Positions 1 through 64,000 of a DNA stretch of 64,000 nucleotides are shown piece after piece; position 1 is the first letter of the stretch, and every line of letters begins with the position of its first letter. This stretch comes from Alphaproteobacteria bacterium. GTDB taxonomy: Bacteria; Pseudomonadota; Alphaproteobacteria; SP197. Where the stretch lies: assembly GCA_964291265.2 (NCBI GenBank), contig OZ219747.1, positions 1,440,001-1,504,000 of the forward strand, read 5' to 3'. Below the pieces are notes generated by a model that was not told the DNA's origin, did no database searches, and saw only the letters and a program-made list of their open reading frames with translations. A program made the position numbers and the translations under genes.

Positions 1-130
1 GGCCTACCAGAGGTTCATGCCGAGAGCCTGGGAGCTCGTCACCGACAGCCTCGGCTGTCATCATCTGGCGCCTCTGGTGGCATGGCTCGACCGCTGGGTC
101 CCGCAGCAGGCGCGGCGAGGCGTGGCATGA
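1..130 (+). CDS. 3' end of aminoglycoside phosphotransferase-family protein (AmgK-like), partial
   Basis: Frame 2 reads AYQRFMPRAWELVTDSLGCHHLAPLVAWLDRWVP...*; its TGA overlaps the murU ATG (ATGA); amgK-murU is a conserved pairing. Confidence 0.6.
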   Translation, partial: AYQRFMPRAWELVTDSLGCHHLAPLVAWLDRWVPQQARRGVA

Positions 131-858
131 CGGCCCTGAAACGCGCCATGATCCTTGCTGCCGGGCGGGGGAAGCGCATGCGGCCGCTGAGCGATCGCAT
201 GCCCAAACCCGTCATTCCCGTCGCCGGACAATCCGCGCTCGACCGCATGCTGGACAGGCTGGCCGGTTTCGAGTGTGTGGTGATCAACGCCTGGCATCTT
301 GCCGAAAAGATCGAGGCGGCTGTGGCCACCCGGCGCGAGCCACCGGTGGTGGTGGTGCGTGAGGAGCGTGTTCTGGGCACCGGTGGAGGGGTGGCGAACG
401 CCCTTGCACTCCTCGGTGATGAGCCCTTTCTTGTCGCCAACGGCGATGTCTTCCTCGGCGAATCGCCCGGCCCCCCGGTCCTGGGAACCCTGGCCGGGGC
501 ATGGGACGGCGACAGCACGGATGCCCTGCTGCTTCTGGTGGAAAGGGAGCGCGCCTGGGGTTACCGCTACGCGGGGGACTTCGCCATGACTGACGGGAAC
601 CGTCTTCTTGCCCGGGGTGGGCGCGACTCCGCACCCTATGTCTACGCCAGCCTGCAGATCGTCCATCCCCGGCTCTTCGAGGGAGCGCCTGAAGGTCCTT
701 TCTCCTTCACTCTCCTGTGGGACCGGGCAGCTCGGCGCGGGAGGCTCCGCGGCGTGGCGTGGCGTGGCGGCTGGATGACGGTCGATACCGTCGACAACCT
801 TGCCGCAGCCGGCGACTGGCTTGCCGCGCCGGACAGGAATCGTGAACAGGTGGTTTGA
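127..858 (+). CDS. murU: Nucleotidyltransferase (MurNAc-1-phosphate uridylyltransferase MurU-like)
   Basis: AMILAAGRGKRMRPLSDRMPKP, LGTGGGV and NGDV motifs. Confidence 0.85.
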   Translation: MTALKRAMILAAGRGKRMRPLSDRMPKPVIPVAGQSALDRMLDRLAGFECVVINAWHLAEKIEAAVATRREPPVVVVREERVLGTGGGVANALALLGDEPFLVANGDVFLGESPGPPVLGTLAGAWDGDSTDALLLLVERERAWGYRYAGDFAMTDGNRLLARGGRDSAPYVYASLQIVHPRLFEGAPEGPFSFTLLWDRAARRGRLRGVAWRGGWMTVDTVDNLAAAGDWLAAPDRNREQVV

Positions 859-934
859 CCAGGACCATTCTTTTGTCGGGCCTGTGGATTGTTGATGCGA
901 CAGGGACCTGGCATGGTTGAGGCGCCCCGGGTTC

Positions 935-1700
935 ACTGTGGGCTGGTTTCAGGGCGGCGAACTGAGCGAATGCGCTCACGCCGCGGTAGCCGGCGAGCCG
1001 GGCTGCGACGGCGATCGCGAGAATGGTTCTCAGCGGATAGCGCTTGCCCCGGGGCTTGCGGCACTCGGGCACCTCGCCCAGGCAGGCGAACAGGCTGCGC
1101 AGCCCGGACGAGGCCATCGGCCCGGCATGGTCGTGCTGCTTGAGCGTTCCAGCTCTCCGGGATCGCGTCCCGGCTCAGCGCCTCGGCAGCGCCGTCGGTC
1201 AGTTCGTCCATGAAGATCTCCCTGGGCTGGCTGTGGCGGGGCAAGCGCGCGGAGCCGCCGGGCTTGCGACCGAAGCCTGAGCGATAGCAGGTTCCGGCGA
1301 AGCGCTTGATGTCGACGAACGTCTCCGCGAGGAACACCTGGATATCCGTGCGCGGCCTCGACATTGAGCGGACAGCCGCCGCAGGCTTGAGGCCGGGCAC
1401 GCTCAGACGCCAGGTTCGGCACCCTTCGGGCCAGGAATGGCGAACCGGGAATTGTTCGCGATCAAGTGCAGGCGCCGGAACTGCTGCTCAAGCAGTCCAG
1501 CCGATCCAGCGGTTGCGTGCAGCAAGCTTGAACTCAGCCCGGCTGCCAGCCGACCAGCGCCACCGAGGTCTCGCCCGCCAGAGCGACGTGGCGCAGGTTC
1601 CTTTCCGATGATGCCCGAGAAACCTCAGGTCGTGATGCTCCTTGACCAGACGATCCCAGAGCCGGTGCTCACGTGCTCCACGGGTCGGGTTTGACCGTCA
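935..1700 (-). pseudogene. Decayed DUF4338 + ISAs1 (DDE_Tnp_1-associated) transposase
   Basis: Fragments in different frames: ARNRWIGW, ANNSRF..VPNLAS, LAETFVDIKRFAGTCYR, LRSLFACLGEVPECRKPRGKRYPLRTILAIAVAARLAG. Confidence 0.75.
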
Positions 1701-1896
1701 CCACAGCGAAGGTCGATGAGGGAATCCGGGTTCGCAAGCGTCGTCATGCCGGCACACTGCCAGGGCGAAAATCAGCCTGCGCCGAGTTCCGGGACGACAA
1801 CGGAAAAGTCTTGGTCGAGCCGGCGGGGGAATTGCATTCCCGGCGGCCGGATGGTACGAATATCCGACTTTCCAACATTGGTCGCGGGGGGCCGCC

Positions 1897-2190
1897 ATGC
1901 CATTCGTCACGGTGAAGGCGAAGTTCCAGGTCACCATTCCGGCCGGGTTGCGCAAGGACATTGATCTTCGCGAAGGCGACCTCATGGAGGCGACGCTCGT
2001 GAGCGACGGAATCCTGCTGAGGCCCAAGGAGGTGGTGGACCGCAAGGCAGCGGCCAACCGGATCGCCGCAACGCTTGCGGTGGCCCGGCCTTCGTCCAGG
2101 GATCGCGGGCTCACCGAGGACGAGATCATGGAGGAGACGGTCGCGGAGATATCCGCCTCGCGCCGTGAGCGCCGCGCCCGTGCTGGATGA
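1897..2190 (+). CDS. AbrB/MazE-family antitoxin
   Basis: VTVKAKFQVTIPAGLRKDIDLREGD motif; ATGA overlap with the downstream PIN gene. Confidence 0.85.
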   Translation: MPFVTVKAKFQVTIPAGLRKDIDLREGDLMEATLVSDGILLRPKEVVDRKAAANRIAATLAVARPSSRDRGLTEDEIMEETVAEISASRRERRARAG

Positions 2191-2564
2191 AGGTCGTGCT
2201 GGATTGCCATGTCGTGGTGGCGGCGGCGCGAACCGACGGCGCGTGCCGCAAAGCGATCGACAGGGTGATGCGGGATCACGAGCTCATCCTGTCGGAATAC
2301 GAAACGGTTGCCGCTCGGCCCGCCCAGGCGTCCTGCCGCGAAGCCCTGGAAGTGGTCATCCGGGAGATCGCGCGTCTGGCGGTCACGGTTGAGCCGGCGG
2401 ACCGCGCATTCGGCCTGCGCGACCCCGACGACGAGGTTTATCTGGCGACTGCCGCGGCCGGCGGCGCGATCCCTGTCACCGGCAATGTGCGGGATTTCAC
2501 GAAGCCGCGCTACGGGCCTGTCGAGATATGGTCGCCGCGCGTGTTTCTCGACCGCATGAGCTGA
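2187..2564 (+). CDS. PIN-domain toxin (putative TA toxin component)
   Basis: MKVVLD, RDPDDEVYLATA and VTGNVRDF motifs. Confidence 0.8.
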   Translation: MKVVLDCHVVVAAARTDGACRKAIDRVMRDHELILSEYETVAARPAQASCREALEVVIREIARLAVTVEPADRAFGLRDPDDEVYLATAAAGGAIPVTGNVRDFTKPRYGPVEIWSPRVFLDRMS

Positions 2565-2569
2565 TCGGG

Positions 2570-2990
2570 CTTCGGCTTGGTCCATCGCCTCACGGCACGC
2601 TGAAACCGGCACTGGCCAGGGCCGGGCGGACCGCACCAATGACTTTTTGGGGCAGGGTGCGCCGCGGGCGGCCACGTGACGCCGAGGCTGCGAGTTTCTG
2701 GATGTGCACCGCGCCTCGGACTCGCTCGCCGGCAGAGGCGTTGATGCTCTCGTTGAGGGATGTCGATCGCCGCCCCGACAAGGCGGATAGCAGCGGTTGG
2801 CGTCGGAGAGCATCCGGGGCGAGGGCCGGCCCAGGACCGCCTTCACGCTGTCTGCGTTCAACTCCGGCAGGGTGTGGCTGAGGGTCTCGCCGCCACGGTT
2901 GGCGGCGACCGGGACCGGCACCTGCCAAGCGTTTGAGGTCGCGCTTCCTGGCCTTGCCGCCGCGCCGGCGCCTGCCTGACAAGCCTTCAG
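2570..2990 (-). pseudogene. IS1595-family transposase remnant
   Basis: Fragments [25 protein letters not shown] and ESINASAGERVRGAVHIQ in shifting frames. Confidence 0.65.
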
Positions 2991-3110
2991 GAAGCGCGGC
3001 TGCCCTTTCGACTGTCTGCACCCAGAAGATCGCGGGCCGCATCGTCCAAATCAGCCTGCGCCGAGCTCCGGGGCGACAACAGAAAGGTCTTGGTGGTTTG
3101 ACCGTTCCGC

Positions 3111-3138
3111 TTGACGGGCGTCGTCGCGCTTCTAGATT
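3111..3138 (+). promoter_or_regulatory. Putative sigma70 promoter of trxA
   Basis: TTGACG-N16-TAGATT, about 60 bp upstream of the trxA start. Confidence 0.4.
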
Positions 3139-3196
3139 GGTAGCCGCTGCGTCTGCACGACACACAACCCGGCGCACGTCTCGGAAGGGAACACTC

Positions 3197-3517
3197 ATGA
3201 CCATTCGTCACGTCACCGATGATTCGTTCGAGGAGGACGTCCTCCAGGCGTCCGGACCCGTGCTGGTCGATTTCTGGGCCGAATGGTGCGGTCCGTGCAA
3301 GCAGATCGCGCCGACGCTCGAGGACCTTGCCCGACACTACCAGGACAAGGTCCGGGTGGTGAAGGTCAACATCGACGAGAATCCGTCCACACCGTCACGC
3401 TACGGTGTGCGCGGCATCCCCACGATCATGATGTTCAAGGCCGGAGAAGTGGCAGCGGTCAAGGTGGGCGCGCTGCCGAAGAGCCGGCTCTTCGAGTGGG
3501 TCGACAATTCCATGTGA
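3197..3517 (+). CDS. trxA: Thioredoxin
   Basis: [12 protein letters not shown]; RBS GAAGGG upstream. Confidence 0.97.
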
Positions 3518-3546
3518 GACAGCGTCGGCCGCAGGCACGACCGGAC

Positions 3547-4866
3547 ATGACATCACCCCCGGACTGTCCGGATCCAAGGTGGATTGATGTCCTGATTCCC
3601 GACATGTGGGGGATCCCCCGTGGCAAGCGTCTGGACGCCTCGGCCATGGAGAAGGTCCTGACGACGGGAATCGTGCTCCCCGGGTCCACCTACGCGATGG
3701 ACATGCAGGGCAACAATGTCGAAAGCACCGGCGTAGGTTTTGCCGACGGCGATCCCGACTATCCCTGCCATGCCGTCAGCGAAACCCTGGCTCCGGTGCC
3801 GTGGCTGGGCTCGGATCATGTTCAGGTCGTGCTGTCGATGTGTGACGCCTCGGCCCGGCCCTGGTGGCTCGACCCGCGTCACATCGTCAAGCGCATGGTC
3901 ACGTCTCTCGGCGCACTGGGGTACCGGGCCAGGGTTGCCTTCGAACTGGAGTTCTACCTGGTCGAACGCGACAGGGACGGCACACTGCACATGGCGCCAC
4001 CGCCCGGCAGCAGCCAGCGGCCGTCCGAGACCCAGGTCTACCTGATGGATGATGTCGAGGCCTATGGGCCGATTCTGGGCGACATGGTGACAACATGCCG
4101 CAGGCAGAACATTCCGGCGGACGTCATCACCATGGAGTACGCACCGGCACAGTTCGAAATCAATCTTCACTACGGTGACGATCCCCTGACTGCCTGCGAT
4201 CACGCCTTCCTGATGAAACGCGCCATCAAGGCCGTCGCCAGGTCGCACGGCATGACAGCGACATTCATGGCGCGGCCGTTCGATGGTTTCGCCGCCAGCG
4301 GCGCGCACGTCCATATCTCGCTCCTCGACGACGAGGGACGCAATGTCTTCGATGACGGCAGCGACGAGGGAAGCGACATCATGCGCCATGCCGTTGCCGG
4401 TCTCGCGGCCACGATGGGCGAGGCGATGCCGATCTGGGCGCCCGGCGCCAACTCATACAGGCGCCTTGCCCCGGGGGGTTGGGTGTCGCTGGCGGCAAGC
4501 TGGGGATACAACAACCGCGACATGTCCCTGCGCATTCCCGGCGGCGCTGCCTCGGGACGCAGGATCGAACACCGCACCGCCGGCGCCGATGCCAACCCCT
4601 ACCTCGTCCTGGCGGCGATCCTTGCCGGTCTCAACCACGGCCTTTCGAACCGATTGGATCCGGGTCCGCCCGCCAGCGCCGACCCGGCCGCCCTGCCGGT
4701 GCTCTGGGTCGATGCGCTTCGTTCCTTCGATCAGGCGGGTGTTCTACCCGGATACTTCACACCGGAGTGGTGGAAGGTCTACAGCGCCCTCGCCTGGTCG
4801 GAGTTCCACGCCTTCAACAGCCACGTCACGACGCTGGAGCAGGACCGGTTCCTCACCCTCGTGTGA
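3547..4866 (+). CDS. Glutamine synthetase-family protein (gamma-glutamyl-amine ligase, PuuA-like)
   Basis: GIPRGKR, AFELEFYL, EYAPAQFEIN, GAHVHISL and RIEHRTAGADANPYL motifs. Confidence 0.85.
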   Translation: MTSPPDCPDPRWIDVLIPDMWGIPRGKRLDASAMEKVLTTGIVLPGSTYAMDMQGNNVESTGVGFADGDPDYPCHAVSETLAPVPWLGSDHVQVVLSMCDASARPWWLDPRHIVKRMVTSLGALGYRARVAFELEFYLVERDRDGTLHMAPPPGSSQRPSETQVYLMDDVEAYGPILGDMVTTCRRQNIPADVITMEYAPAQFEINLHYGDDPLTACDHAFLMKRAIKAVARSHGMTATFMARPFDGFAASGAHVHISLLDDEGRNVFDDGSDEGSDIMRHAVAGLAATMGEAMPIWAPGANSYRRLAPGGWVSLAASWGYNNRDMSLRIPGGAASGRRIEHRTAGADANPYLVLAAILAGLNHGLSNRLDPGPPASADPAALPVLWVDALRSFDQAGVLPGYFTPEWWKVYSALAWSEFHAFNSHVTTLEQDRFLTLV

Positions 4867-4876
4867 TCCCCTCCGG

Positions 4877-6181
4877 TCAGCCGTTGACGCCGAGAACCCG
4901 TCCGGCGAGATAGAGTGAACCGCACACCAGGACACGTGACGTCTGCGTGGGAGAGTCCGCAAGGCAGATGATGGCATCCTCGATGCCCGGGGCCACCGTT
5001 GCTGCCACGCCTTCTGCCGCAAGAACGGAACGGGCCGCCGCGGCGTCAAGCGTGTTCTTTTCGCCTGGAATGGAGACGGCGACGGCGCGCCGGATGAAGG
5101 GAGCGAGCGGACGGATGAAACCCGCCGGGTCCTTCGTGTTCATCATGCCGATGACCACGTCGAGGGGGCGGTCGCGCCAGGTGCGTGCCATGTCGGCGAG
5201 GACGCAACCGGCCGCCGGATTGTGGCCACCGTCGAGCCACAGTTCCTTCCCGCAGCCCAGTCTTTCCACCAGGCGTCCCGATTCCAGGCGCTGCAGCCGC
5301 GCTGGCCATCGGACCTGCAGCATGCCGGCCGCGAGGGCTTCATCATCGGGAGCCAGGCGCCCGGTGAGGCCAAGAGCGACGACGGCGGTCGCCGCGTTGG
5401 CCAATTGATGGCGGCCCGCCAGTGCCGGCACCGGCAGAACCATTCGCCTGCCCCCTTGCGGTATCACCTCGAAGCGGCCGCCGGTTCCTTCATGAAAGTC
5501 GAAATCGCGGCGCGCCACGACGGCCGGAGCCCCCAGCGCGCCGGCCCGGTCAAGGAGAACCTGCAGGGCCTCGTCGTTCTGGGGGGCGATGACGACAGGA
5601 ACGGCGCTCTTGATGATGCCCGCCTTCTCGCCCGCGATGGCGGCGAGCGTGGTGCCGAGAAACTGCTGGTGATCCAGCGACACCGGCGTGATGATCGTGA
5701 CCAGCGGTTGGTCGATGACATTGGTGGCGTCGAGCCTGCCGCCGAGTCCGGTCTCGAGAAGCAGGATGTCCGCCGGTTCCCGGGCAAACGCCAGGTAGGC
5801 GGCGGCGGTGGTGATCTCGAAGAAGGTGATCGGTTCGCCGCCGTTGGCGGCCTCGCATTCTTCGAGCAGGGACATGAGCCGATCCTCTTCGATCACATGA
5901 CCAGCGATCTCGATTCTCTCGTGGAATCGCACGAGGTGCGGGGAGGTGTAGACGTGGACCGTGCGTCCGGCGGCCATGAGCGCCGCCCGCATGTAGGCGA
6001 TGACCGATCCCTTGCCGTTGGTTCCGGCCACGTGGACAACGCTAGGCAGACGCCGGTGCGGCTCGCCGAGGTGTTCGAGGAGTCCGTGGAGGCGGTCGAG
6101 TGAAAGGTCGATGCGCTTGGGATGAAGCCGCATCAACCTTTCGAGAACGACATCACTTCCCGCCAGGGAGGCGTTCGGCAT
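4877..6181 (-). CDS. folC: Folylpolyglutamate synthase/dihydrofolate synthase
   Basis: HVAGTNGKGS, ETGLGGRLDATN, LDGGHNP and CGSLYLAG motifs. Confidence 0.96.
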   Translation of the reverse strand: MPNASLAGSDVVLERLMRLHPKRIDLSLDRLHGLLEHLGEPHRRLPSVVHVAGTNGKGSVIAYMRAALMAAGRTVHVYTSPHLVRFHERIEIAGHVIEEDRLMSLLEECEAANGGEPITFFEITTAAAYLAFAREPADILLLETGLGGRLDATNVIDQPLVTIITPVSLDHQQFLGTTLAAIAGEKAGIIKSAVPVVIAPQNDEALQVLLDRAGALGAPAVVARRDFDFHEGTGGRFEVIPQGGRRMVLPVPALAGRHQLANAATAVVALGLTGRLAPDDEALAAGMLQVRWPARLQRLESGRLVERLGCGKELWLDGGHNPAAGCVLADMARTWRDRPLDVVIGMMNTKDPAGFIRPLAPFIRRAVAVSIPGEKNTLDAAAARSVLAAEGVAATVAPGIEDAIICLADSPTQTSRVLVCGSLYLAGRVLGVNG

Positions 6182-7061
6182 CGTGCACGGCCGGCTGCGG
6201 AAGGTGCCGGGACCCTGCCGGCATGAGGTGACTGAGCAGAATGGCGATGGTGGAACGCATCTTCGAACGCGCCAACACCATGTCGAGCATGCCGTGATCG
6301 AGGAGATACTCCGAACGCTGGAATCCGTCCGGCAGTTCTTCCCTGATGGTCTCGCGGATGACCCGGGCTCCCGCGAATCCGATGATGGCGCCAGGCTCTG
6401 CGATGGAGACGTCGCCAAGCATGGCAAAGGAAGCGGTCACGCCTCCGGTCGTCGGATTGGTGAGGACGCTGATGTAGGGAAGGCCGGCATCCTTGACCTG
6501 GGCAATCGCGGTCGTCGTGCGTGCCATCTGCATCAGCGACAGGATGCCTTCCTGCATGCGGGCGCCTCCCGAAGCGGAGAAGATGACGAGGGCGCGGCGC
6601 TCGTCGACGGCGATTCTCGCGGCCTCGACGATGGCTTCTCCCAGACCCATACCCATGGAACCGCCCATGAAGTCGAAATTGAAGACGGCGACGATGGCCG
6701 GCCGACCGTCGATCATGCCGCGAGCGACGACGATGGCTTCATGCTGGCCGGTCTTCCCCTGGGCTTCCTTCAGTCGGTCCGAATAGCGCTTCCTGTCGCG
6801 AAAGCGCAACGGATCGGTGGCCACGCCAGGGAGGTCAACATCACTCCATGTGTCGTCGTCAAGGACATCCTGCAGGCGGTCGCGGGGCGCGATGCGCATG
6901 TGGTAGCCGCAGCGCGGACAGACATTGAGCGAGTCCTCGAGATCGCGGCGGAACACCATCTGATCACAGCTCGGACACTTGTCCCACAGCGTCTCTTCGC
7001 TCGGTGTCCTGCCGACAAGGTCGCGGATTTTCGGCAGGGTGAGATTCGACAGCCAGTTCAT
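6153..7061 (-). CDS. accD: Acetyl-CoA carboxylase carboxyltransferase beta subunit
   Basis: KCPSC...VCPRC zinc finger; [16 protein letters not shown] and [11 protein letters not shown] motifs. Confidence 0.96.
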
Positions 7062-7885
7062 GCACGCGCCTTGCGGACATCGTGCGAGATCGCTGCGCAC
7101 AACGTCAGGGCATTGTCGATGGAGGCGTCGGTCCCCGTGTCGTTGTCGAGGCCGTCGGCCACAGCCTGGCAGAACGCCGACCCGACAACCACCGCGTCGG
7201 CAACACGGGCGACGCCGGCTGCCTGTTCGCCGTTGCGGATGCCGAACCCGACCGCGACAGGCAGGTCCGTGTGGCGACGCAGGCGGTCGACCGCGGAAGC
7301 GATGGTCTGGCTGGTCGCCGCGCGGGTGCCGGTGATGCCGGTGATCGAGACGTAGTAGACGAACCCCGAAGCATGCGCCAGGACGTCGGGAAGGCGCTTC
7401 GAGTCGGTGGTCGGTGTCGCGAGGCGTATCCAGTTGAGCCCGGCCTCGACGGCCGGAACACAGAGTTCCCGGTCTTCCTCACTCGGCAGGTCGACCAGGA
7501 TGAGGCCGTCGACACCGGCCTCGACGGCATCCTTGAGGAAGGCGTCGTTCCCGTAGGAATGGATGGGATTGTAGTATCCCATGAGAACGACGGGCGTGTC
7601 GTCGTCATGCCGACGGACCTGGCGTACGAGATCGATGGTGCCGGCCAGGGTCATGCCGGCCTTGAGCGCCCGCTGAGAGGAGGCCTGGATCACCGGCCCG
7701 TCCGCCATGGGGTCGGTAAAGGGCATGCCGATCTCGATGAGGTCGGCTCCGGCTTCGGGCAGACCGGCGACAAGACGCGCCGACAGACGCGGATCGGGAT
7801 CCCCGGCTGTCACGAAGGCAATCAGTCCGGCGCGCTGCTGCCGCGCCAGATCGGCAAAACGCCTGTCGATGCGGGTGCCGGTCAC
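7058..7885 (-). CDS. trpA: Tryptophan synthase alpha chain
   Basis: [25 protein letters not shown] and AVGFGI motifs. Confidence 0.97.
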
Positions 7886-9090
7886 AGATCCACTCCCAGG
7901 GATTGGGCAACGGTGAACACGTCCTTGTCGCCCCTGCCGCACATATTCATGCAGATGATGTGATCGTTGGGGAGCGCCGGGGCAATCTTCATGACATGAG
8001 CGAGCGCATGGGCAGGTTCGAGGGCCGGAATGATTCCCTCGAGTCGGGAACACAGGCGAAAGGCTTCGAGAGCCTCGACATCCGTGGCCGACACGTAGCT
8101 GACTCGCCCCTGGTCCGCCAGCCACGCGTGTTCGGGGCCGATACCCGGGTAGTCGAGACCCGCCGAGATCGAATGGGCCTCGACGATCTGTCCGTCGTCG
8201 TCCTGCAGGAGGTAGGTCCGGTTGCCGTGCAGGACACCGGGCCGGCCGCCGGTGATCGATGCCGCGTGCTCGCCGCCTTCGATGCCGCGTCCGGCAGCCT
8301 CCACACCGATGATGTCGACGGTCCGGTCATCGAGAAAAGGATGGAAGAGGCCCATGGCGTTGGAGCCGCCGCCGATACAGGCGACAATGGTGTCGGGAAG
8401 ACGTCCTTCGACGCTCATCAACTGCTCCTTCGCCTCGCGTCCGATAACCGCCTGGAATTCGCGCACGAGTTCTGGATAGGGATGAGGGCCGGCCACGGTG
8501 CCGATGATGTAGAAGGTTGAATCGACGTTGGTCACCCAATCGCGCAAGGCCTCGTTGAGGGCGTCCTTGAGGCTGCGGGAACCGGACGTCACATGACGGA
8601 CCTCGGCGCCGAGGAGCTTCATGCGAAAGACATTGGGGGCCTGGCGCTCGATGTCCTTGGTCCCCATGTAGACGACGCAGGGAAGGTTGAAGCGGGCGCA
8701 TACCGTCGCCGTCGCCACGCCGTGCTGGCCCGCGCCGGTTTCTGCGATGATTCGGGTCTTGCCCATGCGCTGAGCCAGAAGGATCTGGCCGACCGTGTTG
8801 TTGATCTTGTGGGAGCCGGTGTGATTGAGTTCGTCGCGCTTGAAGTAGATGCGGGCGCCGCCAAGGTGCCGGGTCAGCCGTTCGGCGAAGTAGAGCGGAC
8901 TCGGTCTGCCGATGTAGTCCTTGCCGAGGCCGTGGAACGTGTCCCAGAACTCCGGGTCGTCGCGGGCCTCCTGCCAGGTCCGGTTCAGGTCCAGAATGAG
9001 CGGCATCAGCGTTTCGGCGACATAGCGGCCGCCGTACATGCCGAAGTGGCCGTCCTGATCCGGCCCCTGGGCGTAGGAATTGTCCATCAT
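7882..9090 (-). CDS. trpB: Tryptophan synthase beta chain
   Basis: [27 protein letters not shown] and [13 protein letters not shown] motifs. Confidence 0.98.
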
Positions 9091-9128
9091 CGTTGCTCTG
9101 TCCGGGCGCGAACCATGCACAAGGGATA

Positions 9129-9770
9129 TCAGATAACCCGGGCCTGCTCCATAAACTCGGCGATGCGTGAGGCAGACTTGTGTCCGGGCGTTGTCTCGAC
9201 GCCCGAGGACACATCGACCATGGTGGCGCCGCTCGCCTCCACGGCTCGGCAGAGGTTGCCGGCGTCGAGACCGCCCGAGAGGATCCATGGCGAGCGCGGC
9301 CGGATGCCGGCCAGCAGCGTCCAGTCGAAGGCTGTCGCGTTGCCTCCGGGACGCGTCGCACCCCGGGGCGGCATGGCGTCGAACATGACCATGTCGGCCA
9401 CCGTGTCGAAGGATGGCAGGGATTCCAGGTCATCGGCCGTGGCCACGCGAATGACCTTCATCACCCGGACACCGAATCGCGTGCGGACATGGGCGAGTCG
9501 GCGGGCATCCTCGCTGCCGTGAAACTGGACGGTGTCGAGTTCTGCCGCCGCGATCACGGCGCCAAGCCTGTCATCGCCGGCATCGACGGTGACGCCGACC
9601 TTCTCGATGCCCCCGGGTACGTGGCGTGCCAGGGCGGCCACTTCCTCGAGGGACACGTTCCGCGGGCTCCGGTCGAAGAAGATGAATCCGATCATGCGCG
9701 CACCGTGGCGCACCGCTGCATCGAGGGCAGGCCGTTCCCTCAAGCCACAGATCTTGACGCCGAGGGCCAA
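9129..9770 (-). CDS. trpF: Phosphoribosylanthranilate isomerase
   Basis: VKICGL, FDW, LSGGL and VDVSSGVE motifs. Confidence 0.96.
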
Positions 9771-9773
9771 GGG

Positions 9774-10487
9774 TCAGGACCGGATCATGTCGGCGACTGT
9801 CCGAGCCGCAGCCGCAGCCGGGTCCAGGGCCCGGGTGATCGGGCGTCCGACGACAATGTAGGAGGCGCCGGCAGCGACGGCGTCGCCGGGAGACATGGTG
9901 CGTTTCTGGTCGTCGCACCTGTCGCCGCCAGGGCGGATGCCGGGGGAGACGACAAGGAACCCCGGTCCGCAAAGCCGTCGCACGTCAGCGATTTCACGGG
10001 GTGAACACACCACGCCGTCGACACCCGTGCCGAGGGCGAGTTCGGTCAGGCGCAACACCTGGTCACGCACCCCGCCTCGCCCGCCGGTCACTTCGACATC
10101 TTCGTCATCCATGCTCGTCAACACGGTGACGGCGAGAATCTTCGGCCGGGCATCTCCCGCCGGGGTCACCGCCTCCATGGCGGCGCACATCATGTCGGGC
10201 CCGCCGGTTGCGTGGACCGTCGTCATGAAGGGGGCGAGGGGCAGGAGGGCACGCAGTCCTCCGGCCACGGTTTCCGGGATGTCATTCAGCTTGAGATCGA
10301 GAAAGATCCGGGCCTCTTCGCCGGCGACCGCCCGGACACCGGCCGCGCCGTGGGCATAGAAGAACTCCATGCCGAACTTGAAGGCTCCGACATGGCCTTC
10401 CAGACTGGAAACCAGTGACGAAGCCCTTTCCGTGCAGGTGGTGTCGATGGCACAGACAAGGCGTGTCCTGGGGTCAGCCGATTGCAC
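9774..10487 (-). CDS. pyrF: Orotidine-5'-phosphate decarboxylase
   Basis: FLDLKLNDIPETV, VTVLTS, PGIRP, DDQKR and VVGRPI motifs; GTG start estimated. Confidence 0.93.
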   Translation of the reverse strand: MQSADPRTRLVCAIDTTCTERASSLVSSLEGHVGAFKFGMEFFYAHGAAGVRAVAGEEARIFLDLKLNDIPETVAGGLRALLPLAPFMTTVHATGGPDMMCAAMEAVTPAGDARPKILAVTVLTSMDDEDVEVTGGRGGVRDQVLRLTELALGTGVDGVVCSPREIADVRRLCGPGFLVVSPGIRPGGDRCDDQKRTMSPGDAVAAGASYIVVGRPITRALDPAAAAARTVADMIRS

Positions 10488-10574
10488 CCTGCCCTCCGCC
10501 CTGTTGTCATGGGACGAGTGTCTTGTAGGGCGCACGGAACAACAGTGCAAGACGGGCCCCTGAGCCCGGCCCTG

Positions 10575-11531
10575 TCAGTCCTTGGCAGCCCTCGCCAGCA
10601 ACCAGCGTGCGGTGCCGAGATCGAGGTGTCCGCCGCCCGAGTTCTTGAAGAGCGTGATGTCGTCCTCATTCCGCCGGCCGCCCACTGTCCCCCGCGAGAG
10701 ATCGAAGAGATCACCGACAACATCATCCTCGGTGATGATACCGGTCTCCAGCGGCTGTGAGATGTCGCCGACGCGGTGCAGCGTGAACATGCGGGAATCC
10801 ATGTAGATTCTGGCGCGCCGCACACAGTCGTCATCGCTCTCGCGCATGTGCGTCTGGTAGCTTCCGACAAGGTCGAGATGGGCTCCCTTGGCGAGCCAGG
10901 CGCCACGGATCAGGGGCTCGGTGGCCATGGTGGCACAACTGATGATGTCGGCCTTGCGCGCTGCGGCCTCGAGGTCGTCGGTTGCTTCGACCGCGAGGGA
11001 GTCGATGGCGAGCCGTCGGGCGAGGGCCTCGGCCCGTTCCGGCGTGCGGTTCCAGATGCGGACGACTTCCAGGGAAGGGCGTACGGCCTTCATGGCCATG
11101 ACGAGGTGCGGCGCCATGGCGCCGGCGCCCACCATGAGCATGGTGCGGACATCCTCGCGGGCAAGAAAGCTGGCGCCCGTGGCCGAATCGGCGGCTGTCT
11201 TGCGCAGTGTCAGGGCGATGCCGTCGATGAGGACGAGCGGTTTGCCGTCCCTGCCGTCGAAGAGCGCGTAGACTCCCTGTACCGAGGGCAACCCCGTGCC
11301 CGTGTACTCGTTGTCGGGAAACACCGTGGCGAGCTTGATTCCCACCGCTTTGTCACGCTGCCAGGCGGGAAGAGCCAGAAACACGTTGTCGGTCCCCGAA
11401 GGACCCGGCTGCGAGAGATGAATGTCACGCACCTCGTCGATGTCCTCGAGGTGAAAGCGCTTCAACCCCTCGACGAGTGCAGCGTAATCCGCCAGTTCGT
11501 GAACTTCACTGCCGGTGATGAAGCGGACCAT
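10575..11531 (-). CDS. Ornithine cyclodeaminase/mu-crystallin family protein
   Basis: LTLRKTAADS, VGAGAMA, IWNRT, GAHLDLVG and LFKNSG motifs. Confidence 0.9.
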   Translation of the reverse strand: MVRFITGSEVHELADYAALVEGLKRFHLEDIDEVRDIHLSQPGPSGTDNVFLALPAWQRDKAVGIKLATVFPDNEYTGTGLPSVQGVYALFDGRDGKPLVLIDGIALTLRKTAADSATGASFLAREDVRTMLMVGAGAMAPHLVMAMKAVRPSLEVVRIWNRTPERAEALARRLAIDSLAVEATDDLEAAARKADIISCATMATEPLIRGAWLAKGAHLDLVGSYQTHMRESDDDCVRRARIYMDSRMFTLHRVGDISQPLETGIITEDDVVGDLFDLSRGTVGGRRNEDDITLFKNSGGGHLDLGTARWLLARAAKD

Positions 11532-11545
11532 CGCCGGGTGTCCGT

Positions 11546-11896
11546 TCAGGCGGTCATCGGAGGCGAGCCCGGCGGTTGCCGGTCGAGTTCCGACTTCAGC
11601 ATGTCGCGCTCCCGGGTCACCGAGGCAAGGCTTGTTTCGAGATGCCTCACGCGGCGTTTGCGCTCACCCGACAACCGGCGGGCCGGATGGCCGCGCATCA
11701 GCACGAAGAGACCGCCGAAGAGGGCTCCGGCGGCAAAGGACACGAGGATGACAAGGAAGACGGGAGCCGCCACGACCCGCGGGTAGGGGAACAGGGAGAC
11801 CTCCATCTCCGTGCGGTTGGCCAGCACGAAGACGACAATGGCGAGAGCGAGAAGAACGCCGACAATCCCGACAACGGGCATGAGGGGATTGCGCAT
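11546..11896 (-). CDS. lapA: LapA (DUF1049) family membrane protein
   Basis: Two hydrophobic segments, the VLANR motif and a C-terminal coiled coil; lies directly downstream of ihfB. Confidence 0.75.
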   Translation of the reverse strand: MRNPLMPVVGIVGVLLALAIVVFVLANRTEMEVSLFPYPRVVAAPVFLVILVSFAAGALFGGLFVLMRGHPARRLSGERKRRVRHLETSLASVTRERDMLKSELDRQPPGSPPMTA

Positions 11897-11906
11897 GACG
11901 GCTGGT

Positions 11907-12200
11907 TCAGTCCTGCGCGCCCCTTGCGTTGAGGCGATCGCGCAGGGGTTTGCCGGTCTTGAAGAAGGGCGCACGCTTGGACTTCACGTTGACTTTCTCG
12001 CCGGTTCGCGGATTGCGGCCGATACGAGCCCGTCTCACGCGGGTCGCAAACGAGCCGAAACCGCGCAGTTCGACGCGCCGCCCGGACTCCAGGGACCGGG
12101 TGATTTCCTCGAAGATCGTGACGACGAGGTCTTCGGCCTCGTACTTCTTGAGATAAGGATAGCGCGCGGCAACGAGCGCGATGAGGTCAGATCTCGTCAT
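11907..12200 (-). CDS. ihfB: Integration host factor beta subunit
   Basis: MTRSDLI, RVELRGFGSF, GRNPRTG and FFKTGK motifs. Confidence 0.95.
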   Translation of the reverse strand: MTRSDLIALVAARYPYLKKYEAEDLVVTIFEEITRSLESGRRVELRGFGSFATRVRRARIGRNPRTGEKVNVKSKRAPFFKTGKPLRDRLNARGAQD

Positions 12201-12264
12201 GTAAGCATCCCGTACTCCAGCCCACCCAGTCTGGTCCCGGCATCATTCGACTGTCAATGATCTC

Positions 12265-12300
12265 CATGGGGCGGGTGCTCAGCTTGGCGCCCGCCCCATG
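12265..12300 (-). terminator. Hairpin downstream of the SBP gene
   Basis: catggggcgggtgc / gcgcccgccccatg inverted repeat, 13/14 match. Confidence 0.5.
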
Positions 12301-12310
12301 ACGCCGGGAC

Positions 12311-13906
12311 TCAGGCTGTCGGGTCCGTGAACCACCAGCGTTCCATCAGGCGACCTCCGTCGAGGCCCCAGTTGCTGCCGATGTCGGGTCCGTGGGCCAG
12401 CGCCGTCGATGCCGCGTCGACGTTGTTGGCGTAGGCCATGACCATGGCCCCGCCTTCCATGGCACAGATCTGCTGCATTTCGCGGTACATCTCGCGACGC
12501 AGCGGTTCGTCGAGCTCGGCGCGGGCCGCGATGAGCAGCTCGTTGAACCGGTCGTGCTTCCAGAAGGTGTCGTTCCATGGCGCGTCCGCCGAATAGGCGG
12601 TGGAGAACATCCAGTCCTCGGTGGGGCGGCCTCCCCAGTAGCAGGTGCACCAGGGCTTGTTCATCCAGACATCGGCCCAGTAACCGTCAGCCGACTCCCG
12701 CACGACGTTGATCGTGATGCCGGCCGGGGCCGCGTGCTCCCTGTAGAGGACGGCGGTGTCGACGGCGCCGACGAACGCCGCCTCGGATGTCGACAGTTCC
12801 ACGGTGAGGCTGTCGAGGCCGGACTGTTTGAGATGCCACTTCGCCTTGTCGAGATCGTAGCTGGCATGCTCGATGTCATCGGCGAAGTAGCGGTTGGCCG
12901 GGGTGATCGGCGTATCCTGGCCGACCAGTCCGTAGCCGCGCAGGACCTTGTCGACGATGTCCTGACGATCCATGGCATGCTTGAGGGCGAGGCGGACGTT
13001 GTTGTCATCGAACGGCGCCGTGTCCGTGCGCATGGGCAGGGTGTAGTGCAGCGTGCCCGTGGCCTCGACAAGGTCGACGGCAGGATGCTGCGCCAGGAGG
13101 TGCGCCGTCTTGGTGTCGACGCGGTCGATGACGTCGACCTGGCCCGACATGATGGCGTTCTGGCGCGACGCCGGGTCGGCGATCGTCGTCATCTCGACGG
13201 CGTCGAACCAGCCGTAGCCGGCCTTCCAGTAGTTCGGATGGCGCTCGAGGACAGAGCGCACGCCGGGTTCGAACTCGACAATCCGGTAGCTGCCGCAGCC
13301 GACGCCGGACAGTGGGTCGGCAATGTTCCCCTCGCCGTCACCCGGCTGGATGCCAAGATGATAGTCGCTCATGATGTAGGGGTAGTCGGCGTTGCCTTCC
13401 GCGAGCTGGATGACGACCGTATCGCCGTCGGCGCGCATGTCCTCGACCTGTTCGAACAGGCTCGATACCGCGGAGACCGAATCTTCGCCGCGGTGGTAGT
13501 TGAGGCTGGCGACGATGTCGTCGGGCGTCACGGTCTTGCCGTTGTGGAACTCGACGCCCCGGCGAATCCTGAATGTCCAGGTCCTGGCATCGGGCGTGGC
13601 GTCCCACTCCTCGGCCAGTTCGGGGGCGAGCTGGTTGGTTTCGTCGACGGCCGTGAGGTAGTTGAAGAGACCGCCCATGCCCATGTTCGACACGAAACCG
13701 TTCTCGTAGGTCGCCGGATCGAGGGAATCGGTCGTCGAACCGTGGCCGAGGCCGATTCTCAGCGTGCCCCCGCGTTGCGGTTCGGACGCCCTCGCCGCGA
13801 CGCCTCCCGGCAGGGTGGGACCGGCAAGGGCAGCCGCTCCGGCCGCAATTGCGCCACCCAGGACGGTGCGCCGCGACGCACCCTCCCTGTGCTCTGTCTT
13901 CTTCAT
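12311..13906 (-). CDS. ABC transporter substrate-binding protein, family 5 (Tat signal)
   Basis: SRRTVL twin-arginine motif; PELAEEW...WTFRIRRGVEFHNG. Confidence 0.9.
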   Translation of the reverse strand: MKKTEHREGASRRTVLGGAIAAGAAALAGPTLPGGVAARASEPQRGGTLRIGLGHGSTTDSLDPATYENGFVSNMGMGGLFNYLTAVDETNQLAPELAEEWDATPDARTWTFRIRRGVEFHNGKTVTPDDIVASLNYHRGEDSVSAVSSLFEQVEDMRADGDTVVIQLAEGNADYPYIMSDYHLGIQPGDGEGNIADPLSGVGCGSYRIVEFEPGVRSVLERHPNYWKAGYGWFDAVEMTTIADPASRQNAIMSGQVDVIDRVDTKTAHLLAQHPAVDLVEATGTLHYTLPMRTDTAPFDDNNVRLALKHAMDRQDIVDKVLRGYGLVGQDTPITPANRYFADDIEHASYDLDKAKWHLKQSGLDSLTVELSTSEAAFVGAVDTAVLYREHAAPAGITINVVRESADGYWADVWMNKPWCTCYWGGRPTEDWMFSTAYSADAPWNDTFWKHDRFNELLIAARAELDEPLRREMYREMQQICAMEGGAMVMAYANNVDAASTALAHGPDIGSNWGLDGGRLMERWWFTDPTA

Positions 13907-14368
13907 GTCTCTTGACCTCCCGTGGTCTGTCCGGTGTTGAACCATCGCCATGATGACAGAATGCGGACGCTCTTTCCACAGGGTCTGCAGATGCGCAAAT
14001 GGTGTAACGTTATCAGGTGAGCATCAACTACCGGTCATCGCCAACAATGCTCCCCAAACCACCCCGACTATCGGACAGTCTATCCGCGCTCGATCAGTAT
14101 AGGCATGCGATCGAGCTTTATGAGACGACCCTCAGGAACCGTATCGATCGCGAGTTCTACCGCAAGGAACTCCGGGCGAAGGCCAAGTACTACGGCACCA
14201 TCGCAGGGAGACAACCCGAAGAGGGTAACGCAGGATCTTTCTATGAGACGCTCTCGTCGCCCGTCACCTGGATGCCTATGGGCCCGAAGCGCCGATCAAG
14301 CATCGGCGCAAAGGAGACGCGTCCACGGTGCCGCTGGTCTACTCTGACCTGCCCTCGGAGCTTATCTA

Positions 14369-14905
14369 GTGTCATGTCAACAATGATATGTCGTATATTT
14401 TGCGCTAGACTGTCCGTCCATTCGGGACGGAGGTCGGAGTATGAAACGCTACGTGGTGACCCTGGACGAGGCGGAACGGGAAGAACTTTCGGAGATCACG
14501 ACCAAGGGCTCGCACCTGTCGCAAAAGGTGATCAACGCCCTGATCCTGCTCAACTGCGACGAGGGCGCGTTCAATGAACGCCAGGTGACCGGGGAGGTCA
14601 TCGCCGGGATTCTGCGCATCAGCATGCGCAAGGTAGACCGGGTGAAGAAGCGTTTCGTGGAAGAGGGTCTGGAGGCGGCATTGGGTGGCCGGCAGGGACG
14701 TCGTCCCAGCTACGTGCGAAAAGCCGACGGCGCCTTCGAGGCGCGCTTGGTGGCCCTGAGTTGTGGCGAACCGCCCGAGGGTCACGCGCAATGGTCGTTG
14801 CGGCTGCTGGCTGATCGCGTTGTCGAGCTTGGCTACATCGATGCCGTGTCACACGAGACAGTGCGGCGTGTTCTCAAAAAACGTAACTACTCACCCCCCT
14901 ACTGA
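14369..14905 (+). mobile_element. Truncated IS630-family element (ORF A at 14441-14905, catalytic ORF B lost)
   Basis: TA then gtgtcatgtcaacaa end; MKRYVVTL...WSLRLLADRVVELG...SHETVRRVLKK ending at an A-run. Confidence 0.8.
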
Positions 14906-14997
14906 TGACGAATCGTTTTTCCTGACGGGTTCGGATCCGGCATTTTCTCTTGCCGCCTTCACTTGCTCGCTTCCGATGATCGGATGTGCGTGTTCCG

Positions 14998-15173
14998 GTG
15001 TGCCAACTGGCAGAAGGTATGGGGTGACAGTCCCCTGTAACGAAGGAGTAACCAAACCACGTTTCTCCGCGAGCCGTGCATCGGTTGCCGCGAGGGGGCA
15101 GGCGAAGCGTCGGTAGCGGTGCGGATGGGCGGGGCTAATGAGCACCGAAAAAGCTATCATCCGGGGTGCCGAG
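14998..15173 (+). mobile_element. Group II intron 5' fragment (domain I), copy 1
   Basis: Starts GTGTG; closely matches the first ~175 nt of the intron at 29806. Confidence 0.85.
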
Positions 15174-15174
15174 A

Positions 15175-15356
15175 CAGGACTATTCTTTTGTCCGGTTTCG
15201 TCCGACGAGAGGGCGTCGTAGACAGATCTGGGGGTCCATTCGGGACCGGATTTCGTTGTCGATATGCCGGTTCCGACCTCGAGAAGGTGCCACCAACTCC
15301 AAGAACGGCCATTGACGCGGTTGTCCGCCGCCGATCACGACAACAGAACGGTCCTG
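15175..15356. mobile_element. 182-bp ISAs1-type MITE
   Basis: Ends caggactattcttttgtc and RC caggaccgttctgttgtc; 17/18 and 16/18 identical to the IRs at 860 and 3092; no TSD. Confidence 0.7.
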
Positions 15357-15410
15357 CGGACCTCCGCCGGAGACTTGACGAAAACCCGCCCCCCGGGGCA
15401 GGATGCGCCC

Positions 15411-15926
15411 ATGATGTCGTCCTTCGACACCCTCGCTGCCGCTGAGGCCCTCCAGGACGCCGGCGCGAAGCCCGAACTCGCCAAGGCCATGACCGCCCAG
15501 CTCAAGGCCGCGGCGAAAGCCGGCGAACCCGTCACAAGGCCCGAACTCGACGCCGCTCTCGGCACACTCAAGGCCGAACTGCTCGAACGAATCGCCGCGA
15601 GCGAGAAGAGCCTCAGCGAACGAAACACCGCTACAGACCAGCGGATCACATCAGTCGAGAAGAACCTGATCGAGCGCATCGCCGCGAGCGAGAAGAGCCT
15701 CAGCGAACGAAACACCGCTACAGACCAGCGGATCACATCAGTCGAGAAGAACCTGATCGAGCGCATCGCCGCGAGCGAGACGCGCCTGCTCGGACGCATC
15801 GCCGAGACGGAACGCCGGCTGATGGACCGCACGGCCGCCATCGTCTGGCGGCTGTTCGGCGCCATGGTCGCGCTCGCCGGCATCACCGTCGCGGCGCTCG
15901 AATACCTGCGCATACCGGCCGGATAG
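15411..15926 (+). CDS. DUF1640/CCDC90-like coiled-coil protein with C-terminal membrane anchor
   Basis: FDTLAAAEALQDAG N-terminus, VTRPEL, coiled coil and hydrophobic C-terminus. Confidence 0.7.
   Translation: MMSSFDTLAAAEALQDAGAKPELAKAMTAQLKAAAKAGEPVTRPELDAALGTLKAELLERIAASEKSLSERNTATDQRITSVEKNLIERIAASEKSLSERNTATDQRITSVEKNLIERIAASETRLLGRIAETERRLMDRTAAIVWRLFGAMVALAGITVAALEYLRIPAG
15591..15780 (+). repeat. 87-bp in-frame tandem repeat (2.2 copies)
   Basis: Identical units begin at 15591, 15678 and (partial) 15765. Confidence 0.95.
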
Positions 15927-16211
15927 CCTTCGGCGGCCCCGGTGACCGCAACCAGCCGAAAAATGCCGGCAAACATGCGCGCCCCACAAGCGGCGCTGAC
16001 AGACGCGAAGCGAAGACGGCGGAAGGCGCACAGCATCGCCCGGGCCCTCAGTATCTGTCCGGCGTGTGCCGGGTCCACACGGTCGGCTGCATGTCGAGAT
16101 CGGCTCCAGTTCGGTAACTGCCCAGGTCTGATTTTGCCGAGTCCTGACGGGAGGTGGGTTGATGGTTCCGGTCTGGTGGCGCCGAGGAGGGATGTCAGAA
16201 GCGCAGTTTCG

Positions 16212-16355
16212 GTGTGCCAGCGAACTGGCAGAAGGTAGGGGGTGAAAGTCCTCTGTAACGAAGGAGTAACCAAACCACGTTTCTCCGCGAGCCGTGCGTC
16301 GGTTGCCGCGAGGGGGCAGGCGAAGCGTCGGTAGCGGTGCGGATGGGCAGGGCTA
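16212..16355 (+). mobile_element. Group II intron 5' fragment (domain I), copy 2
   Basis: Starts GTGTG; near-identical to 29806-29950. Confidence 0.85.
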
Positions 16356-16530
16356 AGTCAAGCCGCGCAGGATCAACAACCCGACGGCACCAAAACAGCA
16401 TCCAACGCAACCAACGTCAACACAGACTCAGACCTGACGAGGTACCTAGGTAGTTACTCCTCATGGGCCTTGACGCACGGCCTTGAGCAATGACTTAACG
16501 GTGTCCTGATGAAAGGATGGGGTGGGGAGC

Positions 16531-16606
<76 letters not shown>

Positions 16607-16657
16607 AATGGGAAACAACCTATGGACTGACGGTCGCGGACGCAAGACCGACGTCCG

Positions 16658-16891
16658 TCACACCTCGATCTCGGGGTTTTCCTCGACATCGTCGTCGGTA
16701 TCGAGTGTTGCATCCGCGTCATCGTCATCATGGACAACGTCGCCGTCCGGTGCGTCGGGCGGCGGACTGTCACCACTCATGGTGACGGCCGTCCCGCATC
16801 GGGGGCAGTGCGAAGGAAACAGGTTGAAGTCGTAGAACTTGACCAGGCATGCCGTGCAGACATGCTTGGTGCCCCATTCGGCCCTGGGCAT
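16658..16891 (-). CDS. TIGR02300/FYDLN acidic zinc-ribbon protein
   Basis: WGTKHVCTACLVKFYDFN...CPRCG plus acidic tail; conserved position beside aroA. Confidence 0.85.
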   Translation of the reverse strand: MPRAEWGTKHVCTACLVKFYDFNLFPSHCPRCGTAVTMSGDSPPPDAPDGDVVHDDDDADATLDTDDDVEENPEIEV

Positions 16892-17039
16892 GGCGTCAAT
16901 TCCCGATCACGGTGATCAATTCAAGGCGGCAAGCCGGATATAGATTGAGTGCTCATCTGTCAAAGGGAAGGTTGCGCATGGCGTGGTCCGGATTGACGAT
17001 GCGCCCGAGCCCTTCGATACCGGGTGCCGGAGAGATGTC

Positions 17040-18383
17040 ATGAACCACCCGACACGGGCAGTCATCGCCCGCCCCCTGGCCCCGTTCACGGGCACCGCGC
17101 GCGTTCCCGGGGACAAGTCCATCTCGCACAGGGCGCTCATTATCGGGGCCCTGACGGTCGGCGAAACCACTGTCGAGGGAATGCTCGAGAGCGAGGATGT
17201 GCTGGCGACGGCTTCGGCGCTGCAGGCGATGGGCGCCCATGTCGAACGCGATGCGTGCGGCGTGTGGCGTATCAACGGGTGTGGCGTCTCGGGACTGAAG
17301 GAGGCCGATGACGTTCTCGACCTGGGGAACGCTGGCACCGGTGCGCGACTGCTTTGCGGGGTCGCGGCGGGACATACCTTCACCACGTTCCTATGTGGCG
17401 ACAGGTCGCTGTCGCGCCGGCCCATGGGCCGTGTCATCGAACCCCTGGAGGACATGGGAGCCCGGTTTCTCGGCCGCAGCGGCGGTCGCCTTCCCCTTGC
17501 CGTGACGGGCGGTGATCCCCTGTTGCCCCTTCACCATGAACTCCGGGTGCCCTCGGCGCAGGTCAAGTCGGCGGTGCTGCTGGCGGGCCTTCATGCACCG
17601 GGAACTACCACGGTGGTCGAGAGGACGCCGCTTCGCGATCACACCGAGCGTCTGCTGCGTGCCTTCGGAGCCTCCCTCGAGATCGTGCCGGGCGATGACG
17701 GCCGGCGGTCGATCAGCATCGCCGGACATGCGGAACTGGTTCCCGTCGATGTTCATGTTCCGGGAGATCCTTCATCGGCTGCCTTCCTCATTGGCCTCGG
17801 CGCAGCACTGCCCGGTGCGGCGCTGACCGTCAGACATGTCGGCATCAATCCGACACGAACCGGGTTCTTCGAGACCCTGGAAGACATGGGGGCGAACCTG
17901 ACCTTCAGCAGTCGCCGCGAGATGGCGGGCGAGCCCGTGGCCGACATCACGGTGGAGGGCACGATTCTCAAGGGAATCGAGGTGCCTGCGGAGCGGGCTC
18001 CTTCCATGATCGACGAATACCCCGTACTGGCAGTCATGGCGGCGACAGCCGAGGGTCCCACGGTCATGCGGGGTCTTGCCGAGCTTCGGGTCAAGGAAAG
18101 CGACCGACTCGCCGCCGCTGCCGCCGGTCTTGCGGCCAATGGCGTCAGGGTCGACGAGGAGAAGACCGGACTGGTGGTGCATGGCGTGGCCGGCCGACCC
18201 CCCGGAGGAGGCTCCGTTGCCGTGGAACTCGATCACCGGGTCGCCATGGCCTTCCTGGTGATGGGACTCCTGTCGCGCAACGGCGTGGCGATCGATGATG
18301 CCGGCGCCATCGCCACCAGTTTTCCGGGGTTCACCCAGCTCCTCGAGGGGCTGGGCGCGGAGTTCGGCGATTGGACGGGGTGA
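17040..18383 (+). CDS. aroA: EPSP synthase
   Basis: PGDKSISHR, LGNAGTG, SAQVKSA, LRVKESDRL and DHRVAM motifs. Confidence 0.97.
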   Translation: MNHPTRAVIARPLAPFTGTARVPGDKSISHRALIIGALTVGETTVEGMLESEDVLATASALQAMGAHVERDACGVWRINGCGVSGLKEADDVLDLGNAGTGARLLCGVAAGHTFTTFLCGDRSLSRRPMGRVIEPLEDMGARFLGRSGGRLPLAVTGGDPLLPLHHELRVPSAQVKSAVLLAGLHAPGTTTVVERTPLRDHTERLLRAFGASLEIVPGDDGRRSISIAGHAELVPVDVHVPGDPSSAAFLIGLGAALPGAALTVRHVGINPTRTGFFETLEDMGANLTFSSRREMAGEPVADITVEGTILKGIEVPAERAPSMIDEYPVLAVMAATAEGPTVMRGLAELRVKESDRLAAAAAGLAANGVRVDEEKTGLVVHGVAGRPPGGGSVAVELDHRVAMAFLVMGLLSRNGVAIDDAGAIATSFPGFTQLLEGLGAEFGDWTG

Positions 18384-19024
18384 TCGTGATCGCCGTCGAC
18401 GGACCTGTCGCCGCCGGCAAGGGCACGCTCGCTGGCGAGCTTGCGGTGCGCACAGGTCTGCGCCATCTCGACAGCGGCATGATCTACCGGGCCGTGGCCG
18501 CTCTCGTTCTCGAGGCCGGAGACGATGCCGGAGACGAGCAGGCGTGCACAAGGATGGCGGAACGTCTGGTCGCGGCGGATCTCGAGCGTCCGGGGCTGCG
18601 TGATCAGGAGATCGGTTCCATGGCCTCGCGCGTCGCTGCCCACCGCGATGTGCGCGGCGCTCTGGTGGAGTTCCAGCGCCGCTTTGGCAGGACGCCACCG
18701 GGGGCGGTCATTGACGGGCGCGACATCGGCACCGTTGTCTTTCCCGATGCCGACGTGAAGTTCTTCGTGACGGCTGATGTCCGGGCGCGGGCCGCAAGGC
18801 GTCACCGGGAACTGGTCTCCAGGGGCGAGGCGATCGACTTCGGCAGCGTGTTGCGGGAGCTCTCCGAAAGGGACCGCCGCGACAGCGAACGGACCTGGGC
18901 GCCATTGCGCCAGGCTGACGACGCCATCGTCATCGACACTACCGCGCTCGATGCCTCGGTGGCGGCGGAGAGGGCGCTTGACTTCATCCGCCGCCGCCCT
19001 GGGGCCGTGTCCGTTTTGAGTTGA
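18380..19024 (+). CDS. cmk: Cytidylate kinase
   Basis: AVDGPVAAGKGT, LDSGMIYR and DGRDIGTVVFPDA motifs. Confidence 0.95.
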   Translation: MIVIAVDGPVAAGKGTLAGELAVRTGLRHLDSGMIYRAVAALVLEAGDDAGDEQACTRMAERLVAADLERPGLRDQEIGSMASRVAAHRDVRGALVEFQRRFGRTPPGAVIDGRDIGTVVFPDADVKFFVTADVRARAARRHRELVSRGEAIDFGSVLRELSERDRRDSERTWAPLRQADDAIVIDTTALDASVAAERALDFIRRRPGAVSVLS

Positions 19025-19049
19025 AGATGGCTCCGGCTGGCGCTATACG
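19021..19049 (+). promoter_or_regulatory. Putative rpsA promoter
   Basis: TTGAAG-N17-TATACG, 120 bp upstream of rpsA. Confidence 0.35.
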
Positions 19050-19169
19050 GGCGCCGCCACATGTGGAACAGACCCGCGTGGCGACCTCCGTCTCGCCGCG
19101 GCGAAATCCCACAGCGGAGGCACTGGAAGCGCAACCTCCAGCTTCCGGAAATCCAAGGAAATCAGCACC

Positions 19170-20951
19170 ATGACGCACGACATGAGCACGGCGCCCGACG
19201 CGCCCGCTTCCACCACGTCCGCAGGAGAAGAGAGTTTTGCGGATCTTTTCAACGAGTTCCTTGAACGCGTCAACATCGTCGAAGGGGCGGTGACGAGCGG
19301 AACCGTTCTCGACATCCAGGGTGACCTGGTGCTGATCGATGTCGGGCTCAAGGCCGAAGGACGGGTGCCGCTTCGCGAATTCAACACGGCCGGAGGCGAG
19401 CCTTCCGTGGCTGTCGGCGACAAGGTCGAGGTTTTCGTCGAACGGCTGGAGAACAACCAGGGCGAAACGGTCCTTTCCCGGGAGAAGGCCCAGCGCGAGG
19501 AAGTCTGGAACCAGCTCGAGGCGGCCTTTGCAACCGGAGACCGCGTCAAGGGGTACATCTACCAGCGGGTCAAGGGCGGCTTCACCATCAATCTCGGTGG
19601 CGCCTTCGCCTTCCTGCCCGGCAGCCAGATCGACATCCGCCCGGTTCGCGACGTGACACCGCTCATGGGCGAGGAGCACGAATTCCGCATCCTCAAGATG
19701 GATCGTCGGCGCAGCAACATCGTGGTCTCCCGGCGTTCGGTTCTCGAGGACGAGCGCGCCGATCAGCGTGCCGAACTGATCGCCGGTCTCGCCGAAGGCC
19801 AGGTGCTCGACGGCGTGGTCAAGAACATAACCGACTACGGCGCCTTCGTCGATCTCGGCGGACTTGACGGACTGCTTCACGTGACGGACATATCTTGGCG
19901 GCGCATCAATCACCCCACCGAGGCCGTCGCCATCGGTCAGACCGTGCGCGTCCAGGTGATTCGCTTCAACCCGGAGAACCAGCGCATTTCACTGGGCATG
20001 AAGCAGCTCGAGACGGATCCCTGGGAGGGCGTGGGCGCCAAGTATCCGATCGGAACCCGGTTCACGGGGCGCATCACCAACATCACCGACTACGGCGCCT
20101 TCGTGGAACTCGAACCCGGTGTGGAGGGCCTCGTCCACGTCTCGGAAATGAGCTGGACCCGCAAGAACATTCATCCCGGCAAGATCGCCTCGACCAGCCA
20201 GGAAGTCGAGGTCGAGATCCTTGATGTGGATGCCGGCAAGCGCCGCATCAGTCTTGGCATCAAGCAGACCCAGAGCAATCCCTGGGAGATCTTCCTGCTC
20301 GAACACCCGGTCGGCAGCGAAGTCGAGGGCGAGGTGCGCAACATCGCCGAATTCGGTCTCTTCATCAACATTGGTGGCGACCTCGACGGCATGGTGCATA
20401 TGTCCGATCTTTCCTGGCAACAGAACGCCGACGAGGAGATCGCGAAGTACCACAAGGGCGATCAGGTCAGGGCCAAGGTTCTCGATGTCGATGTCGACAA
20501 GGAACGCATCAGTCTCGGGATCAAGCAGCTTGAACCCGACCCCTATGCCGGTGCCATGGATGGCATTTCGCGGAACTCCGTCGTCACCTGCACGGTGGCC
20601 CGGGTGGTGGACGGTGGTATCGAGGTGATGATCAACGGAGTCGTTCCGGGCATAGTCCGCAAGGCCGAACTCGCTCGCGACCGCAGCGATCAGCGGCCGG
20701 ACCGCTTTGCCCCCGGAGACAGGCTGGATGCCAAGGTGACCAACATCGACAAGGCGTCCCACCGCGTCTCCCTTTCGGTCAAGGCCTTGGAAATCGAGGA
20801 AGAAAAGAAGGCGATGGAGGCGTATGGCTCAACGGACAGCGGCGCCACCCTGGGTGATATTCTTGGTGCGGCCCTGTCGGCCCGCCATGCCGACTCCGAC
20901 GACGGCGGGGAAAGCAAGGCGAGCGAGGACGACAGGGAGTCCGGATCCTGA
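19170..20951 (+). CDS. rpsA: 30S ribosomal protein S1
   Basis: Multiple S1 repeats (NITDYGAFV, RISLGMKQ, RISLGIKQ); follows cmk. Confidence 0.97.
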   Translation: MTHDMSTAPDAPASTTSAGEESFADLFNEFLERVNIVEGAVTSGTVLDIQGDLVLIDVGLKAEGRVPLREFNTAGGEPSVAVGDKVEVFVERLENNQGETVLSREKAQREEVWNQLEAAFATGDRVKGYIYQRVKGGFTINLGGAFAFLPGSQIDIRPVRDVTPLMGEEHEFRILKMDRRRSNIVVSRRSVLEDERADQRAELIAGLAEGQVLDGVVKNITDYGAFVDLGGLDGLLHVTDISWRRINHPTEAVAIGQTVRVQVIRFNPENQRISLGMKQLETDPWEGVGAKYPIGTRFTGRITNITDYGAFVELEPGVEGLVHVSEMSWTRKNIHPGKIASTSQEVEVEILDVDAGKRRISLGIKQTQSNPWEIFLLEHPVGSEVEGEVRNIAEFGLFINIGGDLDGMVHMSDLSWQQNADEEIAKYHKGDQVRAKVLDVDVDKERISLGIKQLEPDPYAGAMDGISRNSVVTCTVARVVDGGIEVMINGVVPGIVRKAELARDRSDQRPDRFAPGDRLDAKVTNIDKASHRVSLSVKALEIEEEKKAMEAYGSTDSGATLGDILGAALSARHADSDDGGESKASEDDRESGS

Positions 20952-21013
20952 GCCAGACTGCCGCTGTCAGCCGAAGCTCCGTCACTGCAAGGTTTCTCGA
21001 GGGGTTTCCTGCG

Positions 21014-21637
21014 GTGATGGAGGGAGCCACGGGCTCGGAACTCCAGCGTCGCGGCGCCTGTCTCTCTTGCGGGGTCAGCAGTCCAGGCGTGCCCGGCTCA
21101 TGGTCGGCAGACCATGCGGAACGCACCCGACGTCGTGCGCGCTGTGCACAAGGTCTGTTTCGGCATCGGATGCAACATCATCACCACGAACGGATTCTGG
21201 ACGAGTACCGTCAAGCCGGGACAGACGGGTCTCGGGGACAAGGCGGAGGTCTGCACGCGCCTCGCCGGTGACATGACGGTCGAAGGCGCGGGACCGGTTG
21301 CACCCCGGTGCCTGGGTCGCCCGAGGCATGGCTCGTCCCCACGGCGGCATGCCCTGATTCCGGTCGACGTGCAATGACCTGCCTCGGGAGTTCGTCATGC
21401 AGGCACGTCATCTTGCAGCCACCGACATGGACCTGATCCTTGTCGAGTGTGTCGGTCGGATCGAGGACTGTGTCAATTCCGTGGATGCTGTCAGCGGAGC
21501 AGGATAAGCCGGTGATGTCGAGCCTGCGCCACGTGGCCATGGACGGCTCCATGCAGCACGGCAAGCACCTTGCCGACCTCCACGCGGAACTTGGCAACCG
21601 CGATGTCCCGGCGGTCCGCGACCTCGTTCTCCGGTGA
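21014..21637 (+). pseudogene. Homocysteine S-methyltransferase family pseudogene
   Basis: EGATGSELQRRG...WSA, then PDVVRAVH...GCNIITTNGF, in different frames. Confidence 0.6.
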
Positions 21638-21660
21638 GCCGCGCGCCGGCATCGAGGGGA

Positions 21661-22293
21661 TCAGGCCGGTGCGAAGGGCTTTACTTCGTGGCGCTCGAGG
21701 AGTGCCGCCATGGCCGGACGTGCCTGGATGCGCCTGACGATGGCGCCGACGTGCTTCTCGCGGGTGATCATGACGTGACAGTCCCAGTGCATGGCAGCCT
21801 GGACGAGAAGGAGGATGTCGGCTGTCGAGAAGCGTTCCCCGACCAGCCATGTCCGACCGGTCACGCTGGCATCGATCTGCCGCCACAGGTCATCGGCATT
21901 GCGCCGCGCCGCCTGGCGCACGCCATCGATACCGTCAGGTGCCGTCGTGTACCAGTCCGCGTGGTATTCGTTGGCCACCGTCGGGTGGACCACGGAACCC
22001 AGCCAGACCATCCACTGGTACCACCGGGCGCGTTCCCGGCTCCCCGGCGGCGGGGCAAGGCCCGCCTCATCGTGCCTGTCGGCAAGATGCATGGCGATGG
22101 CGGAGCCCTCGTAGATGACGAGGTCCCCGTCGACGAGCGTCGGAACCATGCCATCAGGACGGAGTTCGAGATACGCGGGATCCGTTGAACGTCCGTCGGG
22201 CAGCGTCACCGTCTCGTAAGGAACGCCGATCTCGTCGAGCGTGCCTTCGGGGACCATGGACATGGTGAAGGGTTTGCCGTAGAGGCGATACAT
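21661..22293 (-). CDS. Glutathione S-transferase
   Basis: PDGMVPTLVDGDLVIYEGSAIAMHLAD and GERFSTADI motifs. Confidence 0.92.
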   Translation of the reverse strand: MYRLYGKPFTMSMVPEGTLDEIGVPYETVTLPDGRSTDPAYLELRPDGMVPTLVDGDLVIYEGSAIAMHLADRHDEAGLAPPPGSRERARWYQWMVWLGSVVHPTVANEYHADWYTTAPDGIDGVRQAARRNADDLWRQIDASVTGRTWLVGERFSTADILLLVQAAMHWDCHVMITREKHVGAIVRRIQARPAMAALLERHEVKPFAPA

Positions 22294-22328
22294 GTGCAGT
22301 TCTCCTGTTCGTCCAGAGGGCCCAGACG

Positions 22329-23222
22329 TTGCCGATCATCGATGCTGATGGAACCGGGATCTACGTCGAATGTCACGGAGATCCTGACGGAACGCCCATT
22401 CTGCTCGTCAGGGGACTCGGATCCCAGATCATTCACTGGCCCGATGCGATGATCGGCTGTTTCGTGGACCACGGCATGTGCGTCATCGTGCCCGACAACC
22501 GTGACGCCGGGCTGTCGCAGAAGTTCGATGACCTCGAAACGATCCCTGCCGACGAGATCCTTCGCCGCGAAGCCGAAGGCATTCCCGTCGAGGCGCCCTA
22601 CTCCATCGGGGACATGGTCTGCGATCACGTTGGTGTCCTTGATCACTTCGGCATGGCCCGTGCCAACATCTTCGGTGTTTCCATGGGCGGCATGATCGTG
22701 CAGAGCATGGCCGTGACACACCCCGAGAGAGTGATCACCATGACCTCGGTCATGTCGTCGTCCGGCAATCCGGAACTTCCGCCGATGGCGCCCGAGGTGC
22801 AGCGCCTGCTGCTCGCTTCTCCCGATGATCCCGATGACCGTGACTCGGTCATCGACTTCACGCTTGCCTGTGACCGGATCTGGGGGAGTCCGGGGTATCC
22901 CTTCGACGAGAACGAGAGGGCGGACCTCATCGGCCGGGCGTTCGACCGCTGCTACACGCCTTCGGGGGTTCTGCGCCAGTATCTTGCCGTGCGCCGGGAC
23001 GGCTCACGGGTCGAGCGTCTGCGGACGATCGGCGTCCCGAGCCTGGTCATCCACGGCACCGATGACACCCTGCTGTCGATTGAACACGGGCGCGATACTG
23101 CGGCCAGCATTCCCGGCTGCGTCATCATCGAGATCCCCGGCATGGGTCATGATCTTGAGGGCGAACTCGGCCCGATGATCGCCGGGTTCACGGCGCACCA
23201 CGCGCGGACGAGAGGGGAGTGA
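22329..23222 (+). CDS. Alpha/beta hydrolase
   Basis: DNRDAGLS, GVSMGG nucleophile elbow, HGTDD and GMGH motifs. Confidence 0.9.
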   Translation: MPIIDADGTGIYVECHGDPDGTPILLVRGLGSQIIHWPDAMIGCFVDHGMCVIVPDNRDAGLSQKFDDLETIPADEILRREAEGIPVEAPYSIGDMVCDHVGVLDHFGMARANIFGVSMGGMIVQSMAVTHPERVITMTSVMSSSGNPELPPMAPEVQRLLLASPDDPDDRDSVIDFTLACDRIWGSPGYPFDENERADLIGRAFDRCYTPSGVLRQYLAVRRDGSRVERLRTIGVPSLVIHGTDDTLLSIEHGRDTAASIPGCVIIEIPGMGHDLEGELGPMIAGFTAHHARTRGE

Positions 23223-23231
23223 CCGATCAGG

Positions 23232-23307
23232 TGGTGCCCAGGGGCGGAATCGAACCACCGACACCATGATTTTCAGTCATGTGCTCTACCAACTGAGCTA
23301 CCTGGGC
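23232..23307 (-). tRNA. tRNA-Phe (GAA)
   Basis: RC gcccaggtagctcagttggtagagc...ctGAAaa...ggttcgattcc...cacca. Confidence 0.97.
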
Positions 23308-23351
23308 ACCTTCGGTGGGCGCTTGATACAGAATTCACCGGACATTGTCCA

Positions 23352-23558
23352 TCACGTTTGCCCGTGCCCCCCCTGCGTTTCGGCATCGCCGTCCCCTGCA
23401 GACAGGGGGTTCGTCGGCTCGCCTTCTATCACGTAGGGCGGCGCAGCACCGATCCAGTGCGCCAGGTCCTGCATGCTGCAGCGCCGGGAGCAGAACGGGG
23501 CATGGCGCGTGTCCGTTGTTGTCGGCCTGGCGCACACGGGGCATCGCCGGTCGGTCAT
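23352..23558 (-). CDS. yacG: DNA gyrase inhibitor YacG
   Basis: CPVC...PFCSRRC..DLAHW motif. Confidence 0.9.
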   Translation of the reverse strand: MTDRRCPVCARPTTTDTRHAPFCSRRCSMQDLAHWIGAAPPYVIEGEPTNPLSAGDGDAETQGGHGQT

Positions 23559-24154
23559 GACGACGGTGTCAGGCCATGGCCGGCAAGCAGGCCCGCCGTT
23601 TCGTAGAGACCAAGTCCGACGACGTTGCTGTAGGAGCCGTTCAGCCGGCGCACGAAGGCCGCCGCCCTTCCCTGGATGGCGTAGGCTCCGGCTTTGCCGC
23701 GCCAGTCGTCGCTGGCGAGATAGGAATCGATTTCGTCAACCGACAGACGCTTGAAGGCGACGCGGGTGACGACAAGGCGCGAACGTGCGGCGCCGGAGAC
23801 GAAGAGGCAGATTCCGCCGTAGACCATGTGGCTGCGACCGGACAGCCGCTCGAGGCAGGCCCGTGCCTGCAGAGCGTCCGCCGGCTTGGGCAGGACCCGC
23901 CGGCCGCAGGCCACCACCGTATCGGCGGCGAGGACGGCGGCGCCGGGATGCAAGCGGGCGACGGTGAGAGCCTTATCCCGGGAAAGGCGGGCCGCCAGCT
24001 GCCGCGGCAGCTCTCCCTTGCGCGGCGCTTCCAGGATATCGGCCGGTACGGTCTTGTCTGGAACCACACCGATCTGTGCCAGGAGCTCCAGGCGGCGCGG
24101 CGATGCCGAAGCCAGAATGAAGGGCATGTCAGGAGGCCTGGTTGATGTTGTCAC
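23555..24154 (-). CDS. maf: Maf-family nucleoside triphosphate pyrophosphatase
   Basis: LASASPRR, AADTVV, GKAGAYAIQG and YSNVVGL motifs. Confidence 0.95.
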   Translation of the reverse strand: MTTSTRPPDMPFILASASPRRLELLAQIGVVPDKTVPADILEAPRKGELPRQLAARLSRDKALTVARLHPGAAVLAADTVVACGRRVLPKPADALQARACLERLSGRSHMVYGGICLFVSGAARSRLVVTRVAFKRLSVDEIDSYLASDDWRGKAGAYAIQGRAAAFVRRLNGSYSNVVGLGLYETAGLLAGHGLTPSS

Positions 24155-24158
24155 GTCT

Positions 24159-24611
24159 TCAGATGGCGCTGAGCGATGTCGGGGGAAAGCGCTCGCCGAT
24201 ACGTTGTCGAATGTGGTCGCGGACGCCTCGGAAGGCGTCGAGGATCATGTTCCTGTTGCCCTCGATGGCAACCGGATCGAATGTCATCCAGTACTCCACG
24301 TCGAGTGCGGCAAAGCGGGTGAGTTCGACGGCCCGGTGCTGCGCCTCGGGTGACATGGTGATGACCAGGTCGAAACTCTCGGTGCCGTCTTCGATGTCAT
24401 CGAAGGTCTTGGGCCGGTGACCGGACATGTCGATGCCCATTTCCGCCATGACCTCGATCATGAAGGGGTTGGCGGCCCCGGCCGGGCGCACGCCGACCGA
24501 ATCGATGAAGATGCTGTGACCATAGAGGCTTTTCATGAGTCCTTCGGCCATGGGGGACCGCACGGCATTGTAGTTGCATGCGAAGAGCACGGCACCCGGC
24601 ATGTCGGCCAT
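24159..24611 (-). CDS. LMW phosphatase/ArsC-like protein
   Basis: VLFACNYNAVRSPMAEG motif. Confidence 0.88.
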   Translation of the reverse strand: MADMPGAVLFACNYNAVRSPMAEGLMKSLYGHSIFIDSVGVRPAGAANPFMIEVMAEMGIDMSGHRPKTFDDIEDGTESFDLVITMSPEAQHRAVELTRFAALDVEYWMTFDPVAIEGNRNMILDAFRGVRDHIRQRIGERFPPTSLSAI

Positions 24612-24615
24612 GCCG

Positions 24616-25107
24616 TCAGCTCCGGATATGCAGGACGCAGAGCAGGGTAAAGAGACGTCTCGATGTCTCGATGTCAATCGTCACGCGCTTGTCGAGGGTT
24701 TCGCGCAGCAGTGCCGCGCCCTCGTCATGGAGACTGCGGCGCCCCATGTCGAGTGCTTCGATACGCGATGGAGGCGCGCTCTTGATCGCCTCGAAGTAGC
24801 TTTCGCACACCGTGAAATAGTCCTTCACGATCCGCCGAAAGGACTTGATCGGCATGGTGACTTCGCCAAGAGGCCGGTCCTTCTCGTCACCAATTCCGAA
24901 TACCAGGCTGCGGCCGTCCCTGACCGCAAGACACACACGGTAGGGTCCCGGTTGCAGCCCCGCCGGTTCAAAGTGATTGGACTCCAGGAGGTCGTAGATG
25001 GCCACGGCCATCTCGTGTTCGACCTCGGTGCTGCGCCGCACCACCAACCGGTCATCGAGCTGGATATCGCTGATGCGGAAGCGGATGTCGCCGTCGCTGG
25101 CTGTCAT
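24616..25107 (-). CDS. UPF0262 family protein
   Basis: AIYDLLESN, FRRIVKDYF and IEALDMGRRSLHDEG motifs. Confidence 0.92.
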   Translation of the reverse strand: MTASDGDIRFRISDIQLDDRLVVRRSTEVEHEMAVAIYDLLESNHFEPAGLQPGPYRVCLAVRDGRSLVFGIGDEKDRPLGEVTMPIKSFRRIVKDYFTVCESYFEAIKSAPPSRIEALDMGRRSLHDEGAALLRETLDKRVTIDIETSRRLFTLLCVLHIRS

Positions 25108-25479
25108 GACCGGAACAAGACGAAGGTCATGGGCGCCGTTCGGTTGCGCGGCATGTTGCGGTCATGCACCACCATGGCCTACACACTACCGGCAGTTCCG
25201 CCGCCGGTTCAATCGGTCAGTCCGGCATTCCCCGTCCACACTCCAAGGCCCCGTGACCGACGCTCGCGACCGCCACGTCGACGCGACGCCGTGGCCGAAC
25301 TGCGCGCGCTGCAGGACGACCTGGCGTGATTTCTCCGAGACCCTCTGTGACACGGCTTGCGGAGAACATCGAGGCACTCGAGGAGATCGAGCCGCCACGC
25401 GGCTTGTGGGCGCTACGCTACACGGGATCCCTGTCAGACCCCTGAACGCGTTATCGTCCAGGGATGATGACGCCTTGCT

Positions 25480-26030
25480 CTGTCGCGGCTGCGATGCCGG
25501 AGATCATCGGACCGTCGGCAAGGAACGTCTTCCTGGGCCGCGGCGTCAACGCGTCGCCCCGGGCCGAAGGATGGCTGGCAATGCGCTTGGCACACATCGG
25601 TCAGCCGGATGCGGGGGGCGACGCCCTGCATCCGGCACGTGGCCAGCAGGCCGTTGATGATGCCGATGTTCTCGGCGCCGAGACCCGTGTCGTCGAGGCG
25701 GTGAAGACGGTGAGGGAGCGCCATCGCGGCAACCATGGAAGGAGGAACCGCACCGTTGCCTTCCCCATCACAGGCACGGCCGCTGACAGCATCGAGGACC
25801 AGGCAAGGCGCCGTCGCTCGTGGCGTCGGATGACTCCGGAGTGTGGGGGTGTGTGCAGCAGTCCCATTCTCCACCAGTTCCACCGGTTGGGCGTGGCATC
25901 CTCGGTCACGAACCGCAGGTCGCGCCGGTCGGCGCACAGCCGTTCGAGATCGCCGCGCGTCCCCCCGGCGCGGCGCCTGCCGACGGCACCCTGTCGATGG
26001 TGCCGTCGGCCCGGACTGGGCGAGGCTGCC
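25480..26030 (-). pseudogene. IS66 TnpC C-terminal remnant mixed with other IS debris
   Basis: GAENIGIINGLLATCRMQGVAP...LTDV resembles the IS66 transposase C-terminus; frames disrupted. Confidence 0.55.
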
Positions 26031-26036
26031 CGCGGG

Positions 26037-27770
26037 TCAGTTCTTGTGGGCGCCGAAGGCGCCGTCCATATGGCCCTCAGCTCCGTAGTGCGCGGAGAAC
26101 CTGCCGTGGATGCTGGTCGGTTGGCTGTTGGCGCCACCCGGCGTCCCCTTGTTGTTGTTGAAGAAGTGGAGCCAGGTGCGGTTCGCCGTGTCGGGAGCCG
26201 CGCCCTTCACCCCGTCGATGGTCCATGCCGTTCTGCCCCAATTGCTGCTCGTGCTCCCGGAGATGTCGGCCTGCTCCAGATCGACCTTCCAGTTGCGGCT
26301 CTGCCCGCCCACCATGAACTCGGTGATCGTGCCCGTGACCGTCCCGAGCGCGGTGCCATCGCCGAAGGCGGCGGTCACCGTGGCCTTGGCCGTCCACTCG
26401 CCGGCCTCGTCGGTCTGACCCTCCCGTTTCAGGGCATACATGCCGGACGCCGCCCCCGCGTAGGTCGCCGTGCCTGTCACCCCGGCCTGGACGGCTACCC
26501 GGTCATCGTTATACCACTCTTCATCTTCGGTATCCCAATAAGAGCCATGGGCGAGCTCCTGGAAGGCCAGCGCGCCGTCCTGCTTGTCCTTCTGCAGCCA
26601 CCAGCCGAAATACGTGTGCTTGTAGTCAGCCGTGCCGTCCGAGGTCGGCGCCTCGAGGTCCGTGTAAAGGACAAAGGTGTGTTCGTATCTGTCGTTACTG
26701 CCGGTCGCGCGGGTTCCGGCCCATCCGTGGAGGGCAGGGAGCTCCACCGACGTCAGGGAGAGCTCCCCTTGGTACACAGTCTCGTCGACCTCGTCGTCGT
26801 AGGCCTCGCTGTCGTAGATCCTGAGGCCCAGCGCCTCGCCGTGCGTCGCCGAGGTGATGTCCCAGAACCGTTCGATGAGGAGTTGTCTGTCAGACCCGCC
26901 CGCGCCCACAATCCTGTCTTTGAGCGCGGCGAACAGCTTGGTGACGTCCCAGGAAGGCATTGCCGGCGGAGGGGTTCCGCCAGACGAAGGCGTGCCGCCA
27001 GACGAGGGCGTGCCGCCAGTCTGGGGTGCGCCGCCAGCCGAAGGCGTTCCATCATCCGGAGGCGTCAGCATCACCGTCGGCGTACCGCCAGTATAGGTGG
27101 CCGTCCTGTCGTCGCCGACGGTGACCATGCAGTCCTCGCCGCCAGCCGGGCAGGTGTAGGTGACATCGCCGAGCGTCCCGCTTTCGCCGGGGGCAATGGT
27201 CAAGGTGCCGGCCATGATCGCGGCATCATCATCAATGCCGGACAGGTCCAGGGACTTCGGCGTCAGCGTCACCGTCGGCATACCGCCGGTATAGGTGGCC
27301 GTCTTGTTGGCATCCACGGTGACCATGCAGGCCTCACCGCCAGCCGGGCAGGTGTAGGTGACACCGCCGAGCGTCCTGCTTTCGCCGGGGGCAATGGTCA
27401 AGGCGCCGGCCATGATCGCGGCATCATCATCAATGCCGGACAGGTCCAGGGACTTCGGCGTCAGCGTCACCGTCGGCATACCGCCGGTATAGGTGGCCGT
27501 CTTGTTGGCATCCACGGTGACCATGCAGGCCTCACCGCCAGCCGGGCAGGTGTAGGTGACACCGCCGAGCGTCCTGCTTTCGCCGGGGGCAATGGTCAAG
27601 GCGCCGGCCATGATCGCGGCATCATCATCAATGCCGGACAGGTCCAGGGACTTCGGCGCCGGCGTCATCGTCACGTCTGCCTTCTTGGACGACCCGCCGC
27701 CACCGCAGCCTGCGAGTGCCAGGCAGGCAACGGTCATCGCCGCCAGAACCACATGTTGCGTCGTTCTCAT
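26037..27770 (-). CDS. Surface lipoprotein with three 66-aa repeats and a TbpB-like C-terminal beta-barrel
   Basis: Lipobox LALAGC-GGGG; repeats containing TCPAGGEAC; YFGWWL, GTATYAGAASG and terminal GAFGA motifs. Confidence 0.8.
   Translation of the reverse strand: MRTTQHVVLAAMTVACLALAGCGGGGSSKKADVTMTPAPKSLDLSGIDDDAAIMAGALTIAPGESRTLGGVTYTCPAGGEACMVTVDANKTATYTGGMPTVTLTPKSLDLSGIDDDAAIMAGALTIAPGESRTLGGVTYTCPAGGEACMVTVDANKTATYTGGMPTVTLTPKSLDLSGIDDDAAIMAGTLTIAPGESGTLGDVTYTCPAGGEDCMVTVGDDRTATYTGGTPTVMLTPPDDGTPSAGGAPQTGGTPSSGGTPSSGGTPPPAMPSWDVTKLFAALKDRIVGAGGSDRQLLIERFWDITSATHGEALGLRIYDSEAYDDEVDETVYQGELSLTSVELPALHGWAGTRATGSNDRYEHTFVLYTDLEAPTSDGTADYKHTYFGWWLQKDKQDGALAFQELAHGSYWDTEDEEWYNDDRVAVQAGVTGTATYAGAASGMYALKREGQTDEAGEWTAKATVTAAFGDGTALGTVTGTITEFMVGGQSRNWKVDLEQADISGSTSSNWGRTAWTIDGVKGAAPDTANRTWLHFFNNNKGTPGGANSQPTSIHGRFSAHYGAEGHMDGAFGAHKN
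27063..27656 (-). repeat. 198-bp tandem repeat x3 within the lipoprotein
   Basis: Period 198 (unit ends at 27260, 27458, 27656); two copies appear identical. Confidence 0.95.
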
Positions 27771-28369
27771 CGAACTCTTCTCCTCTCTCCAAGCCCGGAC
27801 CGACCGGGCCAATCGTTTGAACCGTTCCTGCGTTCCCCGAACCACCCTCGGAAAGTCTTGAGCGTGATGCCGGTCACGAAGCCCGCGCCCTCAGTCTTCG
27901 GCGAACTTGCCGCGGTCCCCCTCGGCCATGATCAGCAAGTTCACCAGTCGATGCCCGCGTCGCCCTCGTGCGCGAAGCGCCATCCATGATCATCGCGACC
28001 GCCCGCGCCCGCGAGGCATGCTTCGCTTCCCAGCAACGCTCGGCGGAACAGTGGATCACTGTGGATGAGGGGTGGAGCCACAGCCTCGGGGGCCGCGGCA
28101 GGTGCCGGGGGGTAAAACCGGCCCCGTCGGGAGGATCTTGCCACCGACGCGGCGTGCGCACTCCCGCATGCTCCCGGCAACGCGTTCATCCGCCTGCGCC
28201 CGGCGCTCTTCCAGTGGAGGAAGCGTGGGCGGGAAAGGCGGTATTCAGACGGGAGTGATGTCCCCGATGGCGAGCGGGTGGGCGCCGAAATCCGGCAACT
28301 CGGGAACATGCACCGTCGAACAGGCGCACGGCCGGGCCGTATGCCCCGGTGCATATCGCGGAATCTCAT

Positions 28370-28532
28370 GCAGAGGCGCAGAGGCGCAGAGGCGCAGAGG
28401 CGCAGAGGCGCAGAGGCGCAGAGGCGCAGAGGCGCAGAGGCGCAGAGGCGCAGAGGCGCAGAGGCGCAGAGGCGCAGAGGCGCAGAGGCGCAGAGGCGCA
28501 GAGGCGCAGAGGCGCAGAGGCGCAGAGGCGCA
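28370..28532. repeat. (GCAGAGGC)20 perfect microsatellite
   Basis: 20 perfect 8-bp units plus GCA. Confidence 0.98.
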
Positions 28533-28603
28533 ATTTTACACCGAGATCAAGGCGGGAAGTCAAGTCCGAAATACACCCGTCGCAACGATTGTGCCAGACC
28601 ATA
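28525..28603. repeat. Dispersed ~80-bp element, copy A (copy B at 51185-51268)
   Basis: Shared blocks GAAGTCAAGTCCG, CACCCGTCGCAACGATT and AGACCATA. Confidence 0.8.
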
Positions 28604-29039
28604 AACTGGCGCACGGCCGTCATGCAACAGGAGTTTCCGGCCCGGACCACTGCTGTGGCTGGCGGAGACGCAGTGCCTTACCGCGCCTTCCATGCGCTGG
28701 ATACTCCGGCGGCCTTGCGGAAGAGCCGCAGACATGACTGCGGCAGAGTTGGACGTCACTCGCCGGCAGCCCGACCCGCCGCCTTTCAAACTCTCGGGCC
28801 TGATACAGGTGATTCGTTTCGTGCATGCTACGGACATGCAGGTTGGTCTCCGCCATGTCAATTCGCTTGACGCTTGCCTGGCTTGCCGGCGCGCTGCGCT
28901 CCGCCAACGCCACTCGTCGCGGTCTGGCACGCGAGCCTTGCGAGTGCACCGGTTGGCGCAACGCTCGCCGAGCGTGTGAGGCTCGCGCATCCGCCGCGAG
29001 GCGTCCCCGATCCGGCCGCCGCGCCCGCCGTCCAATGCC

Positions 29040-29300
29040 GGGAACATGCCGACACCAGGCTCGCCCGCCTGCTGGAGGATCCCGGCCCGGTTTCGAACCG
29101 GTGGACGACGCCGACGACCGCCGGCTCCCGGAAGCGATGATGGCGGCGCACCACCCGCCGGGATGAGCCCGTCCGTCCGGCGGCCGGATGCGTTCCTGGA
29201 TCCGCTCGCAGCGCCACGGCATCCTCGGCGGGATCAGCTTCGGGTCCGCGACCCGGTAGCTTAGGGTGTTGATGTATGGATCTGATGGTCCGCCGACGCC
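29040..29300 (-). pseudogene. IS21 IstA transposase remnant
   Basis: SDPYINTL and GSSRRVVRR...VVHRFETGPG resemble the IstA RFETxPG motif. Confidence 0.5.
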
Positions 29301-29439
29301 CACGCCGCCAACATCGGGCGCGTGAACTGCCACCACCGGTTCCCCTGATTCCCGGCGTCCGGGTCCACGGGCTGACGTCTGAGGGTCCTGCGCTCAGGCA
29401 GCGGAGAGCGTCGCCGACGACCGGGAGGCTGGCTACGCC

Positions 29440-29690
29440 GTGCGCCAAGGTGACGCCCCACACCAAGACTGCCCCACTCTGGTTCAACCTCCGCAAACGG
29501 GCTGGTATCGCGGGTGTGCGTTTTCATGATCTGCGTCACAACTTCGCCAGCCAGGCTGTCCTGGACGGTGTGCCGCTTCCGACCGTGGCGAGGATCCTTG
29601 GTCAGCGGCAGGTTGCCATGACCCTGCCCTATGCCCACGTTGCGGACAGCGATGTCGAAGCGGCGGCGGGTCAGGAACACGATGACACAG
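29440..29690 (+). pseudogene. Tyrosine integrase C-terminal remnant
   Basis: WFNLRKRAGIAGVRFHDLRHNFAS...ARILG...MTLPYAH. Confidence 0.8.
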
Positions 29691-29805
29691 ATCATGACAT
29701 CGGGCGCGGCATCTTGAGGCCTTACTCGGGGTCGGTCCAATCCGGTTTCGTTCGACCACGATGCGCTGAACACCGTGCGCGGGCCGGCCCTCGGGAAAGG
29801 GTGCG

Positions 29806-31724
29806 GTGTGCCAGGCGAACTGGCGGAAGGTAGGGGGTGAAAGTCCCCTGAAACGAAGGAGTAACCAAACCACGTTTCTCCGCGAGCCGTGCGTCGGTTC
29901 CCGCGAGGGGGCAGGCGAAGCGTCGGTAGCGGTACGGATGGGCAGGGCTAATGAGCACCGAAAAGTCCGTTGTTCGGGGTGCCGAGGCTTTCGCATCGGT
30001 CGAAGGCAACATCGCAGGCATCGATTTGGTGAGATGTCGGCGAGCCCCGCGGTGTCGGAGAACCCATGCACGTCCGCACGCCTTCTGTTGGGACCCTGGG
30101 AGGTCTTCGAACTATCCCGCCTGTCGTGGCGGGACCGTGTAGGGAAAGGAGAAAGCCGAAGCCTATGAGGAACGGTTTGAAGAAGTCGGATGGGGCCGTA
30201 AGACCGGTGAAGGCGGCGAACAAGGGAGCGTCAGCTTCTGCGGAGTCGCTGGAGGAAAGGGCCTCAACCAAGGGGAATCCGGGACGCCAAAGCACGCACC
30301 GAACGCAGTGTCGGGCAAGTGTGCCACAGGCGGCGGACCGGATACGGGAAGCTGCAGAGAGGAACCCGAAGGAGCGTCTCACTGCACTCTTCCATCACAT
30401 TACGCCGGACGCGCTCCGGGCGGCCTACTTCGGTTTGAAGAAGGAAGCCTCGGCAGGTGTCGACGGCGTGACGTGGGCGGCGTATGGCGAGGGTCTGGAC
30501 GAGCGCTTGCTTGATCTGCACTCGCGCCTGCATCGTGGGGGAGCGTACCGGGCGCCGCCGGTTCGGCGGGTTGAGATACCCAAGCCGGACGGCGGGACAC
30601 GACCGCTCGGGATTGCCGCACTGGAGGACAAGATCGTCCAGAAGGCGGTTGTGGATGTGATCCTGACACCGATTTATGAGGTGGAGTTCCTTGGCTTCAG
30701 CTACGGGTTCCGACCGGGCCGAGGGGCGCATGACGCTCTCGACGCCCTGGCGTTCGGGATCGAGCGGCGCAAGGTCAACTGGATAGTCGACGCGGACATT
30801 CAGGGGTACTTCGACACAATCCCGAGGGATTGGTTGATCAAGTTCCTGGAGCATCGCATTGGCGACAGGCGGGTGATCCGTCTGATCCGCAAGTGGCTGA
30901 ACGCTGGCGTCATGACCGACGGATCATGGAGCGACACCGGTGCGGGCACGCCTCAGGGCGCCATTGTCAGCCCCTGCCTGGCGAACGTGTTTCTGCACTA
31001 CGTGCTCGATCTGTGGTTTCACAAGGCATGGCGTCCGAAGGTTCCGAACGGTAAAGCGATCATTGTCCGCTACGCGGACGATATTGTGGTCGGGTTCCAG
31101 CATAAGCGGGATGCGGAGACATACCTTCGCGACGTTCGGGAGAGGCTGGACCGCTTTGGTCTCACCCTTCACCCGGACAAGACCCGTCTCGTTGAGTTTG
31201 GACGGTTTGCCAAGGCGAACCGGCGATCTCGCGGGGCGGGCAGGCCGGAGACGTTCGACTTCCTGGGCTTCACGCACTTCTGCACGGAGACCCGGAGAGG
31301 ACGCTTCAGGCTTGGTCGCAAGCCGGTCGCAAAACGGGTCGCAAGGACCCTGGCGCGCATCGAGGAGGTGCTTCGCAATCGACGGCATCACGACATATGG
31401 GAGGTCGGCATGTGGCTTGGGCGAGTTGTCAATGGCTGGTCCAACTACTTCGCCGTTCCGGGGTCGACCCGATGGCTGCGCACGTTCCGCCAAAGGCTGC
31501 AACGCCTATGGCTGCGAGCGATCCGCCGCCGCTCCCAGCGCCACTGCTTTGACTGGAAGCGATTGGAGCGCATGACCGAGCTTCTTTGGCCGCGCGTCTC
31601 CATCCGCCACCCATGGCCGGACCAGCGGTTTACCGTCAAGCACCCGAGGTAGGAGCCGGATGGATTAACGTCCATGTCCGGATCTGTGCGGGGGGTGCGC
31701 AGCAATGCGCATCCCTACCGCGAC
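29806..31724 (+). mobile_element. Complete group II intron (probably bacterial class E)
   Basis: 5' GTGTG; domain V gagccggatggattaacgtccatgtccggatc; domain VI ending cctaccgcgAC; encodes an RT. Confidence 0.92.
30165..31652 (+). CDS. ltrA: Group II intron reverse transcriptase/maturase (no endonuclease domain)
   Basis: GVDG, IPKPDGGTRPLGI, YGFRPGR, GTPQG, RYADD and FDFLGF motifs plus X domain. Confidence 0.95.
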   Translation: MRNGLKKSDGAVRPVKAANKGASASAESLEERASTKGNPGRQSTHRTQCRASVPQAADRIREAAERNPKERLTALFHHITPDALRAAYFGLKKEASAGVDGVTWAAYGEGLDERLLDLHSRLHRGGAYRAPPVRRVEIPKPDGGTRPLGIAALEDKIVQKAVVDVILTPIYEVEFLGFSYGFRPGRGAHDALDALAFGIERRKVNWIVDADIQGYFDTIPRDWLIKFLEHRIGDRRVIRLIRKWLNAGVMTDGSWSDTGAGTPQGAIVSPCLANVFLHYVLDLWFHKAWRPKVPNGKAIIVRYADDIVVGFQHKRDAETYLRDVRERLDRFGLTLHPDKTRLVEFGRFAKANRRSRGAGRPETFDFLGFTHFCTETRRGRFRLGRKPVAKRVARTLARIEEVLRNRRHHDIWEVGMWLGRVVNGWSNYFAVPGSTRWLRTFRQRLQRLWLRAIRRRSQRHCFDWKRLERMTELLWPRVSIRHPWPDQRFTVKHPR

Positions 31725-31921
31725 CCAAAGATGACAACACCTCGGATCGAAGCCGTCGTCGAGGTTGCTGAGCGGCGCAAGCGAAGAGCGGCTCCTGTGA
31801 TGGCTTGTACGGATACCGGCTGGCACGGCGCGACCTCTCCAGTCGGGGCGTCGTGTCGCTGTCTTGATTGCATCGCAGTCGCCGATAGGGTGCATTTGGC
31901 TGGCAGGCGGAGGACAGGAGC

Positions 31922-32164
31922 ATGGTGAGCATCACGGTCCGCAATCTCGACGACGAGGTGAAGACGCGGTTGCGCGTGCGGGCCGCGAAACACCATCGCT
32001 CGATGGAGGAAGAAGTGCGCATCATCCTGCGCGAGGCTGTCGAGCTCAGGGAGTCCCCGAGGAATCTCGCAAGCGTCCTTCGCGCCCGCATGGCACCTCT
32101 CGGCGGCGTGGATCTTGAACTGCCGCCGCGCGGGCCGATGCGCGAACCGCCCACCTTCGATTGA
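31922..32164 (+). CDS. FitA-like ribbon-helix-helix antitoxin
   Basis: ITVRNLDDEVKTRLRVRAA..RSMEEEVRIILR. Confidence 0.9.
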   Translation: MVSITVRNLDDEVKTRLRVRAAKHHRSMEEEVRIILREAVELRESPRNLASVLRARMAPLGGVDLELPPRGPMREPPTFD

Positions 32165-32174
32165 GCGTGGCGCG

Positions 32175-32596
32175 ATGACCATCCTGCTGAACACGAATGT
32201 GGTATCCGAACTGTTGCGCCGGTCTCCCGATCCGATCGTCGAGGCCTGGGTGGGAGACCGCTCTGCAACGGGCCTGTATTTCTCGGCGGTCGGCGAAGCG
32301 GAACTCTGGTACGGCGTTGCGATCCTCCCGGCCGGCCGGCGTCAGGCGGCGCTTGCCTCTGTCATCGAGACGATCCTGCGGGAAGATTTCGAGGGCCGCA
32401 TCCTTTCGACAGTGCGGCAGTGCGGGACTATGCGGACATCGCGGCGTGTCGGCGTTCCACCGGATGTCCGATCGGCCCGGCGGACTGCCAGATCGCCGCC
32501 ATCGCCCGCTCGCACGGCATGGCGGCGGCGACCCGCAATGTCCGGGACTTCGATGATACCGGCATCGATGTCGTCGACCCCTGGACGGCGGCATGA
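32175..32596 (+). pseudogene. FitB/VapC PIN toxin, frameshifted
   Basis: LLNTNVVSE (D to N at the first catalytic Asp); frameshift near 32405, then FDSAA...DCQIAAIA...TRNVRDF...DPW. Confidence 0.85.
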
Positions 32597-33291
32597 GCGG
32601 CACGACGGAAGCCTTCGGCGCGCGTGAAGATCGACAGGCTGCTTGAGAACGCCGGTTGGATCCTGACGGACGGTTCGAGCATCCTGTTCGAACATGCGCT
32701 GCCCGACGGCACGCAGGCCGACTACGTGCTCTGCGACCGGCAGGGTCGGCCCATGGCAGCGCTGGAGGCGAAGCGTGCGAGTATCGATCCCATTGCGGCG
32801 CAGGACCATGGTCGGCACTATGCCGGACAACTCGGCCTGCCTTTCGTGTTCCTCTCGAACGGCGAGGAAGTACGGTACCTCGACCGCGAGACCGACGCCC
32901 ACGCGCGCAAGGTTGCCGGGCCGCGTGGACCTGCTCCTCGGAAGCGGTGTCACCGACGCCCACGCGCGCAAGGTTGCCGGCCTCTCGACACAACTCCGCG
33001 CCAAGGGGCGCGCCCGACGCCTACGCGCGCAAGGTGGCCGGCTTCAATGCCCGGGACGACCTCGAACGGCGCATTGCGGAGCTCCGGAGTCGCCGCGACC
33101 TGTCGGCGGTCGCCGTCGACCACAGGATCGTCGACCGGCCCTGCCAGATCGGATGCCTCGAGGCCTTGTCCGCCGAAGTCTCGCGCGGGCGGCGCTCAGC
33201 TGCTGGTCGAGATGACGATGGGCACCGGCAAGGCGCGCACGGCGGCGGCCTTCATCAAGCGGCTGTTCGAGGCGGGCATCGTCATCCGTGT
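32593..33291 (+). pseudogene. hsdR: Type I restriction endonuclease R subunit, N-terminal pseudogene
   Basis: KIDRLLENAGW, ADYVL, ALEAKR, FLSNG and LLVEMTMGTGKARTA (Walker A-like); frameshifts and truncation. Confidence 0.85.
32892..33041. CRISPR. Candidate ectopic (neo-)CRISPR mini-array: 3 x 28-bp repeat and 2 x 33-nt spacers inside hsdR
   Basis: ccgacgcccacgcgcgcaaggttgccgg at 32892, 32953 and 33014 (last copy has 2 mismatches); period 61; spacers unrelated; no cas genes in the window. Confidence 0.6.
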
Positions 33292-33557
33292 GGGGATGTT
33301 GAAAGGTCCGATGACCTGGACGATGCCGCCGTCAGTCTGCTCTCTGGCGATCGCCGGATTGACTGGACAGGGAGTCGAGGAAGGAGTCATGCTTGGTGAA
33401 GGAGGCAGTTCCGCCTCCCTGTCGGCACGGTGGCCGATGTGGGCGAGGGGAAGTCTCTTCGAGGGGCGACGTTCCTGTCGAACCGGAAACGATGACGCTC
33501 GAACCGGCGGTCGGGGCGTCTGAGCGGTGTCACCCGCTGACCGCGTCGGGAAAGGAG

Positions 33558-33938
33558 ATGAAGCAGGCGATGACGATCTCCATCTGGCACAATCCGCGCT
33601 GCAGCAAGTCGCGGCGCGCGCTGGAGATCCTGAAGGATCTCGGCCTCGAACCCAGGGTCGTGGAGTACCTGAAGACACCGCCGCAGCCGGAGGAGCTGCG
33701 CGACGTGCTCCGTCGGCTCGCCATGGGACCACGCGACCTGATGCGGATCCGCGAGGCACCCTGGCGCGACCTCGGACTCGACGACGCGACTCTCTCGGAC
33801 GACGTCCTGATCCGGGCCATGCACGAGCATCCCGTGCTGATCGAGCGCCCTGTCGTGATGGCGGACGACAGGGCGGTTCTCGGACGGCCGCCGGAGAGAG
33901 TCCTCGACCTCGTGGGCGATCAGCGGCCGGCCCGGTGA
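33558..33938 (+). CDS. arsC: Arsenate reductase (glutaredoxin-type) ArsC
   Basis: HNPRCSKSR, EYLKTPP, LIERPVV and GRPPE motifs. Confidence 0.92.
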   Translation: MKQAMTISIWHNPRCSKSRRALEILKDLGLEPRVVEYLKTPPQPEELRDVLRRLAMGPRDLMRIREAPWRDLGLDDATLSDDVLIRAMHEHPVLIERPVVMADDRAVLGRPPERVLDLVGDQRPAR

Positions 33939-36286
33939 AGGGCCTGCCACACCCTCAACGGGGTTGCCGGCATGTCGAAGTGCGTGATTCCCCGGCTTGA
34001 AAGCGCGTCCAGGACAGCGTTGGTGACAGCCGCGGGCGCGGCGAACGTGCCAACCTCGCCCACCCCCTTGGCACCGAGGGAATTGACCGCCGCGCGGCAG
34101 GCGATGCGTTCGCTGACGAATGACGGGACGCTGTCTGCCCGCGGCATCGCGTAGTCCAGGAAACTGCCGGTCAGTAACTGGCCGCTGGCCGGGTCGTAGC
34201 GGATGGCCTCCATCAGCGCCTGGCCGGCCCCCTGGACGATACCACCGTGAATCTGTCCCTCGACGATCATGGGATTGATCTCGACGCCGACATCGTCCAC
34301 CGCGACATAGCGCTCGAGCGACACCGCACCCGTCGCCGGGTCGATCTCCACTTCGGCGACATGGGCGCCGAACGGCCAGGTGAATCCAGGGGGATCGTAG
34401 AATCCCGTCTCGTCGAGCCCGGGTTCCCGGTCATCCTCGCCGAAACCCGCTGCCAGGTAGGCGGCTCGGGCGATGTCGCCGAAGGCGAGGGAGCGGTCGG
34501 TTCCGACAACGGTGAAGCGACCGTCTTCCAGTTCGATGTCGTCAGCCGACACCTCGAGCATCCATGCGGCAATGGCCTGTGCCTTGGCCGTGACCCTGTC
34601 GCAGGCCAGGGCGATCGCCGGGCCGCAGACGACCGCCGAGCGCGAGGCGAATGTGCCCATGCCCCGCTGCACGCGGCGGGTGTCGCCGAAGACCACCTCG
34701 ATGTTCTCGAAGGGAAGACCGGTGCGCTCGACCACCAGCTGCGCGAAGGCCGTCTCGTGGCCCTGCCCATGGTTGTGGGACCCGACGTAGAGGGTCGCCG
34801 CCCCGGAAGGATGCACCTGGAGGCGCGCACTCTCCCAGTTGCCGACCAGGGCGCCTGACGCCAGGTTGTCGGCCGAGGAGCAGCCGCCGCAGGCGGCCGC
34901 GTGGAGCGCCATGCCGAATCCCCTCAGATCCCCCCGGCGTTTCGCCTCGTCACGACGTGCCTGGAATCCGGCCTGGTCGGCCGCCTCGAGGGCGTGCCGC
35001 AGGAGCCGCGGGGCATCGGCGTCCTGCAGTGTCATGCCGAGTGCCGTGGTGAAGGGCATATGCCGGGGCTCGATCAGGTTGCGGCGGCGCAGGTCCGCAG
35101 CATCGAGTCCGAGTGTGCGCGCCGCGTGATCGATGATGCGCTCGGTCATGTAGACGGCCTCCGAGCGCCCCGCTCCCCGGTAGGCGTCGATGGGCGCCGA
35201 ATGGGTCAGCATGGCACGCACCCTGACGTGGGTCGCCGCGAAGCGGTAGGGACCGGGAATGGAGTAGGTGCAGTAGATGGTCGGTACCGCGTGCGCATGC
35301 TGGCTGACGTAGGCCCCCATGTTGGCCGTGATCTCGATGTCGAGCGCGAGGAACCGGAAGTCCGCATCGAGGGCCATCCTGACCCTGGCGACATGATCGC
35401 GGGCTCCGGTGTCGGCCTGGAAGGCCTCGTTTCTCTCCGAGGTCCAGGCGATGTCGCGTTGCAACCGACGCGCTGCCCAGGCGAGCGCGATGTCCTCCGG
35501 ATAGGAATAGGACTTCATGCCGAATCCGCCGCCGACATCCTCGGCCACGACATCGACCCGTGTTTCCGGCATCGAGAGGGCGGCGGCGATAGCCCGCTGC
35601 AGCTCGTGGGGAAGCTGGTTCGAGACGTGACAGGTCAGCCGGTCGGTGCCTGCGTCGTAGCGAGCGATGGCAAGCCGCGGTTCCATGGGCATGGCCGCGA
35701 TGCGCTGGTTGACGAGGTCGAGGCCCACCCGGTGTGCGGCGCCGGCGAAGGCCCGTGCCACCGCCGAGGCGTCGCCATTGGTCCAGTCAAGACTGATGTT
35801 GGAGGGACAGGCGTCCCACACCGCCGGCGCCCCCGGTGCGGTGGCATCTTCGAGGGTGGCCGCTGCCGGCATGTCATCGTAGTCGATGGCGAGGTTCTCG
35901 GCACCGTCCCGGGCTGCAGTCTCGCTGGTGGCGATCACCATGGCACAGGGTTGGCCGACATAGCGGACCCGTCCGTCAGCCAGCGCATGCATGGCAGGAC
36001 GGAAGGAATCGCTGCCGTCGGAGTTGAGGAGATTCCAGGAAACCGACAGGGGAGCGACGCCGTCGGCCGCCATGTCGGCCGCCGTCAGCACGCCGACGAC
36101 ACCCGGCTGGGCCAGCGCATTGTCTCGATCGGTGATGGTCATTGCGGCATGGGCCAGGGGCGCCCGCACGAAGACGGCGGTGAGAACGTCCGTTGGCGGA
36201 CGATCACCGGTGTAGCGGCCCCGGCCGGTCAGAAACCGCCTGTCTTCCCTGCGCAGACAGGATGCGCCGATCGAATGGCGTGTCAT
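33920..36286 (-). CDS. Xanthine dehydrogenase-family molybdopterin subunit (form II CoxL-like)
   Basis: RREDRRFLTGRG, VGGGFG, AYRGAGR, GQGHET, VEGQIHGG and GAKGVGE motifs. Confidence 0.9.
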   Translation of the reverse strand: MTRHSIGASCLRREDRRFLTGRGRYTGDRPPTDVLTAVFVRAPLAHAAMTITDRDNALAQPGVVGVLTAADMAADGVAPLSVSWNLLNSDGSDSFRPAMHALADGRVRYVGQPCAMVIATSETAARDGAENLAIDYDDMPAAATLEDATAPGAPAVWDACPSNISLDWTNGDASAVARAFAGAAHRVGLDLVNQRIAAMPMEPRLAIARYDAGTDRLTCHVSNQLPHELQRAIAAALSMPETRVDVVAEDVGGGFGMKSYSYPEDIALAWAARRLQRDIAWTSERNEAFQADTGARDHVARVRMALDADFRFLALDIEITANMGAYVSQHAHAVPTIYCTYSIPGPYRFAATHVRVRAMLTHSAPIDAYRGAGRSEAVYMTERIIDHAARTLGLDAADLRRRNLIEPRHMPFTTALGMTLQDADAPRLLRHALEAADQAGFQARRDEAKRRGDLRGFGMALHAAACGGCSSADNLASGALVGNWESARLQVHPSGAATLYVGSHNHGQGHETAFAQLVVERTGLPFENIEVVFGDTRRVQRGMGTFASRSAVVCGPAIALACDRVTAKAQAIAAWMLEVSADDIELEDGRFTVVGTDRSLAFGDIARAAYLAAGFGEDDREPGLDETGFYDPPGFTWPFGAHVAEVEIDPATGAVSLERYVAVDDVGVEINPMIVEGQIHGGIVQGAGQALMEAIRYDPASGQLLTGSFLDYAMPRADSVPSFVSERIACRAAVNSLGAKGVGEVGTFAAPAAVTNAVLDALSSRGITHFDMPATPLRVWQALHRAGR

Positions 36287-36368
36287 GGCCCATCCACATA
36301 GCGCGCCAGGGTGACAAAGAAAACCGAATCGACCTACCCTGGCGTTCAGGGAACAGGAAGCGGGATCC

Positions 36369-36599
36369 ATGACCGCACACGGTTTCATTCTTGGCGGCGG
36401 CACGGTTAAGGACGGCAGCGGACGCCGCGGCTTTCGCGCCGACGTCGTCATCGACGATGACCGGATTGCCGCAGTCGGGAGTCTTTCCGCCAGGACGGCT
36501 GACACCGACATCGATGCCTCCGGCCAGGTGGTGGCCCCCGGGTGCATCGACGACCACACCGGTGGCCGCATCGTTGGCCACGGGAAGAATGGAGGATGA
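36369..36599 (+). pseudogene. Internally deleted D-aminoacylase/amidohydrolase
   Basis: GGTVKDGSG..RADVVIDDDRIAAVG..IDASGQVVAPGCIDDHT joined to a short tail; only 76 aa. Confidence 0.75.
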
Positions 36600-38626
36600 C
36601 GACCATGACGCGGGTTGTTTCACGATTTCCGAAACGGGTGGTGAAGCATGACACCGTGTGGATTCCCATGCCGGATGGCGCCAGGCTGGCTGCCACCATA
36701 TGGCTTCCGGAGGACGCCGAGGATCATCCGGTGCCCGCGATCCTGGAGTTCATTCCCTACAGGCGGCGTGATTTCACGGCCGCCGGAGACTCGCTCCACC
36801 ATCCCTGGCTGGCTGGTCACGGTTACGCGGCTGTGCGTTGCGATCTGCGGGGCAACGGCGATTCGGAAGGTCTCTTCGATGACGAGTACTCTCCGCAGGA
36901 GCTCGATGACGGATACCGTGTTCTCGCGTGGCTGGCGGACCAGCCCTGGTGCACCGGTGCTACGGGCATGATGGGAATCAGCTGGGGTGGCTTCAACTGC
37001 CTGCAGGTGGCGGCGCTGAGGCCGCCTTCGCTGAAGGCCGTCTACTCCGTCGCCTCGACCGATGATCGCTATGCCGACGACATCCATTTTATGGGCGGTT
37101 GTCTGCTCAACGACAACCTCAACTGGGGCGCGACCATGACGACCTTCGCCATGCGTCCGCCCGACCCCGCTGTCGTTGGTGCGGACTGGCGCCGCATCTG
37201 GCTCGAACGCCTCGACAATGCGCCGAACCTGGTGGCGAAGTGGCTGCGCCACCAGCGGCGGGATGAGCAGTGGAAGCACGGTTCCGTCATCGAGGACTAC
37301 GACGCCATCGAAGCCGCCGTCTACATGGTCGGCGGCTGGGCCGACGGCTACACCAACGCCATCTTTCGCGTGGCGGCCGGTCTGAGGGCACCGTTCCGGG
37401 GTCTCGTCGGTCCGTGGACCCACGCCTATCCCTGGAAGGCCAGGCCAGGTCCGGAGATCGACGGCCTGAAGGACCTTGTCCGCTGGTGGGACCACTGGCT
37501 CAAGGGTATCGACACCGGCATGATGGGTGAACCGCGCCTGCGTTGCTGGATGCAGGAAACGGTGGCGCCGCAGACTTCCTACGACCATCGTCCGGGCCGT
37601 TGGGTGGCGGCCGACGCCTGGCCGGACCCCGCCATCACCGGCAAGACCTTCCATTTCGCCCGAAACAACCTGGCGGGCCGTCCGGGCCGCCCCGGAACGC
37701 TTGTGTGCGCCTCGGAGGTCCTCGCCGGCATCACGCATGGCGACTGGTGCCCCTACGGCTTCGATGCCGAAATGCCATCCGACCAACGCGAGGAGGATGG
37801 CCGCAGCCTTGCCATCGATACTCCCGTCCTCGGGCGGCGCATGGAGATACTCGGAGCGCCCCTTGTCGATCTGGAACTGTCGTGCAACGCGCCGCAGGCG
37901 CAGCTCTATGTGCGTCTCAACGATGTGGCGCCGAACGGGGCCTCGACGCGTGTGACCTACGGGGTTCTCAACCTCTCGCACCGCAACGGCCACGAGGCGC
38001 CCGAGCCGCTGGAACCAGGCGTCGCGACAAGGGTCCGCGTCCAGCTCAACGACTGCGGCCATGTCTTTCCCCCGGGTCATCGCCTCCGCCTTTCCATCCA
38101 GACGGGTTCGTGGCCGCTGGTGTGGCCGTCGCCGGAGCCGGCGGCGATCACGATCGCCACCGGAGCCAGCACACTCACGCTTCCGGTGAGGCCGAGGCGC
38201 GCGTCCGACAGCAAGCTGCCTTCCCTGGGCCGTGGCGCGACCGCGCGCCAGATTGCGGTGACGACGATGAAGCCCTACCACCGGTCCCGCACCATGGCCC
38301 GCGACTACGTGACCGGCGAGACCCGGATCGACATGGTCAAGGATCGCGGCCATGTCCGGATCGACGAGACCGGCACCGAGTACTCCGGTGGCGGTCACGA
38401 GACCTATGTCATCAGGGACGGCGACCCGCTGTCAGCGCGGGCCCGGGTCGACTACGTCATCACGCTGGCGCGGGGAGCGGACTGGAAGACCCGGCTCGAT
38501 ACCCGTTTCGTCCTCACCGCCACGCGGGAGGCCTTTCTTCTTTCGACTCATGCAGAAGCCCATGACGGCGATGAGCGCATCTGGTCGAGGAGCTGGGAGG
38601 ACGCCATCCCGCGTGTGTGTGTATGA
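36596..38626 (+). CDS. CocE/NonD family hydrolase (peptidase S15)
   Basis: IPMPDGARLAA, DLRGNGDSEG, GISWGG, GGWADGY and GPWTH motifs. Confidence 0.92.
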   Translation: MTTMTRVVSRFPKRVVKHDTVWIPMPDGARLAATIWLPEDAEDHPVPAILEFIPYRRRDFTAAGDSLHHPWLAGHGYAAVRCDLRGNGDSEGLFDDEYSPQELDDGYRVLAWLADQPWCTGATGMMGISWGGFNCLQVAALRPPSLKAVYSVASTDDRYADDIHFMGGCLLNDNLNWGATMTTFAMRPPDPAVVGADWRRIWLERLDNAPNLVAKWLRHQRRDEQWKHGSVIEDYDAIEAAVYMVGGWADGYTNAIFRVAAGLRAPFRGLVGPWTHAYPWKARPGPEIDGLKDLVRWWDHWLKGIDTGMMGEPRLRCWMQETVAPQTSYDHRPGRWVAADAWPDPAITGKTFHFARNNLAGRPGRPGTLVCASEVLAGITHGDWCPYGFDAEMPSDQREEDGRSLAIDTPVLGRRMEILGAPLVDLELSCNAPQAQLYVRLNDVAPNGASTRVTYGVLNLSHRNGHEAPEPLEPGVATRVRVQLNDCGHVFPPGHRLRLSIQTGSWPLVWPSPEPAAITIATGASTLTLPVRPRRASDSKLPSLGRGATARQIAVTTMKPYHRSRTMARDYVTGETRIDMVKDRGHVRIDETGTEYSGGGHETYVIRDGDPLSARARVDYVITLARGADWKTRLDTRFVLTATREAFLLSTHAEAHDGDERIWSRSWEDAIPRVCV

Positions 38627-38696
38627 ACTTGACCTGCCCCCGTCGTTGGGGGAATGATCCTTGAAGAATCAGGCGGGGAAGCCCGAGGGAGGATCC

Positions 38697-56668: not shown

Positions 56669-58945
56669 ATGGAGCTCGAATTCACCACCCGAACGACATT
56701 CGACAAGGTCGGAACCCGTCCCGTCCGCCCCGACGGCACCGACAAGGTCACGGGCCGGGCGCTCTATGGCGCCGATCTCGTCAGCGCCGGCATGCTTGTC
56801 GGCAAGGTGCTGCGCAGCCCCCATGCCCACGCCCGCATCCTGGCCATCGACACCTCCAGGGCCCGGGCCCTGTCAGGCGTCAAGGCGGTCGTCACCCGCG
56901 ACGACTTTCCGGACCTCGGCCCGGGCGGAACGGTGAAGGGAGAGGTCGAAGAGAACGTCTGGGACGTGGCCCGCAACGTCATGGCCCGGGAGAAGGCGCT
57001 CTACGAGGGCCATGCGGTCGCCGCCGTGGCGGCGACATCGACGGCGGTAGCCCGACAGGCGCTCAAGCACATCGATGTCACCTGGCAGGTGCTTCCCCAT
57101 GTCACGGACATCGACGAGGCCATGAAGCCGGGCGCGCCCCTGGTACACGAGGACATGATCACGGCCGGCATGGATCCGGCACCGGAAGAGCCGTCCAACA
57201 TCGCCGAGTACACCAGGATCGAAATGGGCGACACCGAAGCCGGATTCGCCGCTGCCGATGTCATTGTCGAGCAGACATTCAGGACCGAGGCTGCGCATCA
57301 GGGCTATATCGAGCCCCATGCCTGCGTGGCTTCGGCTTCCGAGGACGGCGTCGCCGAGTTGTGGTGCTGCACCCAGGGTCACTTCTCCGTCCGCGACATG
57401 TGCGCCAGCATCCTGGGCATGGACCTTGCGGACCTGCGTGTGACATCCTCGGAGATCGGCGGCGGGTTCGGCGGGAAGACGACCGTCTTTCTCGAGCCCG
57501 TGGCCCTTCTCCTGTCACGCAAGTCCGGCCGGCCGGTCAAGATGACGATGAGCCGCGACGAGGTCTTCCGGGCTTCCGGTCCCACGTCTTCGACGAGCAT
57601 CACGGCAAGGATCGGCGCCACCCGGGATGGCCGGATCACGGTCTGCGACGCCTCCTTCAGGTACCAGGGAGGCGCATTCCCCGGGTCCCCGGTGAGCTAC
57701 GGAGCCGTGTGCGGCATGGCTCCCTATGACTGCCCGAACGTGACTCTGCAGTGTTATGACGTGGTGGTGAACCGTCCCAAGGCCGCCGCCTATCGAGCGC
57801 CAGGCGCGCCGATGGCTTCGTTCGCCATCGAATCCCTTATCGACGACATCGCGCTCAAGCTCGACATCGATCCTGTCGAGCTGCGTCTGAGGAACGCCGT
57901 GAAGCAGGGTTCGAGTTCCGTCTATGGCCCGACGTTCGGCCCCATCGGGTTCGTGGAATGCCTCGAGGCGGCGCGGAATCATCCTTCTCTCGAGATCCCT
58001 CCCGGAGCCCATCAGGCGAGGGGCATCGCCGCCGGTTTCTGGCCGAACTACGGTGGCCAGACCAGCGTCACGGTCAACGTCAACAACGACGGCACCGTTC
58101 TGGTGTCGCTGGGCACGCCCGACATCGGCGGCAGCCGCGCCAGCATGTGCCTGATGGCCGCCGAGGAACTCCGGATTCCCTACGAGAGGGTGAAGGCGAT
58201 CATCGCCGATACCAGCGCGCTCGGGCACAACGACACCACCGGAGGCAGCCGGGTCACACATTCGGCCGGTCTCGCCACCATCGAGGCGTCGCGCAAGGTC
58301 ATCGACACCATGAAGGAGCGCGCCGCGGCGCTCTGGGACATCGAGGTCGACGCCGTGGTCTGGGACCAGGGGTGCGTGCGTCCCTCGGGCGCCAATGCCG
58401 GCGACCACGAACCGCTCACCTTCGAAGCGATTGCCGCCATGGCGCCTTCCACCGGCGGGCCGATCGCCGGCCATGCGGAAATCAATGCGGAGGGCGCCGG
58501 GGCGAGCTTTGCCGTGCATGTCTGCGATCTCGAGGTGGATCCGGAAACCGGGCGGGTCACCATCCTGCGCTACCTCGCGGTCCAGGATGCAGGAAAGGCC
58601 ATCCATCCCGACTATGTCGAAGGCCAGTACCAGGGTGGAGTCGCCCAGGGCATCGGCTGGGCTCTCAACGAGGAGTACATCTACGGCAGCGACGGGGTCC
58701 TGCAGAACCCGGGCTTTCTGGATTACCGCATTCCCGTCGCCTCCGACCTGCCGATGATCGACACCGTCATCGTCGAGGTGCCCAATCCCGGCCACCCCTA
58801 CGGCGTGCGCGGTGTCGGTGAAACACCGATCGTGCCGCCCCTTGCGGCGGTGGCCAATGCCGTGTCGCGCGCCGTTGACCGGCGCATGACCGAGACCCCG
58901 ATGTCGCCTCCGCGCATTGTCGCGGCCATCGACGGGTCGCCATGA
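56669..58945 (+). CDS. Xanthine dehydrogenase-family molybdopterin subunit
   Basis: IGGGFGGK, AYRAPG, VEGQYQGG and RGVGE motifs. Confidence 0.93.
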   Translation: MELEFTTRTTFDKVGTRPVRPDGTDKVTGRALYGADLVSAGMLVGKVLRSPHAHARILAIDTSRARALSGVKAVVTRDDFPDLGPGGTVKGEVEENVWDVARNVMAREKALYEGHAVAAVAATSTAVARQALKHIDVTWQVLPHVTDIDEAMKPGAPLVHEDMITAGMDPAPEEPSNIAEYTRIEMGDTEAGFAAADVIVEQTFRTEAAHQGYIEPHACVASASEDGVAELWCCTQGHFSVRDMCASILGMDLADLRVTSSEIGGGFGGKTTVFLEPVALLLSRKSGRPVKMTMSRDEVFRASGPTSSTSITARIGATRDGRITVCDASFRYQGGAFPGSPVSYGAVCGMAPYDCPNVTLQCYDVVVNRPKAAAYRAPGAPMASFAIESLIDDIALKLDIDPVELRLRNAVKQGSSSVYGPTFGPIGFVECLEAARNHPSLEIPPGAHQARGIAAGFWPNYGGQTSVTVNVNNDGTVLVSLGTPDIGGSRASMCLMAAEELRIPYERVKAIIADTSALGHNDTTGGSRVTHSAGLATIEASRKVIDTMKERAAALWDIEVDAVVWDQGCVRPSGANAGDHEPLTFEAIAAMAPSTGGPIAGHAEINAEGAGASFAVHVCDLEVDPETGRVTILRYLAVQDAGKAIHPDYVEGQYQGGVAQGIGWALNEEYIYGSDGVLQNPGFLDYRIPVASDLPMIDTVIVEVPNPGHPYGVRGVGETPIVPPLAAVANAVSRAVDRRMTETPMSPPRIVAAIDGSP

Positions 58946-59187
58946 TCGACGTCCGGCTCGGCGCGACGCTGCGTTCCAGGGCGGGTGGACGGCAGTCGTT
59001 TCCGGTCGAGGCCGGCACGGTCGGGCAGGTGCTCGAGCGTCTCCAGGGCGCCTATCCCGAGCTCTCCCCCGTGCTCGATCGGGGTGTGGCGATTGCCATC
59101 GACGGCCGCATCTACCGCGATTCGCTGCTGCAGCGCGTGCCGGACGGCGCGGAGGTCTATCTCATGCCGCGCGTTGCCGGTGGGTAG
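58942..59187 (+). CDS. MoaD/ThiS-like ubiquitin-fold protein
   Basis: 81 aa with C-terminal VAGG. Confidence 0.88.
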   Translation: MIDVRLGATLRSRAGGRQSFPVEAGTVGQVLERLQGAYPELSPVLDRGVAIAIDGRIYRDSLLQRVPDGAEVYLMPRVAGG

Positions 59188-59189
59188 TC

Positions 59190-60017
59190 ATGGCGGTCCT
59201 TGATCCTGTCACGCCAGGAGGAGAGGACTCGGCGCAGGCGTTCCGCAGGGACGGCGTGGTCTGTCTGCGCGGAGTGTTCGCCGAGTGGGTCGACATGCTC
59301 CGTCTGGGGATCGAGAGGAACCTCGACGAACCCGGAGAGGACGCGAAGCTCTACCGCGACAAGGACGGCAGGCTGTTCATGAGTGATTACTGCAACTGGC
59401 AGAGAATTCCGGAATACGAGACCTTCGCCCGGCAGGGCCCGGGCGCCCGGATCGCGGCCGAACTCATGGGCTCCGCAACGGCTCGATTGTTCCACGAGCA
59501 CGTGCTCGTCAAGGAGGCCGGCGCCGATCTCGGGACGCCGTGGCACCACGATCAGCCCTACTATTGCGTCGACGGCCGGCAGAATGTCTCCATGTGGGTG
59601 CCGGTGGATCCGGTGGCGCGCGACACCAGCCCGGAGTTCATTGCCGGTTCGCACAACTGGCAGCGTACCTTCACGCCCGAGCGGTTCGACGGCCAGCCGC
59701 TCTACGGAGACGACGACCACGAGTCGCTGCCAGACATCAACGCCGACCGTTCGGCCTTCGATGTTCGCGGCTTCGACCTCGATCCGGGCGATGCCGTCTG
59801 CTTCCACTTCCTGACGGTCCATGGCGCACCGGCCAACCGTTCCCTCGTGACGCCGAGGCGGGCCATCTCCATGAGATGGATCGGCGACGATGCACGCTTT
59901 GCGGCGCGGCCCGGTCCGACATCCCCGCCCTTCCGGGGCGTCACCCTCGAGCCGGGCGCCGACATGATCGCGCCCGAGTTTCCTCTCTGCTGGTCCCGGG
60001 CGTCGTGCCTCACCTGA
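59190..60017 (+). CDS. PhyH-family Fe(II)/2-oxoglutarate dioxygenase
   Basis: TPWHHDQPYY, MWVPVD, GSH, TVHGAPAN and RRAIS motifs. Confidence 0.9.
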   Translation: MAVLDPVTPGGEDSAQAFRRDGVVCLRGVFAEWVDMLRLGIERNLDEPGEDAKLYRDKDGRLFMSDYCNWQRIPEYETFARQGPGARIAAELMGSATARLFHEHVLVKEAGADLGTPWHHDQPYYCVDGRQNVSMWVPVDPVARDTSPEFIAGSHNWQRTFTPERFDGQPLYGDDDHESLPDINADRSAFDVRGFDLDPGDAVCFHFLTVHGAPANRSLVTPRRAISMRWIGDDARFAARPGPTSPPFRGVTLEPGADMIAPEFPLCWSRASCLT

Positions 60018-61015
60018 CCACGGGCACGAGCCGGAGCCGACTCTTCACCCCCGGTGCAGGTGACACCGCCGCGGCCGTCGGCAACGCCGGGGTCGATGCG
60101 GTGGCGACGGTGACCCTGATTCTCTGGATCGAAGAGGTATGCGGCGACATCCTGCACCCGGCGCTCAAGGCGGGCGAGGCATCCGTCGGCGCCCGGGTCG
60201 CCGTCGATCACTCGGGTCCCGCCTGGACGGCAAGGCCCGTCGCCGTCGAGGCCAGGATCACGGCGGTCGCCGGACGCAGGGTCGCCTTTGCCGTGGCCGC
60301 ACGCCAGGACGACCGCGAGGTGATGACGGGGGAGCACGTCAGGGTCGTCGTCTCCCTGGCGCGGTTCCTCGAGGACGGCTCCCGCGCCGCGCCGCAAGCA
60401 GCGCCTGCCGCAGGCGAACGGGTCTCCTTCTGGTTCGACGTCATCTCGCCCTGGTCCTACCTCGCCTCGCTCGCCATCGGCCGGCTGGCGCGGCGCCGGG
60501 GAGTCGGCGTCGACTGGCGGCCGCTCCATCTCGCCAGTCTCATGGAGACGGTCGATGGCATGAGACCCATGGAACAGAGTCCGCAGCGCCGCGCCTGGTA
60601 TCTCCAGGACATCGAGGATCGCATGGCCGAAGCGGGACTGCCTTACCATCCGCATGCCGGGCAGCCGATGAGGCCGTCGCGGGCGCTGCGCTGCATGGCC
60701 CACGCCGCGGACATGAACCTTGCCGAACCCTTCGTGGAACAGGTGATGCGCGGTTACTGGGCCGAAGGTGCGGACATCACCGATCCGGACTTCCTCCAGG
60801 AGGTGGCAGAGAGGGTGGGGCTCGGTCCCCGATCCATGGCCGACATTGCCGCCGACCCCCACTACAAGGCGGTCATTGCCGCCAACACCCGCGAGGCCGT
60901 CGCGGCCGGCCTTTTCGGCGTTCCGGCCTTCATCTTCCGCGACAAGCTCTACTTCGGCAGCGATCGCATGGACATGCTTGACGCGGCCCTGGCGTCTCCG
61001 GCGCAGCCGCCATGA
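60005..61015 (+). CDS. Fusion of an FlK-like hotdog thioesterase and a DsbA/HCCA-isomerase (kappa GST) domain
   Basis: VATVTLILWIEE..SVG..V.VDH..PA N-domain; FDVISPWSYLA...GLFGVPAF...FGSDR C-domain; one open frame. Confidence 0.78.
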   Translation: MPHLTTGTSRSRLFTPGAGDTAAAVGNAGVDAVATVTLILWIEEVCGDILHPALKAGEASVGARVAVDHSGPAWTARPVAVEARITAVAGRRVAFAVAARQDDREVMTGEHVRVVVSLARFLEDGSRAAPQAAPAAGERVSFWFDVISPWSYLASLAIGRLARRRGVGVDWRPLHLASLMETVDGMRPMEQSPQRRAWYLQDIEDRMAEAGLPYHPHAGQPMRPSRALRCMAHAADMNLAEPFVEQVMRGYWAEGADITDPDFLQEVAERVGLGPRSMADIAADPHYKAVIAANTREAVAAGLFGVPAFIFRDKLYFGSDRMDMLDAALASPAQPP

Positions 61016-61114
61016 TGGAGCGCCTTGCTGGCCAGGGGTATCGTCAGGTCCGCTGCGAACGAGCATCCGCTTGACGTCACGGCAGCCGCAGTCCGCGCAC
61101 TCGATCATTGAAGT

Positions 61115-61226
61115 GCAAGCGTTCGTTCACGCAGTGACAGGGGCATGAAGGAACTGAGCGAATTCTGGCGAGCTGGGACGGTTCGTCGTTGTCACCGTCA
61201 TCGTCAACCTCTGACCGAACGCTTGC
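61115..61226. mobile_element. 112-bp IS66-derived MITE-like relic
   Basis: Ends gcaagcgttcgttca and RC gcaagcgttcggtca. Confidence 0.6.
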
Positions 61227-61549
61227 CGAGTGCCTGCTTGACGATATGCTGACCGGCCGGAGATGACGGGACGATCGATGCGCTGTGCGGATTGGCCCGG
61301 CGTCAACACGGACCCGGCCATCCTCGATCGTCCGGTCCCCGGTGCTCTCGGGCGCGACACGTCTTGAAACCGGCCTGCGGCATGGGTTACTGATGACCTC
61401 GGGTCGGTTGCGGGCGCGGCGGCCCGGGTTTCGCGACGGACGGGAGGGCAAGGTCATGACGCGGACGCCAGGCGATATCGGGATGCATGACCTGCGGCTC
61501 TTCGGGCGGAGCGTGAGCGCCTCGCGCACGTGCGAACCCGAACTCGTTA

Positions 61550-61568
61550 CCCCCCCCCCCCCCCCCCC
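61550..61568. repeat. C19 homopolymer
   Basis: 19 consecutive C residues. Confidence 0.9.
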
Positions 61569-61689
61569 TCAAGAGTCAGGGCGCGGGGCTCTCCCTCGGC
61601 CTCGAGGGCGCGCACCGGCCGGGTCCGGTCACCGAAGACAGCCTCATGCTGCGCGGCGCCCTCAACTGGTAGGAGAGGCGCGTTGAGGT

Positions 61690-62200
61690 CCTAGCACGGC
61701 GCCCGTGACCTGCCCGACGCGTTCCGCGGCGGCTTCGATATCGCGGTCGGCAAGACGGGCGTAGCGCAGGGTCATCCGCACATTGGAATGGCCGAGCAGG
61801 CGGGAGGCCATCGGTACGGCACGCCGTTCATGACGGCATGGCTGGTCATGGTATGGTTCACATCCGTGATCGCGGCTTCGCGTCTGACGCGATGCCAGAG
61901 CGGCAGGTCGGGGTCGCGCGGCAAGGGGAACACGAATGGACTATCCGTGCGCGATGCTGATCGAGAATGGTCGTCTTGATCTTGTTGCCGAGCGGGACCG
62001 TCCTCGGTCCCGTCTTGGAGTCGCGCAGGAACTGTTTGCCGTCGCGGAAGCTGTTGATGGCTGCATAGAACGGCGGGCGGATGACAGCGACCTGCTGCAT
62101 CGGGCTCTGCGCGTTCCTGCATGACGACCCTGGCCCAGAGACGTGCGTTGAATCGCGGGCCCAAGCATGTCCTGTGGGCGATCGACCGCATCAGACGCCT
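61690..62200 (-). pseudogene. Tyrosine integrase remnant
   Basis: LRDSKTGPRTVPL, WHRVRREA and SRLLGHSNVRMTLRYARLADRDIEAAAERVG in shifted frames. Confidence 0.8.
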
Positions 62201-62407
62201 TGTCGTGACCGATTGCCGCCGGCTGCCGTCGACCGGGTGCCTCGGCGCAGCGCACCGAAGGGGGTCGTGTTCCGGTGAGTCTCGGGCCTTTGCGGCTGCT
62301 GCGCAGTGTCGAATCAAGCCGGCAGGTTGACCTGTCGATGGTCATGGGAAGCGCTTGTGGCCGGCTGCCTCGCGCATGGTCAGCTCCGGCTCAGGGCGCC
62401 ATTCCGT

Positions 62408-63271
62408 TCACGAACCCCTCCCGCGGCGTGCGAGGATGATTCCGGCAAGGGCGATCAGCGTCATGCCGGTTGCCACCATGAAGGTGGGAACGTCGCCGAA
62501 GACGAGGTAGCCCAGAACGACCGCCACCAGGAGGGACGAGTACTCGAAGGGAACGACGAAGCTCGTTTCTCCCTTGCGGTAGGCGAAGATGATGAGGAAG
62601 TGGGCCGAACCGGCGAGCAGACCGGCGAGGACGATGAGCCAGAGGTTGAGTCCCTCGGCCATCTGCCAGGAGCCGGGAACGAGCAGGACCGGAACGAGCC
62701 CCGTCAGGGCAAAGGCGACCGTGGTGTAGAAGGCGGTCACCGGCGCCGGCTCTGTTGCTCCCAGGCGTCGCGCCAGCAGCACCGTGACGGCCACCGAGAC
62801 CGCGGCGGCCACACCCCACAGCGCCGCCGGCCGGAAGGCCTCGCTCCCGGGTTGCACGATGACGAGCGCCCCGGCGAAACCGACCGAGACCGCCGCCCAG
62901 CGAAGCGTCGAGACCCTTTCTCCCAGGAAGATGCCGCTCAGCACTGCCACGATGAAGGGTGACGAATAGGTGACGGCCGCGGCGTCGGCGATGGGAAGCT
63001 GCAGGATGGCTCTGAGGTAGAAGGTATAGGCCAGCGCCATCGCCATTCCGCGACAGGCCTGCCCCCACGGGCGGCGTGTCCTCAGATGACGCCATGTGCG
63101 GCTGAGGGAAAGCGCGACGAAGACCGGCAGGAACGCGATGCAGCTTCTCAGCAGGATGAAGCTGAAGGGATCGATGTCCTGCATCACCGTCTTGGCGAGG
63201 ACATCGCAGACGGTGAGCAGGCAGACACCGGCGACCACCGAGGCAATGGCAAGTCCGGGCTGATCGTTCAT
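62408..63271 (-). CDS. DMT (EamA) family transporter
   Basis: Ten-TM pattern with FLGERV..RW..V.VGF.G and VPFEYS. Confidence 0.9.
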   Translation of the reverse strand: MNDQPGLAIASVVAGVCLLTVCDVLAKTVMQDIDPFSFILLRSCIAFLPVFVALSLSRTWRHLRTRRPWGQACRGMAMALAYTFYLRAILQLPIADAAAVTYSSPFIVAVLSGIFLGERVSTLRWAAVSVGFAGALVIVQPGSEAFRPAALWGVAAAVSVAVTVLLARRLGATEPAPVTAFYTTVAFALTGLVPVLLVPGSWQMAEGLNLWLIVLAGLLAGSAHFLIIFAYRKGETSFVVPFEYSSLLVAVVLGYLVFGDVPTFMVATGMTLIALAGIILARRGRGS

Positions 63272-63368
63272 GGCAAACCGCGGTGCCGCTGGGGAGCAGG
63301 CGGTTTACCCCGCCTTGACTTTGCGGACAATTGCGGGTGTTGTGCCGCACCGGAGTCGAGGGAGCAGC

Positions 63369-64000
63369 GTGGACAAGACAGTTTCTCGGTTCCAGACGAC
63401 CGGTCTGGACGACCTGAAATCGTTCCTGATCGAGTCCGGAGTGAGGTTCCTGCTCCCTTCCTATGTCGACATGCACGGCGTGTCGAAGTCGAAGATGGTG
63501 CCCATGAGCCATTTCAACCGGGCCATGACGGGCTCGGAACTGTGTACTGGCGCGGCGGTGGACGGCGTGCCCCAGGACATCAGCGACGAAGAGGTCGCGG
63601 CCCACCCGGACCCTGCCTCGTGCACGATCCAGCCGTGGATGCCCGATGTCGCCTGGTTCGCCAGCAACCTGTGGTGCGAGGGAAGGCCTTTCGAGCCGTG
63701 CAGCCGGAACATTCTCGGCCGTGTCCTCGAGGAGGCCCGGTCCCTCGGCCTCGGCATGAATCTCGGCGTCGAGACGGAATTCTTCGTGTTCCGCGACGAT
63801 GGCTCGCTCTGCCGGCCCATGAGCCCGCGGCACGATCTCGACAAGCCCGCCTATGACACCTCGCGGCTGCTGGACAACATCGGCTGGATGGGCGAGCTCG
63901 TCGATGCCATGAATGCCCTGGGCTGGGATGTCTACAGCTTCGATCACGAAGACGGCATCGGTCAGTTCGAGATCGACTTTTCCTATGCCGACGCCATGAC
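63369..64000 (+). CDS. GlnT/GmaS-like glutamine synthetase-family ligase, 5' part (runs off the window)
   Basis: YVDMHGVSKSKMVP, GAAVDGVPQ, LGVETEFF and DHEDGIGQFEIDF; GTG start after GAGGGA. Confidence 0.85.
   Translation, partial: MDKTVSRFQTTGLDDLKSFLIESGVRFLLPSYVDMHGVSKSKMVPMSHFNRAMTGSELCTGAAVDGVPQDISDEEVAAHPDPASCTIQPWMPDVAWFASNLWCEGRPFEPCSRNILGRVLEEARSLGLGMNLGVETEFFVFRDDGSLCRPMSPRHDLDKPAYDTSRLLDNIGWMGELVDAMNALGWDVYSFDHEDGIGQFEIDFSYADAM

Follow-up and report, generated by a model that had tools for sequence, protein, structure and literature searches.

Repeat-spacer units of type I-E CRISPR dimensions in a decayed hsdR gene of an alphaproteobacterium: probable products of off-target Cas1-Cas2 integration

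How does a unit with the dimensions of a type I-E CRISPR array come to lie inside a gene for a restriction enzyme? The question is raised by a locus, here called site A, in the stretch of 64,000 nucleotides that we analysed (the window; G000:C2:1440001-1504000, where G000 is the source genome). Copies of a 28-bp sequence start at positions 32892, 32953 and 33014 of the window, i.e. with a period of 61, and enclose two mutually unrelated spacers of 33 nt each. The preliminary description of this DNA had reported this geometry, with copies 1 and 2 identical and two mismatches in copy 3, and our analysis confirmed it. Off-target I-E products are recognised by a 33-bp insert flanked by two copies of a 28-bp target, and site A shows this arrangement. 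We regard it as very probable that site A arose by two off-target integrations catalysed by a type I-E Cas1-Cas2 that the lineage likely once had and has since lost.

Geometry of site A and its host gene

The unit and its surroundings in the window comprise:

31922..32596, plus strand: genes of a fitA-like antitoxin and of a PIN (VapC-like) protein, the latter frameshifted, upstream of hsdR in the same decayed cassette
32593..33301, plus strand: what is left of a gene for an EcoAI-like type I restriction subunit R, covering residues 25-211 out of the 729 of a congener protein
32892..32919, no strand assigned: target copy 1, made of hsdR codons, with GCGCGC centrally at positions 12-17; single copy in homologues
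32920..32952, no strand assigned: spacer 1, 33 bp, 30/33 versus the genome's own gltD, likely an older allele
32953..32980, no strand assigned: target copy 2, identical to copy 1
32981..33013, no strand assigned: spacer 2, 33 bp, no source match found
33014..33041, no strand assigned: target copy 3, 26/28, both differences departing from the state of the G005 homologue

A domain search identified an HSDR_N match on the left flank of site A. Intact hsdR homologues of two congeners, G005 and G022, carry the 28-mer once, and in them the left flank runs directly into the right one. The preliminary description had taken the repeat for hsdR coding sequence and had reckoned that spacers present in intact homologues would tell against an insertion; the former is borne out, and neither homologue contains the spacers. 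Aligned with the G005 protein (an EcoAI-like type I restriction subunit R, with a score below the model cut-off), the two pieces of the window gene show 79% and 61% identity and are gapless at the junction. The remnant also has extra bases near 32617 and 33196 and is truncated near 33290, while contigs of hsdR homologues from public sequencing runs lack a base near each of the first two positions and extend beyond 33290. The fitA-vapC-hsdR cassette is thus in decay, with the 122-bp insertion as one of its several lesions. Since hsdR carries these other lesions, the insertion may have struck an already dead gene, and the suggestion that it helped to inactivate hsdR is not supported.

Within the cassette, the fitA-like antitoxin ORF is intact and the stop codon of its PIN partner overlaps the hsdR start; many variants of the fitA/PIN cassette occur in the sequencing runs. 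Farther upstream the window contains a group II intron reverse transcriptase/maturase gene (30066-31652) beside a phage-integrase fragment (29276-29833), an intergenic pure 8-bp microsatellite of ~20 copies (28370-28529), and a gene for a predicted 602-aa lipoprotein (26037-27845, minus strand) with three near-identical internal repeats of ~61 aa and no clear Pfam family.

Staggered joins 28 bp apart and a target duplication made by repair are established type I-E biochemistry. We propose that at site A Cas1-Cas2 took the core CCC-N-CGCGCGC-NN-GG for that of a CRISPR repeat, that a 33-bp prespacer was attached at the two borders of the 28-mer, with one join in each strand, and that gap repair duplicated the target; a second use of the same site would then have produced two spacers and three copies. 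The polar growth proposed in the preliminary description finds no support here. The polarity is unreadable because the differences in copy 3 look derived with respect to the G005 homologue, spacer 1 has diverged (3/33), and the target is near-palindromic (15 vs 13 of 28, depending on the orientation).

Spacer sources and further sites in the same genome

Spacer 1 matches 30 of 33 positions of the genome's own gltD, the gene for the glutamate synthase small subunit (G000:C2:1418852-1418884, minus strand; TIGR01318 match above cut-off), which lies 54 kb from site A. Comparison with 11 congener gltD orthologues revealed that spacer 1 has the state common to all 11 at two positions where the G000 gene differs, and shares with the G000 gene two private bases (found in 0/11 congeners); one further base is private to the spacer. 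As spacer 1 mixes ancestral and lineage-specific bases, it likely represents an intermediate gltD allele, older than the present gene. To judge from these sequence comparisons, its capture is likely to have taken place part-way along the terminal branch of the lineage (0.054 changes per site), unless a sister strain was the donor; in terms of the mechanism, the prespacer would have been cut from the cell's own or a sister strain's chromosome before two later substitutions in gltD. Its exact donor allele was not found in metagenome contigs. The insert thus comes from distant DNA and not from the flanks, and there is no flanking microhomology with the target.

For spacer 2, searches of the source genome with up to 9 mismatches yielded only one chance-level match, no source was found in 22 congeners (up to 3 mismatches), viral contigs or metagenome contigs, and comparison with plasmids gave weak chance matches only. 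An origin from adjacent DNA, which had been named in advance as evidence against integration, is contradicted for spacer 1 by the location of its match. Among the 12 spacers examined, no source was identified for spacer 2 and seven others.

The whole genome was scanned with 28-nt windows having at least 24 identical positions at periods of 50-75, and periods not divisible by three were considered. The only such periods detected were 56 and 64, which reflect microsatellites of 8-bp units, 59, due to a single tandem duplication, and 61, the last with four events at three sites: two at site A and one each at sites B and C, the 28+33 dimensions being exact in 4/4. The search for further 28+33 duplications that the preliminary description had recommended therefore uncovered two more single-spacer sites with the same central core:

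C2:2520300-2520388: site B, one spacer, copies 28/28
C2:3757023-3757111: site C, one spacer, copies 27/28

The core CCC-(G/A)-CGCGC is common to sites A, B and C, with GCGCGC at exactly positions 12-17 in A and B. The site-B spacer is identical (33/33) to part of a creatininase-family gene 156 kb away in the same genome, and site B lies within a multi-copy transposase-like remnant that has no Pfam match. Site C is situated within a decayed IS3-type transposase (rve), of which a paralogue in the same genome has the target once; a source for its spacer was found neither in viral contigs nor in congeners. A test of relative age between sites A and B gave no significant result (5/150 vs 0/122 differences, p = 0.07). 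All three sites fall within a pseudogene or decayed transposase, and such scars may persist mainly in dispensable DNA.

The 59-bp duplication (G000:C2:1128677-1128793) is a plain tandem one and not CRISPR-like. Near site C, at G000:C2:3757160-3757310, we also noted an element end of ~90 bp that recurs at about 30 other places and is likely an IS or MITE terminus.

At both self-protospacers of G000, those of spacer 1 and of site B, the opposite strand has an AAG that is shifted by two bases from the E. coli register; these are two cases spotted post hoc, and CTT/AAG has a frequency of 1.1% of positions. Slippage of AAG by 1-2 nt is a class documented in PMC4027179.

The responsible enzyme and competing explanations

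Profile searches of the source genome (100% complete, 2 contigs) detected no cas1, I-E cas2, cas7 or cas6e, the last three models having scored in just 1/14 controls; neither was there a tblastn match to any G005 Cas protein, a leader match or a canonical repeat pair. The I-E cas1/cas2 and canonical repeat that were to be sought in this genome are thus both missing from it. The idea of Cas1-Cas2 acting in trans is supported insofar as it invokes off-target I-E integration, but the present genome contains no Cas1-Cas2 anywhere, and with no cas genes now the enzyme must have been lost or transient. The lineage does bear the trace of a 61-bp-period CRISPR system that had been asked for: I-E cas1 scores above cut-off in 2/22 congeners, and arrays of 28+33 are present in G009 (96 repeats, period 61), G005 (20 copies) and G020. 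The G020 array (G020:C2:16137-16409, L091) is canonical-looking and has 4-5 repeats; G020 possesses neither I-E cas1 nor cas7.

Judged by likeness to the G020 repeat, the targets belong to the top 1.2% (A), 1.2% (B) and 0.03% (C) of all 28-mers in the genome, a ranking counted for the three targets found without bias, the four pattern-found congener sites being left out as circular. Site A agrees with the G020 repeat at 15/28 positions and with the repeats of G009 and G005, the two congeners that have I-E cas genes, at 11/28 (top 20-25%). Likeness to an I-E repeat in register thus holds with respect to G020 and is weak with respect to G009 and G005. Site A resembles the arrays of all three congeners in its 28-bp repeat, 33-bp spacer, period of 61 and CCC...CGCG...GG core. 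The congener I-E arrays differ from it in possessing a leader, in the strong hairpin of their repeats and in spacers beginning with C (90/95 in G009, 15/16 in G005); spacer 1 does not begin with C in either orientation. Because site A is only weakly similar to the G009 and G005 repeats, whose spacers start with C, the integrase probably belonged to another variant of the I-E system, one that was later lost or was present only for a time. No protospacers of the G009 array from which the PAM of the congener I-E system could be read were found in 23 genomes or phage records, in the source genome under 7 mismatches or in 2.0 Mb of G009.

No significant match to the G009 or G005 leaders was detected at site A, and its flanks (61-71% GC) contain no IHF-like motif and no sigma-70-like promoter. 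The predicted hairpin of the repeat is weak (-4.5/-8.7 kcal/mol, compared with -15 to -18 for the congener repeats). Cognate cas genes, a leader and a stable Cas6e hairpin, by which a functional I-E array is recognized, are thus all lacking here. With no leader, IHF-like site, promoter match or stable hairpin, site A should be inert as an array, and the other scars would likewise be inert for want of a leader and a stable repeat hairpin.

The G005 cas operon abuts tyrosine-integrase genes (L083:16687-19098, G005:C3), arranged in tandem beside I-E cas3. At least four close copies of these genes, ~73% identical, occur in G000, without cas genes. The integrases beside the operon hint at mobility of the I-E system.

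Among the other origins that we considered for site A, the one that retains the same enzyme supposes that the array formed in another cell and was imported on a mobile fitA-vapC-hsdR cassette. Close hsdR homologues are indeed abundant and varied in the sequencing runs and patchy among the congeners, and the source genome has no cas genes. However, two bases of spacer 1 are found only in the gltD of G000 (in 0/11 congeners), and two other scars lie elsewhere on the chromosome, one of them with a 33/33 self spacer; import would require a sister strain as donor, and we give it a slim chance. A slimmer one attaches to capture without any CRISPR enzyme, either by template switching in repair or by the neighbouring group II intron reverse transcriptase, with an accompanying target duplication. 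The lack of cas genes, the RT gene 1.2 kb upstream of site A and the PAM signal off register would agree with such capture, but to our knowledge neither process has a 28/33 ruler, whereas the sizes are invariant over four events. Moreover, sites B and C are far from the RT gene, there is no flanking microhomology between spacer 1 and the target, and the register is common to 98 of the 119 loci listed in the survey described below.

An assembly artefact might be suspected, given metagenome-type data with many close hsdR homologues, and none of the contig pieces listed spans the whole array. Yet both spacer bins are covered by contigs of the public runs X1, X2 and X3, at depths of 77/77, 236/149 and 67/52, respectively, which resemble those of adjacent unique DNA; contigs of run X4 do not cover these bins. 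These runs stem from a single study, and the source sample may be among them; no RNA run contained the stretch at a usable share, and runs with shares of 0.04 were left out of any reading of the habitat. At site A, exactly 122 bases are missing from one X2 contig, as in an empty site; it probably represents a homologue from another organism. As the differences between spacer 1 and gltD are also phylogenetically ordered, unlike those expected from mis-assembly, we consider an artefact hardly credible. Finally, the CRISPR geometry and the orphan I-E array in G020 might suggest that a genuine array has degenerated here after deletion of its cas genes. This we practically discount: the repeat consists of in-frame hsdR codons that are single in homologues, and the empty site contradicts such an origin, as do the missing leader match and the weak hairpin. 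Off-target integration by a former I-E system therefore remains our preferred explanation.

Comparable sites in known systems and other genomes

Neo-CRISPR arrays have been described in E. coli (Nivala, Shipman and Church 2018). The account of this work in bioRxiv 10.1101/148544 calls their natural frequency unclear, states that artificial up-regulation was needed, and presents circumstantial evidence in two other species; off-target events are reported to be rarer, by shotgun sequencing, in PMC7054753. Site A shares with the E. coli cases a spacer-sized insert and a duplicated repeat-like chromosomal site away from arrays, but differs from them as described there in being natural, fixed in a wild genome, intragenic and hit twice, in a host now devoid of cas genes. 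Off-target acquisition is also one of three proposed origins of orphan arrays (Shmakov et al. 2020, as cited in PMC13142298). Like the orphan arrays in that account, site A is without cas genes; unlike them, it has as its repeat a piece of host coding sequence for which the empty site is known, and it is too short and non-canonical for a remnant. Cas1-Cas2 of Pyrococcus furiosus was reported to carry out full-site integration in vitro at a repeat-length, repeat-like non-CRISPR sequence (PMC6698737); these sites, in vitro and archaeal, with a 30-bp ruler, are unlike site A. Our literature search found no survey of natural 28+33 scars, although Nivala et al. 2018 and Shmakov et al. 2020 may list natural cases. 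Site A is most likely a natural off-target I-E product, a phenomenon known from the E. coli experiments; what sets it apart is that its host has no cas genes, that a site known in its empty state was hit twice, and that one spacer finds a place on the tree of the gene it came from.

Two core patterns searched over 33 genomes revealed four more two-copy 28+33 sites (two in G002, one each in G001 and G008) as well as the G020 array; a third core pattern added no congener site. One G002 spacer has a 33/33 match in the same chromosome, within a gene that we take from its translation to be folC-like, and the exact AA|G flank is present. For the spacers of G001, of the second G002 site and of G008, no self-match was found among 5 genomes each. 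Pattern matches in G010, G045, G024 (three), G047 and G048 lacked a 28-bp duplication and were dismissed as chance. In the G008 site (G008:C2:93059-93128, L108) the inserted 33-mer is a near-perfect palindrome. An unbiased scan of 2.0 of the 3.8 Mb of the I-E-bearing genome G009 detected four older period-61 sites (23-24/28), as compared with 0-2 sites at 22/28 for other non-triplet periods; the spacer of one of the four is a 31/33 self-match, without AAG.

We then searched GTDB for the 15-base core of site A occurring twice, 61 bp apart, with non-G where canonical repeats have G. This survey returned at least 119 loci from many phyla, counted on copy geometry alone, some of them being degenerate canonical arrays. 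The copies are at least 26/28 identical in 66 of the first 80 loci and in 32 of the other 39, i.e. in 98 of the 119 listed. Among the listed loci, identity between copies is 0.78-0.97 at positions 1-6 and 22-28, which were not part of the search, and falls to ~0.3 outside the 28-mer; the core thus fixes both edges of the duplication. In 45 of the 66 loci the repeats are non-canonical and no second array is present, and the flanking positions vary freely from locus to locus; three or more contiguous copies are present in 20/66. I-E cas1/cas2 were found in the retrieved flanks of 2/80 loci. In-frame rejoining of the host sequence gave no signal (31/56, vs 28/56 and 23/56 in shifted controls).

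Site A displays both the state before integration, in the empty homologue, and the state after it, in the doubly expanded site. As one narrow motif leads to at least 119 GTDB loci, about 100 of them alike, the natural birth of off-target arrays becomes countable by a period scan. The scars would also show that a genome devoid of CRISPR systems today once carried one of a given type, and a self-derived spacer placed on the tree of a host gene offers a way to date CRISPR activity. We lean towards the broader view that off-target insertion by I-E systems acts widely among bacteria as a natural mutagen that has been overlooked, and that its 28+33 scars would outlast the CRISPR system, mark past carriers, regrow into short non-canonical arrays and store dated host alleles (here the intermediate gltD), thus providing a DNA recorder readable in cas-less genomes.

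Six loci of the GTDB survey (L131, L136, L153, L161, L172 and L208) contain 4-8 contiguous non-canonical 28-bp repeats, with no cas1/2 in the retrieved flanks, and are candidates for neo-arrays that went on growing.
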